Assembly: GCA_045641845.1 (NCBI GenBank)
Contig: JAZUHS010000240.1
Span: forward strand, 8,136 to 72,135
Reading direction: 5' to 3'
Length of the DNA: 64,000 bases
DNA from: Bulleidia sp.
GTDB taxonomy: Bacteria > Bacillota_I > Bacilli_A > Erysipelotrichales > Erysipelotrichaceae
The notes under the pieces are model-generated. The model saw only the letters and a program-made list of their open reading frames with translations. It was not told where the DNA came from and made no database searches. Numbering within the stretch: position 1 is the first letter of the stretch; the number at the start of each line of letters is the position of its first letter. The position numbers were made by a program, and so were the translations under genes. Shown piece after piece: positions 1 through 64,000 of this stretch.

Positions 1-147
1 GCCTTTGAGAGCGGGTGTCCAGATGTAGTCGTCTGCTTCAAGAATTCCCTGATGAATCAGTGCTGCGAGTTCATGATCGCTGTAGGGACCATATTTGGAA
101 TGGTCAGCTCTGCGCATGTAATACCATACTTTTTCCATTGTTTCACC
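1..147 (-). CDS. GYF_2 (DUF4339)-domain protein, partial (runs off the window start)
   Basis: Not in the ORF track. Translated by hand from a GTG at 147: MKQWKKVWYYMRRADHSKYGPYSDHELAALIHQGILEADDYIWTPALKG, matching the GYF_2 pattern WYY..GP.S..EL..L...G.....YIW. Starts 6 nt after the upstream stop. Confidence 0.7.
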
Positions 148-153
148 GATCCT

Positions 154-2307
154 TTACTGGCCATCCGAACCATCTGTTTTGAGAGGCTGGACGCCGATAT
201 TGATGAAGCCTTCGTTCATCTGGTTAGGAATTTCGAAGATGTTTGCTTCAGGGTTTTCGAGAATGTAGCCGGCAGGCATGTAAGGTGTGATGTCATACTT
301 GCCTTCGATGATTGTGACGCTCTTGCGGGAGTCAGGCACTTCTTCACCATTGACTCTGAAGACGAAGATGACGTCATATTCCACCTTCTGCTTTGTGTAG
401 GTGAGCTGTGTCTTGGAGGCATCGCCTTCCTTGTATGCGGAGCTTTCGCTGCATGCCTTGACAGAGATGTTATGTGTGGAACCGTCGGATACGTTTGTTC
501 CTTCCAGAGCAATTGTGATCTTGTTTGTCAGTGTTGTCTGTTCTGCACCGCCGTCGAGTGTAACGATATAGTAGTCGGCGTGTTCTACTTCATCCCAAAG
601 CAGTACCCATGTGTATCCATTGCCCATTTCGCCATGAATGTTGGAGACAGGGCCGAGCTTTTCAGATACGGACTTGTACTGGTACTTATACTTGGCAGCT
701 TCACTTTCAGCATACTTCTTATCGTCGTCAGAGTGAGCTACGACTGTGATGGTGTATTCCTTGTCATCTTCCAGAGCGGAGACGGCAATGCTTGTCTGGT
801 TGTTATCAACCTTAGCTTTTGTTTCAGGATCTGTATCAACTGTGACTTCATAATAGTCAGCGTGTTCTACAGAATCCCACTTGATGACAACATTTACGGT
901 TGTTGCGGATACCTGAATGTTCTTAGGTACGGAGAGCTTTTCTGCTTCTTCGTCTTCTTCGCCCTTAGCTGTTTCTACATACTGACCATAGGAGTTATCA
1001 CCGGCACCATACATCTTTTCGTTGCCGTTGATAGCAATGATTGTATTGCCGCTGGCGGCGATGTAACGGATGTTGGACCACTTGGAGACTTTCTTCTGCA
1101 TTTCTTCATCAGCGATGGAGCATGCGAGAGTGTGATCGGACTTCAGACCGATGGCAATGTTATTGCCGCAGGCCGCGGAGTCGATGTTAGTCCATGCAGT
1201 TGTATTGATTTCAGAGCCATATGCGAGGGCTGTGCCATCCTTCTTGACGATGATGACGGAGCCTTTGCCAAAGGCTACACTCGCAACATCAGACTGGTTT
1301 GCGGCAGAGGGATCAATATTGCCGCAGGATTCCATAGTACCGTCCTTTTTGATACCTACGGTTACAGCGTTGCCGGCATAGACAGCTGTGATGTCTTTCC
1401 ATGCGGAGACTTCGCAGGCATTATCGTCACCTGTGCATACGACTGTACCATCTGATTTCAGACCGACAGAGTGGTTTGCACCGGCTGCGATCATTGTGAT
1501 ATCTTCCCATTGGTCTACTTCGTGATCGGCATTGCTTGAGACAACTGTGCCATCCTTCTTCAGACCGAGGGCATGGTCATCATATGCACTGACCTGAACG
1601 ACGCCATCGAAGGATTCTTTCGGGTGGAAAGAGCCTTTTTCTTCAAGACGACCGTTGCGGTCAATAAACAGAGAATATGTATCACCGAGGGCAAGTCTAT
1701 TCACAGAACTGAGTGAGTTGATTTCCTTGCTTGAGCCTCTGCCAAATACCAGAAGCAGTATAGCGGCGATAACAGCGATGGCTGCGACGATACCGGCGAT
1801 GATATATGTCTTTTTCTTCTTCTGTTCTTCCTGCTGTCTTCTTTTTTCAGCGAGCCTTCTGCGACGGGCAGCAGCTTTGCGTTCTGCTTCCTCTTCTTCA
1901 GCTCTCTGGGTATCAATTGCAGTTGTATCAACAATCTCATTGACGCGTGTTGCTTCGAAGCTGATTGTATCTGTAATTCTTTCTGTGTTTGCTGACTGTA
2001 CTGCAGTCATCTGTACGGTTGCTTCCTGGTCTTCTGTAACGGATGTCATATCCGGAAGATAAGGAATGTTCACATTGTTTACAGCAGGTTCCTTGAAGAC
2101 GATATTCTTTGTGTTGTCGACAAGGTCATCTACAGTGATGTGATATATTTCTGCCAGTGCGACCAGCTGCTGAACATTGCAGATTGCATTGCCGTTTTCC
2201 CAGTTCATGTACTCGTTAACGGGAACCTGCAGGCGCTGAGCCAGATCACCCTGTGCGTAACCGAACTGCTTACGGAGTGCTGTCAGTTTTTCAGGGAGTC
2301 TATTCAT
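154..2307 (-). CDS. Membrane-anchored XRE-HTH protein with extracellular RCC1/BLIP-II-like repeats and two FN3-like domains
   Basis: N-terminal XRE HTH (LTALRKQFGYAQGDLAQRL..YMNWENG), charged coiled coil, one TM helix (YIIAGIVAAIAVIAAILLLVFG), repeated H/S-x-GLKxDGTV motifs, then two FN3-like units (WDSVEHADYYEV; WDEVEHADYYIV). Confidence 0.8.
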   Translation of the reverse strand: MNRLPEKLTALRKQFGYAQGDLAQRLQVPVNEYMNWENGNAICNVQQLVALAEIYHITVDDLVDNTKNIVFKEPAVNNVNIPYLPDMTSVTEDQEATVQMTAVQSANTERITDTISFEATRVNEIVDTTAIDTQRAEEEEAERKAAARRRRLAEKRRQQEEQKKKKTYIIAGIVAAIAVIAAILLLVFGRGSSKEINSLSSVNRLALGDTYSLFIDRNGRLEEKGSFHPKESFDGVVQVSAYDDHALGLKKDGTVVSSNADHEVDQWEDITMIAAGANHSVGLKSDGTVVCTGDDNACEVSAWKDITAVYAGNAVTVGIKKDGTMESCGNIDPSAANQSDVASVAFGKGSVIIVKKDGTALAYGSEINTTAWTNIDSAACGNNIAIGLKSDHTLACSIADEEMQKKVSKWSNIRYIAASGNTIIAINGNEKMYGAGDNSYGQYVETAKGEEDEEAEKLSVPKNIQVSATTVNVVIKWDSVEHADYYEVTVDTDPETKAKVDNNQTSIAVSALEDDKEYTITVVAHSDDDKKYAESEAAKYKYQYKSVSEKLGPVSNIHGEMGNGYTWVLLWDEVEHADYYIVTLDGGAEQTTLTNKITIALEGTNVSDGSTHNISVKACSESSAYKEGDASKTQLTYTKQKVEYDVIFVFRVNGEEVPDSRKSVTIIEGKYDITPYMPAGYILENPEANIFEIPNQMNEGFINIGVQPLKTDGSDGQ

Positions 2308-2357
2308 AATTACACCTCCACCTCAACTAAATATTTTATAAGCAAGAGTGATACTTT

Positions 2358-2747
2358 TCAATCATGGTCCCCTTGGGGTTCATCGTCAAATTCCTTAATC
2401 ATGAGATTCAGGTGATGATTGAGCCAGTCTGCGACGAGATGACGATGACAGAACTCATCTTTCTCTTCATAGCAGAGAAGTGCACAGTCTTTTCCTTCTG
2501 CAAGTTCATTGATCTTAGTGTAGATGTCGGCAGGATCAAGATGTGCAAGAATCTCTGCTGTGAAGCGTCTGGTATAGAGTTCTGTGTCATGTCCTTCCTG
2601 GTATTGATGAAGGATGTCATAAGTTGGTGCGGGTTCGTGAAGCCATTTGCCGGTGTAATCCGGAGGGATTTCCAGACATATGGCAATAGGTACCAGTTTA
2701 TCTTTCAGCAAAGGAATGCTGTTGAAATTTGATGTGTATATCTGCAT
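2358..2747 (-). CDS. DUF488-family protein
   Basis: IYTSNF start and ALLCYE...FCHRHLVADWL motif typical of DUF488. Confidence 0.75.
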   Translation of the reverse strand: MQIYTSNFNSIPLLKDKLVPIAICLEIPPDYTGKWLHEPAPTYDILHQYQEGHDTELYTRRFTAEILAHLDPADIYTKINELAEGKDCALLCYEEKDEFCHRHLVADWLNHHLNLMIKEFDDEPQGDHD

Positions 2748-2843
2748 TGTTTTGTCCTCAATATCATCATACAGCGATTCTATGCAGTGATGTTCTTTTT
2801 CCTGTGCATGCCATATGCAAAGGAAAAAAGCGGGTTGTCCCGC

Positions 2844-3767
2844 TTAGCGAATGAATAAGGATACAACAAGAGGAATGGTCAGAACACTGAGGAGTGTGGT
2901 GACGACAATGTTCTTTGTGACGGTATCCTTGCTTGCGTTGTACTGGGTTGCCAGCATCAGTACCATGCTTGCGACGGGCATGCCGTTGGTGATGATGGCG
3001 ATGGAAGAGAAATAGGAGTCAAGGTTAAGCAGGCGGCATACGATGGCTGTAATTGCCGGGATCAGAAGCAGGCGTACGGCGGCGAACATGTAGCTGGGCC
3101 AGTCTCCGAAACAGTGTCTGAGCGGGTACATAGCCAGGGATGAACCGATCATCATCATGGATAAAGGACTGGTGACTGAGCCTACCATTTCGATTGTTGA
3201 GCCAAGAACAGAGGGCAGATGGATTTCAAACATGAAGATTACAACTGCAACCAGGCTCATGATGAAGCCGGGTGTCATCAGCTGCTTGGGGTTGAATCCT
3301 GTCGCTTTGGAGCCGGAGGCGTTGAGGCAGATGACGCCATAGGAGTATACAAAGATATTGAAAGCCATGTGCAGCATGGCTGCGTAGAAGATCGCTTCGT
3401 TGCCAAGGACACTCTGTACGACGGGGTAGCCCATGAAGGCGGTGTTGGCAAAGACGCACATGCATTCATATACAGGTCTGTCACCATCCGGTAAGGGAAG
3501 GATTCTGGTAACGATTTTACCGACAACGATGAAGCCGATGTACATCAGAAAGCCGGCACCGATGAGGGCGAGGACAAAACTTCTGTTGTCTGTCTGAATC
3601 GTGCTTACACTGGCGATCACCATCAGCGGGCTGGTGAGGTTTACGATGAGGGATGAGATTTTCTTGTTTACATATTCGTCAAACACGCCGAACTTGTTCA
3701 GGGCATAACCCATGCAGAGGATGATGAACAGTTTCAGCATGGTCTGAAAGACAACCATAATATCCAT
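2844..3767 (-). CDS. AEC (auxin efflux carrier) family transporter
   Basis: About 10 TM helices, FANTAFMGYP and MPVAS motifs; followed by terminator hairpin AAGCGGG-ACAA-CCCGCTT + T tract. Confidence 0.9.
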   Translation of the reverse strand: MDIMVVFQTMLKLFIILCMGYALNKFGVFDEYVNKKISSLIVNLTSPLMVIASVSTIQTDNRSFVLALIGAGFLMYIGFIVVGKIVTRILPLPDGDRPVYECMCVFANTAFMGYPVVQSVLGNEAIFYAAMLHMAFNIFVYSYGVICLNASGSKATGFNPKQLMTPGFIMSLVAVVIFMFEIHLPSVLGSTIEMVGSVTSPLSMMMIGSSLAMYPLRHCFGDWPSYMFAAVRLLLIPAITAIVCRLLNLDSYFSSIAIITNGMPVASMVLMLATQYNASKDTVTKNIVVTTLLSVLTIPLVVSLFIR

Positions 3768-3859
3768 AAGTGTGCTCCTTTTTTGTGCTTCCCTATTTTA
3801 GGAGCGCAATTGAAAGTGTTCAATAAAAAACATCTGCATTATACAGATGTTTACGTGTT

Positions 3860-4183
3860 TCAGCAGGAACCGTTGCAACAGCCGCCTTCTTCAGCGGGTG
3901 CGGGTGTTTCTGTTTCCTGATCGATGATGTTTTCGATGTCAGAAAGAACCTTTTCAACATCCAGTGTGAGTGTTCCGTCTGCCAGTTCAATTACCGGGAG
4001 TCCGACTCTGCCCTGTTCCTTGATTTCATCGAACATGGGATTTGTATCTCTCATCTTCAGGAATGCTCTGAGGTTGGGAATGTTTTCTGTGATTTCTACG
4101 AATTCGTAGGGAATGTTCTTTGCGTCGAGTACTGCTTTCAGTTCATTGCAGCCGCGGCAGATTTTGGAGCCATAGATTTTCAT
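3860..4183 (-). CDS. Glutaredoxin-like protein
   Basis: IYGSKICRGC CxxC motif, VGLPVI cis-Pro motif, Cys-rich tail CCNGSC. Confidence 0.8.
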   Translation of the reverse strand: MKIYGSKICRGCNELKAVLDAKNIPYEFVEITENIPNLRAFLKMRDTNPMFDEIKEQGRVGLPVIELADGTLTLDVEKVLSDIENIIDQETETPAPAEEGGCCNGSC

Positions 4184-4249
4184 ATTGATGTTCCTCTCTT
4201 TTGCTCTTTTATTATACAGGTCATTCTCTGTAATACATGTGTATGCACC

Positions 4250-4286
4250 TAAAAAAAGGATTCGGCATTATCTGCAGAATCCTTTA
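4250..4286 (-). terminator. Intrinsic terminator closing the 4290-4740 intergenic unit
   Basis: Minus strand AAAGGATTC-tgcagataatgcc-GAATCCTTTTTTT. Confidence 0.7.
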
Positions 4287-4653
4287 TTCGTGTTCTTTTT
4301 TTCCTGGTGAAATATGATTTCATTCTTCTCAGTTTTCACTGAGTATTATCAGATTCGGTTTTTTATGTAAGATTGTCCATTGGTCTGATCTCATGCAGAC
4401 TTGTACTTTCTTTATCAGTTTATGTTTGCGAAGATTTCTGCATTATCTCCGTGTGAGTGATCATTTACAGTCAGCTGTTTCTGATCAGTTCACTTAGCTT
4501 TGCAGAATGCACCGTTAGGGATTGTTTCTCCTGTTAGGCCGGATGTCTACGTTCCCTTCTTATTCTGCTTCAGAAGAGAACGGCGCGGAAATAATTTGTC
4601 TTTTCATGATTCTCTTCCTCTCTTTCAGTTTGATCTTCTTTGAGAAGATCGGC

Positions 4654-4683
4654 TTACCTGTAATTGAGCAGTACCTTCTTCAT
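4654..4683 (-). CDS. Putative micropeptide MKKVLLNYR
   Basis: Near-perfect Shine-Dalgarno AAAGGAGGT 7 nt upstream of ATG; only 9 codons. Confidence 0.4.
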   Translation of the reverse strand: MKKVLLNYR

Positions 4684-4795
4684 AGAGCTTACCTCCTTTG
4701 TTTAAGGTGTATCTCTTTGTACTTTCAATATACTGGATTTCCTGTTTCGTAACAGTCTATCTTTGAAAAATTATTTATTCTATAATTAACTTGTT

Positions 4796-4829
4796 AGGGG
4801 CCTGATTCGCAAGAACCGGGCCCCTTTTG
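4796..4829 (-). terminator. Terminator-like hairpin after the S9 peptidase gene
   Basis: GGGGCC-cggttcttgcgaatca-GGCCCC inverted repeat just after the stop codon. Confidence 0.6.
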
Positions 4830-4836
4830 TTATTGA

Positions 4837-6786
4837 TCAGTTATTATCGAGATGAGAATTCATCCAGTTGAGTGTTTCTGTGAAGGAACGTTCACGATGT
4901 GAAGGCTTACCGATGTTGTTCAGACCATGGGAATCGCCTTCGAATGTGACAACGCGTGTTTCGCAGCCATGATCCATCAGAGATGTAACCATCTGCAGGC
5001 CATCGGAGAGGTGGCAGCGGAAGTCATCGAGAGGCTGAATGAACAGTGTCGGTGTGACGCAGTTGTTTGCGTATGCCAGCGGGGAGCACTTCCAGTATGT
5101 TTCAATTTCATCCCAGGGAGAGCCACCCATGAGTTCCTTAACGTAGAGACGGGAGATGTCAGATACACCGTACATGGATACCCAGTTAACAACTGAGCAC
5201 TGGGAGCTTGCAGCGTGGAAACGGTTTGTGTGACCGATGATCCAGTTTGTCATGAAGCCGCCATAGGATACACCTGTGACGCCCATGCGTTCTGTATCGA
5301 TTGAAGGATACTTTTCGAGAACTGCGTCTGTGAAGGCCATGATGTCTTCATAGTCGGGGCCACCTGTCATTCTGCGGATTTCAGCGAAGTCGTTGCCTCT
5401 GCCATCGGAACCCTGAGGGTTGCAATAGAAGACAAAGTAACCCTGAGATGCCCACAGCTGAATGACATGCTGGTAGATAGGATAGAATACACCCTTAGGA
5501 CCGCCGTGGATATAGAGGATTGCCGGATACTTCTTAGCGGGGTCGTAATCGAAAGGCTTGGAGATGTAGCCGTCGATTTCCCATCCTCTGCGTGTGATTG
5601 TCATAGGTTCAGCTTCTGCGACATAGTAATCCTTGAGGAGATCATCATTGAAGTTACTGATCTGCACTGCCTTGCCGTCTACAACTGCATATACTTCATT
5701 GAGGTGCAGTTCATGGAGACCAGTGAATACGAGTGTACCGTTCTGTTCGTCAAAGCTTGTGATGGATCCGTTCCAATCGAATACAGGCTTGATACCTTCA
5801 TCGTTGAAGGAGAATACTGTGTTGCTGTATCTCTGCATGCTGTTAAACAGGAATGCTTCGGGTGTGTTGACGATTGCGCCGAAGGAGTAGTCACCTTCGC
5901 AGATGAGTGTCAGTTCACCTGTTTCTGTATTTACTTCAAAGAAGTCAGGGTGTGTGCTTCCTCCGTACTTGGATGCGTCTGCAGCCATGAATACGAGCTT
6001 ACCGTTATATGCAGCAACTGCCTGTCTGCTGTTGTCATACTTAGTGTTCTTTACGACTGTGCAGATTTCCTTTGTTTTTGTGTTGAAGCACATTACATCC
6101 TTATACAGGGGATTTGTCTGGCTGTATTCATAGCCGGAGTAATATACGTTATCACCGATCACTGCTGTGCTCTGTACTTCGAATAAAGCGGAGCTTGCAG
6201 GTGTGATTGTGTCTGTTTCTTCTTCATAGAGGAAGAGACGGTTTCTCATCTTGTTCTGGAAACCGGGCATGCCGTTGAGCCAGAAGGGTGTTTCGTCAAT
6301 GACATTGAAGTCCTTGTTCTTCTTGCGGTCATCTGCGACAGCTTTCTTTTCTTCTGCTGTCATCTTGTAGTAGTCAGCGACTGTTGCATCACAGAATGCT
6401 GTAATGAGGTATACACCTTCACCGAGCTTCTGGACATTGCGAGCCTTTACCGGAACCTTGAATGCCTTCTGTGCTTCACCGCCGTTAAGGGATACACGAT
6501 AGAATACTGTGAAGTCTTCTTCAGCAGCCTTCTTCTTGTCTGTTTCATCGCGCAGAGCAGGGAAGAGCAGTGTGTTGTTATCATCAAAAATAAATGAGTT
6601 TTCTTTGCCAAGGCCTGTGAAGGGTTTGAATTCTTCGCCATCCTTTACCCAGATTTTGTAGTTATAGCCGTCTTCGTCATTATTTACGGTCTGTACAGTG
6701 ACAGCGATCTTTGTTCCATCAGGAGATACTTTTACTGTCTGAGGGATACGATACTGTCTGAATAATTCTAAAGTTACCTTTTCCAT
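4837..6786 (-). CDS. S9 family peptidase (acylaminoacyl/dipeptidyl peptidase-like)
   Basis: Beta-propeller N-terminus, IHGGP, catalytic GVSYGG, D-x-R and H (GDSHGL) of the alpha/beta hydrolase triad. Confidence 0.92.
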   Translation of the reverse strand: MEKVTLELFRQYRIPQTVKVSPDGTKIAVTVQTVNNDEDGYNYKIWVKDGEEFKPFTGLGKENSFIFDDNNTLLFPALRDETDKKKAAEEDFTVFYRVSLNGGEAQKAFKVPVKARNVQKLGEGVYLITAFCDATVADYYKMTAEEKKAVADDRKKNKDFNVIDETPFWLNGMPGFQNKMRNRLFLYEEETDTITPASSALFEVQSTAVIGDNVYYSGYEYSQTNPLYKDVMCFNTKTKEICTVVKNTKYDNSRQAVAAYNGKLVFMAADASKYGGSTHPDFFEVNTETGELTLICEGDYSFGAIVNTPEAFLFNSMQRYSNTVFSFNDEGIKPVFDWNGSITSFDEQNGTLVFTGLHELHLNEVYAVVDGKAVQISNFNDDLLKDYYVAEAEPMTITRRGWEIDGYISKPFDYDPAKKYPAILYIHGGPKGVFYPIYQHVIQLWASQGYFVFYCNPQGSDGRGNDFAEIRRMTGGPDYEDIMAFTDAVLEKYPSIDTERMGVTGVSYGGFMTNWIIGHTNRFHAASSQCSVVNWVSMYGVSDISRLYVKELMGGSPWDEIETYWKCSPLAYANNCVTPTLFIQPLDDFRCHLSDGLQMVTSLMDHGCETRVVTFEGDSHGLNNIGKPSHRERSFTETLNWMNSHLDNN

Positions 6787-6962
6787 TTTCAGAATCCTCC
6801 GTTGTTCCTATTGTACACAAAGGGATAATTGATCGCTTTCTGATTGCTCATGAATAAGGGTTATTTCCGTGCTGTTTTACGCATTTTTCTGTAAATAGAC
6901 ATGGTTCTTTACATTCAAAAAGACAGATCCGTCAGGACCTGCCTTGTGAGAAAGAGATTGGA

Positions 6963-9122
6963 TTACTTCATCAGAGAAGCAACTTCGTTCATGTTTGTGA
7001 TTTCTTCGTTGACTGCTGTCTGATAGAAAGCAAGCTGAGCGTCGTGTGCACCCTTGTAGATTGCGATTTCTTCTGTGAAGTCAGGATTTTCTTCTTCTGC
7101 CTTAGCAAGCATGCCAAGTGTTGCCTGATATGTATCTGCCAGGTAGAATCCCTTATCTGTACCCCACCACTTATTTCCTTCTGTGGATGCATCAACATGC
7201 TTTTCGATGTTCTTGACTGCTTCCGGAGAGAAGATGTAGTAGTTGTATTCAACAATACCGTTGATTGCATATGCTGTATCAAGAGCTGTTTCAATGTCGC
7301 CTTCTTCAAGAGCTGCTGTAACAGCATCAATCAGATAGAGGTTTTCGAGATAGCCCATATGACGTGTTACGATATCACTGGAGAAGATAATGGAGATAAA
7401 GTTGTCCTGGATTGCCTTGAAGACAGAGAGAATCTCCTTATTCAGTCCTGTACCTTCAGCACGGATTGCATCCTTTTCTTCAGCAGATGCGGAAGCATAG
7501 CGTGCGTTGATATCTGCAGCCTTTGCATTCAGTGCTTCAGCAGCTGCCATCAGGTTTTCAGCAGCGGCATTCCAGGCATCAACATCTACACCGTCATTCA
7601 TAGCTGCATATTCAGCATCGAATGTTTCCATCAGGTCATAGACTGTTGCTGTCAGGTCGAGCATCATTGCGGGGTTCTGGTCAATTGCAATTGCGATGGA
7701 GCCGAAGACACCGATGTTAGCCTTCATAACCTTTTCGCAGTATGTATCAGCGTTATCGCTTTCTGTGTGATAGTGAAGCTGTGTCCAGCCATATTCATCT
7801 TCGGAACGGTTGCCTGCGCATGTATCTGTTACGTTAATGAAGTAAGGCACACCATGATGTCTGTAGGAGACGCCGTCTTCCATTGTTGTAGTGTCGAATG
7901 TTGCATCTGTTACGCCGTTAGCATATTCAGAAGCTGCGTAATCAAGAAGACCTTCTTCAACAAGTGTACCTACGAGTGTTGCGTATTCTGGTACGCAGCT
8001 GACTGCAAATGTGTCACCGCCGTCATCGAATGCGCATAATTCATAGTTAAACAGAGCAAGTGTCTTTTCCGCCCATTCAGGATGAGCTGTGTCGATCATT
8101 TCCCAGGCACCGCGTGTCCAGTCGAATTCTGTACCTGTGGAGCCCCATTCTTCTGCGCCGTGTGCTACAACCAGGACATCGTTTTCAGGTGTGTAGCCGC
8201 TGTCGATCATTGCCTTAGCCATGGACATTGCTGTTGCGATGGCAGAGCAGTCATCCTGGAAGCCTGTGAAGTACATGTCATAGTGACCTGCGAAGATCAT
8301 CTGCTGAGCAGAGCTCTTGCCCTTGATCTTACCTACGACGTTATAGGATGTGCCTCCATTAGGAACCATGACACTGTCAACTTTGAGTGTGCACATGTTA
8401 TGGCCAGCTTCCAGTTCAGCTGCGAGTGCTTCGTATTCATTTGCTGTGATGATGACTGTAGGCATTAAATCTTCGCAGCAGATATCCTGAATCTGATGGT
8501 CATCACTGGAGAAACGGCCATAGCCATCCATGTCATATGTGACGAGTGCTGCAGCACCGTGCTCATTTGCTTCATAGATGTATCCGTCGATCCAGGATTC
8601 GTTCCACTGGTCTACGCCGACCAGAACGATCTTGCCTTCAACGTCTACATCTTCGTAGTCATATACGAAACCTGTACCAAGGTCTACGATTTCAGCTGTA
8701 ATACCATTTTCATCTGTACCGTTGCACATATAGGATACAGGGGTCAGTGTAAGGTCAGAGTCAGCGATTGTGAGTTCTGCGCCATTGAACTGCCACTTAT
8801 CTACTGTGACAGGAACCTTTTCTACCTCAACCAGGCCAATCTTCTTCATTTCTTCGGCAATGAAGTCAGCGGCCTTGTGTTCTGCATCAGAACCGGATGT
8901 GCGGAAACCAAGTTCATTTTCATGCATGCTCGGATCTGTGGAGAGTGTGTAGGTAAGGTTGTATGCATATTCCATATCGATTGCGTCGACATATGCTTTA
9001 ACCATTTCCTGAATGCCTGTTTCTTCAGTTTCAGGTGTTGCGGAAACAGGTGTGGAAGAAGCGGGTTTTGTGCAGCCTGCAGCGAGCAGCACAGCGAGTG
9101 TAAGAGTTGTGATCTTCTTCAT
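6963..9122 (-). CDS. Lipoprotein M28-family metallopeptidase with PA domain
   Basis: Lipobox LAAG/C; PA domain (DVEGKIVLV); Zn ligands GHYD, QDDCS, AEEWG, ELC, HYHTESD. Confidence 0.85.
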   Translation of the reverse strand: MKKITTLTLAVLLAAGCTKPASSTPVSATPETEETGIQEMVKAYVDAIDMEYAYNLTYTLSTDPSMHENELGFRTSGSDAEHKAADFIAEEMKKIGLVEVEKVPVTVDKWQFNGAELTIADSDLTLTPVSYMCNGTDENGITAEIVDLGTGFVYDYEDVDVEGKIVLVGVDQWNESWIDGYIYEANEHGAAALVTYDMDGYGRFSSDDHQIQDICCEDLMPTVIITANEYEALAAELEAGHNMCTLKVDSVMVPNGGTSYNVVGKIKGKSSAQQMIFAGHYDMYFTGFQDDCSAIATAMSMAKAMIDSGYTPENDVLVVAHGAEEWGSTGTEFDWTRGAWEMIDTAHPEWAEKTLALFNYELCAFDDGGDTFAVSCVPEYATLVGTLVEEGLLDYAASEYANGVTDATFDTTTMEDGVSYRHHGVPYFINVTDTCAGNRSEDEYGWTQLHYHTESDNADTYCEKVMKANIGVFGSIAIAIDQNPAMMLDLTATVYDLMETFDAEYAAMNDGVDVDAWNAAAENLMAAAEALNAKAADINARYASASAEEKDAIRAEGTGLNKEILSVFKAIQDNFISIIFSSDIVTRHMGYLENLYLIDAVTAALEEGDIETALDTAYAINGIVEYNYYIFSPEAVKNIEKHVDASTEGNKWWGTDKGFYLADTYQATLGMLAKAEEENPDFTEEIAIYKGAHDAQLAFYQTAVNEEITNMNEVASLMK

Positions 9123-9142
9123 GTTATTTTCCCCTTTCGTTT

Positions 9143-9170
9143 AAAAAGACGGGTACGCTGTATACCCGTC
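9143..9170 (-). terminator. Attenuator-type terminator immediately upstream of the M28 peptidase RBS
   Basis: Minus strand GACGGGTA-tacagcg-TACCCGTC-TTTTT, about 20 nt before the ATG. Confidence 0.8.
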
Positions 9171-9407
9171 CTGAATCATCCTATACAAGTTCATTCTGCT
9201 ACAGAAATCGCTTCTTATTGACCATTTCATAAAGGTATGATGCGTACTTTACAAAACTGAGCTTTTAACTCAGATCAATAAGGCAACAAGTGCCTTCCGT
9301 ATTCCCTAAATACGGTTCTTATCTCTTCGATAAGTTTCCGGCATTTGACCCGGCCGTCCGTGTAGCCTCGGCTTGATAAAGCGGTCATTTCTGTACTCTT
9401 TGTACGG
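9171..9407 (-). ncRNA. Orphan structured 5' leader, candidate riboswitch/attenuator of unknown class
   Basis: Lies between a consensus promoter and a terminator; 9-bp closing helix (9387-9395 with 9200-9208) enclosing five abutting hairpins; no T-box or other riboswitch consensus recognised. Confidence 0.6.
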
Positions 9408-9412
9408 CTATG

Positions 9413-9441
9413 ATATTACGTGATGTATATGGGATGTGCAA
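9413..9441 (-). promoter_or_regulatory. Sigma-A type promoter driving the leader and M28 peptidase
   Basis: TTGCAC-N17-TAATAT on the minus strand. Confidence 0.7.
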
Positions 9442-9485
9442 CATAATTCAGCAGTATTTAGAATTGCTTAAGCCATTTATGAACA

Positions 9486-9523
9486 TTAAAAAAACTGACA
9501 GATTGCTCTGCCAGTTTTCAGTT
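9486..9523 (-). terminator. gap terminator
   Basis: AACTGGCAGA-gcaa-TCTGTCAGTT followed by a T tract on the minus strand. Confidence 0.8.
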
Positions 9524-9539
9524 CGATGATTTAAATCAA

Positions 9540-10577
9540 TTACTGAACGTTGGAGAAGTACTTGATTGTACGAACCATCTGGGATGTGTAGGAGTTCTCG
9601 TTATCGTACCAAGATACAACCTGTACCTGATATGTTTCGTCATCAATCTTAGCTACCATTGTCTGTGTAGCATCGAACAGGGAACCGTATGTCATACCGA
9701 TGATATCGGAAGATACGATCTGATCTTCGTTGTAACCATAGGATTCGTTAGCAGCAGCCTTCATAGCAGCGTTTACGCCTTCCTTAGTTACATCTGTACC
9801 CTTAACTACAGCTACGAGCAGTGTTGTGGAACCTGTAGGAACCGGAACACGCTGAGCGGAGCCGATGGGCTTGCCATTCAGTTCAGGAATTACGAGACCG
9901 ATAGCCTTAGCAGCACCTGTGGAGTTAGGAACGATGTTCTGAGCACCAGCTCTAGCACGGCGCAGATCGCCCTTTCTCTGAGGACCATCGAGGATCATCT
10001 GGTCGCCTGTGTATGCATGAACAGTTGTCATGATACCGGACTGGATGGGAGCATAGTCATTCAGAGCCTTAGCCATAGGAGCGAGGCAGTTTGTTGTGCA
10101 GGATGCAGCAGAGATTACTGTATCTTCAGCAGTCAGGATTTCATGGTTAGTGTTGTAAACGATTGTAGGCAGATCGTTTCCTGCAGGAGCAGAGATAACT
10201 ACCTTACGAGCACCAGCCTTGATGTGAGCTTCAGCCTTAGCCTTGGATGTGTAGAAGCCTGTGCATTCGAGAACTACGTCTACCTTCAGTTCACCCCAAG
10301 GGCATTCGGAAGCGTCCTTGATAGCATAGATAACGATCTTCTTGCCATCAACAACGATGTAGTTGTCTTCGCCTTCACCTTCGTGGAAATCAACTGTGTG
10401 ACCCTTACGAACATAGTTACCCTGAGCTGTATCATACTTCAGCAGGTGAGCCAGCATCTTTGCACTTGTCAGGTCGTTGATTGCTACTACTTCATAGCCT
10501 TCAGCGTCAAACATCTGACGGAAAGCCAGACGGCCGATACGGCCGAAACCATTAATTGCAACTCTTACATCTGTCAT
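9540..10577 (-). CDS. gap: Type I glyceraldehyde-3-phosphate dehydrogenase
   Basis: [21 protein letters not shown] catalytic motif, SWYDNE; start moved to [10 protein letters not shown] by AAGGAGG RBS. Confidence 0.98.
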
Positions 10578-10614
10578 ATTGTCTTTTTTTGAGACCTCCT
10601 TATGTTGCATGTAA

Positions 10615-10643
10615 ATTATATGATTTTGAGTGTTTGTAGTCAA
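10615..10643 (-). promoter_or_regulatory. gap promoter
   Basis: TTGACT-N17-TATAAT. Confidence 0.8.
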
Positions 10644-10688
10644 TTATGTAGAAGTTCATAAAGACTGACATAACATCTTTTTTTTGAT

Positions 10689-10860
10689 GTGACATTTTCA
10701 CTATCATTTACTTATGCGATAAAGATTCCTGCTTCACCGTTTCCTCCTGAAAATCAGATGAAGAAACTCTGATCTTGCGACCCCTGCTGTACACGCAGGA
10801 CAGGCGTATTTTGTATAGCGGTTTCCCGTTCTCCCCAGGTACCGCTCTGTTTTCGTCAGC
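10689..10860 (-). ncRNA. Putative omegaRNA (reRNA) scaffold / right end of the tnpB element
   Basis: Directly 3' of tnpB; contains ACGCCTGT and GAAGCAGGAATC, which resemble IS605/IS1341 right ends as I recall them, and ends in TGTCAC; the terminal hairpin looks degenerate. Confidence 0.45.
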
Positions 10861-12013
10861 CGTTCAGAATACGGAGCCCTTCACGTTCGATGTTGACCGC
10901 CGCATTTTCGTCACGGTCGTGAATCACCCCGCATTGCGGGCAAACCCAGATTCTTGTTTCCAGATTTTTCAGCTTGTGATTTCGGTAACCGCAGGCACTG
11001 CAGAGCTGACTGCTTGGATAGTAGCGATTGATTTCCACGATCTGCTTACCATTCCATGCTGCCTTGTACTTCAGCATTCGTACCATCTCCTGCCAGGATG
11101 CATCCGAAATTGCTTTTGCTCTGTGATGTGTCTTCAGCATCTTTTCTATATCAAGGTCTTCGACACAGATAATGTCATAGTTTTTAATCATGCGGGTTGT
11201 CAGTTTCTGCAGATGATCTGTGCGCTGATTATGAACCCGGTTCTGCAGGCGAGCGACTTTGACCTTCTGCTTTTGATAGTTTCTGCTTTGTGATAATGGA
11301 CGGTCTGCTTCTTTGGCAAGCCGCGACTTGCGGCTGAGTTTACGCTGCTGGCGATGAAGCTTTCGTTCTGTCTTTGCATAATCATATGGAACTGAGATAT
11401 GCTCTCCTTTTGATGTAACTGCAAGGTCTTTCAGGCCAAGGTCGACCCCGATGCTTTTTCCTGCCGGTTTCAAAGAAACATATTCTTCTCGGCAGAGTAC
11501 AGAAACATAGTATTCGTCTGCGGCGGTATGACGAAGAGAGACGGATACGATCGGTCCTTTGATATGATCTGAAACCACGCACTCGATCATCTGCAAGCCT
11601 GGTAGTGCTATATGTTTTTTCCCCAGAAGAATCGTATGATCAAGGTTACGGAATGTGCAGGTCTGGTCAGCACGTCGAATGCGAAACTTAGGGCACTTTG
11701 CTTTTCCGTTCTGATAGCGTTCAAAGGCAGTGCAGAGCTGATGTGCAGAATTGTACAGAACCGTTGGATCTGTCATCTGCAGCCATCGGGTTTCCGGAGT
11801 GCTGCGGAGTTTATCGATCATGGTGATGCACTGGCTGTATGTCAGGTTCCGCTTTGTTTCCTTTAAGGACTGATTCCATTTGTTAAGCAGATAGTTATAG
11901 ACATATCTGTTCTGACCAAAGATTTCGCTGATCTTCTGTTTCTGCGTATCTGTCGGATAGATGCGGTATTTATGAGCACGGTAAACTGTTCTGTTCATAC
12001 TATTTTTATTCAC
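10856..12013 (-). mobile_element. tnpB: IS200/IS605-family TnpB RNA-guided endonuclease (IS1341-like, no tnpA)
   Basis: HKYRIYPT N-terminus, RuvC-I GVDLGLK, RuvC-II VEDL, Zn finger CSACG/CPQCG, RuvC-III DRDENAA; all three acidic residues present. Confidence 0.93.
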
Positions 12014-12066
12014 AGCAAAACCGGCAATTCCCCGAAGAAAAAGATCGGATTTTTCCGATCTTGCGT

Positions 12067-12984
12067 TTATGCGAATTCGTTGAGATTCAGCGGTCGCTGA
12101 CTGATGGCAAATGCTTCTTCTACAGTTTCGATGCGGCGATTGAACAGTTTGGAGAAGAGATCTGCGTCGTTGAGACGAACCATTGTTGAAGGATATCTCA
12201 TGGACTTAGCTTCAGGGAATACTCTTGAGAGATCCTCTGCTTCACTGACAAGCAGGTGTACTGTTTTCTTTTCCTGTACACATGCATTGCACAGCTTGTT
12301 CAGGCAGGCTGCATCGAGATATACGATTTCTTCTGCGATCAGTTCTTCACCCATGGGGATCATGACTGCATAGCCTCTGATCTGGTCTTTGCCATTGTAA
12401 AAAGCGACGATCTTGCCGCCCTGTGCGTTTACTTCCTGCTTGTAGCGCACGAAGTATTCCAGGTCACGGGGATAGAAGCCGTTGAAGCGGCGGATGAATG
12501 CGGAGTATACCTTCAGAAGGTCAAGGGGTGCCGGGTCAAAGGAACAGCCGAAGTTTGTAGTGCGGTGTACGTCCTTGCGTTCGATTGTATATCTTCTGCG
12601 ATGATAGATCGTACGGAATCCCATCGGTTCATATAATTTAGGTTCTTCTGTCTGGATCAGTGTGAGAAGTTCTGTGTGTTCGCAGGCATCCAGAACAATT
12701 TTCATAAGTTCACGCATGTATCCTTTGCGCTGTTCTTCCGGAATGGTTGCAACACCCATGATCATGCTGGTCTGCAGGACTCTGCCATTGAACATCAGTG
12801 CGTGCGGGTTTCGAATAGCGGCAGAGATGGGTTTGTCTCCATCCATCATGACATAGCAGTTTTCGGGTTTATAGTGTGCCTTGAAATAGAAATCCGTATA
12901 ACGGGGATCATTCTGAGGGAAACATGTTTTCCATATTTCACGCAGTTCTCCTGTCATGGAGGGATCTGCTTTGATTACTTTCAT
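12067..12984 (-). CDS. GNAT-family (Eis-like) N-acetyltransferase
   Basis: GVATIPEEQRKGYM acetyl-CoA motif, LYEPMGF; start at MKVIK chosen by RBS. Confidence 0.85.
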   Translation of the reverse strand: MKVIKADPSMTGELREIWKTCFPQNDPRYTDFYFKAHYKPENCYVMMDGDKPISAAIRNPHALMFNGRVLQTSMIMGVATIPEEQRKGYMRELMKIVLDACEHTELLTLIQTEEPKLYEPMGFRTIYHRRRYTIERKDVHRTTNFGCSFDPAPLDLLKVYSAFIRRFNGFYPRDLEYFVRYKQEVNAQGGKIVAFYNGKDQIRGYAVMIPMGEELIAEEIVYLDAACLNKLCNACVQEKKTVHLLVSEAEDLSRVFPEAKSMRYPSTMVRLNDADLFSKLFNRRIETVEEAFAISQRPLNLNEFA

Positions 12985-12997
12985 GTGGTTCTCTTTT

Positions 12998-13192
12998 CTA
13001 CTGGTCTTTCTTTTCGGGATGATCTTTGTTTTCATCCTCAGCCCAGTCGGTTAGGTGTCGTGTTCTGAAGTATCCGAGAACTATCATTGCGGCCAGAATC
13101 CATGCGACGTACCATGCGTCTTTCAGAGCGATGGAGAACGGGATGATAAAAGCAAGGAGGATGCAGAGCAGAATGATGGATGTTTTAGTCAT
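12998..13192 (-). CDS. Small two-TM membrane protein
   Basis: AGGAGG RBS, overlaps the whiA stop, two hydrophobic helices. Confidence 0.7.
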   Translation of the reverse strand: MTKTSIILLCILLAFIIPFSIALKDAWYVAWILAAMIVLGYFRTRHLTDWAEDENKDHPEKKDQ

Positions 13193-14126
13193 TCTGGTTT
13201 CCTCCTGCCGCAAGTTCATGCAGCTTTACGAAGCGGTGCTTCAGACCGGATTTTGAGACGGATGTGCCGTAGGTTTCTTCGTAGAGTGCAGATAATTCGT
13301 TCAGTGAGGCTTCGGGGTATGTGAGTCTAAGCTGTGCTGCTTCCTGGAGTTTGCGGTCGAGGTGTTTGAGACGGCCGGATTCTTCGAGGATGCGGATATC
13401 ATCGAGCTGATGACTTGCGGCAGCCTGCGTTTTTACTTCATTAGCAACATCAATGTTATTCAAACGCGTGAGGTTGTTTGTGAAATCACGGGAGATACGG
13501 ATATCTTCAAATGTAATGACACTCTGGTTTGCTTCCATGATACGCAGGAAGTCAGAGATCTTTTCAGCCGCCTTGATGTAAACAACCTGTTTGTTTCTGC
13601 GTTCATTGATCTTGGCATTGATGGAGAAGCGTTCCATCTGCGAGATGATGAATTCTGCGTGTTCTTTGGAAGAGCAGACAATCTCGAGGTGATAGTTCTT
13701 CTTTTCGGGAGGATTGACAGAACCTGAGGCAAGAAATGCACCGGCAAGATATGCGCGGGCGTTGTTGTCAGTTTGAACAATCTTCTGCAGGGGTTTATCA
13801 AGAAGACCGCGGCTGGAGTAGATGCCAAGGTCCTTCATGATATCGATCGGTGCGGTAATCACACGGAGACCGAAGATTCTGTTTTTCTTGAGGTTCATCT
13901 TGCGTTTGATGAACATTTCAATTTCCGCATTATAGCGTTCTTTGAGCAGACGGAAAATCGTGCGGGCGACGGCTGCGTTTTCGACAGTAACGAGCAGAGT
14001 CATGCCGCGGCTGGATAAGGAAAGTGAGGATGTCATCTGAATGAGTGCAGCGAGTTCAGCGCGGGCATCGTTTCCTTCCATAATTTTCTGTGCGACTTCT
14101 GTTTTAACATCTGATGAGAATGACAT
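13185..14126 (-). CDS. whiA: DNA-binding protein WhiA
   Basis: MSFSSDVKTE, YLAGAFLASGSVNPP, RLNNIDVAN, C-terminal HTH SKSGLKHR; conserved rapZ-yvcK-whiA order. Confidence 0.96.
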   Translation of the reverse strand: MSFSSDVKTEVAQKIMEGNDARAELAALIQMTSSLSLSSRGMTLLVTVENAAVARTIFRLLKERYNAEIEMFIKRKMNLKKNRIFGLRVITAPIDIMKDLGIYSSRGLLDKPLQKIVQTDNNARAYLAGAFLASGSVNPPEKKNYHLEIVCSSKEHAEFIISQMERFSINAKINERRNKQVVYIKAAEKISDFLRIMEANQSVITFEDIRISRDFTNNLTRLNNIDVANEVKTQAAASHQLDDIRILEESGRLKHLDRKLQEAAQLRLTYPEASLNELSALYEETYGTSVSKSGLKHRFVKLHELAAGGNQND

Positions 14127-15076
14127 CAGAGTTCCTCCAGAATTGCCTGAATCGCAGCTTCAACTTTATTGGTATCATGACGAATCAGACCCTTTTCAAA
14201 GGAGAGCATGTTCTTCTGGATGATACGGTAGTCGTGCTGATCATTTTTAAGCTGCACTTCGGTACTTCCTTCAGCGGCATAGCGTTCAAGGACGTTTTCG
14301 GGGATTGTATCGTTATGAAGCAGGACTGCGTCAATGGGAGCGCCGTGGTCTTTCAGGGCCTGGACGTGGTCTTCGGCACAGTAACCGTCGGTTTCTCCGG
14401 GCTGAGTCATTGCGTTGCAGATGTACAGATGAAGTGCATCTGTCTTGAGCAGTGCTTCACGGATTTCAGGGATAATGACATTAGGAAGAATGCTTGTGAA
14501 CACTGAACCGATTCCATAGATAATGATGTCTGCTTCACTGATTGCGCGTACAGCTTCAGGGAGTGCTTTGACATATTTATCATAGAAAACATAGTTGATA
14601 TGGTTGGATCGGTTAGGGATATTGGCTTCGCCCTTAACGATGACATCATCTTCCATCATGGCATACAGGGTGATGACCTGTGTTGTTGCGGGGATGATCT
14701 TTCCTTTTACTTTCAGGACTTTACCAATGGTCTGAATTGCTTCAAGGAAGGAGCCGCATTGCTGGGTCATGGCTGTGAGGATGAGATTTCCCAGGTTATG
14801 TCCGGCGACATCGTCTTCAGTTCCGCTGGGGTCTTCGAAGCGATAGTTCATCAGCTGGGACATGAGGGTTTCACTTTCAGCCATGGCAATCATGACGTTG
14901 CGAATATCACCCATGGCAGGAATGGCAAATTGTCTGCGGAGTCGGCCGGTGCTGCCGCCGTCATCTGCTACTGTGACGATGGCACTGATATCAAGGTTGG
15001 GGATGTTCTTTATGGCGCGGCAGATTGCAGCCTGGCCGTGTCCGCCGCCGATGATAACGACTTTTGTGTTATTCAT
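14126..15076 (-). CDS. yvcK: YvcK/GlmR (UPF0052) UDP-GlcNAc-binding protein
   Basis: IGGGHG, VADDGGSTGRLR, GHNLGN, GSVFTSILPN. Confidence 0.95.
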   Translation of the reverse strand: MNNTKVVIIGGGHGQAAICRAIKNIPNLDISAIVTVADDGGSTGRLRRQFAIPAMGDIRNVMIAMAESETLMSQLMNYRFEDPSGTEDDVAGHNLGNLILTAMTQQCGSFLEAIQTIGKVLKVKGKIIPATTQVITLYAMMEDDVIVKGEANIPNRSNHINYVFYDKYVKALPEAVRAISEADIIIYGIGSVFTSILPNVIIPEIREALLKTDALHLYICNAMTQPGETDGYCAEDHVQALKDHGAPIDAVLLHNDTIPENVLERYAAEGSTEVQLKNDQHDYRIIQKNMLSFEKGLIRHDTNKVEAAIQAILEEL

Positions 15077-15938
15077 CACGTATCCACTTCTTTTCTTCGC
15101 GATGGCTCTTGTAGCAGTTGTACTTGTCGCGATAGTAATCATAAAGATAGTTTGTGATGGCTACGGAACGATGCTGTCCGCCAGTGCAGCCGATGGCTAC
15201 GGTGAAGTGATTCTTGCCTTCGGCAGAGTACTGTTCAAAAGCATAATCGGTGAAGGAAATAAATCTTTGCAGGAAGTCCTGTGTTTCGGGTTTGTCCATG
15301 ACGAAGTGATAGACTTCGGGATCATTGCCGTTGTAAGGACGCAGTTCTACGACCCAGTAAGGGTTGGGTAAGAAGCGTACGTCGACCATAAGATCCGCAT
15401 CCATGGGAACACCGTATTTATAGCCGAAGGACTCAAAGGAGATTGAGAAGTTCGGGATCTTGCTCTTCTTGAAGTAGCTTTCAAGGGTACGTTTGAATTC
15501 CTTTTCACTCATGTAGGATGTATCAATCATGACAAAGGATTCGTTAAGGTTTCTTGCGAACATCTGACGTTCTACAGAGATTGCTTCATCGAGGGTATTG
15601 CATGTGTTGCTGAGGAGAAGCGGGTGTGTGCGTCTTGTGCTCTTGTATCTTGTCAGCAGAGTCTGGTCATTGGCGTCAATGAAGAGAACTCTGACTTCAA
15701 AGTTCTGTCCTCTGAGTACACGCAGGAATTCAGGAAAGTCTTCTGCGCATGTGGAAAGTGCGATATAGCTGTAACGAGGGTCTGTGCTTGTTTCAACAAT
15801 ATCTACAAGCAGACTGATCAGCTGTACCGGAAAATTATCGATGACATGATAGCCCATGTCTTCGAGTACACGTGAGGCTGTGCTTTTGCCGGCACCGCTC
15901 ATGCCTGTAACCAGAATGACTCTTTTATTCTTTTCCAT
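15069..15938 (-). CDS. rapZ: RNase adapter RapZ (YvcJ)
   Basis: TGMSGAGKS P-loop, SFGYKYG, DVRFLPNP, GCTGGQHRSV. Confidence 0.96.
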   Translation of the reverse strand: MEKNKRVILVTGMSGAGKSTASRVLEDMGYHVIDNFPVQLISLLVDIVETSTDPRYSYIALSTCAEDFPEFLRVLRGQNFEVRVLFIDANDQTLLTRYKSTRRTHPLLLSNTCNTLDEAISVERQMFARNLNESFVMIDTSYMSEKEFKRTLESYFKKSKIPNFSISFESFGYKYGVPMDADLMVDVRFLPNPYWVVELRPYNGNDPEVYHFVMDKPETQDFLQRFISFTDYAFEQYSAEGKNHFTVAIGCTGGQHRSVAITNYLYDYYRDKYNCYKSHREEKKWIRDE

Positions 15939-16058
15939 AATGCATCTCCCCTTTTACAACGTGTTCATTCTACCATAGCATCATGTGATGAGGTTATAGT
16001 TCAGGTGATCATTCCGTGAATTATCACAGAAGAAAAGCATCGTTGCCGATGCTTGGGT

Positions 16059-16328
16059 TTAGAAAATATGTCTGCGGTCAGGTCTGAGATTATCGCAGTA
16101 ATAACGTACTGTGAGATCTGCTGTTGCTGTATGTTCATTGCCTTTGAGGAAGGTATCTCCCTCCAGCATATGATACTTCATTGCCTTGATGCAGGCTGGC
16201 AGGTCTTTTTCTGTTGCTTCTGCCGCTTTGATCAGGTCTTCTGCTTTCATATCGAGGGCATTCCAGCCGTTGAGGTTGAATTCCTTCTTTCGAAAGAGAA
16301 TCATATCTGCATACTGTTTTTCTGTCAT
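16059..16328 (-). CDS. Hypothetical protein
   Basis: 89-aa ORF with RBS, co-oriented in the operon; no family recognised. Confidence 0.6.
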   Translation of the reverse strand: MTEKQYADMILFRKKEFNLNGWNALDMKAEDLIKAAEATEKDLPACIKAMKYHMLEGDTFLKGNEHTATADLTVRYYCDNLRPDRRHIF

Positions 16329-16337
16329 AAGGGTTCC

Positions 16338-17687
16338 TCAGATCTTATCGTAGCTCCATGCGTGGTCTTCCTTGACGATATCCAGAAGCTGGTTCAGGTC
16401 AGTGATGACGACGTTGGGTTTTTCTGCTTCGATTTCCGGACGATTGTCTTCATCGGAGACATATGCGACACAGAATACGCCGGCTGCTTTTGCGGCTTTA
16501 ACATCTGCGCCTGTATCACCGACGTAGATGCAGTCATCGTGTGCGCGCAGGAGTCTGTCGCAGGCACTGATGATGCCGTCAGGTGCGGGTTTGGGCCGGC
16601 GGAATTGTTCACGGCCGACAACGAGATCAAAGTGATCGGAGATTTCGAATTCATCCATCCACATCATCAGAGATTCGGAGAGACGTGAGGATACGATACC
16701 CATGCGGTATCCATTGTCGTGGAGAGCCTGAAGAGTGTCATATACATGCGGAAGCAGTTTGACTTTATCCATTTCCGGAAGCTTCATCTGATATTCACGG
16801 TATTCTGCCGCAAGCTTCTTAGTGTCTTCTTCAGGGAAGAGAATCTGAATTGCCTGGGAGAGCGGGATACCGAATACTTCTTTCTGCTTCTGTCTGTTGA
16901 AATCGCCGATATTGCCGTGCAGTTCGAACAGGTGACGGAAGCATTCGATGACCATGTTTTCGCTGTCCATCAGAGTACCGTCAAAGTCAAAGAGGATAAC
17001 AGGCTTGGGGTCTGTTTTCTTGGCACGGTTGTAATAGAACAGCAGGATGCCTGCTGCTTCGGATAATACTGCGGAGGGTGCGACGTGGGCAGCCATGGGG
17101 TCAAAGTGCATAACACATGCGGCCATTCTGACCATACCGAGCCAGATCAGGGCAACTGCGGAGATGTCACCGCGCTTTCTGCCGTCTCTGTATACGTGGA
17201 AGCCATATTTCAGAATCATGAAGCCGACGATGTCGAGAGCGACTGCAGCCCAGACTCTTGCGTCTGTCAGGCATCTGCCTGTTCTTGCGATAATCAGCAG
17301 GATGAACAGGGCGGGCATGATGGAGTCCATGGTACGGCGCCATGACATGCGTTTAAGGCGTGTGTAGATGTATACGCAGATGAAGACACCGAACATACCT
17401 GTGAGGGTTTCGATGCCGCCGTCGGACAGGGCAAAGACGTACCAGACATAAAGTCTGTAGTTACGCCAGTTTTCAATTACCCAGCCGATTCTGCCGCCGA
17501 GGATCATACCGATGGCAATCAGAATTAACAGGTCGTCACTGACGGCCTGTCTGTAGCCATGGCTTTTCATGGTTCTGCTCATATACAGGTATGCAACAAT
17601 GCATGCTGTGACAATCGTCAGGGCATACCAGTGAATCGAGACTCCTCCGACCTGCAGAATTGTACTGCTGTCAGGGAAAAATGCCAT
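16338..17687 (-). CDS. Fusion of a degenerate Lgt-like membrane domain and a PpaX-like HAD phosphatase
   Basis: N-terminal half has Lgt-like IHWYAL and GGRIGWV; C-terminal half has HAD motifs FDFDGTLMDS, KPAPD, VGDTGAD; lies in the lgt/ppaX position after hprK. Confidence 0.85.
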   Translation of the reverse strand: MAFFPDSSTILQVGGVSIHWYALTIVTACIVAYLYMSRTMKSHGYRQAVSDDLLILIAIGMILGGRIGWVIENWRNYRLYVWYVFALSDGGIETLTGMFGVFICVYIYTRLKRMSWRRTMDSIMPALFILLIIARTGRCLTDARVWAAVALDIVGFMILKYGFHVYRDGRKRGDISAVALIWLGMVRMAACVMHFDPMAAHVAPSAVLSEAAGILLFYYNRAKKTDPKPVILFDFDGTLMDSENMVIECFRHLFELHGNIGDFNRQKQKEVFGIPLSQAIQILFPEEDTKKLAAEYREYQMKLPEMDKVKLLPHVYDTLQALHDNGYRMGIVSSRLSESLMMWMDEFEISDHFDLVVGREQFRRPKPAPDGIISACDRLLRAHDDCIYVGDTGADVKAAKAAGVFCVAYVSDEDNRPEIEAEKPNVVITDLNQLLDIVKEDHAWSYDKI

Positions 17688-18641
17688 TTAGAAGCTGCCT
17701 CCTTCCAGACCGGAGTACTTGCGGAATCTTGCTCTGATTTCATCGGATCCGGAGAAGTTAGCCTGTCTCAGGCGATAGTTGGATACTGCGGATTCGATCA
17801 GGGCAGCGGTGTTACGGCCGGCACTGATCGGCAGGATGAACGTCGGAATCAATACGTCAAGGATACGTGTGTATCTCTGTGTTTCATCACCGAGACGGTT
17901 GTATTCGGCATCAGCTTCATAAGGTACAAGCTTGATAACCATATCAACACGTGCCATGTCGGCGATGGAGACACTGCCGAACATCTTTTCAACATCAATG
18001 ATACCGATACCTCTGATCTCCAGTAAGCCTTTGATGATCGCGGGGGCGTGACCATAGATTGTGTTATGGATGTGCTGGACATCGACACGGTCATCCGCAA
18101 TGAGGATGTGTCCGTCGCGGATCAGTTCCAGGGCAGTTTCGGATTTACCCATACCGCTTTCGCCTTCGAGCAGAATACCATATCCATAGATCGACATTAA
18201 AACACCGGAGAGTGTGTCTTCTCTTGCAAGTTTCTCGTCGAGGTATGTGATCAGATCTGTCATCAGACGGTATGTTTCCATCGAACTTCTTAACACAGGG
18301 AAGTTGACGCTTTCTGCGACTTCTTTCAGGATCGGCGGGAGGATGTTGTTTTTAGTGATGATGATGCAGGGTGTGAAGCCGTCTGTAATCATCTGGAAAC
18401 GTTCTCTCTGATCCTTTTCGGTCATTGTTTCAATGAACTCGCGTTCTTTGTTTCCGATCAGTACGATTCGTCTCGGTTCTGTTTTCTTATAAAAGCCGCT
18501 CAGTTCAAAACCGGGACGGTTAACATCAGGTACGACTGTCCAGCGGTCCAGGGCACTGGCATTGCCTGTCAGCTGTTCAAGTTTAAAGAAATTTGCGATC
18601 TCACGTACTGTGACTTTCTTGTCATATTTCATTTCAGCCAT
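17688..18641 (-). CDS. hprK: HPr kinase/phosphorylase
   Basis: GESGMGKSE Walker A, LIADD, LEIRGIGII signature. Confidence 0.97.
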   Translation of the reverse strand: MAEMKYDKKVTVREIANFFKLEQLTGNASALDRWTVVPDVNRPGFELSGFYKKTEPRRIVLIGNKEREFIETMTEKDQRERFQMITDGFTPCIIITKNNILPPILKEVAESVNFPVLRSSMETYRLMTDLITYLDEKLAREDTLSGVLMSIYGYGILLEGESGMGKSETALELIRDGHILIADDRVDVQHIHNTIYGHAPAIIKGLLEIRGIGIIDVEKMFGSVSIADMARVDMVIKLVPYEADAEYNRLGDETQRYTRILDVLIPTFILPISAGRNTAALIESAVSNYRLRQANFSGSDEIRARFRKYSGLEGGSF

Positions 18642-18752
18642 TCGATCACCTCCTGTTTCGTGTATTATAGCATGCTCTGTTATCATGCTACATCAGTAGT
18701 CTGAATCGTGAAAAAAGATACAGCAGGATTTCAGCGATCCTGCTGTTCTTTG

Positions 18753-21596
18753 TTATTGATTCATGTGTTCTTTTGTCCAGGCCAGAGTCTTCTTCAGGTA
18801 CTGTCCTGTCCAGCTGTTTTCCACCTTGGCGACATCTTCTGGTGTACCGATGGCAATCACGGTACCGCCGTTATCGCCGCCCTCAGGTCCAAGGTCAATG
18901 ATCCAGTCTGTGCATTTGATGACATCCAGATTGTGCTCAATGACCAGTACGGTATCACCGTTGGCTACGATTCTCTGCAGGACTCCAATGAGTCGGTTGA
19001 CGTCATCTGTGTGCAGACCGGTTGTGGGTTCGTCAAGGATGTAGACGGTCTTGCCGGTTGCGCGTTTCTGCAGTTCGGAGGCGAGCTTGACACGCTGTGC
19101 TTCACCGCCTGACAGGGTTGTGGAAGACTGTCCGATTTTGATATAGCCAAGACCTACGTCAAAGAGAGTCTGGAGTTTGTTCTTGATGCGAGGATGGTTC
19201 TGGAAAAATGTCAGTGCTTCTTCAACAGACATTTCAAGTACATCATAAATGTTCTTGCCTCTGTATGTGCACTGCAGGGTTTCTTCGTTGTAGCGCTGAC
19301 CGCCGCATACTTCACAGGGAACAGCGACGTCAGGAAGGAAGTTCATGGAGATGATCTTGATGCCATCACCCTGACATGCTTCGCATCTGCCTCCCTTTGT
19401 ATTGAAGGAGAAGCGGCCTTTATCGTACCCGCGCATACGGGCTTCGGGTGTTTTGGAGAAGACATCGCGGATATCATCGAAGACACCTGTATAGGTTGCA
19501 GGGTTGGATCTGGGTGTGCGGCCGATAGGCTGCTGGTCAATCTGTACCAGCTTGTCAATGTGTTCGAGACCTTTGATCGTCTTGAACTTGCCGGGGTGTA
19601 CACGCTGACGGCCAAGGTTCTGCAGGACAGCCTTCATGAAGACATCATTTACCAATGTGGATTTACCGGAGCCGGAGACGCCGGTGACGGCAATGAATTT
19701 ACCTAACGGGAATTTGACGTTGATCTTTTTGAGGTTATGTTCTTCTGCGCCTTTGAGTTCTACGAAGAGACCGTTGCCTTTTCTGCGTTCTGCAGGAAGC
19801 GGGATGATCTTGCGTCCGGAGAGGTACTGACCTGTGATGGATACTTCCGACTTCTGGATATCTTCAGGCGTGCCTTCGGCCATAACTTCACCGCCATGGA
19901 TACCGGCACCGGGGCCGATGTCTACGATCCAGTCACTAGCCATCATGGTTTCTTCGTCATGTTCTACGACAATCAGAGAGTTGCCAAGGTCACGCATGGA
20001 TTTCATGGTGTTGATCAGCTTGGCGTTATCACGCTGATGCAGACCGATGGAAGGTTCGTCCATGACATACAGGACACCGGAGAGGCGGGAGCCGATCTGT
20101 GTAGCAAGACGGATGCGCTGGGATTCGCCGCCGGAAAGAGATCCGGCAAGGCGGTCGAGGGTCAGGTATTCGAGGCCTACGTCCTTGAGGAACTGCAGGC
20201 GGGAGCGGATTTCCTTGAGTACCATGTCTGCGATCCGGGCCTGTTCCTTGTTCAGTTCAAGCTGATCGATCCATTCCAGTGCATGGATTGTGGAAAGTGC
20301 TGTGAACTGGGCAATGTTCTTGTCGCCGACACGAACAGAGAGCACCTGTTCGTTAAGGCGCTTGCCTTCGCATTTAGGACAGGGGGATTCGATCATGAAG
20401 GTGTGATACCAGTCCTTCATCATGGAGCTTGTTGTTTCGACATATCTTCTTTCGATCATGTCCTTGACGCCTTCAATGTAGTCGTGGCGGTCATAGTTAT
20501 TTCCGGAGGAAGATGTGATCTTGTATTTGATGGGTTTATCACTGCCGTGAAGGATGACCTCCATCTGTTTCTTTGTCAGATTCTTCAGGGGAGTGTCCAG
20601 GTCAATCTTATATGTTCTGCAGAGAATGCAGAAAGTCTGCCATTCGATGTTGTCAGAGTCAACGATATTCTTGTAGTAGCGGATACCGCCCTGACGGATG
20701 GATTTTTCATAGTCAGGAATCAGATTGTCGACATCGACTTCTTCGGTAAAGCCAAGGCCATGGCATACGTCACATGCACCTAAGGGGGCGTTGAAGGAGA
20801 AGAGTCTGGGTTCGAGGTTAGGTACAGTAAAGCCGCAGATCGGGCAGGAATAGTTGCTTGAGAACACCTTTTCTTCTGTGCCAAACATAACTGCTGCTTT
20901 TCCTTCAGCCAGCTTGAGTGCTGTTTCAAGGGAGTCATGTACACGGGAACGTGAGTCTTCTGTTTTTACAATACGGTCAACAATGACATCGATGTCGTGA
21001 CGGATATTCTTTTCGAGATTAATATCATCTTCCAGCATGCGGATTTCACCATCGACACGGGCACGGATATAGCCATCCTTAAGCAGTTTAGCGAAGGTAT
21101 CCTTAAAGGTACCTTTCTTGTTGCGGATGATCGGTGCCATGATGGTCAGTCTGGTACGGTCTTCTGCCGCCATGACAGTATCTGTCATTTCCTTGATGGT
21201 CTGTCCGGTAATGGGAGTACCGTGTGTAGGACAGTAAGGAATACCTGTGCGGGCATAGAGCAGACGCAGGAAGTCGTAGATTTCCGTTACTGTACCTACA
21301 GTAGATCTGGGGTTGTTGGATGTTGTTTTCTGGTCAATGGAGATTGCAGGTGAGAGGCCTTCGATGACTTCAACGTTAGGCTTTTCAACACCGCCTAAAA
21401 ACTGTCTTGCGTAGGCAGAGAGAGATTCAACATATCTTCTCTGTCCCTCGGCGTAGATCGTATCAAATGCAAGGGAGGTCTTGCCGCTGCCGGATAAGCC
21501 GGTCATGACAACCAGTTTGTTTCTGGGAATATCAATATCGATGTTCTTCAGATTGTTTTCTTTTGCACCTCTGATGATGATCTTATCGGATTCCAT
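18753..21596 (-). CDS. uvrA: Excinuclease ABC subunit A
   Basis: Two ABC ATPase modules (GLSGSGKT, GVSGSGKST, LSGGE) and Zn fingers. Confidence 0.99.
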   Translation of the reverse strand: MESDKIIIRGAKENNLKNIDIDIPRNKLVVMTGLSGSGKTSLAFDTIYAEGQRRYVESLSAYARQFLGGVEKPNVEVIEGLSPAISIDQKTTSNNPRSTVGTVTEIYDFLRLLYARTGIPYCPTHGTPITGQTIKEMTDTVMAAEDRTRLTIMAPIIRNKKGTFKDTFAKLLKDGYIRARVDGEIRMLEDDINLEKNIRHDIDVIVDRIVKTEDSRSRVHDSLETALKLAEGKAAVMFGTEEKVFSSNYSCPICGFTVPNLEPRLFSFNAPLGACDVCHGLGFTEEVDVDNLIPDYEKSIRQGGIRYYKNIVDSDNIEWQTFCILCRTYKIDLDTPLKNLTKKQMEVILHGSDKPIKYKITSSSGNNYDRHDYIEGVKDMIERRYVETTSSMMKDWYHTFMIESPCPKCEGKRLNEQVLSVRVGDKNIAQFTALSTIHALEWIDQLELNKEQARIADMVLKEIRSRLQFLKDVGLEYLTLDRLAGSLSGGESQRIRLATQIGSRLSGVLYVMDEPSIGLHQRDNAKLINTMKSMRDLGNSLIVVEHDEETMMASDWIVDIGPGAGIHGGEVMAEGTPEDIQKSEVSITGQYLSGRKIIPLPAERRKGNGLFVELKGAEEHNLKKINVKFPLGKFIAVTGVSGSGKSTLVNDVFMKAVLQNLGRQRVHPGKFKTIKGLEHIDKLVQIDQQPIGRTPRSNPATYTGVFDDIRDVFSKTPEARMRGYDKGRFSFNTKGGRCEACQGDGIKIISMNFLPDVAVPCEVCGGQRYNEETLQCTYRGKNIYDVLEMSVEEALTFFQNHPRIKNKLQTLFDVGLGYIKIGQSSTTLSGGEAQRVKLASELQKRATGKTVYILDEPTTGLHTDDVNRLIGVLQRIVANGDTVLVIEHNLDVIKCTDWIIDLGPEGGDNGGTVIAIGTPEDVAKVENSWTGQYLKKTLAWTKEHMNQ

Positions 21597-21599
21597 ATA

Positions 21600-24137
21600 T
21601 TACTCCTGTCCGTGATTCTTTCCTGCGGCTTCAACGAGGTCATTGAGCATCACCCAGGCTTCACGGGGTGAGAGGTCATCAGGGTTTACAGAGAGGAGCT
21701 TCTGCTTGATCTCATCTGCTTCCTTGTCTTCCTTCTTCATCTCAATGAGCTGATAGCTCTGCTGGACAACGCGCTTCTTGGATTCCAGTTCTTTCTGCAG
21801 TCCCTTGGCACGGTCAAGTACGGATTCAGGCAGTCCGGCGAGGCGGGCAACGTTGATACCGTAAGAATGACCGGCGGGTCCTTTCTGGATCTTATACAGG
21901 AAAGTCACTTTATCATTTTCTTCTTTGACGACGACATGTACGTTGCGGATGGAGTCAACACTGTCCGCAAGTGTAGTGAGTTCGTGATAGTGTGTGCTGA
22001 ACATGGTCTTGGCGTGGATACAGGTTGCGATGTACTCGATCATTGCCTGAGCCAGAGCCATACCGTCGTAGGTGGATGTGCCGCGTCCGATTTCGTCAAA
22101 GAGAATCAGGGAATTCTCTGTTGCTTCCTGGAGGGCACGGTTTGCTTCGGTCATTTCCACCATGAATGTGGACTGACCGCTGAGGATATCATCAGATGCA
22201 CCGATGCGGGTAAAGATCTTATCAAAGACAGGCATGATGCATTTGCGTGCGGGTACGAAGCAGCCGATCTGAGCCATAATGACAATCAGAGCGGTCTGAC
22301 GCATGTATGTAGATTTACCACCCATGTTGGGACCGGTGATAAGCAGAATGCTCTGGTCGCGGTCCATGGCTACATTGTTGGCAACATAGTGCGGGTCCTT
22401 CATCATTTCATCGAGAATCGGATGCTTGCCGCCGGTGATTTCCAGCTGATCATCGCTGAAGACAGGACGTACATAGCCGTAGTTGGATGAAGCTTCGGCC
22501 AAGGCACTGTAGCAGTCGATTTCAGCAAGGACACGGGAAAGCTTCTGAAGTTTAGGCAGATAGCCGCGGATAATATCGAGAATCTCTGCGAAGAGCTGTT
22601 TTTCAAGACGAATCGCATTTTCTTCGGCATGCAGAATTGCGTCTTCCTGTTCCTTCAGTTCCGGAGAGATGAAGCGTTCGTTGTTGGTCAGGGTCTGCTT
22701 GCGGATGTATCCCCATTCATCCTTGACCTGCTGGGCTGCGACTTTGGAGATCTCAATATAATATCCGAAGATCTTGTTATAGCCGATCTTCAATGTCTTG
22801 ATACCGGTACGTTCTCTTTCTCTTGTTTCCATGCTGGCAATGATGGACTTGCCGTTGCGCTGAACGGTGCGGGCTGCGTCAAGGTCGGCGTTATAGCCAT
22901 CACGGAACATACCGCCATCGGCAAGAGTTACCGGTGGTTCATCCACAAAGGCATTCTTCATGCGTTCATAAAGCGGACGGCAGGTATCTGTATCCTTATA
23001 AACTGCAAATGGTTCACTGTCGACAGCATCGAAGATAGAAGGCACTTCCGCAAGAGTTCTGACCAGACGCTGGCAGTCAACGGCATTAGCGGAGTTCATA
23101 GCACAGCGGGCGATGAGTCTCTGCAGGTCATAGATGTTGGACATGGCATCACGGAGAGCCTGTCTCTGCATGAAGTGCTTGATCAGCCATTCAGTGCGAT
23201 CATATCTCTTTTCGATTTCTCTTCTGCTGATCAGCGGGCGTTCGATCCATTTACGGAGCTGACGGCTGCCCATAGCAGAACGGCAGGAGTCGAGGAAGGA
23301 CCAGAGGGTAATCTGCTTGCCGTTTTCATGGAGTGTCTGGGTGAGTTCAAGATTCTGCCTTGTGGCATAGTCCATGTACAGGATCTCATTTTCCTGTTCA
23401 ATGACAGCTGTCTGCAGGTGTCCGAGCAGGTGCTTCTGGGTTGCTTCCAGATAGTTGAGCATCATGCCATAGGCCTGACGGTCATAGTCCTTTTCAATAT
23501 TCTCAGCTAAAGGCTGGTAGATTTCCTTGATGGCATCTTCTTCGCAATAAGAGATCACAACCTGCATTTCACGCAGGGTTTTGATCAGTTTCCCACGGAA
23601 GCCTTTCTTAACCACGATTTCACGGGCGTTGTTCTTGAGGACAGCCTGGATCAGAGCAGAATCTTTGTGGGCGACATTCTCAACGAAGTTTTCGCCTGTA
23701 CTCATTTCAGCAAAGGAGATGGCATAACCATATCCGTAATCAATAATGGCAGCGAGGTATACGGAAGATTTTTCATCTGTGATTTCTTCCATGACAGTAC
23801 CGGGTGTGATGACACGGATGACATCACGCTGAACCAGACCAACAGCTTCCTTAGGATCCTGAAGCTGTTCGCAGATTGCAATCTTATAGCCTTTGGATAC
23901 CAGTCGTACGACATAGCTCTGTACTGCATGATGCGGAACACCGCACATGGGAACGCGGTCTTTGACACCTGCGGACTTGCCGGTGAGAATCAGATCCAGT
24001 TCTTTTGATGCTGTCTTGGCATCTTCAAAGAACATTTCATAGAAGTCTCCGACACGATAAAAAACAAGAGCATCCGGATACTGCTCTTTGAGACTCAGAT
24101 AGTGCTGCATCATTGGTGAGTATTTTTCTTCTGCCAT
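21600..24137 (-). CDS. mutS: DNA mismatch repair protein MutS
   Basis: GDFYEMF, TGPNMGGKSTYMRQ, DEIGRGT, STHYHEL. Confidence 0.99.
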   Translation of the reverse strand: MAEEKYSPMMQHYLSLKEQYPDALVFYRVGDFYEMFFEDAKTASKELDLILTGKSAGVKDRVPMCGVPHHAVQSYVVRLVSKGYKIAICEQLQDPKEAVGLVQRDVIRVITPGTVMEEITDEKSSVYLAAIIDYGYGYAISFAEMSTGENFVENVAHKDSALIQAVLKNNAREIVVKKGFRGKLIKTLREMQVVISYCEEDAIKEIYQPLAENIEKDYDRQAYGMMLNYLEATQKHLLGHLQTAVIEQENEILYMDYATRQNLELTQTLHENGKQITLWSFLDSCRSAMGSRQLRKWIERPLISRREIEKRYDRTEWLIKHFMQRQALRDAMSNIYDLQRLIARCAMNSANAVDCQRLVRTLAEVPSIFDAVDSEPFAVYKDTDTCRPLYERMKNAFVDEPPVTLADGGMFRDGYNADLDAARTVQRNGKSIIASMETRERERTGIKTLKIGYNKIFGYYIEISKVAAQQVKDEWGYIRKQTLTNNERFISPELKEQEDAILHAEENAIRLEKQLFAEILDIIRGYLPKLQKLSRVLAEIDCYSALAEASSNYGYVRPVFSDDQLEITGGKHPILDEMMKDPHYVANNVAMDRDQSILLITGPNMGGKSTYMRQTALIVIMAQIGCFVPARKCIMPVFDKIFTRIGASDDILSGQSTFMVEMTEANRALQEATENSLILFDEIGRGTSTYDGMALAQAMIEYIATCIHAKTMFSTHYHELTTLADSVDSIRNVHVVVKEENDKVTFLYKIQKGPAGHSYGINVARLAGLPESVLDRAKGLQKELESKKRVVQQSYQLIEMKKEDKEADEIKQKLLSVNPDDLSPREAWVMLNDLVEAAGKNHGQE

Positions 24138-24260
24138 TGTTAAATCCTCTCAAAGCTCAAATATTATAGCATAAGACAGAGTCTAAAGACGGTACGTGCA
24201 ATTCAGCTTTATGGATGTATAAGAAAAGAAAATCTCCCGTATTTCTACGGAAGATTCTGC

Positions 24261-25817
24261 TTAGTCATTAACAGTTCTGATGGATTCCTTGACGGTCTTA
24301 ATGATACCCAGACGGATCATGGTACTCGACTGTCCATAGCAGATACGGAAACCGTTTCTGGTTTCGTATACGCGGAAGGCACCGAGCTTTCTGATCAGGT
24401 TGACATTGAGCATTGTCGGGTCATACAGACTGATTGTCAGGGAGGAGATATTAGCCTGTACCTGCTTAATGTTCTCGACACCGCCGACAGCTTTGATTGT
24501 GCCTCTGACCATACGATCATTTTCACCTGTGTTGAACAGGTCTCCGCCAAGGTGACGGAAGAAGAAGATCGTTACGGCAAAGTAGATCACAGCAGAGATA
24601 GCACCGGCGATACCGATCTTCATCAGTGTAGGCATCAGATCGGGATGAGATACATAGCTCATCAGTTCAGATAACGTACCGGGTAAAGCGGAGATCAGAG
24701 AGGTACTTGTTGTTCTGTAGCCAAGGTAGATATGCAGTGACTGCAGGACAGCAAAGAGCAGGCCTGTGTAGATCAGATGGAATGCCAGCAGCAGCGGTGC
24801 TGCAAACAGAAGCATCAGTTCCAGGGGAAGCAGTGTACCGCCAAGCCAGGAAGATAATGTAGCGATGACACAGAGCAGACGGAGCTTTCTGCGTTCATTC
24901 TTATCTGTGCTTAATGCAAACATACCCCATACCATACCGGGAATTGCGAAGATATTGAGGATGTAATACGGTGTGATGAAGCGTCCTGCCATACCTTTTA
25001 CAGCATAGGATGCATACTGGGCTGTCCAGACGTTAACATCGCCGGTGATGGATGCGCCGGCAAGATTGATCCAGGAACCGCCGTTATTGCCGAACCAGAA
25101 CGGCTGACGGATCATGGTACCCAAACCGAAGGTACTTAACAGTCGGTCAGTGATACCGTAGAGCATCAGGTTGACCGGGTTGGTTGTGTCTACTGTAATG
25201 AAGCTGACAATCTTCTGCACGGCATAGATAGCAAAGGGCCAGAGGTAAGCCATAGCAATACCTGCAAGCAGAGAGTAGAAGACTGTGCGAATTGTGCATA
25301 CTGCTTCTTTGGAAACGAAGGAGAATGCACTGTATTCAGAATGATTGCGGGATCTGTTGAAGGACATGACCGCAATGAAGGAGATAATTGCAATACCGAA
25401 GACACCTGTCTGCAGGGGATAGTGTGTACCGGATGCCAGCTGCGGGATCTCGGAGTGAGAAATAGAGATACCGAGAATGGAGCTGTAGGATGTGGACGGG
25501 AGTGCTGTGCTTGCAAAATACATCGTTGCACAGAGATATACGACATAGCCGGAGATGGCAGATGTGATGGATGTGGCACTGCCGCCTTTGCGGGCTGCGA
25601 TTCTGATCAGAAACAGCAGCGGGAAGTTTACGATCAGAAACTGGGCTGCGCGGATCGTCAGTTCGGCAATAGCCTGTACATAGTTGTTATCTATCAGATA
25701 TACAATTCCGAATACCGGGTTCGTGATCAGATTGCAGATACCTAACATCAGATAAGCCACAAAGATCACTTCCATGGGATATTTCAGGATTTCATAAAGC
25801 GAATTCCATTTATGCAT
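24261..25817 (-). CDS. Glucose-family PTS EIICB-like protein with degenerate catalytic motifs
   Basis: Multi-TM EIIC-like body (QTGVFGIAII, FWFGNNGG, AIPGM) plus C-terminal EIIB-like AVGGVENI; Cys motif and GITEP motif altered. Confidence 0.8.
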   Translation of the reverse strand: MHKWNSLYEILKYPMEVIFVAYLMLGICNLITNPVFGIVYLIDNNYVQAIAELTIRAAQFLIVNFPLLFLIRIAARKGGSATSITSAISGYVVYLCATMYFASTALPSTSYSSILGISISHSEIPQLASGTHYPLQTGVFGIAIISFIAVMSFNRSRNHSEYSAFSFVSKEAVCTIRTVFYSLLAGIAMAYLWPFAIYAVQKIVSFITVDTTNPVNLMLYGITDRLLSTFGLGTMIRQPFWFGNNGGSWINLAGASITGDVNVWTAQYASYAVKGMAGRFITPYYILNIFAIPGMVWGMFALSTDKNERRKLRLLCVIATLSSWLGGTLLPLELMLLFAAPLLLAFHLIYTGLLFAVLQSLHIYLGYRTTSTSLISALPGTLSELMSYVSHPDLMPTLMKIGIAGAISAVIYFAVTIFFFRHLGGDLFNTGENDRMVRGTIKAVGGVENIKQVQANISSLTISLYDPTMLNVNLIRKLGAFRVYETRNGFRICYGQSSTMIRLGIIKTVKESIRTVND

Positions 25818-25855
25818 AAATTAACCTCAATTACTGTTTATTCTATCACACTCAT

Positions 25856-26635
25856 TCAGAACAGAGACTTCAGTCTGTCAAAGTAAGAGACTTTCTTGCC
25901 TCTGATCACATGTACAGAACAGGATTCACAGACTTTGATTGTGATGTTCTTTGCACTGTCGAGAGAATAGACATCGGCATCATAGCCAAGCAGAGCACCT
26001 GTGTAGCTGGAGGAACGCAGTTCAATGACTGTATCTGCCTTCAGTACAAACGGGGCATCGAGCGAACGGAACTTGGAGTGATGAATACCGGAGATTTCTG
26101 CCAGTTCGATCAGATTCAGACCTTCCTGAATGACAGCACCGCCGACAGATCTGTTGTAGGCTGTACTGCCAAGCTGAGTGCATACGCTCATGCCGGAGCC
26201 GCGGAAGGTTTCAAAGTATTCACCATCGAGATATACATTGATCATCTGTGTTCTAGCAGCATTCTCAATACGGATTTCATTGATGGCATATACTTCGTTG
26301 CCGTTGGAATCCGAAGCTTTGAGCAGGGGATAGGTTCTGACGTTATAGTCACCGCTTTTGTATACTTCAAGGAATTCTTCGATTTCACAGTCTCTGAAGT
26401 CTGTGTAAAAGCCAAGTGTGCCGGTATGCAGACCGTGGAACTGAATATGATCGAGCTGATCAATGAACTGATGTACAGCATAGATGAATGTACCGTCACC
26501 GCCGATAACAATAACGGTATGAGGGTGTTCGTCGTCACGTTCAAAACCCTCAGTTCTGCTGAGTTCTTCGTCGATCTGTTTCTCTATATCCCGGGAAATA
26601 TTGTCGGGTCTTGTAATGAATGTGTATTTTTCCAT
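25856..26635 (-). CDS. nadK: NAD kinase
   Basis: GGDGTF, GTLGFY, AINE, GSTAYNRSVGG. Confidence 0.95.
   Translation of the reverse strand: MEKYTFITRPDNISRDIEKQIDEELSRTEGFERDDEHPHTVIVIGGDGTFIYAVHQFIDQLDHIQFHGLHTGTLGFYTDFRDCEIEEFLEVYKSGDYNVRTYPLLKASDSNGNEVYAINEIRIENAARTQMINVYLDGEYFETFRGSGMSVCTQLGSTAYNRSVGGAVIQEGLNLIELAEISGIHHSKFRSLDAPFVLKADTVIELRSSSYTGALLGYDADVYSLDSAKNITIKVCESCSVHVIRGKKVSYFDRLKSLF
26586..26599. promoter_or_regulatory. Noc-binding-site (NBS)-like palindrome
   Basis: ATATCCCGGGAAAT, 13/14 match to the B. subtilis NBS ATTTCCCGGGAAAT. Confidence 0.5.
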
Positions 26636-26719
26636 TTCTGAGCCTCAGTGAAAGTATACAACATTAATAAAAGCACTGCCGCTTTTCCACAGGGGCAGTG
26701 CTTCATTTTCATGAGATTT

Positions 26720-27331
26720 TTATTCTTCACCAAGGAATTTCTTCACGACATCAATGGCTTTTACCATCTTTGCATCAAAGTCTGCTTCATTCATGATGTA
26801 GACAATGTTTTTATGACCCTTCCATCCGGCAGCGATCTGATCATCTACACGCTTGGCTTCATCAGCGTCTTCATAACGTCCGGCGTTGTTTTCGAGTGTA
26901 TATGTATCATCGTTGTTCTTAGCTGCTGTAACCAGATGCATGACCATATCATACGTATCACGGCACTGTTCTTCTGTGACATTGAATGTAGAGAGAAGTT
27001 CTGTGAATTCTTCAGCAGATACATAGCCCTTGTCATCCAGAATACCTCTGTCATAAAGAATCAGTACTTTGTCTGCATTGATATTCTGTGCAGCCATTCT
27101 GTACAGTTCTTCCTTCTTCAGCTGCAGGCCGATGCAGTACTTCTGGAATTCGTACATACCCATGGAAGCCGGGGAAATACCGCCGGTGATGAGGTCTGTT
27201 GCGGATTCATGGTCGATCAGAACAGCGTAGCCTCTGGCTTTGAATTCCTTTTCTGCAAGAGCCATGAATGTACTCTTGCCGGAGCAGGGACCGCCTGTGC
27301 AGACAATCTGTTTAATGATTTTATCAGTCAT
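26720..27331 (-). CDS. NadR/Ttd14-type AAA (P-loop nucleotide kinase-like) protein
   Basis: TGGPCSGKST, ESATDLI, YDRGILD, HLVTAA motifs. Confidence 0.8.
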   Translation of the reverse strand: MTDKIIKQIVCTGGPCSGKSTFMALAEKEFKARGYAVLIDHESATDLITGGISPASMGMYEFQKYCIGLQLKKEELYRMAAQNINADKVLILYDRGILDDKGYVSAEEFTELLSTFNVTEEQCRDTYDMVMHLVTAAKNNDDTYTLENNAGRYEDADEAKRVDDQIAAGWKGHKNIVYIMNEADFDAKMVKAIDVVKKFLGEE

Positions 27332-27401
27332 ATTAACAACTCCTTGTTTACGCAGTTATCTTAGCAGAAAAAGGAACCTCCGAAGAAGTTCCTTCTGGTT
27401 C

Positions 27402-29348
27402 TTAGTGAATGGATGTACCGGGAGTCAGGCCGTTGACTTCAGCAACGACGATTTCCTTATCATCCTTACCAGCCAGCAGCATACCATTGGATTCAACACC
27501 TCTGATGACAGCAGGCTTGAGGTTAGTGATGACAACAACATACTTGCCGATCATCTGACCAGGTGTATAGCTCTGTGCCAGACCGGATACGATCTGTCTC
27601 TTTTCTGTACCAAGATCGAGCTTGAGAACGAAGAGCTTGTCAGCCTGAGGATGTCTTTCGCAGCCAATAACCTTAGCTACTCTCAGATCAATCTTTTCGA
27701 AGTCTTCGATTGTGATTTCAGGCTTTTTCTTCTTCATTTCAGCAAGCTTCTTAGCTTCTTCCTTCTGCTTCTTCTGAGCTGCTTCTACAGTAGCCAGAAC
27801 TTCCTTGGCATTCAGTCTTGTGAACAGAATTTCAGGTGCAGATGTTACCTGGATATCTGTTTCCAGGCAGCCGAATGTATCAACTGTTTCGTATGCAACA
27901 GCCTTTGTATTCAGGGAAGACAGAATCTTTTCTGCTGTTTCAGGCAGGAAAGGCTTCAGCAGGATACCGGCGATACGTACGGATTCGAGCAGGTTGTACA
28001 GTACTGTAGCCAGTCTGCCTGTCTGATCGGGATCCTTGGCCAGTGCCCAGGGCTTGTTTTCATCAATGTACTTATTGCATCTGGAGAAGAGGTCGAGGAT
28101 ATCCTGGACAGCATCTGCGACATGCAGTGTTTCCATGTTAGCTTCTACCTTCTTTACAGTATTCAGAGCAACACTCTTCAGATCATCATCGATTTCATCA
28201 TCGATATGAGGGTTAGTTACAACACCATTGAAGTACTTATTGAGCATGGACAGTGTACGGTTAACCAGGTTGCCCAGGTTGTTAGCCAGATCACTGTTGA
28301 TACGTTCGATCATCAGATCGTATGTTACATGACCATCCTGTGCGAAAGGCATTTCGTGGATCATGATGAAACGTACAGCGTCAACGCCGAAGAGCTTTAC
28401 CAGATCATCTGCGTAGATTACGTTACCAAGAGACTTGGACATCTTAGCATCACCTGTCAGCAGCCAAGGATGACCGAAGACCTGCTTAGGCAGAGGTTCA
28501 CCCATTGCCATTAACATGATCGGCCAGTAGATTGTGTGGAAACGTACGATATCCTTACCAATCAGATGCAGATCTGCAGGCCAGAACTTCTTGTACATCG
28601 GATCATGGTTGCCGTCAGCGTCATAGCCAAGGCCTGTGATATAGTTGGACAGCGCATCGATCCATACGTATACAACGTGACCAGGGTCGAAGTCTACCGG
28701 AATACCCCACTTGAAGGATGTACGGGATACGCACAGGTCCTGCAGGCCGGGGAGCAGGAAGTTGTTGAGCATTTCGTTCTTTCTGCTTTCAGGCTGAATG
28801 AATTCAGGATGATCCTGGATGTACTGAATCAGACGGGGAGCGTAGTTGCTCATTCTGAAGAAGTAGGATTCTTCCTGCATGGGCTTAACTTCACCGCCGC
28901 AGATCGGGCACTTGCCTTCTTCTGTCAGCTGAGACTTTGTATAGAAAGCTTCACATTCCTGGCAATAGTTGCCTTCGTATGTGCTCTTGTAGATGTCACC
29001 CTGATCATAGAGCTTCTTGAAGATCTTCTGGATCTGCTTTTCATGATATTCATCTGTTGTACGGATGAACTTGTCATAAGAAACATTCATGCAGTCGAAC
29101 TGTTCCTTAACGATTGCAGAGATACGGTCTACGAATTCCTTCGGTGTTTCACCTGCAGCCTTTGCACGTTCTTCTACCTTCTGACCGTGTTCATCTGTAC
29201 CTGTCTGGAACTGTACGTCATAACCGATCTGTCTCTTCTGACGAGCGATGGCGTCAGCCAGTACGATTTCATATACGTTACCGATATGAGGCTTACCGGA
29301 TGTATAGGTAATCGCCGTAGTAATGTAATAAGGTTCTTTATTTACCAT
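27402..29348 (-). CDS. metG: Methionine--tRNA ligase with C-terminal tRNA-binding domain
   Basis: HIGN and KMSKS motifs, Zn knuckle, C-terminal OB fold. Confidence 0.99.
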   Translation of the reverse strand: MVNKEPYYITTAITYTSGKPHIGNVYEIVLADAIARQKRQIGYDVQFQTGTDEHGQKVEERAKAAGETPKEFVDRISAIVKEQFDCMNVSYDKFIRTTDEYHEKQIQKIFKKLYDQGDIYKSTYEGNYCQECEAFYTKSQLTEEGKCPICGGEVKPMQEESYFFRMSNYAPRLIQYIQDHPEFIQPESRKNEMLNNFLLPGLQDLCVSRTSFKWGIPVDFDPGHVVYVWIDALSNYITGLGYDADGNHDPMYKKFWPADLHLIGKDIVRFHTIYWPIMLMAMGEPLPKQVFGHPWLLTGDAKMSKSLGNVIYADDLVKLFGVDAVRFIMIHEMPFAQDGHVTYDLMIERINSDLANNLGNLVNRTLSMLNKYFNGVVTNPHIDDEIDDDLKSVALNTVKKVEANMETLHVADAVQDILDLFSRCNKYIDENKPWALAKDPDQTGRLATVLYNLLESVRIAGILLKPFLPETAEKILSSLNTKAVAYETVDTFGCLETDIQVTSAPEILFTRLNAKEVLATVEAAQKKQKEEAKKLAEMKKKKPEITIEDFEKIDLRVAKVIGCERHPQADKLFVLKLDLGTEKRQIVSGLAQSYTPGQMIGKYVVVITNLKPAVIRGVESNGMLLAGKDDKEIVVAEVNGLTPGTSIH

Positions 29349-29359
29349 AATTTCCTCCT

Positions 29360-29600
29360 GAGATAATAAAAAGACATCCTGCTGAAAGGACGTCTTGCAC
29401 GCGGTACCACCTTTGTCTTGTCTGCAGAATATGCAGACCTCTCAAACGTTGTAACGGACGTCTCCGGGTTATGTTAACGATTCGCATAACCGGCTCCGGG
29501 GCCATGTTCTTCCATCTTTCGAAACAGACTTTCACCAGCCGTCTGCTCTCTGCATTCTAATAACGGAATACTCTTCCCTTCTTTGCTTTTCAACGCATCT
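29360..29600 (-). promoter_or_regulatory. T-box riboswitch (Met)
   Basis: AGTA, AGAGAG and GGTG stem I elements, specifier GAAC-AUG (29502-29504), T-box AAGGTGGTACCGCG (about 29400-29413), terminator. Confidence 0.93.
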
Positions 29601-29791
29601 AATTATAGAAGACAAACAGGTCTTTGCAAAGAGAGATTTCATGTACCGCATCCGATGTCTGCAGTGTACTTTATCCCTGTACAAAATATCGTACATTATA
29701 ACTTCTTGTTTTTTAACCCATAAACATGCATAATTAGAATGGATAAGTTCTTAATTGAAAAGCGTCCAATAATGAAAAGGAGATTATTACA

Positions 29792-29992
29792 ATGGCAACA
29801 GGAAAAGTAAAATGGTTTAATGCAGAAAAGGGTTATGGCTTCATCACAACAGATGCAGGCAAGGACGTTTTCGTACATTTCACAGCAATTCAGAGCGATG
29901 GTTACAGAACTCTCGACGAAGGTCAGACAGTAACATTCGACATCACTGAAAGCGATCGTGGTCCTCAGGCAGCTAACGTTGTTAAGGGCTGA
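29792..29992 (+). CDS. Cold-shock protein (CspA family)
   Basis: [12 protein letters not shown] and [11 protein letters not shown] motifs; followed by a terminator. Confidence 0.98.
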
Positions 29993-30106
29993 TTAAAACC
30001 ATAATTACGAAGGTCGGGAAATCCGGCCTTTTCTTTTTCACTGTCGTTATCCGCAGACAGCTGATGAGGGATATTTCCTCTAGTATATGTACAGGAGGAA
30101 CATCAT

Positions 30107-30313
30107 ATGAAACACACCATCCGTTTTACCTGGGACAATGAAGAAGCAGTTATGATCGTCGACAGCAGCAACGCCCGCTGTTTATATAGAGAAGCAGCGC
30201 TTGGCAACATCAGTATTCTTTCCGACACTACCATCATTACCAAAGTGATTGATCATGTCACTGATTATGTACAGTCCCTTAGATCGTCACATGCACTGAC
30301 ACGTCAGGTATAG
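30107..30313 (+). CDS. Small protein with DUF1902/HicB-like N-terminus
   Basis: AGGAGG RBS; FTWDNEEAVMIVDS resembles the DUF1902 pattern WD.EA.VWIA.S. Confidence 0.5.
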   Translation: MKHTIRFTWDNEEAVMIVDSSNARCLYREAALGNISILSDTTIITKVIDHVTDYVQSLRSSHALTRQV

Positions 30314-30367
30314 TACATACAGAAGAAACGCAGGTACAGCATTCCTATTGCCGCACCTGCGTTTTCT

Positions 30368-31966
30368 TTATGCTCTATATTCCAGAATTACCCAGTCGTG
30401 TTCCTTGAGATCTCTGACATGTCCGCAGTACCAGCATTTCTTACCTTCCAGTACAGAAATCGAAGCGCCGCATTGTGTACATTTGATCATGGCAACATCA
30501 CATACAGACTGTGTTTTACATGATACACTCTTAATCAGCTTTACACGTACATGTTCCGACGATTTCTTTACACGACCATCCTTTTCACTCATCAGATTGA
30601 TATCTGCCTCTACTGTGGCAACCTGCATCTTCTGTTCAATACGATAATCTTTCAGTTCAATCGTCTCCACATCCATATTGATGACATCACTGTATTTCTC
30701 ACGTCTGCGTTCCATCTCGATTTCGCATGCTTCCCCTTCCGCAAACGCTGCTGCCTGCAGCGCATTCTGTGCATAGTGCAGAAGTGCAAGCTTGTTTTCG
30801 ACATTGGCGTAGAAACCAACGATGGAGAACTGCGGGTCGTTCTTACGCACCTTCTGTTCAATCATCAGATTGCGGGATGCGACTTTCCGCATTTCTGCAA
30901 TTTCCTTACGACTCTTCAGATGTGCACCGCCTGCTAAGACAAGCATACCTAATGGTGCTAAGAACGGCAGGATACCGAACATGAAGAAGAACCATCCCAG
31001 AAAACCAAAGCTGAATACGACAAAGACTGTACCAAGAACTGTCGCGGCAATGCGTGTAAAGAAGCCTGCTTCAATGGTTGTATTGGCATAGAGCATACCG
31101 AAGAAAGCAAAGCAGAACAGGGCAATGACAAGCAGTACGACAAAGAAGGTAACTGCTTTCACCATGAATGCCTGCAGACGTAAGTTTTCAATGTCTGCGC
31201 TCTTCATATAACCACGGTCACTGACACGTTCCCCAAGATCCTCAACAGTAAACTTAGTACCGCAGTAATCGCAGCCGTCGATCAGATCATCACGGTTGGT
31301 GACATTGCCGCAGTTAGGACATACAACTTCATTCTTTCCTTTCTGATGGGCACTGATCACGCGATAGGTAGCCAGCTGATTATTGACCAGTTCAGCGATC
31401 TTCTTATGATCTTTCACAAAGGTACGTACAGATCTTGCTGTTTCCTTGATTTCCTTGATCTGATATTTACCATCAAACAGATCTGTATGTGTAAATGTCG
31501 GTACACCATCATAGTGTGTACGTTCATGTTTCTGTTCCATGACAATGCCCTTATCATTGAGTCTCTGTTTATGCAGTGCTGTCATATGCCAGCCGATCTG
31601 TGTCATATCACTCTGCAGATCACTGTTGACAGGAATACCGCTTTCGCCAAAGAAGGTATTGTAATCTTTGTTATACTTTCTGATCTTCGCTTCCAGAGGG
31701 TTTCTGTCTGTGACCATCTCTGTCTGACGTTTTCTTCTGATGTACTTCAGCTGATCCAGATATCCTTTGAGGCCTGCTTTTGTCTTTGCCGGCTTCCATT
31801 CCTTAATCATGGTATAGAGGAGAATGAATCCTGGTGCTGTCAATATCAGTCCGCAGACAATCGCAAAGATACGGCTGGCCAGTGAAGCAGCCGGTTCTGT
31901 AAAACCCATTTCAATCAGAGCAAAGCCTGATACAAACGCTAATATAAGACCAATGAATAAAGCCAT
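30368..31966 (-). CDS. Membrane protein with two zinc-ribbon pairs and a possible Tim44/NTF2-like C-terminal domain
   Basis: Two TM clusters; CPNCG..CDYCG and CTQCG..CWYCG. Confidence 0.7.
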   Translation of the reverse strand: MALFIGLILAFVSGFALIEMGFTEPAASLASRIFAIVCGLILTAPGFILLYTMIKEWKPAKTKAGLKGYLDQLKYIRRKRQTEMVTDRNPLEAKIRKYNKDYNTFFGESGIPVNSDLQSDMTQIGWHMTALHKQRLNDKGIVMEQKHERTHYDGVPTFTHTDLFDGKYQIKEIKETARSVRTFVKDHKKIAELVNNQLATYRVISAHQKGKNEVVCPNCGNVTNRDDLIDGCDYCGTKFTVEDLGERVSDRGYMKSADIENLRLQAFMVKAVTFFVVLLVIALFCFAFFGMLYANTTIEAGFFTRIAATVLGTVFVVFSFGFLGWFFFMFGILPFLAPLGMLVLAGGAHLKSRKEIAEMRKVASRNLMIEQKVRKNDPQFSIVGFYANVENKLALLHYAQNALQAAAFAEGEACEIEMERRREKYSDVINMDVETIELKDYRIEQKMQVATVEADINLMSEKDGRVKKSSEHVRVKLIKSVSCKTQSVCDVAMIKCTQCGASISVLEGKKCWYCGHVRDLKEHDWVILEYRA

Positions 31967-32121
31967 GGATACACCCTCTTTCTCTGTTACCGTTATTCTA
32001 GCAGATCAGTTTCTTCTTCATGTGCTGCGTACATTAACTGCAGAAGAGAATTAACTCAGGCATATGGAAAACAACAAAAAGACGTCCGCAGACGTCTTTG
32101 TAAGCACGATATAATTCTGAA

Positions 32122-33099
32122 TTACTTCAGGCTATCGTAACCCAGGGGACCATAAACGTTTTCAGAAACCGGAGTATGGTTGCGGATGGATTCGATAGAA
32201 GCAGAGAGCATATCAGCGATTGTCAGGACAGTGATCTTGGATGTCTGTGCCTTCTTTTCTTCGCTCAGCGGGATTGTATCAGAGATAACCATTTCTGTGA
32301 TATCGGAGTTTTCAATCTTTGCGATTGCATCTCTGGAGAAGATACCATGAGTGATACCTGTGTAGATTTCCTTAGCACCGTGGTCCTTCAGGATCTTGCA
32401 GCCGGCAACGAGGGAACCTGCTGTGTCGCAGATGTCATCGATGACGATGCATACCTTGCCATTAACATCACCGATGATGTTCTTAGCTTCAACCATGTTA
32501 GGCTTAGGTCTTCTCTTATCAATGATTGCGATACCTGTATCGAGCAGGTCTGCGAGTCTTCTTGCACGAACTACACCGCCGTGGTCAGGAGATACAACAA
32601 CCAGTTCATCCGGGTTGAAGTTCTTTTCCTTGAAGAACTTAGCAATCATAGGTACAGCAGTCAGATCATCGATCGGGATATTGAAGTAACCCTGGATCTG
32701 AGCGGCGTGCAGATCGAAAGTGATAATACGCTGAGCACCTGCTGTTACGAGCAGATCAGCAACGAGCTTGGATGTAATAGGCTGACGAGGCTTAGCCTTA
32801 CGATCCTGACGAGCGTATCCGTAATAAGGCATGATGACATTGATTTCACCAGCGGATGCGCGCTTGCATGCATCGATGCAGATCAGAACTTCCATCAGAT
32901 GTTCTGTTACAGGAGTGCAGGTGGACTGTACGATGAATACAGACTTACCTCTTACAGATTCCTGAGGTTCTACGAGAATTTCACCATCTGCGAAATGTTC
33001 AACCTTGATCTTACCCAGGGGCAGACCCAGATTCTTGCAGATTGCGGCAGCCAGATCAGTACTGGATGTGAGAGCGAATACAACAGTTTCCTTAACCAT
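32122..33099 (-). CDS. prs: Ribose-phosphate pyrophosphokinase
   Basis: FADGE, YARQDRK, DLHAAQIQGYF, VSPDHGG, DDICDTAGS. Confidence 0.98.
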   Translation of the reverse strand: MVKETVVFALTSSTDLAAAICKNLGLPLGKIKVEHFADGEILVEPQESVRGKSVFIVQSTCTPVTEHLMEVLICIDACKRASAGEINVIMPYYGYARQDRKAKPRQPITSKLVADLLVTAGAQRIITFDLHAAQIQGYFNIPIDDLTAVPMIAKFFKEKNFNPDELVVVSPDHGGVVRARRLADLLDTGIAIIDKRRPKPNMVEAKNIIGDVNGKVCIVIDDICDTAGSLVAGCKILKDHGAKEIYTGITHGIFSRDAIAKIENSDITEMVISDTIPLSEEKKAQTSKITVLTIADMLSASIESIRNHTPVSENVYGPLGYDSLK

Positions 33100-33252
33100 C
33101 TTTCTTCTTTCCTCTTTTCTTTTACGTGACATATCGTGTGAATATGTTCGAAACCGCTACTATCTAATCAGATTCTTCATAGTTCGTCAACACCACCAAG
33201 CATGAAAGTAAAAGCATTTGGTATTCTTTTCATAAATGGTAAAGAACGCTTA

Positions 33253-34104
33253 TCAGTAATAGTAAATATCCGCGATCTTTGTTCTTCTGACAAAGTAACG
33301 TTCACTCTTCATCTGTTCCATTGTGCGTTTGAGAAGATCAACATTACGTGTAATACCGAAGACTGTAGAACCGCTTCCGGACATCAGTACACCATCAAAA
33401 CCGGCATCGATCAATGCTTCCTTGACGACTCTGATTTCATCTACCAGCTGCAGTGATGCACCTTCCAGGCTGTTGCCGAGATTGTCTACGACACCCTGAT
33501 AATCATCATTGATCAATGCTTCACGCATCGCCAGACAGTTCGGGTGTACCAGCGGCTGGCTGTCAACGATATCAAAGGCATCCTTTGTGGATACGCCACG
33601 GCGAGGCTTAACCAGCAGAATTTCAAAGTCAGTATTCACTTCAAACGGCTGAATCTTTTCACCGATCCCTCTGACTAAGGCAGGACGGTTGATCAGGCAG
33701 AACGGTACATCGGCACCGACCTGCTTGCCTACATCAATCATTTCATCCTCGGTCATACGCAGATGAAGCATACGGTTGAGAATGCGGATCGCAGCTGCCG
33801 CATCTGCACTGCCGCCGGCAAGACCTGCCCGTGTGGGGATGTGCTTCTGCAGGATGCATTCGAATTCCATATCGATGTCGTATGTCTTCTTCATGATATT
33901 GATGGCTTTGATAATCGTATTCTTCTCATTGACGGGAAGATAGGATTTATTCAGGGACAGTGTTGTTTCATTGGCCGGACGGATTTCCAGCGTGTCGTAA
34001 AAGTCAATCGGCACCATGATCATTTCCAGATCATGATAACCATCTTCTCTTCTGCTTACGACATCCAGACAGAGATTGATTTTTGCATATGCACGTTCTT
34101 TCAT
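33253..34104 (-). CDS. ispE: 4-diphosphocytidyl-2C-methyl-D-erythritol kinase
   Basis: AKINL, AGLAGGSADAA, GADVPF, MSGSGST. Confidence 0.97.
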   Translation of the reverse strand: MKERAYAKINLCLDVVSRREDGYHDLEMIMVPIDFYDTLEIRPANETTLSLNKSYLPVNEKNTIIKAINIMKKTYDIDMEFECILQKHIPTRAGLAGGSADAAAAIRILNRMLHLRMTEDEMIDVGKQVGADVPFCLINRPALVRGIGEKIQPFEVNTDFEILLVKPRRGVSTKDAFDIVDSQPLVHPNCLAMREALINDDYQGVVDNLGNSLEGASLQLVDEIRVVKEALIDAGFDGVLMSGSGSTVFGITRNVDLLKRTMEQMKSERYFVRRTKIADIYYY

Positions 34105-34946
34105 CGCAGGGCCTCATAGATCTTCTTGAGATCTTCTGTATCCATTTCCTGTGCGCGCTTTCCCATAGGGATACCGGCTTTTTCGAGTATTTCCTTTGTC
34201 TTATCTGCATCTTCCAGATAATCACGGAGATTGTTATAGATGGTCTTTCTTCTCTGCTTGAAGCAGGCTCTGATCAGTTCAAAGTACTGATTCAGATCAA
34301 TGGAAAGATCTACATCTTCTCTTCTTCTGAACTGAATGATGACACTGTCTACATTCGGAGAAGGATTGAAGGATCTTCCCGGTACTGTAAAGAGCTTGCG
34401 GATGTCATAGAGATACTGACCTTCCGCTGACAATGCACCGTATTGGGAATCCTTAGGTTTTGCCGCAAAACGTTCACCGACTTCCTTCTGCACCATAACT
34501 GTGATGTAAGGAATATCAGCACCCTGTTCAAAGATCTTGAAGAGGATGGGTGTTGTTACATAGTAAGGAAGGTTGGCACAGACAACAACACTGCCGTACT
34601 TTTCCTTCAGCTCTGCAGTTACCTTGGCCAGATCAATTTCCAGAAAATCCTGCAGAACGACATCTACATTGTCATAAGGAGATAAAGTATCCTGCAGTAC
34701 ATTGACCATGTCCGGATCAATCTCATATGCACGAACATACTTCGCGTGTCTGGCGAGCTGTTCAGTCAGAGAACCAATACCGGGGCCGATCTCAATGACC
34801 GCACCTTCGCAATGAGATTCCTGTGCACAGCGTTCGACAATTACAGGATCAACCAGAAAGTTCTGGCCGAAACCCTTCTTTGCCTTCAGTCCATACGTCG
34901 CCAGGATTTCCTTTGTTCGGGACGGGGTTGATATGAATCTTGTCAT
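34101..34946 (-). CDS. rsmA: 16S rRNA dimethyltransferase RsmA/KsgA
   Basis: GQNFL, EIGPGIGSLT, ANLPYYVTT, PNVDS. Confidence 0.98.
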   Translation of the reverse strand: MTRFISTPSRTKEILATYGLKAKKGFGQNFLVDPVIVERCAQESHCEGAVIEIGPGIGSLTEQLARHAKYVRAYEIDPDMVNVLQDTLSPYDNVDVVLQDFLEIDLAKVTAELKEKYGSVVVCANLPYYVTTPILFKIFEQGADIPYITVMVQKEVGERFAAKPKDSQYGALSAEGQYLYDIRKLFTVPGRSFNPSPNVDSVIIQFRRREDVDLSIDLNQYFELIRACFKQRRKTIYNNLRDYLEDADKTKEILEKAGIPMGKRAQEMDTEDLKKIYEALR

Positions 34947-35473
34947 TTCAGTACCTCCTGCAGCTGTTCTTTCGTAATGCCCAGACAGTTCAGTCTTCTA
35001 AGCATGGTTTTAGCGTTGCCATTGCCAATATGCAGTCGTGTTCCTGCTTTCTCACGCAGAACACTGCTGTTGGCACTTCCGGATAATCCCAGATCTACCA
35101 TATCTTCCATCGTCAGCTGTACTGCTGTATCCGTGGACCAGGTAATCAGATGTTCCAGAGCATCGGTTAACGCAGCTTCATCTGCGTGTTCAATGCCTAC
35201 TTTACGATCTGTACGTGCAAGCTTCTTATCTACAAAGGCATTCTTGCACATGGGGATTTCCTGATTAATTCTGTTGCGAATGCGATTACCCGGGGAATCC
35301 GGGTCAGTAAAGATAATGATTCCACGCTTCTGCGCAATCATTCTGATATATGCCAGTGTTTCTTCGGAAAGACTGAGGCCGTTGGTTTCGATAGTATCGC
35401 AGTCGAAGTATTTACGCAGACGTTCTGTGTCATGCTTTCCTTCTACTACAATCACTTCCTGAATCTTCTTCAT
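34943..35473 (-). CDS. rnmV: Ribonuclease M5
   Basis: Toprim VVEGKHD and FTDPDSPG, GIEHA. Confidence 0.95.
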   Translation of the reverse strand: MKKIQEVIVVEGKHDTERLRKYFDCDTIETNGLSLSEETLAYIRMIAQKRGIIIFTDPDSPGNRIRNRINQEIPMCKNAFVDKKLARTDRKVGIEHADEAALTDALEHLITWSTDTAVQLTMEDMVDLGLSGSANSSVLREKAGTRLHIGNGNAKTMLRRLNCLGITKEQLQEVLK

Positions 35474-36252
35474 TCAACCTCCTCAAAGAAACGCTTCCAG
35501 TTCTCGCAGATGATGGATGCCATTTCTTCTGTGGAAATCCCGCGTACTTCTGCCATCTTCTGTGTGATATAGGGAATATAGGAAGGCTCGTTTCTCTTGC
35601 CACGCTTAGGTACCGGTGCCATATAAGGACAGTCGGTTTCCGTAAGCAGGTAATGAGGATCAATGGTGGATACGACTTCCACAGAATGTCTTGCATTCTT
35701 GAAGGTGACAGGTCCGCCTAAGGCAATATAGAAACCTCTCTTCGTGAACTCTCTTGCCATTTCCTTTGTGCCGGCAAAACAGTGCAGAAGTCCTCTGCCG
35801 CCATGTTCCTTCATGATATCAAAGGTATCCTGAATAGCATCACGGGCATGTACTGCATAAGGTTTATGCAATGACTTTGCCAGTTCAATCTGCTTGATGA
35901 AGTATTCTCTCTGCAATGCACGTAAGCCTTCATCCTTTACCCAGTAGTAGTCCAGACCGATTTCACCGATGCAGTCTACACCCGGATCTGCACATAACTG
36001 GGCAAACTCCTTCCAGTATGCATCGTTCATCTTGTCACTGTTTTCCGGGAAGATACCTGCAGCGACTTTGTATTTACCCGGATTTCTCTTACGGAATTCC
36101 AGAGCTTTACGTGTTTCTTCCAGGTCCAGAGTAATGATCATAATTTCATCTACATGTTCATCTTCTGTACGCTGAAGCATTTCTTCAAAATCTTCGTTGA
36201 ACTCTTCTGCGAAGATATGTGCGTGTGTATCTATAAAATGGCAGTTTTCCAT
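35470..36252 (-). CDS. tatD: TatD-family hydrolase
   Basis: DTHAH, GEIGLDYY, HAR, HCF, ETDCPY. Confidence 0.95.
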   Translation of the reverse strand: MENCHFIDTHAHIFAEEFNEDFEEMLQRTEDEHVDEIMIITLDLEETRKALEFRKRNPGKYKVAAGIFPENSDKMNDAYWKEFAQLCADPGVDCIGEIGLDYYWVKDEGLRALQREYFIKQIELAKSLHKPYAVHARDAIQDTFDIMKEHGGRGLLHCFAGTKEMAREFTKRGFYIALGGPVTFKNARHSVEVVSTIDPHYLLTETDCPYMAPVPKRGKRNEPSYIPYITQKMAEVRGISTEEMASIICENWKRFFEEVE

Positions 36253-36263
36253 AGTTCTTATCT

Positions 36264-37592
36264 CTACTTTCCAAGGCAGAAGCGGGAGAAGACTTCATCG
36301 AGAAGATCTTCTTTCCCTGCCTTGCCGGTTATTTCCTTTAAGGCAAACCAGCAGTTTTCCAAGTCAATGGTTACAAGATCCAGTTCCATACCTACCTGCA
36401 GAGATGCATATGCTTCCTTCATGCTTTCCTCCGCCTGCATGGCAAGACCGATCTGTCTTTCGTTATTCAATGTATCAGAAGATGCTGCCGAGAGTTCCTT
36501 TTCATAGAGCTTTCTGACAGCCTGACGGAGTTCTTCAATATCACCATTCTTAGCAGAGATGGAGACAGTACCTTCCGGAACAGAAGCCTGATCTTTCTTG
36601 TTATATACAACGATACGTGTTCTTCCTTCTGTCATCTTCAGCAGTTCTTCATCCTGTTCTGTGATTTCTGAAGAAGCATCCAGTACAACAATCACAAGCT
36701 TTGCTTTATCCAAAGCACGGATGGAACGGTCAATGCCCATCTGTTCAATCGCATCATCAGTTTCGTGAATACCGGCAGTATCGACAAGATTCAGAGTAAT
36801 ATCATCCAGACGTACTGTTCCTTCAACGATATCTCTTGTAGTACCGGCGATATCGGTAACGATAGCTTTGTCTTCTTCCAGCAGTGCATTAAGCAATGAG
36901 CTCTTGCCTACATTAGGACGGCCAAGAATGACTGTATCAATACCTGTACGTACTGTTACTGCCTGCTGTGCCTTGACGATCAGAGCATGGATATCCTTGA
37001 GCCACTGTTCCACGCGGGGCATGATTTCCTCTTCGGTCAGCTGGTGTACATCATCGTATTCGGGATAATCAATGTTAACTTCAATGTTGGAGATAATCTG
37101 TGTCAGGTCTTCTTCCAGAGGAGCCAGCAGTGCAGATACAGAACCTTTCAGAGAATGTACAGCACTCTTTGCGTTGACGGCATCCTGGGCGTTGATCAAA
37201 TCATTGACACCCTCTGCCTGCGCAAGATCCATCTTGCCATTGAGGAAAGCACGTTCAGTGAACTCACCGCGTCTGGCCATGCGTGCACCTTTGCCTAAGA
37301 CAAGACTCAATACTCTTCTTGTCAGATAGATACCGCCATGGCAGTTGATTTCCACAACATCCTCACCTGTATAGGAATGAGGTGCACGGAAGACACTTAC
37401 CAGTACTTCATCTACAGGTTCACCATTGTCACGGATCGTTCCATATACAATCGTATTTCCTTTTACATTGCTCAGATCCTTATTCAGAAGCTGTGCTGCT
37501 GTTGTGATTGCATCATCACCGGATATACGAATGATGGAAACAGCACCTACGGCGTTGGCTGTTGAAATTGCAGCGATGGTATCAGTAAACAT
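36264..37592 (-). CDS. mnmE: tRNA modification GTPase MnmE/TrmE
   Basis: DTIAAIST, GRPNVGKSSL, GTTRD, DTAG, FCLGK end. Confidence 0.99.
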   Translation of the reverse strand: MFTDTIAAISTANAVGAVSIIRISGDDAITTAAQLLNKDLSNVKGNTIVYGTIRDNGEPVDEVLVSVFRAPHSYTGEDVVEINCHGGIYLTRRVLSLVLGKGARMARRGEFTERAFLNGKMDLAQAEGVNDLINAQDAVNAKSAVHSLKGSVSALLAPLEEDLTQIISNIEVNIDYPEYDDVHQLTEEEIMPRVEQWLKDIHALIVKAQQAVTVRTGIDTVILGRPNVGKSSLLNALLEEDKAIVTDIAGTTRDIVEGTVRLDDITLNLVDTAGIHETDDAIEQMGIDRSIRALDKAKLVIVVLDASSEITEQDEELLKMTEGRTRIVVYNKKDQASVPEGTVSISAKNGDIEELRQAVRKLYEKELSAASSDTLNNERQIGLAMQAEESMKEAYASLQVGMELDLVTIDLENCWFALKEITGKAGKEDLLDEVFSRFCLGK

Positions 37593-37666
37593 GGACTTAT
37601 CTCCTTCCGTACAAGTGTAGCATAATTATCACTTCGAAATCAGTTTGACTGTGCTAAGATGACTCC

Positions 37667-39010
37667 ATGAGAAAAGAACTAAGTGATACATTAAACGAAC
37701 TTGGATACCTGCCTCTGCGTCCGGTACAGGAACAGTGCATTCCTGTGATTGATGCAGGCAGTGATCTGTTTATACAGGCAGAAACAGGATCAGGCAAGAC
37801 AGCCGCCTATCTGATTCCCTTAATTGATGCATGTGATGTGCAGTCTCCTTTTACTTCAGCACTGGTGATCTGCCCTACCCGTGAGATTGCAGTACAGAGT
37901 GCAAAGGAAGCAGAACGTCTTTCTGTACGTACCGGTACACATGTAATTACAGTCATTGGCGGTATGGACGCAAAAAAGCAGGAGAATGCGCTAAAGCATC
38001 GTCCGCATATTGTCATTGGTACACCCGGCAGAATTCTGGATCTTCTGCAGAAGAATACACTGGATATCAGTCATCTGCAGAGACTGGTTCTCGATGAAGC
38101 AGATCAGATTCTGTCAACCGGTCAGAAAGAGGATGTGCTGCGTATTCTGCAGTACATCGCCAACGTACAGACAATCTGTCTTTCAGCGACATGGCATGAT
38201 GTCATCAACGAGTTTTTCCCGGGAAATTATGATCGGATTGTGCTGAATGATGCGGAAATCATCAACAGTGCAATTACTGCATATCGTTATATCAGTGAAG
38301 ACAAGAAGACTGTTCTGGATGAAATGCTTGTACATCTTCCCATTACTTCTGCGATCATCTTCATGAACCATCGTTCAGATGCACTGAATCTTGCGGAAGT
38401 GTTATGTAAACGCGGAATCGCGGCTTCTTCCTTCTCCGCCTACTTTGATGAGAAGAAAAGACTGCAGATCCTCAAGAGCTTCCAGAAAGGTGAACTTCGT
38501 ATTCTGGTCGCAACCGATGCAGCTGCACGTGGTCTGGATCTGACGGATGTCTCCCATATTATTCAATATGATATTCCTACGGATACCCAGACATATATCC
38601 ATCGTTCCGGCCGTACTGCACATCAGGGCGGTACCGGCTGTGTAATCAGCCTTCTGAATGAAGAAGATATGCGTACGGATACAGGTCGCTATATTCTGGA
38701 GAATACGGAAGATCTGGTATTAGAGAAGAACAGCTATGATCTGACAAAACCTCTGGTAAAGGAAGAAAAGAAAAAAGCTGCTGTGCAGCAGTTATTGATC
38801 AGAGCCGGAAAGAAAGACAAGATCCGTCCTCGTGATATGATCGGTGCTTTGTGTACGGTAGTTCCGTTTGAAGAAATCGGTGTTCTGGAAATTCAGGAAC
38901 GCTACAGTACTGTTACAATTCTCAATGATGATCCTTCACTCATTGAAAGACTCAATCATCTGAAGATCAAAGGAAAAGAAAGAAGAATCGAGATTCGCAG
39001 AGAATCCTGA
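37667..39010 (+). CDS. dbpA: DEAD-box RNA helicase with DbpA-type RNA-binding C-terminus
   Basis: AETGSGKT, PTRE, DEAD, SAT, HRSGRT; C-terminal GKKDKIRPRDMIGAL. Confidence 0.85.
   Translation: MRKELSDTLNELGYLPLRPVQEQCIPVIDAGSDLFIQAETGSGKTAAYLIPLIDACDVQSPFTSALVICPTREIAVQSAKEAERLSVRTGTHVITVIGGMDAKKQENALKHRPHIVIGTPGRILDLLQKNTLDISHLQRLVLDEADQILSTGQKEDVLRILQYIANVQTICLSATWHDVINEFFPGNYDRIVLNDAEIINSAITAYRYISEDKKTVLDEMLVHLPITSAIIFMNHRSDALNLAEVLCKRGIAASSFSAYFDEKKRLQILKSFQKGELRILVATDAAARGLDLTDVSHIIQYDIPTDTQTYIHRSGRTAHQGGTGCVISLLNEEDMRTDTGRYILENTEDLVLEKNSYDLTKPLVKEEKKKAAVQQLLIRAGKKDKIRPRDMIGALCTVVPFEEIGVLEIQERYSTVTILNDDPSLIERLNHLKIKGKERRIEIRRES
38214..38227. promoter_or_regulatory. Noc-binding-site (NBS)-like palindrome
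   Basis: TTTTCCCGGGAAAT, 13/14 match to ATTTCCCGGGAAAT. Confidence 0.45.
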
Positions 39011-39022
39011 TTCTTCTTTTTC

Positions 39023-39286
39023 TTAACCTCTGTTGTACTTATCAATCATGTCCTGATCGAGAACAGGAATACTTACAGTATCTTCACGTTCCGGCAGATC
39101 AATAGCAATGATGCGATCAATAGCGACACTGTCAGCGAGCAGACCATTCAGCAGCTTCAGCTGTTCCGGCATTGTCTCACCCTTAAAATCACGGGGATTG
39201 GAAACAAAACCTGTGTGGATTGTACCGTCATCGAGAGTGACGCGAATGAATTTTGTTAAGAATGGTTTCAAATTAAATGCCTGCAT
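39023..39286 (-). CDS. Small hypothetical protein, possible Sm/LSm-like fold
   Basis: LKPFLTKFIRVTLDDGTIHTGFV resembles an Sm1 motif; AAGGTGA RBS. Confidence 0.6.
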   Translation of the reverse strand: MQAFNLKPFLTKFIRVTLDDGTIHTGFVSNPRDFKGETMPEQLKLLNGLLADSVAIDRIIAIDLPEREDTVSIPVLDQDMIDKYNRG

Positions 39287-39298
39287 ACACTCACCTTC

Positions 39299-39832
39299 CT
39301 ACGCTGCTCCGAGCTCTTTCAGAGTACCATCACCGCGGGGAGTTACATTCTCAAGTACGATATCGGGATTCTTACGTTTGAGAAGTGCTGCGAATCTTGC
39401 GGATTCATCTACACCCTTGGCGCTGATTGTATATGTTCCTTCTGTATCTGTAATATGCAGAAGGCAATTGCCATGTTTCAGTTCTTCCAGAACCAGCTTC
39501 TTTACACCTGTGGTTCTTCTTTCCTGAATTGTCAGACCATAGCCTGCGATCAGTCGATCTTCCAGGATCCATGTGCGGTCAACAACACCGCCCTTTTCAT
39601 ATTCTTCGACATGTTCAATATTTCTGATTACCTTATTGATTCTCAGCTTATTGCGATAGTAGAAGAACATGCATACTGCCAGAACCGCTGTAGTGACTGC
39701 CATTGCCGGTCTTGCCCAGGGACTGCCCTTTTCATTATGGATAAATGCAAAAGCAAATACCATAAAAGCAAGGAATGTCATGCCACTGCCAATATAGAGG
39801 CTGTTCAGTGTCTGATAGTATTTCTTGATCAT
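39299..39832 (-). CDS. Hypothetical two-TM membrane protein
   Basis: Two N-terminal TM helices plus a soluble domain; AGGAG RBS. Confidence 0.7.
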   Translation of the reverse strand: MIKKYYQTLNSLYIGSGMTFLAFMVFAFAFIHNEKGSPWARPAMAVTTAVLAVCMFFYYRNKLRINKVIRNIEHVEEYEKGGVVDRTWILEDRLIAGYGLTIQERRTTGVKKLVLEELKHGNCLLHITDTEGTYTISAKGVDESARFAALLKRKNPDIVLENVTPRGDGTLKELGAA

Positions 39833-39956
39833 AGTTTCTCCTGTGTGTTAATTCTAGCACTTAATTTCAAATAATGTTGTATATATACTTAAGAACTTCA
39901 CAATCAGAGACTACGTCTTATGTTATCAATCATTCATTTCCTGCAAGAGTATCTGA

Positions 39957-41135
39957 TCAATGAATCTGACTGTATTCAGCTAATACATCCAGTGCAAACT
40001 GTACTTCTGTCGCAACACCATACAGCATTGCTTCTTCCTTGAAGTTTACATATCGGCTGTGCAGGGGATAGCCACCATCTGTACCAAGATGTGCGAATAC
40101 GCAAGGTGCAACCTTGCCAAATTCTGCAAAGTCTTCACCGATGGTTTCAACATGTGCAGGCTGCAGGTCTTCAGGACGATCCAGTACCTTCAGAGCAGAC
40201 TTCTTCAGCATGTTATATGCGGATTCATCGTTGATCAAAGGCTTGATAATACGATGTACTGTAACATCTGCCTTACACTTGAGAGCTTCTGCTGTATTCT
40301 TGGCAACACGTTCCATAGCTTCCGGAATCATTGCCCATACATCATCATCGAAGCAGCGGCATGTTCCTTCCAGATAGCCATCCTGTGCAATGATATTGAA
40401 AGCACTGCCGGACTGTACCTTACCGATCGTTACTACCAGCGGCTTCATAGGATCACATTCACGGGATACCATTGTCTGCAGGTTCATGGCAATCGCACAT
40501 GTAGCAACAGCAGCATCGGCACCTGTGTGCGGCATAGCACCATGTGCACTTGCGCCGGTAACCTTGATTTCAAAACGGTCAACTGCAGCCCAGTCAGGTC
40601 CGCTCTTGGCACGAAGCATGCCGACGGGAGAGAGCGGGTCTACATGAATACCAAGACCCATATCAACACCATCCATGACGTTGTACTGCATCATGTGACG
40701 AGCACCGAGACCTACCTCTTCACCAGGCTGGAACAGGAAACGTACAGTACCGGCAAACTGATCCTTGATCTTGTTTAATACCTTAACTGCACCTAACAGC
40801 ATTGCTGTATGCAGGTCATGGCCGCAGGCATGCATCTTGCCTTCATTAACACTCTTGAAAGGAAGATCTGTTCCTTCCATCTGGTCTAATGCATCCATAT
40901 CCCCTCTCAGCATTACTATGGCCTGAGAGTCCTTTAATGTACCTTTGATCTCAGCAACTACACCAACTTCACCAGTACGATAGTAGGACACACCCATACG
41001 TTCCAGTTCATCACATACCTTCTGGTTTGTGCGGGGAACATTCATACCTGTTTCCGGATGCGCATGGATATCACGACGGATCTCAACGATCTCGGGATAG
41101 ATTTCTTCACAGTATTCACGGATTGTTTTTGTCAT
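39957..41135 (-). CDS. M20D amidohydrolase/peptidase
   Basis: RGDMDAL, HACGHD, FQPGEE, GEDFA, PLHS. Confidence 0.93.
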   Translation of the reverse strand: MTKTIREYCEEIYPEIVEIRRDIHAHPETGMNVPRTNQKVCDELERMGVSYYRTGEVGVVAEIKGTLKDSQAIVMLRGDMDALDQMEGTDLPFKSVNEGKMHACGHDLHTAMLLGAVKVLNKIKDQFAGTVRFLFQPGEEVGLGARHMMQYNVMDGVDMGLGIHVDPLSPVGMLRAKSGPDWAAVDRFEIKVTGASAHGAMPHTGADAAVATCAIAMNLQTMVSRECDPMKPLVVTIGKVQSGSAFNIIAQDGYLEGTCRCFDDDVWAMIPEAMERVAKNTAEALKCKADVTVHRIIKPLINDESAYNMLKKSALKVLDRPEDLQPAHVETIGEDFAEFGKVAPCVFAHLGTDGGYPLHSRYVNFKEEAMLYGVATEVQFALDVLAEYSQIH

Positions 41136-41235
41136 TGTTTCTTACCTCTGTTGTTTATTCGACATTGTAACATCACTGCACAAAAAAAGCAGATCGTAAT
41201 CATAAGATTACATATCTGCTTCATTGTGTTGAGTT

Positions 41236-43897
<2,662 letters not shown>

Positions 43898-43898
43898 A

Positions 43899-45959
<2,061 letters not shown>

Positions 45960-45970
<11 letters not shown>

Positions 45971-46475
45971 GGCCAGACGCTTCCTTTACGAATGCATCGA
46001 TTGCCTGACGATCAAGAGCTTCACCGTTCTTTTCACCTACCAGCTTTTCAGCAGCTGCCAGAGCTACGTCTACCATTTCTTTCTTCATGGCATCATACAT
46101 ACCCTGACGTTCTGCTTCAATCTGTTCCTGTGCTTTAGTGCGTACAGCGGCTGCTTCTTTGCCAGCCTGTGCAATAATCGCTTCTTTTTCGTCCTTTGCC
46201 TGCTTAACAGCTGCCTGAACGATTTCTTCCGAACGGGAAGAAGCTTCATTCAGCTGAGCAGCAGCTTTCTGACGATCTTCAATTGCTTCCTGCTTTGCCT
46301 TTTCGCTTGCGGCAAGATCGGACTGCATCTTTTCTGCGCGAGCATCGAGGAAGTTCTTAACGGATTTCCATAAGAGCTTCTTCATCAGCAGAAACAGGAT
46401 GAGCGTACTGCATAACTGAACCACAACCGTAATGGGGTTGGGAATCAGCTGTCCAACGATGTCAACATCAATCAT
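45960..46475 (-). CDS. atpF: ATP synthase F0 b
   Basis: Single N-terminal TM plus long coiled coil; operon position. Confidence 0.95.
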
Positions 46476-46487
46476 CGGAAGCCTCTA

Positions 46488-46721
46488 TTATGCGTATACG
46501 AACATCAGAAGAATGGAGACAAGCAGTCCATAAATAGCACATGTCTCAGATAACGCAATACCGAGAATCATTGTGGAACGAATCTTAGATTCTGCTTCCG
46601 GATTCTTACCGATAGCGTCGCAGGCATGAGCTGCACAGGTACCTTCACCAAGACCTGTCATCATACCTGTCATAACTGCGAGACCTGCACCGATTGCTAC
46701 TAAACCATGATTGATATCCAT
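46488..46721 (-). CDS. atpE: ATP synthase F0 c
   Basis: GLGEG, KNPEA loop, SETCAIY. Confidence 0.97.
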   Translation of the reverse strand: MDINHGLVAIGAGLAVMTGMMTGLGEGTCAAHACDAIGKNPEAESKIRSTMILGIALSETCAIYGLLVSILLMFVYA

Positions 46722-46743
46722 ACTAAATTCCTCCTTTTATAGA

Positions 46744-47451
46744 TTACTTCTTTATTTCCTCGGGAATATCGTTCCCAATAAGGACCACTGTAAGTGTTAC
46801 AAATACGAGTGTCTGAATGAAACCTGCAAACAGATCGAAATATGCATGCAGGACGGGTGCTACGATCGGAGCAACGAAATTGAATACATTGCCGTTTACT
46901 GTTGTAAAGAAACCGATCAGAGTGTTGGAAACCCACTGGCAGAATGAATAGATCAGCTGCATCATGATACCGCCGCAGAGGATGTTTCCGAATAGACGTA
47001 ATGACATTGATACCATTGTTGAGAACTTACCGAAGATGTTCATCGGCAGCATAACCGGAATCGGTTCCAGAAATGAATGTAAGTAACCGCCGATACCCTG
47101 ATACTTGAACTCAACAAGCTGGATCAGAAGCCATGTCACAAACGCCAGAAATAATGTGACGCTTAAATTAGATGTCGGAGATGACAGACCGAACAGCGAA
47201 ATGATATTGGCGCAGAAGATATAGCACCAGAGCACCAGAATGTAGGGTGTCAGGCTTTCTGCATACTTCTTGCCCGCATTGTCTTTTACTGTGTTGTAAA
47301 CACTGTCGACCGCCCAAAGAACAGGAACGATAATTCCCTTAGGCTTAGCCAGCGGATCTGCCCGATCAATCTTCTTAGAAATCACAATAATGCCGATTGC
47401 CAGCAGAATCGTAAGAATAATGATCGTATAGACATCTGTTTGTATAACCAT
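46744..47451 (-). CDS. atpB: ATP synthase F0 a
   Basis: SPTSN, SMSLRLFGNI, IQTLVF; start at MVIQ chosen by RBS. Confidence 0.96.
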   Translation of the reverse strand: MVIQTDVYTIIILTILLAIGIIVISKKIDRADPLAKPKGIIVPVLWAVDSVYNTVKDNAGKKYAESLTPYILVLWCYIFCANIISLFGLSSPTSNLSVTLFLAFVTWLLIQLVEFKYQGIGGYLHSFLEPIPVMLPMNIFGKFSTMVSMSLRLFGNILCGGIMMQLIYSFCQWVSNTLIGFFTTVNGNVFNFVAPIVAPVLHAYFDLFAGFIQTLVFVTLTVVLIGNDIPEEIKK

Positions 47452-47465
47452 GCTCTCCTCTCCTT

Positions 47466-47801
47466 TCAATGGTGCAGTATGGCATCAATAATCGTAGCTG
47501 CCTTGATCAGCATCAGACCTAGTGCAACACCGAAAATATTCAGATACTGGGGAAAGAATGCTGCCAGCAGCATTGATCCGGCCATAAGTGCATAATTCAG
47601 AAGAAAATGGAGAAACCCTGTTCCCTTCTTCGCTGTTCCTATATTCAGAATACCCGTCCAGAACGACTCATTCCTCTTATAGTTCAGCATACAGATGACA
47701 CATCCGATGAAGAAACCTGCAGCGAATTGCCAGCTGAAGAATGCAGTGCACATTCCGGCCACGGCAACGATACAGGCATATTTCCATAGTCTTTTATCCA
47801 T
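47466..47801 (-). CDS. atpI: ATP synthase protein I-like (4 TM)
   Basis: First gene of the atp operon, hydrophobic, about 111 aa. Confidence 0.75.
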   Translation of the reverse strand: MDKRLWKYACIVAVAGMCTAFFSWQFAAGFFIGCVICMLNYKRNESFWTGILNIGTAKKGTGFLHFLLNYALMAGSMLLAAFFPQYLNIFGVALGLMLIKAATIIDAILHH

Positions 47802-47909
47802 TACCGATACCTCTGCCCATGCTAACATTATATTTCATTTTTCGCTTTAATTATTTGTGAAAAAGAAAACAAGAATAGAAATTTGTCATAATTCCTACTC
47901 TTGTCTCAT

Positions 47910-48800
47910 TTATTCTGCTGATTCTTCAATGCATCCGAGAATTTCAAGAATGCGATTGAGGTCACTTACATCTTCAAAGCTGATTGTCAGCTTCTTTCTG
48001 CCAACCTTTACACGTGTACCCAGACGCTCAGACATTCTGTTTTCCAGATCACGGACAATCGGATCTGCTGTTTCCTTCTTCTCTGTCTTCTGCTTCTTTT
48101 CCGTACCGTTGAGTTCATGTACATATGCTTCAACTTCACGTACGGACATCTGCTTCTTCATGACTTCCAGAGCTGCATCATAGATCTGTGTTTCATCCTT
48201 GAGACCAAGCAGCGGACGTACATGAGACATTGTCAGTTTCTTTTCAACAACGAAAGTCTGAACCTCACTCGGAAGCTTAAGCAGACGCATGATATTGGCA
48301 CAGTATTCACGGGACTTGCCGACTCTCTGCGCCAGCTTTTCCTGTGTATAATTCAGCTTTCTGATCAGGGAATCATAAGCTGCAGCTTCTTCAATCGGAT
48401 TCAGATCTTCTCTCTGAACATTTTCCAGAATAGAGATTTCCATCATCTGCTCTTCTGTAAAGTCTACAGAGATTGCAGGAACCTTTTCCAGACCGGCAAG
48501 CTTAGCTGCACGCAGTCTTCTTTCACCGGCAATCAGATCATAGCCTCTGACACTCTTGCGAACGAGCAGAGGTGTGAAAATGCCATGAACACGAATGGAA
48601 TCCGCCAGTTCTTCCAGAGCTTTAGGATCGAATTCCTTACGAGGCTGATAGGGATTGGGACGAATATCAGAAACACTGATTTCAATTTCCTTTCTGCCGG
48701 GAACTTCTGCAGCGCTGTTCTGAATATCATCCAGGAACTGTTCGACATTGGAACCGAAGATGGAATCAAGTCCTTTGCCGAGACCTTTTCTTTCTGCCAT
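47910..48800 (-). CDS. spo0J: ParB/Spo0J chromosome partition protein
   Basis: MAERKGLGKGL, NPYQPRK, AGERRLRA, ENVQREDLNP; follows soj. Confidence 0.96.
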   Translation of the reverse strand: MAERKGLGKGLDSIFGSNVEQFLDDIQNSAAEVPGRKEIEISVSDIRPNPYQPRKEFDPKALEELADSIRVHGIFTPLLVRKSVRGYDLIAGERRLRAAKLAGLEKVPAISVDFTEEQMMEISILENVQREDLNPIEEAAAYDSLIRKLNYTQEKLAQRVGKSREYCANIMRLLKLPSEVQTFVVEKKLTMSHVRPLLGLKDETQIYDAALEVMKKQMSVREVEAYVHELNGTEKKQKTEKKETADPIVRDLENRMSERLGTRVKVGRKKLTISFEDVSDLNRILEILGCIEESAE

Positions 48801-48802
48801 GA

Positions 48803-49582
48803 TTACTTCTTACCTTTCGAATTCTGTGTAATTACTTCTTTTACCAGCTGTGCATAGGACTTTGCACCTTCACTGCGGGTATCGTATTCGAAAATGCTTT
48901 CTTCACGGGAAGGTGCTTCGGACAGTCTGACATTACGGGGAATGTAGCAGCGATATACCTTCTCCTTGAAGTACTTTCTGACTTCCTGCTGAACTTCAAC
49001 AGAAAGCTTTGTACGGACATCGAACATTGTCAGCAGTACGCCTTCAATGGACAGATGCGGATTCCAGAGCTTCTGAACAAGACGGATTGTACTGAGCAGC
49101 TGTGTCAGACCTTCCAGTGCAAAGTATTCACACAAAACAGGAATCATAACACTGTCAGCAGCAGACAGCGCATTTGTATTCAGAAGACCTAAAGCCGGCG
49201 GACAGTCAATGATGATGTAATCATACTTATCCTTAACTGCATCCAGCTTCTTCTTCAGCAGCTGTTCCCTGCCGTCTGTGTAGGATGCCATAGCAACATC
49301 CGCACCGGAGAGATCAATTGTGGAAGGAAGAACATCCAGCGGCGGACGTTCCAGATGAACTGCACATTCTTCCACAGTCGCATCGGACAGCAGAACATCA
49401 TAGACTGTCTTCTTGAAGCCTACTTTGTATGTACCGATACCATGTGTAGCATTGCCCTGCGGGTCAAAGTCGACGAGCAGAACCTTCTTATTTACATATG
49501 CAAGACCTGCGGACAGGTTCATGGATGTTGTAGTCTTACCTACGCCACCTTTCTGATTTGCGATAGCAATGATCTTTCCCAT
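48803..49582 (-). CDS. soj: ParA/Soj ATPase
   Basis: NQKGGVGKTTT, DFDPQGNAT, DCPP, PRNVRLSEAPS. Confidence 0.98.
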   Translation of the reverse strand: MGKIIAIANQKGGVGKTTTSMNLSAGLAYVNKKVLLVDFDPQGNATHGIGTYKVGFKKTVYDVLLSDATVEECAVHLERPPLDVLPSTIDLSGADVAMASYTDGREQLLKKKLDAVKDKYDYIIIDCPPALGLLNTNALSAADSVMIPVLCEYFALEGLTQLLSTIRLVQKLWNPHLSIEGVLLTMFDVRTKLSVEVQQEVRKYFKEKVYRCYIPRNVRLSEAPSREESIFEYDTRSEGAKSYAQLVKEVITQNSKGKK

Positions 49583-49592
49583 ATATTCCCCT

Positions 49593-50402
49593 TTATTTCT
49601 TCTTCGGGAAACGGATGATCATACGTACTTCTGTCTCTGAGTCTTCCGTTTCTGTTTTCGCTTCAATACCCATCTTTTCCAGCATCTTCAATGACTGATT
49701 TACAGTATTGATCGCAATCTGGAAATTACGGGTAAATCCCTTGGTCTTCTGACGGCGATGAACGCGCTTGGGACCTGTGATCTTATCTACATACGCTTCT
49801 GTTTCACGGACATTCCATCCCTTTTCCAGAACAGTATGGTAAACCTCTTTCTGTCTGTTTGCCGGTGCATTCAGCATGGAACGGGCATGACGTTCGGTGA
49901 TCTTGCCTTCAATGACACCCTGCTGTACTTCTTCAGGAAGATTCAGCAGACGGATCTTGTTGGCAATCGCCGGCTGTGACTTGCCCATCTTCTTAGCCAG
50001 CTGTTCCTGTGTCAGCTTGGACTGACGCATGATCTGAAGATAGCTTCTTGCTTCTTCAATTGCAGACAAATCTTCTCTCTGCACATTTTCGACCAGTGCC
50101 ATCTGTGCAGCCTGGTCTTCGCTGGAAGACATGACATAGCACGGTACTTCCTTGTATCCTGCCAGCTTGCACGCACGATATCTGCGTTCACCGGCAATAA
50201 TTTCATAATGATCATCAACAACCCTGACAGTCACCGGCTGAATCAGACCGTTTTCCTTGATGGACTCAGCGAGTTCCATCAGTGCATCTTCATCAAATCT
50301 CAGTCGCGGCTGGTAGCGTGAAGCCTGGATACGATCCACAGGAACCTGAATGACCTTAGACTGATCTTTTGCATCGAATAATTCAAATATGCTCTTGCGC
50401 AT
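49593..50402 (-). CDS. noc: Nucleoid occlusion protein Noc
   Basis: ParB paralog between rsmG and soj; amphipathic N-terminus MRKSIFELF; Noc-type HTH GKSQPAIANK..TERHAR. Confidence 0.85.
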   Translation of the reverse strand: MRKSIFELFDAKDQSKVIQVPVDRIQASRYQPRLRFDEDALMELAESIKENGLIQPVTVRVVDDHYEIIAGERRYRACKLAGYKEVPCYVMSSSEDQAAQMALVENVQREDLSAIEEARSYLQIMRQSKLTQEQLAKKMGKSQPAIANKIRLLNLPEEVQQGVIEGKITERHARSMLNAPANRQKEVYHTVLEKGWNVRETEAYVDKITGPKRVHRRQKTKGFTRNFQIAINTVNQSLKMLEKMGIEAKTETEDSETEVRMIIRFPKKK

Positions 50403-50416
50403 ATTAAGTCTCCTTT

Positions 50417-51121
50417 TTACAGCGGCTTCTTCTTGATCTGTCCGTAGTTGCGCGGATACTTGATCGGAGTTGACTTAACCTTACGGTAGTAGAGATTGAC
50501 TCTCTGATCACCTGAAGAAAGTGAGGTGTCCTGTACAGCTTCAAGCTGTGTACCCAAAGTTGATGTCGCATGCTTTGCTTCTTCAGCTTCCACACGACCC
50601 TGCATACCCTTCATTGAAATGAACAGACCGTTGACCTTAATCAGCGGAATGCACAGTTCGGAAAGTACACGCAGGTTGGCAACTGCTCTTGCTGTTACTG
50701 CATCGAATTCTTCACGATGATTCACAACATACTCTTCTGCACGTTCATTGATTACATCACAGCCTGTAATACCAAGATCATCAATAACGGCTTTCAAGAA
50801 TGTACATCTCTTGCCTGTAGGTTCTACAAGAACCACGTGCAGTTCAGGCTTTACGATCTTCCATACAAGACCGGGGAAACCGGCACCTGTACCGACATCG
50901 CATACCTTACCTGTAAGGCTGTACTGAGACAGCGGAAGCAGACAGTCATAGAAGTGCTTTTCAAACACTTCTCCCTTTTCACTGATTGCTGTCAGATTGA
51001 TCTTTTCGTTCCACTCTGCCAGCAGTACAGCATAACGGTCGAGCTTTTCAGCAGTCTCACGCGTCATGGGAATCTGCAGTTCTTCCGACTTTTTCATCAG
51101 TTCTTCAATTGTCATATTCAC
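50417..51121 (-). CDS. rsmG: 16S rRNA m7G methyltransferase RsmG (GidB)
   Basis: NLTAI, HFYDCL, DVGTGAGFPG, ARAVA. Confidence 0.98.
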   Translation of the reverse strand: MNMTIEELMKKSEELQIPMTRETAEKLDRYAVLLAEWNEKINLTAISEKGEVFEKHFYDCLLPLSQYSLTGKVCDVGTGAGFPGLVWKIVKPELHVVLVEPTGKRCTFLKAVIDDLGITGCDVINERAEEYVVNHREEFDAVTARAVANLRVLSELCIPLIKVNGLFISMKGMQGRVEAEEAKHATSTLGTQLEAVQDTSLSSGDQRVNLYYRKVKSTPIKYPRNYGQIKKKPL

Positions 51122-51194
51122 TCATCCTCCCATGTGTAATTTATTCTACCATTGACTCATCAGAGCTTAAAGATAATCGTTGTTGAAAACTTTT

Positions 51195-51203
51195 TTATCC
51201 ACA
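51195..51203 (+). promoter_or_regulatory. Perfect DnaA box upstream of the rsmG promoter
   Basis: TTATCCACA in the intergenic gap; TG-extended TAGAAT -10 at 51143-51148 on the minus strand. Confidence 0.6.
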
Positions 51204-51217
51204 TTTTCAGTATTTTC

Positions 51218-51859
51218 TCATTCATTTACAGAGACTGTAATGAATTCGGAATACGGCAAAGTTTCCACCCACGCGCAGAATGCACGCCATTCAGGAAGAC
51301 GGTGTGTACGTCTCTGGGCATACATTGTTTTCAGCTGACGATAGTTTGTTGTCATACGTGCAGTCAGACGGAATCCTGCCGGATTGCTGTAGAGAATCTC
51401 CAGATACTTCTGCTTGGATAATTCATTCATAGCAGTTACATCCTGACCGGCTTCCTTAGCAGCCTTGATTTCTTCCTGCAGCTTATTGTAGTCAGCTGTC
51501 TTCTCCTTCATGATCTCGATAATTCGAGGATCTGTATAGGAGATATATGCTTCATCAAGATTGAACTTGGTAATGCGATGCATTGTGGACTGAGAACTGA
51601 TGAAATCAAGGAAATGATATCTTTCAGCCTCTACCCATGCCTTGTTGGTAAAAGTCAGATCAAACTGAACGATGATACCGTTCATGAAGTTGTCATGACC
51701 GCTGCCGGGCTTGCACTGTGCAAGTGTATATGTACGAGGTGTGACCTCTTCTGTAACCTTCGCCAGGTCAACTGCCATCGGATACTTGGATCCCTTTACA
51801 GCACCTTCGAAACCGTAGACATTGACATTGGATACTACTTCATTCCAGTTCATATTCAT
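51218..51859 (-). CDS. Divergent ThyX (Thy1)-fold flavoprotein
   Basis: GHDNF..IIVQFD, ERYHF..SSQSTMHR, NYRQL...R..HRLPEW..FC.WVETLP follow the order of ThyX-like motifs, but the canonical RHRx7S is altered. Confidence 0.65.
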   Translation of the reverse strand: MNMNWNEVVSNVNVYGFEGAVKGSKYPMAVDLAKVTEEVTPRTYTLAQCKPGSGHDNFMNGIIVQFDLTFTNKAWVEAERYHFLDFISSQSTMHRITKFNLDEAYISYTDPRIIEIMKEKTADYNKLQEEIKAAKEAGQDVTAMNELSKQKYLEILYSNPAGFRLTARMTTNYRQLKTMYAQRRTHRLPEWRAFCAWVETLPYSEFITVSVNE

Positions 51860-53724
51860 TAACCCTTCCCCTGTCTGATCGCAATCGCAAGCACCGCAAG
51901 ATCCGCAGGATTCACACCGGAGATACGTGATGCCTGACCAATCGTTAAAGGCTTGAACTTCATCAGTTTCTGACGTCCTTCCAATGACAGGTTATCTACC
52001 TGATCATAATCGAAGTCCTTGCCCAGATATTGTTCTTCCATAGCCTGAAGCTTCTTCGCTTCACGACGTGCCTTGTTGATATAGCCTTCGTATTTGATAT
52101 CGATATCACACTTCTCAGCGAGATCGTGATCTGTTTCTTCATTGATCGTTCTAAGCAGTTCTTCCGTCTGAATACCCGGACGCTTTACAAGATCTCTGCC
52201 GTTGACACTTTCATGTTCATTGCTTTCATATCCGTTTGCGGACAGATATGCATGAACGGCAGGATCGTCCAGCGGGAATACCGTATCCTTCAGATGCTGC
52301 TGAAGCGCGTCCAGCTTTTCCATCTTTTCGCAATATGCCGCATATCTTTCATCTGTAATCAGACCGGCTTCTCTGCCCTTTTCAATCAGACGCTGTTCAG
52401 CGTTGTCATGACGGAGCAGAAGTCGGAATTCAGAACGTGATGTAAGCAGACGATAAGGTTCTCTTGTACCCTTGGTTGTCAGATCATCCACCAGTACACC
52501 GATATATGCTTCATCTCTGCCGAAGATCAGAGGCTGTCTGCCTTCCAGCTTCAAAGAAGCATTGATGCCTGCCATAATACCCTGACCAGCAGCTTCTTCA
52601 TAACCGGAAGTACCGTTTACCTGACCGGCAGTAAAAAGATTTTCAATGATCTTGGATTCAAATGTCGGTGACATCTGAATAGGATCAATTGCATCATACT
52701 CAATGGCATATGCATACTTGCGAATCACTGCGTTAGCGAAACCGGGAAGACTGTGAACCATCTTCTCCTGAACATCACGAGGAAGAGATGTGGAGAAACC
52801 CTGAATATAAGTTGTATCCAATGATAAGGATTCAGGTTCCAGGAACAGAAGATGACGAGGCTTATCCTTGAAGCGGACGAGCTTATCTTCAATGGAAGGA
52901 CAGTAACGAGGTCCTACACCTTTCACTACACCGGAATACATACTGGACTTATTCAGGTTATTCATGATCAATTCATGTGTTTCCGCAGTTGTATATGTCA
53001 TGTAACAGGGAACCTGTTCACTGAACGGACGAATCTTCTTCGTTGTCTCAGAGAAACGCAGGAAGCCTTCTGTACCCGGTTCATACTTTGTCTGTGAGAA
53101 GTCAATGGATGAAGTCAGTACACGCGGCGGTGTACCTGTCTTCAGACGCATTGTCTCAAGACCTGCACGGCGCAGGGATGCAGAGAGATCATTGGTTGTT
53201 TCTTCCAGATCCGGACCGCCGGGAGTGACTTCAGATGAGATCATATTCACACCTGCCATGTATGTTCCAGTTGTCAGGATGACAATCTTAGCCGGTACAA
53301 AGGAACCATCCTTCAGTGTTACACCTGTTACTTTGTTATTTACGACATTAAGTTCGACAGCCATGTTTTCCATGACTGTCAGATTTTCCTGATGCAGACA
53401 TACATCCTGCATCATCTTTGCATAGGCAATTTTATCCGACTGCACACGCAGCGCGCGAACACCCGGACCTTTTGCACTGTTAAGCATTTTAAACTGCAGT
53501 GCTGTAGCATCTGCAGTGATTGGCATCTGTCCTCCCAGGGCATCGATTTCTCTGACGACAATACCTTTTGCAGGTCCTCCGACAGAAGGATTGCATGGCA
53601 TCTTGCCGATGTTATCAATGCTCAGTGTGAGCAGACATGTGTTTTTATGAAGGCGGGCGGCCGCCAGTGCTGCTTCTATGCCTGCGTGACCGCCGCCGAT
53701 TACGATAATATCAAAGCTGTTCAT
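51859..53724 (-). CDS. mnmG: tRNA uridine-5-carboxymethylaminomethyl enzyme MnmG (GidA)
   Basis: GGGHAG, MPCNPSVGG, GPRYCPSIEDK, AGQVNGTSGYEEAAGQG. Confidence 0.99.
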   Translation of the reverse strand: MNSFDIIVIGGGHAGIEAALAAARLHKNTCLLTLSIDNIGKMPCNPSVGGPAKGIVVREIDALGGQMPITADATALQFKMLNSAKGPGVRALRVQSDKIAYAKMMQDVCLHQENLTVMENMAVELNVVNNKVTGVTLKDGSFVPAKIVILTTGTYMAGVNMISSEVTPGGPDLEETTNDLSASLRRAGLETMRLKTGTPPRVLTSSIDFSQTKYEPGTEGFLRFSETTKKIRPFSEQVPCYMTYTTAETHELIMNNLNKSSMYSGVVKGVGPRYCPSIEDKLVRFKDKPRHLLFLEPESLSLDTTYIQGFSTSLPRDVQEKMVHSLPGFANAVIRKYAYAIEYDAIDPIQMSPTFESKIIENLFTAGQVNGTSGYEEAAGQGIMAGINASLKLEGRQPLIFGRDEAYIGVLVDDLTTKGTREPYRLLTSRSEFRLLLRHDNAEQRLIEKGREAGLITDERYAAYCEKMEKLDALQQHLKDTVFPLDDPAVHAYLSANGYESNEHESVNGRDLVKRPGIQTEELLRTINEETDHDLAEKCDIDIKYEGYINKARREAKKLQAMEEQYLGKDFDYDQVDNLSLEGRQKLMKFKPLTIGQASRISGVNPADLAVLAIAIRQGKG

Positions 53725-54616
53725 TGTTGAATTCTTCCACCAGATCCTTTACATCATCCGGGACTTTATCGGAGATAATCTCAAAGACTACCTTTCTGTC
53801 CGGCTGATACTGTTTAGCCATCATACGATAGATCGCCAGTCTGCCGATCAGTTCGCGTTTTCTCTGATCTCTGTCGTTGGCCTGAGCTGCATAAGGAATA
53901 CCGAGATATGTTGTATCACGATCAATCTTTACACAGTCCGTACGGCTGCCGCTGATCAGTTCCCATCCCTTTTTATCCGCCTGAAGCAATGCTGCTTTAC
54001 GGCAGCTCAGACGTTCCTTCTCTGTACCTGATTCCTTACCGATCACATTATGGATAACTGCCATTTCATGACGGATTTCATCTTTCTCGAAGATTTCCTC
54101 GGGAGACTTTGAACTGTCAGAACTCCAGAGGTCAATGCCTCTTTCATCTGCCAGCTGCAGAATCTTCACTGTAATGCGGGGATCTCTGCGATCAAGGTAA
54201 CAGTAGCTTTCCAGATTGATCGGAATATCCAGACCAATCTCTTCCGGATAAATCGGAGACAGAAAGAAGACAACATCTGTCAGATACAGACAGCTCATTG
54301 TCTTCGGAATATCACCGCGGGCAGCTTTATCGATTGCTTCACGAAGCAGATCATAACTGCCGTAACCGGTAGCTTCTCCGTAGTCCTTCCACATCTGTTT
54401 CAGTGAAAGTCTGCGGGTTGAATCAAAATGAGCATATCCGATGAGTCCCTTGCGTCTTCCGCGATACGGACGGGAATAGAAAAACAGCAGATCCCCTTTA
54501 TGGAAGTCCGAGAATTTCTTCTTACTGGAAAGACGCCAGAACAGAATCGTACGATTTCTGCTGATGCGGTGGTATTCCAGCATGTTTTCATCCGTTACAT
54601 ACGCAATGGAACTCAT
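53711..54616 (-). CDS. PUA/EVE/ASCH-like domain protein with a degenerate PD-(D/E)XK-like C-terminal domain
   Basis: N-terminal TD...FW..S...F.....GDLLFFY...IGYAHF...MW..YGEATG pattern; C-terminal TD..I.....RELIGRLAIY resembles a nuclease helix lacking E-x-K. Confidence 0.55.
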   Translation of the reverse strand: MSSIAYVTDENMLEYHRISRNRTILFWRLSSKKKFSDFHKGDLLFFYSRPYRGRRKGLIGYAHFDSTRRLSLKQMWKDYGEATGYGSYDLLREAIDKAARGDIPKTMSCLYLTDVVFFLSPIYPEEIGLDIPINLESYCYLDRRDPRITVKILQLADERGIDLWSSDSSKSPEEIFEKDEIRHEMAVIHNVIGKESGTEKERLSCRKAALLQADKKGWELISGSRTDCVKIDRDTTYLGIPYAAQANDRDQRKRELIGRLAIYRMMAKQYQPDRKVVFEIISDKVPDDVKDLVEEFNNEQL

Positions 54617-54645
54617 CTTCTTACCTTAACTTTCTTTCGTTTGAA

Positions 54646-56313
54646 TTAGAACAGACCGTATGTTTCGCCGTTTTCATCAACACCCATGTTAGCTGCTGCA
54701 GGAACCTTAGGCAGACCGGGCATTGTCAGTACTGTACCTGTATAAACGACTACGAAACCTGCACCTGCAGATACGCTCAGGTCTCTTACATGAATTGTGA
54801 AGCCTGTAGGACGGCCCTTCAGCTTAGCATCATCAGACAGAGAATTCTGTGTCTTAGCCATGCAGACAGGCATCTTATCCCAGCCATTCTGCTTGAATAC
54901 TTCGATCTTAGCCTGAGCTTCTTCGGAGAATTCAACACCATCAGCACCGTAAACGATCTTAGCGATCTTGCCGACCTTTTCTTCGATTGTTTCTTCAACA
55001 TCGTAGATCGGAGCATAGTTGTTGGGCTTTTCGCAAGCTTCAACAACAACATTAGCCAGGTCGAGCATACCGTTACCGCCGTTAGCCCATCCATCAGCTT
55101 CAGCAACAGGGTGACCGTTTTCTGCACACCAGTTCAGCAGTGCAGCCACTTCAGCAGGAGTATCCTTAGCGAACTTATTAATAGCTACTACATAAGGAAC
55201 ACCATAAGCCTTAATGGAGTCGATATGCTTAGCCAGGTTTTCAATACCAGCCATCATAGCTTCAACATTTTCTGTACCCAGATCAGCCTGTTCAACACCG
55301 CCGTGCATCTTCAGAGCGCGTACTGTAGCAACGATAACAACTGCTGCAGGTGTCAAACCAGCGAAACGGCACTTGATGTCGAGGAACTTTTCAGCACCCA
55401 GGTCAGCACCGAAGCCTGCTTCTGTAACTACATAGTCAGAGAGCTTCAGAGCCAGCTTAGTAGCAATTACGGAGTTACAGCCATGAGCGATGTTAGCGAA
55501 AGGTCCGCCATGGATCAGAACAGGAGTATGTTCCAGAGTCTGAACAAGGTTAGGCTTGATAGCTTCCTTCATAACTACGCTTACGGAACCCTGAGCACCG
55601 ATATCAGCAACAGTTACAGGGGTGCCTTCATATGTATATGCAACTACGCACTTGGAAATTCTTCTTTCGAAATCCTTCAGGTCGGAGGACAGGCAGAGGA
55701 TTGCCATAACTTCTGTAGCAACAGTAATTACGAAGCCATCCTTTCTTTCTACGCCGTTTGTCTTCTTATCCTGAGCGATTGTGATGGAACGCAGAGTTCT
55801 GTCGTTCATATCGAGGCATCTCTTCCATACAACCTTTTCAGGGTCGATGTTCAGAGGGTTGCCCTGGTAAATGGAGTTATCCAGAATAGCCGCAATCAGG
55901 TTGTTAGCTGTTGTGATAGCATGCATATCACCTGTGAAATGCAGGTTGATGGATTCCATAGGGATTACCTGAGCATAACCGCCGCCTGTAGCGCCGCCCT
56001 TCAGACCGAATACCGGACCGAGGGAAGGTTCTCTCAGACATGCCATAACGTTCTTGCCGATCTTTGTCAGACCATCAGCCAGACCGATTGTAGTTGTGGA
56101 CTTACCTTCACCTGCCTTAGTAGGTGTAATAGCAGTAACGAGAATCAGCTTACCATTAGGATTCTCTGCAACTGTACCAACGATTGCGGAGTCGATCTTT
56201 GCTTTATCAGTCCCATAAGGTTCGAGATATTTTTCAGCAATGCCGGCCTTCTGAGCAATGATACGGATGTCTTCAAATGTTGCTTCCTGTGCAATCTGTA
56301 AATCTGTCTTCAT
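54646..56313 (-). CDS. fhs: Formate--tetrahydrofolate ligase
   Basis: TPTKAGEGKST, LREPSLGP, HGGPFANIAHG, VTEAGFG. Confidence 0.99.
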   Translation of the reverse strand: MKTDLQIAQEATFEDIRIIAQKAGIAEKYLEPYGTDKAKIDSAIVGTVAENPNGKLILVTAITPTKAGEGKSTTTIGLADGLTKIGKNVMACLREPSLGPVFGLKGGATGGGYAQVIPMESINLHFTGDMHAITTANNLIAAILDNSIYQGNPLNIDPEKVVWKRCLDMNDRTLRSITIAQDKKTNGVERKDGFVITVATEVMAILCLSSDLKDFERRISKCVVAYTYEGTPVTVADIGAQGSVSVVMKEAIKPNLVQTLEHTPVLIHGGPFANIAHGCNSVIATKLALKLSDYVVTEAGFGADLGAEKFLDIKCRFAGLTPAAVVIVATVRALKMHGGVEQADLGTENVEAMMAGIENLAKHIDSIKAYGVPYVVAINKFAKDTPAEVAALLNWCAENGHPVAEADGWANGGNGMLDLANVVVEACEKPNNYAPIYDVEETIEEKVGKIAKIVYGADGVEFSEEAQAKIEVFKQNGWDKMPVCMAKTQNSLSDDAKLKGRPTGFTIHVRDLSVSAGAGFVVVYTGTVLTMPGLPKVPAAANMGVDENGETYGLF

Positions 56314-56342
56314 TTTCTTCCTCCTGTAAACAGAAATTTAAC

Positions 56343-56939
56343 TTAGCCAATCTGTCTTCGATCAGCCAGAGCATGCGCTAATGTCATCTCATCGGCATAA
56401 TCAAGAAGACCACCAGCGGGTAAACCATGTGCAATTCTTGTAACCAGTACATCGGGACACTGATCCTTGAGCAGTTTTCCGAGATACATCGCTGTTGTCT
56501 CACCATCCATAGTTGTATTTGTAGCCAGGATGATTTCTTTTGCATTCTTTGCTCTTTCCAGAAGTTCATCAATAGCGAGATCTTCCGGCATGATGCCCTT
56601 AGATGTAGAGATCAGACCATTCAGAACATGATATACACCTCTGAATTCACCTGTCTTTTCCATCGCACTGACATCCTTGGATGACTGAACGACAAAGATG
56701 ACGCTGTGATCACGGGCAGGGTTTCTGCAGATATCACATTCGTCATGATCTGTAAGGTTCCCGCAGACCGAGCAGCGTCTGAGTTTTTCCTTTACGTCTA
56801 TTAAAGCCTGTGCAAATGCACGTGCCTTTTCTTCATCCATATCAACAACAGAAAGAGCATATCTTTCTGCAGTCTTCTCACCTACACCAGGCAGTGAACG
56901 AAATCTTTCGATTAATGTCGCGAGTGTCTGGGGATACAT
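56343..56939 (-). CDS. recR: Recombination protein RecR
   Basis: LPGVGEKTA HhH, C4 Zn finger, Toprim, RIAHGLP. Confidence 0.98.
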   Translation of the reverse strand: MYPQTLATLIERFRSLPGVGEKTAERYALSVVDMDEEKARAFAQALIDVKEKLRRCSVCGNLTDHDECDICRNPARDHSVIFVVQSSKDVSAMEKTGEFRGVYHVLNGLISTSKGIMPEDLAIDELLERAKNAKEIILATNTTMDGETTAMYLGKLLKDQCPDVLVTRIAHGLPAGGLLDYADEMTLAHALADRRQIG

Positions 56940-56941
56940 TT

Positions 56942-57241
56942 TTACATCCCCGGCAGCTTCATGCCTGCTGTTGCAGCCTTCATCTTTGCGGCTCTGTCTG
57001 CATCAGACTTATCAACTGCCTCGTTGAAAGCAATCAGCAGCAGATCCTGCAGCATTTCACGATCTTCCGGTGTCATCAGGTCTTCAGCAATTTCGATTTC
57101 CTTTACTTCATGAGCACCTGTCATCTTGATTGTGACACCTTCATTTCCACCTGTATATTCTGTGGCATTCAGTTCCTTTTCAAGATTTGTCAGATTAGTC
57201 TGTGCCTGCTGCATCTGTTTCATCAGCTTATTAATGTCCAT
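56942..57241 (-). CDS. ebfC: YbaB/EbfC nucleoid-associated protein
   Basis: MKQMQQAQ, EMLQDLLLIAFNEA; conserved dnaX-ybaB-recR order. Confidence 0.92.
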   Translation of the reverse strand: MDINKLMKQMQQAQTNLTNLEKELNATEYTGGNEGVTIKMTGAHEVKEIEIAEDLMTPEDREMLQDLLLIAFNEAVDKSDADRAAKMKAATAGMKLPGM

Positions 57242-57249
57242 ATAGCCTC

Positions 57250-58959
57250 CTATACGATATCTACCTCATCAGCACCGAACATCGCCAGTACCTTCTGTTC
57301 TGCTGTTTCAGGTTCTGTTGTTTCTTTCTTTTCTTCCTTATATAAAGAGATTGCATAAGGTTCAGGCAATGTACCTGCCCTCATCAGCTCAATATATTTC
57401 TTGGAAGCAGCCTTGAAGTCTTTTTCTGTAATTGCAAAGATCACTTTGTTAACAAATCCATTTTCTTTCACAAATTTACAGAGTTCTTCGTTCATCGGCT
57501 GTGAATTGATACGGTTTGCGGTTGCCTGTACCTGTGTTAACAGGATTGTGCACTTTTCACCGCAGGCACCGATCTTTGTATCTTCAAGAAGCAGCGTGTA
57601 CTTCATGAATTCAGTATTTCTGATCTCTTTCAGACGAGCATATGCTGCTTCATCCTTAGCTTTTTCTGCTTTATTGCACTGTACCAGCAGTCCAAGAATC
57701 TGTTCCTGAGGAATTGCTTCCTGTGCAGGCTTGATCGGTTCCATCTGAATCGTTCTTACCACTTCAGGTTCTGCAGGCTTGGCAACGACAGGATCGGGAC
57801 GTTTGAAGATTGGCTGATATGCAGGAATCCTGCGCTCTGCCGGTTCTTCCTTCTTTTCTACAACCACCGTCTGAACAGGATTACGATCTTCCGTAGCCAG
57901 TGCCAGGCATGTGACCTCAAAGCATGTCACTGCAGAAACCGCTGTTTTATATCTATCTTTTGTATCAATCAGATATTCCATCATATGCATGCATGTACGC
58001 TGATTGATCTTATCTGACAGAGCTGCAGCTTCTTCACGTGAAATCACCTTAAGCAGTTCTGCTTTGCTTGTAGCTTTGTAGATCAGGCAGTCTTTCAGAA
58101 TATCGATCATGCCATCTGTAAATCTCTGCAGATCAATGCCCTTATGTTCATAGTCCTTAACACGTGCAATCAGTGATTCCAGATTCACATCCGCAATATC
58201 CGTCAGTAAACCGATCTTTTCTTCGGTAGTTGCCATACCGTAGATCTGATCGATTGCCTCTTCACTGATGTGATCATCTGTATATGCAGCACACTGGTCC
58301 ATGATACTCAGAGCATCACGCATACCACCATCAGAGAGAACCGCAATCATATCTGCAGCCTTTTCTTCCATGTAGATGTTTTCCAGCTTTGCAATTTCCA
58401 TCAGATGAGCACAGATCTGGTCTTTTCTCAGCTTGGAGAAGTCAAATCTCTGACATCTGGAGATGATTGTCGGAAGAAGCTTCTGAGGATCCGTTGTCGC
58501 AAGTACGAAAATGACGTGTTCCGGCGGTTCTTCAAGTGTTTTCAGAAGAGCGCTGGATGCTGCAGAGGACAACTGGTGTACTTCGTCGATGATATAAACC
58601 TTATGCTTACCCTGCATCGGAGCAAGCGTAGAACGTTCAATCAGATCACGAATATCTTCTACATGAGTCTCATTTGCAGCATTGATTTCCACAATATCAG
58701 GATGTGTTCCTGCATTTGCGGCTGTACAGGACTCGCATTTTTCACATGGAGCCTTATCAGGATTCTCACAGTTCACTGCTTTAGCCAGCAGTCGGGCCAT
58801 AGTTGTCTTACCTGTGCCTCTGGGGCCGCAGAAAAGATAAGCATGACCGATTTTGTCATCACGAACAGCGTTCTTGATTGACCTTACTACATATTCCTGA
58901 CCAACAACTTCATCGAAGGTTGAAGATCTGTATTTCTGGTATAAAGCTAGTTTTGCCAT
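57250..58959 (-). CDS. dnaX: DNA polymerase III gamma/tau
   Basis: GPRGTGKTT, IIDEVH, LLKTLEEPP, SRCQ. Confidence 0.98.
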   Translation of the reverse strand: MAKLALYQKYRSSTFDEVVGQEYVVRSIKNAVRDDKIGHAYLFCGPRGTGKTTMARLLAKAVNCENPDKAPCEKCESCTAANAGTHPDIVEINAANETHVEDIRDLIERSTLAPMQGKHKVYIIDEVHQLSSAASSALLKTLEEPPEHVIFVLATTDPQKLLPTIISRCQRFDFSKLRKDQICAHLMEIAKLENIYMEEKAADMIAVLSDGGMRDALSIMDQCAAYTDDHISEEAIDQIYGMATTEEKIGLLTDIADVNLESLIARVKDYEHKGIDLQRFTDGMIDILKDCLIYKATSKAELLKVISREEAAALSDKINQRTCMHMMEYLIDTKDRYKTAVSAVTCFEVTCLALATEDRNPVQTVVVEKKEEPAERRIPAYQPIFKRPDPVVAKPAEPEVVRTIQMEPIKPAQEAIPQEQILGLLVQCNKAEKAKDEAAYARLKEIRNTEFMKYTLLLEDTKIGACGEKCTILLTQVQATANRINSQPMNEELCKFVKENGFVNKVIFAITEKDFKAASKKYIELMRAGTLPEPYAISLYKEEKKETTEPETAEQKVLAMFGADEVDIV

Positions 58960-59015
58960 CGTTCTCTCCTGTCGCTATATTATAGCAAAAATTCCTGCAC
59001 TTTATATGCAGGAAT

Positions 59016-59519
59016 CTATTCTTGAGTGATCTTGAATTGAGCTTTATCTCTCTTCGCTTTTTTGCGTTTTTCACGGAAGAAAGTAGTGAGAATTTCAGCA
59101 CATTCCGGCTGCAGAATACCGGATGTTACTACACGCGGATAGGTCTTCAGATGAGGAATCGTCTTCACCTGTACCAGTGTATCGATTGTTCCGCCTTTCG
59201 GATCAGGAGTTCCGTAATACAGATGATTAATACGGGATAAACCAATTACACCTGTACACATCATACAGGGTTCCAGCGTGACATACAGATCACAGTCATC
59301 CAGACACCATGTACCAAGCTTTTTGCTGGCTTTAGTGATCGCAACCATTTCTGCATGCGCAAAAGCCTGCTGTTTCTTTTCTCTGAGGTTATGCCCTTTT
59401 GCAATCACTTCTCCATTGCGCACAATAACACATCCAACAGGTACTTCATCTATCTTTCTCGCCTTCTCTGCTTCTTTCAAAGCCAGACGCATGTATTTCT
59501 CTACATCTACGTTTTCCAT
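59016..59519 (-). CDS. tadA: tRNA adenosine deaminase TadA
   Basis: EVPVG, HAEM, TLEPCMMC. Confidence 0.95.
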   Translation of the reverse strand: MENVDVEKYMRLALKEAEKARKIDEVPVGCVIVRNGEVIAKGHNLREKKQQAFAHAEMVAITKASKKLGTWCLDDCDLYVTLEPCMMCTGVIGLSRINHLYYGTPDPKGGTIDTLVQVKTIPHLKTYPRVVTSGILQPECAEILTTFFREKRKKAKRDKAQFKITQE

Positions 59520-59529
59520 ATACAAAAAA

Positions 59530-59607
59530 GTGGCACACGCAATCAGAGGGTTGTATGGCTGCTACCTTCCGGTCCTGACCAGGTTCTATCCATGAATGCT
59601 GTGCCAC
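59530..59607 (-). ncRNA. ffs: Small (4.5S-type) SRP RNA
   Basis: Conserved domain IV UCAGGACCGGAAGGUAGCAGC enclosed by GUGGCAC/GUGCCAC stem; promoter TTGCAG-N17-TATAAT at 59612-59640. Confidence 0.93.
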
Positions 59608-59683
59608 GGATATTATATAGGAATACCCGTCCATCTGCAAGCACGCCTGTTCGCATGAAACATTTTGGCGGAAGTGGCGTGAT

Positions 59684-59699
59684 TGTTTCACGTGAAACA
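59684..59699. promoter_or_regulatory. parS site
   Basis: Perfect palindrome TGTTTCACGTGAAACA. Confidence 0.92.
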
Positions 59700-59756
59700 A
59701 AAGAGTGCTGTGACCTCATCGATCATCAGCACTCTCAATTAGTATTCAGTCTGTAA

Positions 59757-61058
59757 TTAGAACTTCTTTGTCTTTTCAGGCTTTGTGATAACAGTCTGTC
59801 CACCCATGTAAGGCTGCAGAGGCTTCGGGATGTTGATGGAACCATCTGCGTTCAGATTGTTTTCAATGAAAGCAATCAGCATACGAGGCGGAGCTACTAC
59901 TGTGTTGTTCAGTGTATGAGCGAAGTAGTTACCCTTTTCCCCCTTAACACGGATACCCAGTCTTCTTGCCTGTGCATCACCGAGGTTGGAGCAGGAACCT
60001 ACTTCGAAGTACTTCTTCTGACGAGGAGACCAAGCTTCAACGTCGCAGCTCTTCACCTTCAGGTCAGCCAGGTCACCGGAGCAGCATTCCAGTGTTCTTA
60101 CCGGAATATCCAGAGATCTGAAGAAGTCTACAGAATTCTTCCAGAGCTGTTCATACCAGTAAGGAGAATCTTCAGGTTCACATACAACTACCATTTCCTG
60201 CTTTTCGAACTGGTGAACACGGTACAGACCTCTTTCTTCAATACCATGAGCACCAACTTCCTTACGGAAGCAGGGGCTGTAAGATGTCAGTGTATAAGGC
60301 AGATCTTCTTTTCTCAGAATCTGATTAATGAAGCGGCCTACCATGGAATGTTCAGATGTACCGATCAGATACAGATCTTCGCCTTCAATCTTATACATCA
60401 TGTTCTGCATTTCAGCAAAGGACATAACGCCTGTTACTACATCAGAGTGAATCATGAACGGCGGAATGAAGTATTCGAAACCTCTGTCGATCATGAAGTC
60501 TCTTGCATAAGACAGGATAGCAGACTGCAGACGAGCAATGTTGCCACGCAGATAGTAGAAACCATTACCGGAAGTACGACCTGCACTATCGATGTCCAGA
60601 CCACCGAGATTTTCAAGAATATCTGTGTGATAAGGAACTTCGTATTCAGGAACTACAGGTTCACCATACTTTTCAATTTCAACATTTTCGGAATCATCCT
60701 TACCAATCGGTACAGAAGGATCGATGATATTAGGAATTACGAGCATTCTCTTTCTGATTTCTTCTTCCAGCTCTTCTTCCTTCTTTTCCAGAGCTACGAG
60801 CTGGTCTCCCATTTCCTTAACCTTGTTCTTCAGTTCGTTTGCTTCTTCCTTCTTACCCTGACGCATCAGTCCACCGATTTCCTTGGACATACGATTGCGG
60901 TCAGCACGGAGGTTGTCGCCTTCCTGCTTTGCTGCACGGTATTCCTTGTCGAACTGTGCAACTTCGTCTACCATCGGAAGCTTTTCGTCCTGGAACTTCT
61001 TCTTGATATTTTCCTTTACGACTTCCGGGTTTTCACGGATCAGCTTAATATCGATCAT
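59757..61058 (-). CDS. serS: Serine--tRNA ligase
   Basis: N-terminal coiled coil, GTSEH, FRKE, RVHQFEK, EVGSCSN. Confidence 0.99.
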   Translation of the reverse strand: MIDIKLIRENPEVVKENIKKKFQDEKLPMVDEVAQFDKEYRAAKQEGDNLRADRNRMSKEIGGLMRQGKKEEANELKNKVKEMGDQLVALEKKEEELEEEIRKRMLVIPNIIDPSVPIGKDDSENVEIEKYGEPVVPEYEVPYHTDILENLGGLDIDSAGRTSGNGFYYLRGNIARLQSAILSYARDFMIDRGFEYFIPPFMIHSDVVTGVMSFAEMQNMMYKIEGEDLYLIGTSEHSMVGRFINQILRKEDLPYTLTSYSPCFRKEVGAHGIEERGLYRVHQFEKQEMVVVCEPEDSPYWYEQLWKNSVDFFRSLDIPVRTLECCSGDLADLKVKSCDVEAWSPRQKKYFEVGSCSNLGDAQARRLGIRVKGEKGNYFAHTLNNTVVAPPRMLIAFIENNLNADGSINIPKPLQPYMGGQTVITKPEKTKKF

Positions 61059-61074
61059 GTTTTTTCTCTCCCTT

Positions 61075-61305
61075 CAAAATAAAAACATCGAACCCATCAA
61101 AGGGACGATGTTATCGCGGTGCCACCCTTTTTGTAACGATTGTTTCACGTGAAACAATTGATACCTCTCGTTTATGCGAGTAACGGTCGCTCCCGTAAGT
61201 GATTAGCTTCTCTCCAGGATGGATTCTCTTTCTACGGTGACTGTTCTCATCAACCACAGTCTTTCTTGAACTACTTTCGAAAGATACTATTTCCTATCGA
61301 CGATT
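61075..61305 (-). promoter_or_regulatory. T-box riboswitch (Ser)
   Basis: AGTA and GGTTGATG stem I, specifier GAA-UCC (61221-61223), T-box AAGGGTGGCACCGCG (about 61115-61129), terminator. Confidence 0.93.
61141..61156. promoter_or_regulatory. parS site inside the serS T-box leader
   Basis: Perfect TGTTTCACGTGAAACA, extended to the 20-bp palindrome ATTGTTTCACGTGAAACAAT. Confidence 0.92.
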
Positions 61306-61312
61306 TCATCTA

Positions 61313-61363
61313 ATTTAAGCATTCTGTCCATAGTTTGTCAAGCAATGGCCCGAATGCTAAAAT
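61313..61363. promoter_or_regulatory. Back-to-back promoters sharing a -35 region (serS leader on minus, RHH-like gene on plus)
   Basis: Minus strand TTGACA-N17-TTAAAT; plus strand TTGTCA-N17-TAAAAT; both have a TG extension; the -35 hexamers overlap at 61335-61341. Confidence 0.7.
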
Positions 61364-61397
61364 GGACGCAAATTCACGGATTTAACGAGGTCTCGAC

Positions 61398-61592
61398 ATG
61401 GATAAGGAAACACTCTATAAGAATAAACTTGAGTACAACAACAGCTACAACAGAAATAACTACAGATCATTCTCATTTCGTTTCAATATCAACGATGAAG
61501 CCGATGTGATTCACTGGCTTGAGAATCAGGAAGGCATCAAGTCCTATATCACCAGACTCATTCGCGAGGATATGGAAAAGCAGAACGGATGA
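61398..61592 (+). CDS. Small ribbon-helix-helix (Arc/MetJ-like) DNA-binding protein
   Basis: Y.R..Y..FSFRFN..DEADVI.WL..Q....YI..LIREDM pattern; GAGG RBS and own promoter. Confidence 0.7.
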   Translation: MDKETLYKNKLEYNNSYNRNNYRSFSFRFNINDEADVIHWLENQEGIKSYITRLIREDMEKQNG

Positions 61593-61649
61593 AACATGCA
61601 TGCATGAATCACCCATTTTCATATCGTCCATGCATGCATGATTAACTAA

Positions 61650-62177
61650 CTATTGTTGATTCACCTTGATGTATGCTGCATTCTGCCTTTCAAATTTGTG
61701 GTCAGCGTAGTGATCACAGATCAGCTTACCGAAAGCAGGCGCGTTCTCCTGAATTTCCACGTGAATGCCGCAATCACACACTTCATACATACTGCTGTCT
61801 TCTGCATATGCACATGCAAGTTCCTTTGCTGTCATATGTATAGCCTCAGCTGTTTCCTTTAATGCAAATACAACCGGAATACCTGCATTCAGAACACTTT
61901 CCACCGCATAAGGATCCTCATACACAGTCTGTTCAGCCCATACTGTCGCATCTCCTCGTTTGAGTGTACCGCCCGCATATACAATCATTGCGATGTGCTG
62001 TCTGAGATCCGGCCATACTTTTAATGCTAAAGCTAAGGATGTTGCACCTTGATCTACTACAAGGACAGCATCTTTTTCATTTCTAAGAGATTTCCAGTCA
62101 TCTTTAAGAACATCTGTATGTCTGAAGAATGTACCATCCACATTGGCAAATCTCTCACTTACAATATACACACTCAT
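61650..62177 (-). CDS. Truncated, degenerate nucleoside hydrolase paralog
   Basis: Aligns with the middle and C-terminus of the upstream hydrolase (PDL..I...GG...G...AE....DP) but lacks DxDxxxDD; has its own RBS. Confidence 0.7.
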   Translation of the reverse strand: MSVYIVSERFANVDGTFFRHTDVLKDDWKSLRNEKDAVLVVDQGATSLALALKVWPDLRQHIAMIVYAGGTLKRGDATVWAEQTVYEDPYAVESVLNAGIPVVFALKETAEAIHMTAKELACAYAEDSSMYEVCDCGIHVEIQENAPAFGKLICDHYADHKFERQNAAYIKVNQQ

Positions 62178-62180
62178 TTT

Positions 62181-63113
62181 TCATTCCCCTTCGACAATTG
62201 CCGCCACACACGCCAGAATTTCTTCTACAAATGCTTCGCGGTCTACATTCATGATGACTTTCGCATTGCACTCTTCTGCTTCGAAATCAGCGATCACTTC
62301 TCCACGTGTATAGATACCCTTTGTGTCGACAGAGATACGGGCATCATGCATCTCAAACAGTTCAGGCTTCAGTAATCCAAGAACAGCACACGGGTCATGT
62401 AATGGCCATCCTTTGTATCCCATCGCTTCATGTGTACCGCCGAAGAAGTCCAGCCATCCTGCCACAATCTTTGCTGTATCAGTACCTAATGCTCTGATTT
62501 GTTCAATTTCATATGGATAAATCAGAGCTTTTTCCGTAACATCCAGACCAGCAAGAACAATCGGAACACCGGAACTGAATACAACATCAGCAGCTTCCGG
62601 GTCTACGAGAATATTGAACTCTGCCGCAGGAATCCAGTTTCCTGTTTCAATACCACCGCCCATGATGTAGAACGCTTTGATCTTGTGCTTCAGATCAGGT
62701 CTATACAGTATCAGTGCTGCAATGTTTGTTTCTGCACCTGTTGCCACAATTACTACAGGATCCTCGCTTTTCTCCAGTACTTCTGCCATCAGTTCAACTG
62801 CAGACTTATCACTTAATTTCAGATGATGTCCCGGAAGTTCAGCACCATCAAGTCCTGTAGCACCATGAAATTCTCCTGCTGTAATACCCGGTACAACCAG
62901 AGGTCCATAAGCACCTTTGGCGATCGGTGCATCAATATGAAACAGTGCACATACATTCAGTGCATTTCTTGTGACATTCTCAATATCCTTATTTCCTGCA
63001 ACAGTGGTAACAGCCTTGATATCCAGCACGTCTGAACCTGCCGCAAGCATCCAGGCAATCGCATCATCATGTCCGGGATCTCCATCCAGAATGATCGGTA
63101 TTTTCTTATTCAT
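62181..63113 (-). CDS. Inosine/uridine-preferring nucleoside hydrolase
   Basis: DGDPGHDDA Ca-binding motif, AGN, AEFNILVDPEAA, LHDP. Confidence 0.95.
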   Translation of the reverse strand: MNKKIPIILDGDPGHDDAIAWMLAAGSDVLDIKAVTTVAGNKDIENVTRNALNVCALFHIDAPIAKGAYGPLVVPGITAGEFHGATGLDGAELPGHHLKLSDKSAVELMAEVLEKSEDPVVIVATGAETNIAALILYRPDLKHKIKAFYIMGGGIETGNWIPAAEFNILVDPEAADVVFSSGVPIVLAGLDVTEKALIYPYEIEQIRALGTDTAKIVAGWLDFFGGTHEAMGYKGWPLHDPCAVLGLLKPELFEMHDARISVDTKGIYTRGEVIADFEAEECNAKVIMNVDREAFVEEILACVAAIVEGE

Positions 63114-63238
63114 GATTATTTACCTTTTTTACTCTTTCTGACTCCATCATACACTAGACACACATGTTCATTTCATTCAAAAAACATATAAAAGCTCAGA
63201 GCATCACTGACTCTGAGCTGATGATTGATTCAGTTGTA

Positions 63239-63412
63239 TTATGCAATTCTGCTGTAATCAGCACCCTTTACATACAGTCTGTAAATTGTACGATCATCAG
63301 AAATGACTGTTCTGCTTGTAGTACAGCTGATGCCCCGGCTCTGAACACGATGCATAGCTTCTCTGAATGCATTAATATCTTCTGTTTCAATATACTGAAC
63401 GGCAAAATTCAC
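63239..63412 (-). CDS. Small protein, possibly DUF2007/GlnB-like
   Basis: GAGGAGG RBS before a GTG start; ..SRGISC......YRLYV...D pattern; terminator downstream. Confidence 0.55.
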   Translation of the reverse strand: MNFAVQYIETEDINAFREAMHRVQSRGISCTTSRTVISDDRTIYRLYVKGADYSRIA

Positions 63413-63655
63413 TAGTGATGTCCTCCTCAAGTAACTACATCATAAATGATGTAAAGCATTTCTTTCCTTAAGACTGTCTTCATGCATATTTTACTATGAA
63501 TCAGGATATTGTTCATCCTCTGCGAATCTCATCCAACAGTGCCTGAACAACATGTGAATGACTGTATATACAACCACTCACTGCACCAATAAGGCATTTA
63601 GAAGAAAAAAGTACATTAGGATAAAGAATCCTTAATGTACTCTTTCAATACTTGT

Positions 63656-64000
63656 TTATTCAGATACTGCTTCTGTTTCTGCAGGAGTTTCCGCCGCTGC
63701 TGTTTCTTCTGTAACTTCTGCTGTTTCTTCTGCCGGTTCTTCAGGTTCCGGATCCATAATCGCAATGGAGGATACAGTCTGATCATCCTTCAGAGAGATT
63801 ACCTTTACACCACGAGCAGAACGTCCAAGAACATTGACCTGCTTCAGGGAGATACGGATGACAATACCTACATTCGTAATGATCATGCAGTCTTCATCAC
63901 CGTTTACAGCCTTCAGACATACCAGATCACCTGTATTCTCAGAGATTGCTACAGCCTTGACACCCTTGGCACCACGGTTGGTCAGTCTGAATTCATCGAT
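63656..64000 (-). CDS. gyrA: DNA gyrase subunit A, C-terminal part (partial)
   Basis: FRLTNRGAKGVK and GRSARGVKVI pinwheel repeats with an acidic tail; followed by a terminator. Confidence 0.95.
   Translation of the reverse strand: MDEFRLTNRGAKGVKAVAISENTGDLVCLKAVNGDEDCMIITNVGIVIRISLKQVNVLGRSARGVKVISLKDDQTVSSIAIMDPEPEEPAEETAEVTEETAAAETPAETEAVSE

Follow-up and report, generated by a model that had tools for sequence, protein, structure and literature searches.

A candidate stand-alone translated riboregulator with a conserved eight-codon ORF in the Erysipelotrichaceae

In the 64,000-nucleotide stretch of Bulleidia sp. DNA analysed here (the window), an intergenic region of approximately 650 nt appears "empty" in the annotation. 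The original prediction placed there a terminator-bounded unit with five micro-ORFs and several hairpins, and proposed either an array of peptides or an RNA sponge presenting SD/GGA motifs. This raises the question of whether the region acts through a peptide, through RNA, through both or through neither. The minus strand at window positions 4251-4824 was found to hold a hairpin-bounded unit without a long ORF, one of two copies in the genome. The order of its parts is a left hairpin with a divergent TATAAT, a strong SD with ORF1, a hairpin adjacent to the ORF1 stop, hairpin H1, a 3' domain formed by P1-P3 with ORF2, and a terminator. It may be transcribed on its own as a small unit of about 480 nt, a claim that shares the roughly even confidence given below to the explanation as a whole. 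The features are as follows.

4797-4824, minus strand: left-boundary hairpin, GGGGCCCGG...CAGGCCCC, with its T-run on the plus strand
4781-4800, minus strand: CCCCTAACA-N5-ATTATA, read on the plus strand as TATAAT (4781-4786)
4754-4758, minus strand: AGACT box (80% consensus 'A.AGACT')
4732-4727 and 4726-4712, minus strand: TATATT, and conserved 5' leader GAAAGTACAAAGAGA (80% consensus '.TAT..T..A.GT..A.A.A.A')
4699-4691 and 4683-4654, minus strand: SD AAAGGAGGT, and the conserved micro-ORF ORF1, MKKVLLNYR with its stop
4632-4650, minus strand: hairpin GATCTTCT-CAA-AGAAGATC, starting 3 nt past the ORF1 stop
4607-4560, minus strand: ORF MKRQIISAPFSSEAE, overlapping the conserved hairpin H1
4551-4581, minus strand: H1, GTTCTCTTCT - loop GAAGCAGAATA - AGAAGGGAAC, with GCAGA of the loop at 4568-4564
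4443-4420, minus strand: ORF MQKSSQT, within a variable linker
4293-4416, minus strand: structured 3' domain matched by model R1, comprising AGAAAGTAC AAG, P1, ORF2, AACCGAAT, P2 and P3
4383-4400, minus strand: P1, GTCTG - CATGAGAT - CAGAC
4363-4380, minus strand: ORF2, MDNLT with its stop, conserved in start and length and not in sequence
4328-4343, minus strand: P2, CTCAGT - GAAA - ACTGAG, with a GNRA-type loop
4323-4249, minus strand: ORF MKSYFTRKK..., starting inside P3, its ATG not conserved
4308-4322, minus strand: P3, TGAAAT - CAT - ATTTCA
4251-4285, minus strand: intrinsic terminator, AAAGGATTC...GAATCCTTT then TTTTTTT, the end of the unit

All five ORFs and the hairpins of the original prediction were present at their positions, and the longest minus-strand ORF within 4184-4836 is 24 aa, in keeping with its statement that none exceeds 25 aa. 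The motif A(A/T)CTGA, said to recur about five times, was counted five times on the minus strand of 4250-4745, against approximately 0.6 occurrences expected from the window-wide rate (151 hits on two strands of 64 kb). The hairpins GATCTTCT/AGAAGATC, GTTCTCTTCT/AGAAGGGAAC, GTCTG/CAGAC and CTCAGT/ACTGAG all fold, and the hairpins proved to be conserved as structures, as described below. The second copy is flanked by a NUDIX (NudC-type) gene and an AhpC/TSA gene; it ends in a terminator homologous to that of the window, and the orientation relative to the flanking genes is not the same in the two copies.

ORF1 looks coding, and its amino acid sequence appears to be under selection. The consensus is M-K-(K/E)-(V/I)-L-L-(E/N)-Y, with variation mainly at wobble positions, and the frame, start and stop are conserved behind the SD, as in leader peptides. 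In this genome ORF1 occurs four times, confined to the two loci, with no control hits. Most ORF1 copies were gathered by a degenerate pattern that fixes the amino acids; the unbiased sets are the 20 model-ascertained loci and the BLAST-ascertained loci of the genus only, and these are phylogenetically related. The model-ascertained loci derive from 22 hits of a covariance model of the 3' domain (R1), found without reference to ORF1, 20 of which hold enough upstream sequence to be checked. In all 20, ORF1 was located 65-180 nt upstream of the R1 hit and began with ATG, with the stop right after codon 8 in 19 and an ORF of 10 codons in the remaining one. The per-site divergence at these loci is approximately 0.2 inside ORF1 versus approximately 0.65 in both flanks, and the codon differences, 406 of them synonymous and 338 nonsynonymous, mostly affect the third base, or the first base of Leu and Lys/Glu codons. 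The two Leu positions of 92 unique copies draw on all six Leu codons, and TTN at these positions is TTR (Leu) in all 36 cases and TTY (Phe) in none; the search pattern would have admitted TTY. ORF1 lacks a run of any single amino acid, and extensions by 1-6 residues occur at the C-terminus, giving peptides of 8-14 aa. Moreover, some constraint at the nucleotide level is indicated, because Glu codon 7 of ORF1 is almost always GAA and the Asp codon of ORF2 is GAC in 54 copies and GAT in 2.

The hairpin that follows the ORF1 stop folds with -9.0 kcal/mol (z -5.8) in the window. Among 96 unique copies it begins 0-5 nt past the stop in 89, and the 50 nt after the stop have a mean folding energy of -14.6 kcal/mol versus -6.6 kcal/mol for shuffles (mean z -3.75). 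H1 folds with -14.9 kcal/mol (z -3.2) and is 88% identical to its counterpart in the second copy. Only ORF1 and ORF2 of the five micro-ORFs are conserved as ORFs, the latter in length and not in sequence, and the proposed array of five peptides was not upheld. The frame and length of MKRQIISAPFSSEAE are kept only in the second copy of this genome (MKLMIIHSSFSSRSE), with many amino acid changes, and no counterpart was present among the micro-ORFs listed for 18 genus loci; this ORF is probably incidental or species-specific. MQKSSQT and MKSYFTRKK are likewise not conserved as ORFs. The AGGAG followed by ATC at approximately 4530-4515 was also considered as a degenerate third copy of ORF1 and was rejected, showing neither similarity to ORF1 nor a BLAST match to the second copy.

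The 3' domain gave an R1 score of 95.4 bits (E 1e-18) in the window. In P1, 98.7% of the cells are paired, and its pairs are invariant or changed to G-U, which is compatible with this strand only; all six pairs of P2 and four of the six pairs of P3 are changed on both sides, P3 having one G-U in 10 sequences. For P1-P3 together, 80.9% of the cells are paired, versus 71.2% in shuffles and 28-43% with slid partners, the last comparison leaning in favour of the structure since the stems were written by eye on the same sequences in which the pairs were counted. The cells changed on both sides number 64 versus 29 in shuffles, and none of 500 shuffles reaches 64. RNAalifold on the MAFFT alignment (A1) returned only two pairs, with the stems out of register. 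Long conserved single-stranded purine-rich stretches surround the covarying stems. In relatives the P1 loop holds GAGG, the SD of ORF2. Among 74 unique copies of ORF2, the start is ATG in 73, the length is five amino acids in 51, Asp occupies position 2 in 56, and the stop is TAA in 46, TGA in 26 and TAG in 2. The string GAAAGTG.AAAG was found in the 5' leader and again at the start of the 3' domain. The terminator folds with -16.6 kcal/mol (z -4.2) and was also seen in the relatives' sequences examined. Seven elements with enough sequence have ORF1 and the hairpins and no recognisable 3' domain, and two of them (L112 and L174) carry four tandem copies of ORF1.

At the other end of the unit, the left hairpin folds with -22.7 kcal/mol on the plus strand (z -4.5) and -20.7 kcal/mol on the minus strand. 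It would be an intrinsic-terminator-like hairpin for a short plus-strand transcript, because its T-run lies on the plus strand. The original prediction was correct in describing a discrete, hairpin-bounded unit whose 3' terminator folds, and in error in that the T-run of its "S9 peptidase terminator" belongs to the plus strand. The left hairpin, followed by C.CAACA and then by ATTATA, is kept in at least 80% of 67 aligned elements, whichever gene lies upstream, and the 80% consensus '.C.CAACA.....ATTAT' has a fixed spacing. At other loci this hairpin occupies the site of the leader of the divergent NudC gene, and the TATAAT at 4781-4786 is likely the -10 box of a divergent promoter that would drive the NudC gene at most of those loci; in the window it is directed into the 3' end of the S9 peptidase gene. 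TATATT is likely the -10 box of the unit, as predicted by consensus alone. The promoter boxes are conserved in the upstream alignment, and AGACT, 22 nt from ATTATA and 21 nt from TATATT, lies centrally between the divergent -10-like boxes and may be a shared regulator site. A standard sigma-70 promoter was rejected, as the 21-nt spacing between AGACT and TATATT does not fit -35 and -10 elements; a simple sigma-70 scan of the minus strand gave only weak 9-of-12 sites (4797-4770 and 4549-4521), and a simple terminator scan of this strand flagged neither boundary hairpin. Two further pairings, of AAAGAGA in the 5' leader with the 5' arm of H1 and of UGUUGGGG in the divergent short transcript with ACCAAC in the leader, were noticed by eye and discarded as not general across loci.

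The ORF pattern was present in 82 of 401 genomes of the family (19 of 83 genera), and a reversed control pattern in 4 genomes. R1 was found in 18 of 150 Erysipelotrichaceae genomes (12 of 83 genera), and in an order-level sample in 14 of 75 Erysipelotrichaceae; none of the 74 sister-family (f3) genomes gave a hit, nor did the one genome of family f2. A comparison with relatives by BLAST, of the kind that the original prediction had proposed, gave a match in 17 of 24 genomes of the same genus and showed the unit to be conserved. Among the genomes searched, the element is an apparently undescribed RNA family confined to the Erysipelotrichaceae. A known RNA family was ruled out: with Rfam release 15 (4227 models) at gathering score the window gave four hits, none inside 4184-4836, a permissive search of 3800-5200 gave seven hits, all far below threshold (best 21.9 bits versus a cut-off of 45), and in 12 orthologous loci only T-box and tRNA matches were found, elsewhere in the sequence. 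A mobile, plasmid or phage origin was likewise set aside, with no match to the element in plasmid and phage collections. Our literature search, which included four peptide words, returned no description of the element; the term-matched passages of PMC11109978 held nothing on it, and the supplementary motif lists of that paper could hold a related motif. ORFs of eight codons are invisible to gene callers and unlisted by Rfam-style searches. Here such an ORF, conserved over many genera of a major gut and rumen family, is joined to a covarying RNA domain, providing a new family to annotate in the Erysipelotrichaceae and an account of the 650-nt "empty" region.

With regard to the mutually exclusive structures of leader-peptide attenuators, one hairpin abuts the ORF1 stop, and the H1 loop and the P1 arms are complementary and change together, with few independent events: the H1 loop GCAGA is complementary to the 5' arm of P1, and 59 elements have the two together, 14 have neither and 5 are discordant. 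The combination CTGC / CAGAC / GCAGA occurs in 43 elements and CTAC / TAGAC / GTAGA in 5. These joint changes of the H1 loop and both P1 arms, which come from perhaps two independent lineages, suggest a switch. It is important to mention that a switch cannot be the whole story, because of the seven elements without a 3' domain, two with four tandem ORF1 copies; these elements fit a peptide product better.

We consider, with about even confidence, that the unit is a stand-alone translated riboregulator with a translation-coupled switch, whose output is most likely the RNA itself. ORF1 would be translated, and a ribosome finishing or pausing there would melt the stop-adjacent hairpin. The melting would shift the competition between the H1 loop (GCAGA) and the 3' arm of P1 (CAGAC) for the 5' arm of P1 (GUCUGC), which would open or close the ribosome-binding site of ORF2 and refold the 3' domain. 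The conserved nascent octapeptide would set the dwell time of the ribosome, as in the cat, cmlA, erm and toiL leader peptides. The RNA, by its stability, its conformation or its action in trans, is the likely output because the unit carries a terminator and is not followed by a conserved gene. The AGACT box, as a shared site, would probably place expression of the unit under common regulation with the divergent nudC promoter. A more specific proposal is offered tentatively, as possible and short of probable, namely an orphan sensory riboregulator in which the nascent MK(K/E)(V/I)LL(E/N)Y would read the state of the ribosome in the exit tunnel (a small molecule, an antibiotic or a translation factor) and set the H1 loop versus P1 switch of a trans-acting 3' domain. 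Such a unit would be co-regulated with, and possibly capped and decapped through, the divergent NAD-RNA decapping enzyme NudC. If this were true, ORF1 would rank with the shortest bacterial ORFs whose amino acid sequence is selected, and the unit would be the first attenuator-like sensor that is independent of a target in cis. If the unit is translated, it also offers a natural system for the action of an octapeptide inside or outside the ribosome, and for mini-ORF translation that drives an RNA switch with no target gene in cis.

Several known systems resemble parts of this arrangement. The leaders of cat-86, cmlA and ermC are translation-attenuation leaders with short sensory leader peptides, in which a ribosome held on the leader is believed to remodel the RNA that follows. 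As in the unit described here, they have an SD before a leader ORF of some 8-9 codons, the sequence of which is important; a stem-loop right after this ORF governs a second ribosome-binding site, as the stop-adjacent hairpin may do here. The unit differs from them in that its second ORF is a 5-codon mini-ORF and not a resistance gene, in that it has no consistent downstream gene and ends in its own terminator, and in that the ORF1 modules can be repeated 2-4 times. RNAIII/hld, SR1/SR1P and the psm-alpha operon are independent terminator-ended transcripts of about 200-500 nt that likewise join structured RNA with tiny ORFs led by their own SD; their peptides are helical and 20-44 aa long, whereas the conserved ORF here has eight codons, and a nascent chain of eight codons is too short to leave the ribosomal tunnel. 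In the lambda bar minigenes and the 'E-peptide' minigene of 23S rRNA, ORFs of 2-8 codons act by translation itself, through peptidyl-tRNA drop-off or drug clearing. ORF2 is similarly a pentapeptide ORF of conserved length, although its M-D-x-x-x does not appear to match the E-peptide consensus, and to our knowledge these minigenes have neither a conserved structured RNA context nor family-wide conservation. A short conserved uORF is also found in toiL, of which 'the first seven amino acids ... are conserved' and whose translation and stalling disrupt a hairpin and unmask a ribosome-binding site downstream. In contrast to the stand-alone Firmicutes element, with its intrinsic terminator and separate covarying 3' domain, toiL is part of the 5' region of a fixed operon and acts together with Rho. 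The rnTrpL of Sinorhizobium is reported to be an attenuator RNA with a 14-aa leader peptide, peTrpL, both trans-acting (PMC7968998; bioRxiv 10.1101/606483). It too is a small terminated RNA with a tiny conserved ORF, and its RNA and its peptide can each act beyond cis attenuation; it differs in being the leader of trp biosynthesis genes with Trp codons, whereas the unit has no regulatory codons or linked biosynthesis operon and a different structure.

The preferred explanation was weighed against four others. The octapeptide itself could be the product, working in trans as a signal (inside the cell or exported) or as an effector of an enzyme or the ribosome, made from a tiny mRNA that is sometimes a tandem array, the hairpins and the 3' domain serving only mRNA stability or translational control. 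We consider this rather unlikely: it agrees with the amino-acid-level conservation of ORF1, with a copy number of 1 to 4 per unit that differs between close relatives, and with the elements lacking the 3' domain, including the four-copy arrays, and it is countered by the presence of ORF1 upstream of every checkable R1 hit, which ties the 3' domain to it, and by the tolerated C-terminal extensions, which are easier to reconcile with a role of the nascent chain than with an exactly defined mature peptide. Genes for an exporter, a modifying enzyme or a receptor do not recur beside the unit, and we know of no pheromone or RiPP route that fits leaderless eight-residue peptides. The linked export, processing or receptor gene, and the leader/core arrangement or length of at least about 20 aa, that mark pheromones, RiPPs and PSMs were not found for this peptide. 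A purely non-coding sRNA or sponge, whose SD-like sequence and AUG would be untranslated protein- or ribosome-binding motifs or part of an aptamer and whose 3' domain would bind a ligand or protein, appears very improbable. The conserved purine-rich single strands, the nucleotide-level conservation of the GAA and GAC codons and the repeated GAAAGTG.AAAG would suit it; on the other hand, ORF1 varies in a wobble-type manner and never by an indel, its ATG and its stop hold across the model-ascertained loci, and the ORF2 stop keeps its position while switching between TAA and TGA. The SD/GGA sponge of the original prediction was weakened both by this wobble-type variation and by the CsrA search: no CsrA gene (PF02599) was found in this 95%-complete genome, control genomes giving hits, and a CsrA sponge was rejected on this ground. 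Furthermore, GAGG lies in a hairpin loop in P1 only, which does not fit a CsrB/RsmY-type sponge. A decayed gene remnant, or a chance mix of short ORFs and hairpins, deserves hardly any credence. It was raised by a 229-aa membrane protein family of unrelated Bacilli and 'Tenericutes' MAGs that begins MKK(V/I)LLEYAN... and by a 76-aa TTG ORF on the plus strand (4522-4752). In tblastn, seven proteins of that family matched the two copies over the first eight residues only or over one stretch of 18 residues (E 0.039), with no match below E 0.039; the 76-aa ORF has no Pfam match and is not kept in the second copy, and the unit is conserved with covarying helices over at least 12 genera. The remnant reading is largely refuted, and the frameshifted gene that the original prediction had named as its own refutation found no support.

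The neighbouring genes bear mainly on the fourth alternative, a cis-acting leader or attenuator that would control the downstream gene by terminator readthrough (M24 aminopeptidase P in many relatives, a glutaredoxin-like gene here) or the divergent nudC by promoter interplay. The SD, short ORF, hairpins and terminator are laid out as in leader-peptide attenuators. In 17 of 73 elements, belonging to more than one genus, the next gene is that of M24 aminopeptidase P, co-oriented with the unit; of 87 elements, 55 have a divergent nudC gene at a distance of 111-340 nt from the ORF1 start codon; and ORF1-only variants precede a PF01663 nucleotide pyrophosphatase gene. Against this, the downstream genes fall into more than 20 clusters and elsewhere mostly converge on the unit (17 heavy-metal P-type ATPase, 8 of unknown family, 4 2-hydroxyacid dehydrogenase, 4 DUF1275 and 3 RpiR), the second copy faces the 3' end of the AhpC gene, and the window copy has no nudC neighbour. 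One consistent regulated gene, as expected downstream of a leader-peptide 5' UTR, was not found. A promoter-like (-10-like) box, TGTATAAT, lies past the window terminator and before the glutaredoxin-like gene, and a TATAAT read by eye lies likewise past the terminator in another element (L023). On balance, we judge control of a neighbour in cis to be improbable. The proposed link to two peptidases was also lost, the second copy lying between NudC-type and AhpC/TSA genes and nudC being the recurrent neighbour. The persistence of nudC as divergent neighbour hints at a testable connection with NAD metabolism or with the NAD capping of RNA in Firmicutes, and the ORF1-only variant beside another nucleotide pyrophosphatase gene points the same way.

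The gap between the S9 peptidase and glutaredoxin-like genes (4184-4836, 653 nt), both on the minus strand, contains no minus-strand ORF longer than 24 aa. The unit occupies 4251-4824 of this gap, and its parts and neighbours are as follows.

4837-6786, minus strand, S9 peptidase gene flanking the gap
4683-4654, minus strand, ORF1, a conserved 8-codon ORF (here MKKVLLNYR)
4650-4632, minus strand, simple hairpin, the first after ORF1 in the window
4581-4551, minus strand, hairpin H1, following the simple hairpin
4416-4293, minus strand, 3' domain with helices P1-P3, downstream of ORF1 and H1
4380-4363, minus strand, ORF2, a 5-codon mini-ORF (MDNLT)
4285-4251, minus strand, terminator closing the unit, as identified by folding
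3860-4183, minus strand, glutaredoxin-like gene (107 aa) flanking the gap

The original prediction was a terminator-bounded unit of five micro-ORFs and four hairpins. All of these were found in place, the folding is far better than that of shuffled sequence, and the recurring A(A/T)CTGA motif occurs in 5 copies on the minus strand of 4250-4745, versus about 0.6 predicted from the window-wide rate. The 15-aa ORF (4607-4560) is present, but it overlaps H1 and its frame is kept only in the second copy of the unit, with many amino-acid changes. What had been taken for the S9 peptidase terminator proved to be the left module of the unit itself, which resembles a divergent promoter and has its T-run on the plus strand.

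The second copy was identified by a BLAST search of the same genome on another contig (C151:36721-37534), and it aligns with the window unit in five colinear patches of 70-88% identity. It contains three ORF1s (MKKVLLNY, MKKVLLNYR and MKKILLNYR), each with its own Shine-Dalgarno (SD) sequence and with differing codons, as well as counterparts of H1, the terminator and the GTCTG/CAGAC hairpin with ATGGAC after it. Since its flanking genes, a NUDIX/Zn-ribbon (NudC-type) gene and an AhpC/TSA gene, both lie on the strand opposite to the element, the unit is independent of the orientation of its neighbours. The BLAST comparison with related genomes that had been proposed as a check revealed matching patches in 17 of 24 other genomes of the genus. 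When micro-ORFs preceded by an SD were sought generically, 14 of 18 loci yielded ORF1-like peptides, and a pattern-based scan added two further loci with weaker SDs (L016 and L021).

The constraint on ORF1 was analyzed using loci found independently of it, by a covariance model (R1) built on the 3' domain. Outside this genome R1 gave 22 matches, 2 of them at contig ends, and all 20 remaining loci carry an 8-codon ORF, MK(K/E/R)(V/I)L(L/F/K)(E/K)(Y/F/I/P), 65-180 nt upstream. Per-site divergence in these loci is about 0.2 inside ORF1 versus about 0.65 in each flank, with no indels in ORF1 and with 406 synonymous and 338 nonsynonymous codon differences. A larger set of 92 unique copies was gathered by means of the pattern itself. 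It uses all six Leu codons; each of the 36 TTN codons at the two Leu positions is TTR, with no TTY (Phe) though the pattern permitted it, and ATG does not occur among the 21 ATN codons at position 4. Of these copies, 59 stop after codon 8 and 24 after codon 9, and a few lineages extend the peptide by as many as 6 further residues. Allowing for the fact that the sequences are inter-related and that Glu7 is nearly always GAA, the alignments show ORF1 to be under amino-acid-level constraint, with the signature of a translated ORF whose first eight residues are important.

A hairpin starts 0-5 nt past the ORF1 stop in 89 of 96 unique copies, with a mean folding energy of -14.6 kcal/mol versus -6.6 for shuffles. 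In most elements this hairpin is H1, whose lower stem is GTTYCY...GGGRAAC, whose upper stem varies and whose loop is GCAGA; the window differs in that the simple hairpin comes first. At two loci, L174 and L112 (sense ~145-560), four ORF1 copies form an array that ends in a single terminator and lacks a recognisable 3' domain; L112 encodes MKKILLNY, MKEILLEI, MKEILLNY and MKEILLEI, each followed by its own hairpin.

The 3' domain has the order AGAAAGTG-AAAG, P1, CCAATGGACAA, AACTGAAT, P2 and P3, where P1 is GTCTG/CAGAC with GAGG in its loop and the P2 loop is a GNRA. On an alignment of 33 sequences, 80.9% of the P1-P3 cells are paired, versus 71.2% in shuffles and 28-43% with slid partners; both-sided changes are seen in 6/6 pairs of P2 and 4/6 of P3, and the G-U pairs are compatible with this strand only. 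By these comparative criteria the 3' domain is shown to covary; it bears the predicted mini-ORF, and the unit ends in a terminator. Among 74 unique copies, ORF2 starts with ATG in 73, is 5 aa long in 51 and 5-7 aa in 67, and stops (TAA 46, TGA 26, TAG 2) at a fixed site about 4 nt before AACTGAAT. Its position 2 is Asp in 56 copies (GAC in 54) and the remaining residues are free to vary, so that the putative ORF2 is conserved in length and position, not in its peptide.

Within P1, the 5' arm UCUGC pairs with the 3' arm CAGAC, and the same 5' arm is complementary to the GCAGA loop of H1. Across the elements, 59 have both loop and arm, 14 have neither and 5 are discordant; in nine others no 3' domain could be recognised. 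All five elements with CTAC in the arm carry the matching T in both partners (TAGAC, GTAGA); among those with CTGC, CAGAC/GCAGA is the common combination (43 elements) and some G-U variants occur. Two mutually exclusive pairings would leave such a three-way change, behind which stand few independent lineages, and a switch of this kind is possible.

An alignment of 67 non-redundant upstream regions revealed a fixed frame: a hairpin, C.CAACA-N5-ATTATA, ~22 nt, A.AGACT, ~21 nt, TATATT-GAAAGTG.AAAGAGA, and a variable stretch followed by AAGGAGGT-N7-9-ATG of ORF1. Because ATTATA is TATAAT on the opposite strand, and the T-run of the left hairpin lies on that same strand, the left module resembles a divergent promoter that carries a short leader hairpin. 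In the window (4781-4835, plus strand), TATAAT is followed within ~12 nt by TGTTGRGG, then by a GC-rich hairpin and a T-run; the same module is seen at ~2700-2745 of locus L007 and in the 67 aligned loci (consensus at least 80%). Of 87 non-redundant elements, 55 have a NudC homologue starting at the left module (111-340 nt from the ATG of ORF1), 23 have none despite at least 1000 nt of upstream sequence, and nine could not be judged; the window copy has the left module and lacks nudC. The module amounts to a terminator-like hairpin at the extreme 5' end of the nudC leader, which suggests that nudC may be under conditional termination or initiating-nucleotide-sensitive control.

The unit is conserved and, in the genomes covered, family-restricted. 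A degenerate codon pattern for the ORF1 peptide gave 4 matches in this genome, all at the two loci (control, 0), and matches in 82 of 401 family genomes and 19 of 83 genera (reversed control, 4 genomes). In this genome R1 detected exactly the two copies, at 95 and 94 bits, and it matched 18 of 150 evenly drawn family genomes (12 of 83 genera); in an order-wide draw it matched 14/75 genomes of this family, 0/74 of the sister family and 0/1 of a third, these counts being lower bounds because strict filters were in force. Scanning species-representative genomes for an SD plus the pattern yielded at least 119 stretches, of which 80 listed loci were examined. The ORF is at most 14 aa long at 52, most of them in records named Erysipelotrichaceae, Solobacterium, Bulleidia, Lactimicrobium, Galactobacillus or Holdemania, with a few generic labels and one Lachnospiraceae (L076). 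The other 28 have longer ORFs (two of 15-18 aa), most of which are ordinary proteins sharing the N-terminus by chance. Sixteen belong to a 229-aa predicted membrane protein family beginning MKK(V/I)LLEYAN..., from AT-rich 'uncultured Bacilli/Tenericutes' MAGs (L063, L074, L077, L094, L107, L122, L139 and others). Seven of these proteins, compared with both copies by tblastn, showed no similarity past the shared first 8 residues of ORF1, and this was judged to be a chance likeness of ORF1 to a signal-anchor N-terminus.

The unit is also independent of the downstream gene. Among the 73 elements with a called downstream ORF, the gene is a convergent heavy-metal P-type ATPase in 17 and a co-oriented M24 aminopeptidase P in another 17; it is convergent and of unknown family in 8, a 2-hydroxyacid dehydrogenase in 4, a DUF1275 gene in 4 and an RpiR gene in 3, the remaining clusters comprising 1-2 genes (including DUF2397, PF01663 and GH1). 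In the window, an extended -10-like box (TGTATAAT) of the glutaredoxin-like gene lies directly 3' of the unit's terminator (4184-4250, minus strand), so this gene need not rely on readthrough. ORF1-plus-hairpin variants that lack the 3' domain precede a co-oriented gene which, at L102 (139-1254, minus strand), Pfam assigns to PF01663 (type I phosphodiesterase/nucleotide pyrophosphatase); L105 falls in the same BLAST cluster, and L066 was placed with them by a similar N-terminus read by eye. After the nudC pairing, this is a second nucleotide pyrophosphatase association.

Since the unit lacks a fixed cis target, its output is probably the RNA itself. We propose that ORF1 would be translated, and that a ribosome at its end would melt the adjoining hairpin and shift the competition between H1 loop and P1, which would in turn control how the 3' domain folds as well as the ORF2 ribosome-binding site; ribosome dwell time might be tuned by the nascent octapeptide. 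Such tuning by a nascent peptide is familiar from the cat, cmlA and erm leaders. The toiL leader offers the same likeness. The main rival explanation is that the octapeptide itself is the product; in its favour are the ORF1 arrays, with up to four tandem copies, and the seven elements without a 3' domain. The sRNA sponge proposed originally is weakened by the coding signature of ORF1 and by the absence of CsrA from this genome, 95% complete. A decayed gene was rejected: the 76-aa TTG ORF on the plus strand (4522-4752), antisense to ORF1 and H1, is probably spurious, since it has no Pfam match and is not kept in the second copy, and the tblastn comparison with the seven 229-aa proteins did not support a gene remnant of the kind raised in the original prediction.

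Rfam release 15 gave no match on the window unit, even at E up to 10, or for the element on 12 orthologous loci; plasmid and phage collections gave none to the unit. The literature search returned no paper on the ORF1 peptide words or on the element, and the term-matched passages in a 50-genome ncRNA survey (PMC11109978) contain nothing on it. The kind of element is known, namely a sORF-bearing regulatory RNA or sensory leader peptide; this family, its stand-alone repeatable module and the nudC pairing appear to be new. Elsewhere in the window, Rfam identified an SpF59/ldcC RNA (9338-9387, minus strand; 56 bits, threshold 37) upstream of the M28 peptidase gene (6963-9122), two T-box leaders (29383-29592 and 61098-61309, minus strand) and a small SRP RNA (59524-59610, minus strand).

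Follow-up and report, generated by a model that had tools for sequence, protein, structure and literature searches.

The window, the whole 64,000-nt stretch of Bulleidia sp. DNA that was analysed, carries on its minus strand a leader RNA of ~265 nt (9143–9408) that lies 5′ of a gene for a PA+M28 lipoprotein and is a member of the known ldcC/SpF59 family, not a new class of RNA. We consider it probable that this leader places the mRNA of a PA+M28 aminopeptidase in a polyamine regulon, terminating transcription in cis when polyamines are sufficient. Comparison of ~240 related loci, with counts on 120 genome loci, 122 leaders and 83 species-level leaders, establishes its family membership, architecture and covariation, its terminator and the complementarity of an antiterminator. 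The preliminary description of a structured, riboswitch-like 5′ leader of a lipoprotein peptidase is thereby borne out, since the closing helix, the hairpins inside it and the terminator are all present, while its assignment to a class and its switching strands are revised below.

Positions 9338–9387 match the Rfam model RF02440 (SpF59 sRNA / ldcC RNA motif) with 56.1 bits (E = 1.7e-9; gathering score 37.2), the match spanning model positions 1–54 of 54 without truncation, and the same model also matches all 8 related loci that were tested. The preliminary description had found no match to a known class and had called for an Rfam search, in which a strong hit would count against novelty; such a hit was obtained. 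RF02440 is typed 'Gene; sRNA' in Rfam, where it is filed as the Streptococcus sRNA SpF59. The motif was described as an orphan riboswitch candidate in the 5′ UTRs of genes for polyamine decarboxylases, potA and a C39 peptidase, and its link to polyamines was proposed in the same study (Weinberg et al, 2017; PMC5737381). The searchable literature since that description reports neither a validated ligand for the ldcC motif nor a longer model. No second Rfam family was found over the 3′ domain in the 8 related loci, nor in the window at E ≤ 10. At the same threshold, the SAM-I / SAM clan models gave no match at the leader, and the T-box model RF00230 gave none in 9050–9560. Genuine T-boxes were detected by the same scan elsewhere in the window, at 29383–29592 and 61098–61309.

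Within the core (9338–9387, minus strand), the stem designated core P1 is formed by UGACC (9387–9383) and GGUCA (9350–9346) and holds the hairpin GCUU-UAUC-AAGC (9382–9371), a 3′ bulge comprising a mini-helix GGCU/GGCC (9367–9364 with 9355–9352) and the invariant loop ACGGAC (9361–9356); the tail is AAUGCCGG. The conserved nucleotides of bulge and tail, ACGGAC, GCCGGGUC and UGCCG, are all found at 9361–9339. The closing pair of the outer stem NGACC/GGUCN′ covaries among the 122 leaders (U-A 64, G-C 27, C-G 12, U·G 6). A possible invariant pseudoknot was raised in the original description of the motif (PMC5737381); its nucleotides are invariant and hence give no covariation signal, and a mini-helix GGCY/RGCC in the bulge is seen instead. 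The core of the window departs from the majority solely by GGCU..GGCC in place of GGCC..AGCC, an isosteric C·A to U·G change common to 10 of the 120 genome loci. An altered ligand specificity of the GGCU..GGCC core was considered and ruled out, since the same core lies 5′ of a complete speD-speA-speE-speB operon (L181) and of potABCD-like genes and the change is isosteric.

Several elements of the preliminary description resolve into this core. The hairpin proposed at 9353–9338 (CCGG/CCGG) consists of bases that belong to the core P1 3′ strand, the bulge and the tail, and most relatives could form only 3 bp of it; the hairpin called T-loop-like is the invariant ldcC core itself. An inward extension of the closing helix by UGACC and a 3′ GGUCA is likewise discarded, as covariation links the base 5′ of GACC to GGGUCN of the core, whereas the 3′ GGUCAA stays A; the 3′ GGUCAAUAAG pairs with CUUAUUGAUC rather than with UGACC.

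Two helices close the fold. P1 pairs GUACAGAAAU, with the second GUAC box (9387–9396), to AUUUCUGUAGC (9208–9198), as identified by duplex comparison, and P0 pairs CCGUACAA, with the first GUAC box (9400–9407), to UUGUAUAGG, UUGUAU(A)GG (9188–9180), as found when the 5′ flank was run against the 3′ flank in RNAduplex. The earlier recognized closing helix UACAGAAAU/AUUUCUGUA (9395–9387 with 9208–9200) therefore stands and extends outward as P0 (9407–9400 with 9188–9180). Relatives form P0 with other sequences, such as UUGCGUAC/GUAUGCAG in L128 and UAGUACU/AGUGCUU in L048, and the length of P1 covaries, L048 having AAU/AUU where the window has AAAU/AUUU. Bipartite helices of the P0/P1 type, differing in sequence, are present in all compact relatives, and across the family the cognate closing-helix duplexes are more stable than non-cognate ones (mean −16.7 vs −11.9 kcal/mol; p = 7e-27).

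The core is followed by two inserted hairpins. The first (9318–9334, minus strand), CUUAUC-GAAGA-GAUAAG with a conserved GAAGA pentaloop, is specific to the sub-variant to which the window belongs; among 47 distinct leaders of this sub-variant, five of its six stem positions are paired in ≥94%, and each of these shows 2–3 pair types. The second (9297–9315), CCGUAUU-UAGGG-AAUACGG, shows compensatory changes at 2 pairs in an RNAalifold analysis of 10 compact relatives, and its site is occupied by a different hairpin in other members of the sub-variant. A possible upstream ORF, beginning with the AUG of AAAUGCC, was rejected, since that AUG is unconserved (AAUG vs ACUG types) and the covariation of the hairpins is that of an RNA.

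A conserved 3′ domain absent from Rfam (9212–9301, minus strand) was delineated with our own covariance model R1, which gives a sole match in the window (59.6 bits, E = 5e-11) and whose matches directly follow the core at 116 of 120 genome loci as well as in the window. The domain comprises hairpin d (9296–9280), the long-range helix e/h between CUUAUUGAUC (9282–9273) and GGUCAAUAAG (9223–9214), hairpin f (CUGAG-UUAAAAG-CUCAG, 9273–9257) and helix g between GUAAAG (9252–9247) and CUUUAU (9234–9229). Pairing is kept at 96.3%, and 19 of 31 pairs are changed on both sides, compared with 5.9 ± 1.5 in shuffles and 8–14 in slid controls. This supplies the covariation among homologs that the preliminary description had proposed to look for, and the hairpins it had placed at 9334–9318, 9315–9297, 9296–9280 and 9273–9257 all retain their pairing through compensatory changes. 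Across classes, the sequences of e/h and g hardly vary, a conservation that exceeds what pairing needs and that binding by a protein or some other macromolecule could equally account for. A junction pair covaries from A·C to G·U (mutual information 0.70); searched by mutual information for base-pair contacts between the core and the 3′ domain, the alignment yielded lineage-type correlations only. The whole-leader fold surpasses shuffled sequences (z = −3.9, with 0 of 200 shuffles as good), and in the window the family-consistent fold (−61.6 kcal/mol) differs from the computed MFE (−81.6 kcal/mol).

The intrinsic terminator that had been noted just before the RBS, GACGGGUA-UACAGCG-UACCCGUC + U5 (9170–9143, within the terminator segment 9143–9174, minus strand; stem-loop 9170–9148, U-tract 9147–9143), is confirmed in both the MFE and centroid folds and contributes −12.2 kcal/mol. 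A switching sequence, CAUACCUUUAUGAA (9226–9239, minus strand), can serve in helix g as its 3′ strand or else form an antiterminator with the 5′ half of the terminator (9239–9226 with 9174–9161; −7.9 kcal/mol in the window). Throughout the family, the helix-g 3′ strand is preferentially complementary to its cognate terminator 5′ half (−9.4 vs −7.3 kcal/mol; p = 1.4e-10), and a complementarity scan revealed no such specificity at any other leader position, nor for the terminator 3′ half. Permutation tests on the 83 species-level leaders gave z = −8.2 overall and z = −5.8 within types, the observed value being reached by 0 of 5000 permutations in both. With the helix-g 3′ strand blocked, the predicted probability of the terminator rises from 0.66 to 0.76 (p = 2.5e-9). 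These sequence comparisons back a predicted helix-g antiterminator family-wide and, by its geometry, this duplex would cross e/h and P0/P1 and thus be mutually exclusive with the closed fold. For the window at equilibrium, the terminator has a predicted probability of 0.89 with or without a free switching strand; with an antiterminator this weak relative to the terminator, regulation would need to be kinetic or assisted.

The antiterminator originally proposed, UUGUAUA with UAUACAG, adds only −2.8 kcal/mol and has no family support. Our own generalization, which made the 3′ closing strand the pairing partner of the terminator, fared no better (cognate −11.7 vs non-cognate −11.3 kcal/mol, p = 0.23), and blocking the 3′ closing strand leaves the terminator probability unchanged. 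The OFF-type expression platform of terminator and antiterminator suggested earlier is plausible, with different switching strands (9239–9226 with 9174–9161).

A putative sigma-A promoter precedes the leader (9413–9441, minus strand), with −35 TTGCAC (9441–9436), a 17-nt spacer and −10 TAATAT (9418–9413), from which transcription would start near 9408–9405. The layout of −35, 17 nt and −10, 7–8 nt 5′ of the first GUAC box, recurs in four divergent relatives (L048, L058, L073 and L107), which favors this earlier assignment, whereas the match to consensus is weak (3/6 for TTGCAC and 4/6 for TAATAT) and an automatic promoter scan called nothing at 9413–9441. No RNA-seq run turned up for the window, and contig-level RNA and metagenome runs for the relative L145 proved uninformative. 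Beyond the terminator, the RBS AAAGGGGA (9137–9130) and the ATG start codon (9122–9120) are unsequestered (9120–9137, minus strand). The regulated gene (6963–9122, minus strand) encodes a 719-aa lipoprotein with the lipobox LAAGC and Pfam matches to PA and Peptidase_M28 domains, whose closest solved structures are the PA-M28 aminopeptidases 2ek8, 3iib and 6hc6; the label of 6hc6 reads 'Aminopeptidase YwaD | Aminopeptidase Y (Arg Lys Leu preference)'. A look-up of the exact protein returned no record, and NCBIfam holds no specific family for it. Closely 3′ of the gene lies a terminator-like hairpin read from the sequence, GGCAGGUCC-UGAC-GGAUCUGUC + U5 (6917–6943, minus strand), which is missing from the list of the automatic terminator scan; given its position, the regulated unit is this single, monocistronic gene. 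The gene encodes a peptidase instead of an enzyme of polyamine metabolism, so that only association ties it to polyamines.

The 54-nt Rfam model is merely the 5′ part of a leader of ~220–400 nt; the 3′ domain, the closing helix and the terminator/antiterminator are all absent from RF02440 in Rfam 15. The family is found in many families of Bacillota and in one Spirochaete. In ~240 loci the element is oriented in sense directly 5′ of a gene, with the RBS ~20–60 nt beyond the terminator, and the downstream genes encode Orn/Lys/Arg decarboxylase (29/29 of one type), AdoMet decarboxylase, carboxy(nor)spermidine dehydrogenase-like proteins and PotA. The compact sub-variant of the window, defined by the GGCU..GGCC core, the two hairpins inserted after that core and a reduced helix g, is found elsewhere 5′ of potABCD-like operons and of a speD-speA-speE-speB-CASDH operon, and also 5′ of genes for C39-like and amidohydrolase (Amidohydro_3) lipoproteins. 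The position of the leader in the 5′ UTR fits the family, and the M28 lipoprotein lies outside the 2017 gene list. This distribution suggests that the aminopeptidase is a member of the polyamine regulon, with a role in supplying Arg/Lys or in freeing extracellular polyamines. Two further pattern matches were set aside as probably due to chance: L025 (Dehalococcoidia) has the core pattern without an R1 match, and the flanks of L129 are GC-rich and un-leader-like.

In the mechanism that we propose, the ldcC core, with its hairpin and conserved bulge, and the two sub-variant-specific hairpins form the first part of the fold, and a 3′ three-way-junction domain of helices d, e/h, f and g the second, with P0/P1 joining the extreme 5′ end to the bases just 5′ of the terminator and closing the whole. 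As long as this closed fold is stable, the helix-g 3′ strand would be sequestered, the terminator would form and RNA polymerase would halt at 9147–9143; when the fold is not stabilized, 9239–9226 would pair with 9174–9161 and permit read-through into the peptidase gene. The stabilizer would be a polyamine-status signal, in the simplest case spermidine, or some related polyamine, that binds to the RNA directly. We infer the direction of the switch (OFF at sufficient polyamines), the identity of the signal and the direct binding of a ligand. A broader reading is possible, although on balance we lean against it: the ldcC motif may make up the 5′ portion of a two-domain riboswitch, itself widespread, by which a polyamine (e.g. 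spermidine) is sensed directly. The 54-nt core would then not suffice to bind the ligand, either pocket or switch would depend on the 3′ domain and closing helices, and the regulon would extend from biosynthesis and uptake to secreted or lipid-anchored hydrolases. If so, the need for the 3′ domain would explain why the ldcC class stays orphan, and the PA+M28, C39-like and Amidohydro_3 proteins would supply Arg, Lys or free polyamines from gut conjugates.

The same RNA and switch might instead be read by a trans-acting RNA-binding protein, or by an RNA reporting polyamine status, that stabilizes either the closed fold or the antiterminator. Near-invariant e/h, g and junction strands across many Bacillota families and a Spirochaete, two conserved GUAC boxes at the extreme 5′ end and a literature that has offered no ligand since 2017 are all consistent with such a partner, as is a thermodynamically dominant terminator, which the leader shares with T-boxes, themselves dependent on a partner to antiterminate. 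However, no candidate protein is known or encoded adjacent to the leaders, the leader stands 5′ of unrelated operons in very different taxa, and the T-box model is unmatched; moreover, two A·C to G·U covariations, together with a GNRA-like pentaloop, speak for a compact tertiary fold of the kind that ligand-binding RNAs typically adopt. We therefore regard a trans-acting reader as rather unlikely, and as the most serious competitor of direct polyamine-dependent termination. Reversing the direction of the switch appears improbable. In that case termination would be the default, and a starvation signal, be it a precursor such as arginine, agmatine or decarboxylated SAM or another consequence of low polyamines, would stabilize the antiterminator, in line with a terminator predicted in essentially all equilibrium states and with an aminopeptidase, akin to Arg/Lys-preferring enzymes, that could be induced on precursor need. 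Yet the antiterminator excludes the most conserved and covarying parts of the leader (g, e/h, P0/P1), so the conserved fold would be the terminating state and a ligand that binds it should favor termination.

That the ~265-nt terminated leader is mainly a stand-alone, trans-acting small RNA, its position 5′ of the peptidase being incidental, is very improbable: the type under which Rfam files the family and the abundant short transcript that a strong terminator would yield agree with it, but ~240 loci with the element in sense directly 5′ of a gene, a closely following RBS, coherent downstream functions and a terminator that covaries with an internal strand, as attenuation predicts, do not. 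Functionless chance hairpins in an AT-rich intergenic region, for which only the weak promoter match speaks, are already refuted by the RF02440 and R1 E-values, several covarying helices and the fold z-score.

Polyamines are essential and abundant cations. To our knowledge, a widespread natural RNA sensor of polyamines has long been sought, and the sole class with a validated ligand, which derives from SAM-I as a variant, is rare. Among gut and soil Bacillota the ldcC family is common, 5′ of the main genes of polyamine synthesis and uptake, and the second domain, closing helices and antiterminator described here define proper construct boundaries and testable mutations that make the question of its ligand approachable. 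An anonymous 719-aa lipoprotein peptidase is at the same time placed in a polyamine regulon, probably as one of its regulated members.

Compared with RF02440, the leader shares the hairpin-with-bulge, the invariant nucleotides, the 5′-UTR position and, through its relatives, the kind of regulon (polyamine decarboxylases, PotA and a C39-like peptidase). The published model has 54 nt, whereas the window and nearly all relatives add a covarying 3′ domain of ~90–120 nt, a closing helix and a terminator/antiterminator, and the window in particular represents a sub-variant with the GGCU...GGCC core, two inserted hairpins, a reduced helix g and a PA+M28 gene. The spermidine riboswitch, a variant of SAM-I known from 13 representatives, is turned OFF by termination 5′ of ldcC, speE and speB (Salvail et al, 2023; PMC10853860). 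It has in common with the ldcC leader a cis-acting position at polyamine genes, an intrinsic terminator and the end-product OFF logic that we propose here, but the two folds are unrelated, and the spermidine riboswitch is rare with a proven ligand, whereas the ldcC family is widespread. T-box leaders resemble it as large multi-helix leaders of Bacillota with a dominant terminator and an antiterminator strand drawn from the sensing domain; they differ in that the leader of the window matches no T-box model and by eye has neither specifier loop nor T-box bulge, and their genes, for aminoacyl-tRNA synthetases and amino-acid biosynthesis, are unlike those of ldcC leaders. With the lysine, FMN and cobalamin OFF riboswitches, the leader shares a junction aptamer, a closing helix between 5′ and 3′ ends, an aptamer strand that doubles as antiterminator and a terminator before the RBS, although neither sequence nor structure matches these classes. 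In the ldcC leader, the switching strand would lie in the internal helix g and not in the closing helix, so that the antiterminator would cross the closing helices.

A scan against Rfam 15 returned a single match in the region, RF02440 'Streptococcus sRNA SpF59 (ldcC RNA)', at 9338–9387 on the minus strand, covering the whole 54-nt model with a score of 56.1 bits against a gathering threshold of 37.2 (E = 1.7e-9). The preliminary description, which had matched the leader (9143–9408, minus strand) to no known family and offered a new riboswitch class as one reading, was largely right in its observations but wrong in that interpretation, since the leader belongs to the known orphan ldcC/SpF59 family. 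The segment GGGUCAAAUGCC, previously singled out as T-loop-like, is the invariant heart of the ldcC motif. Weinberg et al (2017; PMC5737381) described this motif as a bulged hairpin, possibly with an invariant pseudoknot, that is widespread among Firmicutes. It was located 5′ of potA, a C39A peptidase gene and genes for decarboxylases acting on arginine, ornithine or SAM, and a tie to polyamine homeostasis was proposed. Our literature search found no report of a ligand or mechanism for it. We consider it highly probable that the leader is an ldcC-family attenuator.

The leader lies in a 417-nt intergenic region on the minus strand, between a GAPDH gene (10643–9540), which has its own terminator at 9519–9490, and a 719-aa ORF (9122–6963). 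The latter encodes a lipoprotein with PA and Peptidase_M28 domain matches and a signal peptide ending in LAAGC; its nearest solved structures are PA-M28 aminopeptidases, among them 6hc6, deposited as 'Aminopeptidase YwaD, Aminopeptidase Y (Arg Lys Leu preference)'. Because a hairpin followed by U5 (6943–6917, minus strand) stands after this gene, and the next gene, encoding an S9 (prolyl oligopeptidase family) peptidase (4837–6786, minus strand), is separate with its own upstream region, the regulated unit is the M28 gene alone. Two peptidase genes adjoin here, only the first being preceded by the leader. Directly upstream of the GAPDH gene is an IS605-family TnpB/OrfB gene (10856–12013, minus strand; HTH_OrfB_IS605, OrfB_IS605 and Cas12f1-like TNB domains), and a GNAT acetyltransferase (Acetyltransf_9) is encoded at 12067–13035 (minus strand). 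Elsewhere in the window, Rfam matches comprised two T-box leaders (29383–29592 and 61098–61309, both minus strand; 139.7 and 112.3 bits) and a small SRP RNA (59524–59610, minus strand; 58 bits).

Searching species-representative genomes for the exact core pattern yielded at least 120 loci; most of those listed are clostridial, with others from Bacilli, Erysipelotrichaceae, a single Negativicute and a single Spirochaete MAG. A metagenome scan with the window's core variant yielded at least 120 more. Among the matches listed, downstream genes sort by leader subtype: GGACC-type leaders precede an Orn/Lys/Arg decarboxylase (29/29 among those listed), and the other main types precede AdoMet decarboxylase, saccharopine-dehydrogenase-like (carboxy(nor)spermidine dehydrogenase-like) or PotA-type ABC ATPase genes. 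The window's GGCU..GGCC core stands, in many taxa, before genes for PA+M28 lipoproteins (700–730 aa); it also precedes potABCD-like operons, one speD-speA-speE-speB-CASDH operon and the genes of a C39-like and an Amidohydro_3 lipoprotein. Because the potABCD-like and speD-speA-speE-speB-CASDH operons also lie behind this core, we rejected the idea that it marks a change of regulon. The bulge holds a mini-helix, GGCY/RGCC, in which the underlying change is from C.A to U.G; this isosteric swap shows perfect correlation across the 120 genome loci among the matches listed. We conclude that the PA+M28 lipoprotein aminopeptidase belongs to the ldcC-family regulon. One metagenome contig (L197) was left out of the alignments: its leader has 5′ and 3′ parts from two different lineages, probably through chimeric assembly at the invariant core.

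Conserved sequence runs far past the 54 nt in every relative, and scanning the window and eight related loci gave no Rfam family covering this 3′ domain. Our covariance model of the domain, R1 (116 positions, 31 pairs), comprises hairpin d (GGCAAC/GUUGCC type), the long-range helix e/h (CUUAUUGAU/GGUCAAUAAG), hairpin f (UGAGUU-AAA-AGCUCA) and helix g (AUAAGUU/AACUUGU), which encloses one or two inner hairpins. R1 matched directly 3′ of the core at 116/120 genome loci among the matches listed, and once in the window (9212–9301, 59.6 bits, E = 5e-11); the loci without a match are L001, which is truncated at its end, the divergent member L018, the Spirochaete locus (L105) and L025, a probable chance match. 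In the R1 alignment of 97 hits, 96.3% of cells are paired and both sides change in 19/31 pairs, versus 5.9 ± 1.5 in shuffles and 8–14 in slid controls. Covariation extends to every position of hairpins d and f; the sequences of helices e/h and g hardly vary, and a pair between the f/g and g/h junction strands (columns 109 and 203 of the family alignment A6) covaries from A.C to G.U. The real unit of the ldcC/SpF59 family is a two-domain leader of roughly 220–400 nt that includes a defined switch. Isosteric A.C to G.U wobble covariation occurs separately in the core mini-helix (window 9364 and 9355) and at this junction; A.C wobble pairs need protonation, so the ldcC fold might be pH-sensitive.

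The leader is closed by 25–32 nt 5′ of the core that are complementary, in a cognate-specific manner, to 40–55 nt after helix h (mean duplex energy −16.7 versus −11.9 kcal/mol with mismatched partners, p = 7e-27). The main types build this helix from GAGUC/GACUC and AGCAGAUAAUU/AAUUAUUUGCU. Members of the window's compact group have P1 (GUACAGAAAU/AUUUCUGUA) and P0, whose sequence is CCGUACAA/UUGUAU(A)GG in the window and differs in other members; P1 and P0 covary in both length and sequence. The closing helix first proposed at 9395–9387 with 9208–9200 is therefore borne out and continues outward as P0. Its supposed inward extension, UGACC with 3′ GGUCA, fails, as the base before GACC covaries with the core GGGUCN and the 3′ GGUCAA does not track that base. 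The fold of the leader is more stable than that of shuffled sequence (MFE −81.6 kcal/mol, z = −3.9, 0/200 shuffles as good), and the four hairpins at 9334–9318, 9315–9297, 9296–9280 and 9273–9257 are all present, as is the intrinsic terminator (stem-loop 9170–9148, U-tract 9147–9143). The promoter hexamers read as described but match the consensus weakly, and a promoter scan calls none there; support comes from position, a −35/17-nt/−10 arrangement lying 7–8 nt 5′ of the first conserved GUAC box in four divergent relatives, as in the window.

The window's leader is a compact form of the GGCU..GGCC sub-variant, whose closest relatives among the matches listed are Erysipelotrichaceae MAGs, an 'Eubacterium sp.' bin and many human-gut contigs. 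In this form, two extra hairpins separate the core from hairpin d, the first with a conserved GAAGA pentaloop and a covarying stem; only GUAAAG/CUUUAU remains of helix g, enclosing a 12-nt loop, and the terminator lies only 9 nt past the closing helix. Two self-complementary GUAC boxes at the extreme 5′ end (9405–9402 and 9396–9393), kept in all compact relatives, could form a small hairpin between them that would compete with P0/P1; the window's terminator also holds GUAUAC and CGUAC. In many human-gut contigs (L122, L123, L126, L127, L131, L133, L139 and similar; e.g. L123:2436–2879), an insert encoding an IS200-like Y1 transposase splits the 3′ domain of the leader preceding the orthologous M28 gene, between UUGUAAACGA and AUCAAUAAG; this should uncouple the gene from its leader. 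The leader is intact in further contigs of that lineage (L141, L162, L171). Leaders of the carboxyspermidine-dehydrogenase type (L016, L034, L046, L092; Bacillaceae/Paenibacillaceae) have an extra 100–250 nt between GACUCU and the final terminator. This segment has a conserved GAUAUAUUUGAAUAU box with a matching AUAUUGAUGAUUAUAUC box ahead of the terminator, and some of these leaders add an internal hairpin resembling a terminator, suggesting a more complex or double expression platform.

When 105 leaders were scanned without bias in 18-nt windows, cognate-specific complementarity to the terminator 5′ half emerged in one place only, the helix g 3′ strand and the bases just before it (−9.4 versus −7.3 kcal/mol for non-cognate partners, p = 1.4e-10; a second energy pair for the same place, −10.2 versus −7.9 kcal/mol, p = 3e-7); these 105 leaders gave no such signal for the terminator 3′ half or at other leader positions. 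Across 83 species-level leaders the cognate mean was −12.5 kcal/mol, versus −10.4 ± 0.25 after permutation (z = −8.2) and −11.2 ± 0.22 after permutation within subtypes only (z = −5.8), with 0/5000 permutations reaching the observed value in either design. With the helix g 3′ strand blocked, the terminator was predicted at a probability of 0.76, up from 0.66 (p = 2.5e-9). Pairing of the 3′ closing strand with the terminator as a general switch gave no signal in the family test, and the antiterminator originally proposed adds only −2.8 kcal/mol, versus −12.2 for the terminator. Since the antiterminator formed with the helix g strand crosses e/h and P0/P1, it excludes the closed fold; the conserved closed fold would go with termination and the open RNA with read-through, an OFF switch. 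We regard this terminator/antiterminator logic as likely. In the window, the antiterminator pairs CAUACCUUUAUGAA (9239–9226) with UCAGGACGGGUAUA (9174–9161) on the minus strand at −7.9 kcal/mol; as this pairing is weak and the terminator is predicted at 0.89 at equilibrium with the switching strand free or blocked, regulation would need to be kinetic or assisted.

All the associated genes act in polyamine synthesis or import, except the hydrolase genes, whose products could supply precursors, and the expected logic would be repression when polyamines are sufficient. The simplest reading of the signal would be direct binding of spermidine or a related polyamine, to which our analysis gives slightly less than an even chance. 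Reading by a protein or another macromolecule would account equally well for the near-invariant sequence of helices e/h and g. For direct polyamine binding, a precedent is provided by the published spermidine riboswitch, a rare and unrelated RNA that is a SAM-I variant and differs from the ldcC leader (PMC10853860).
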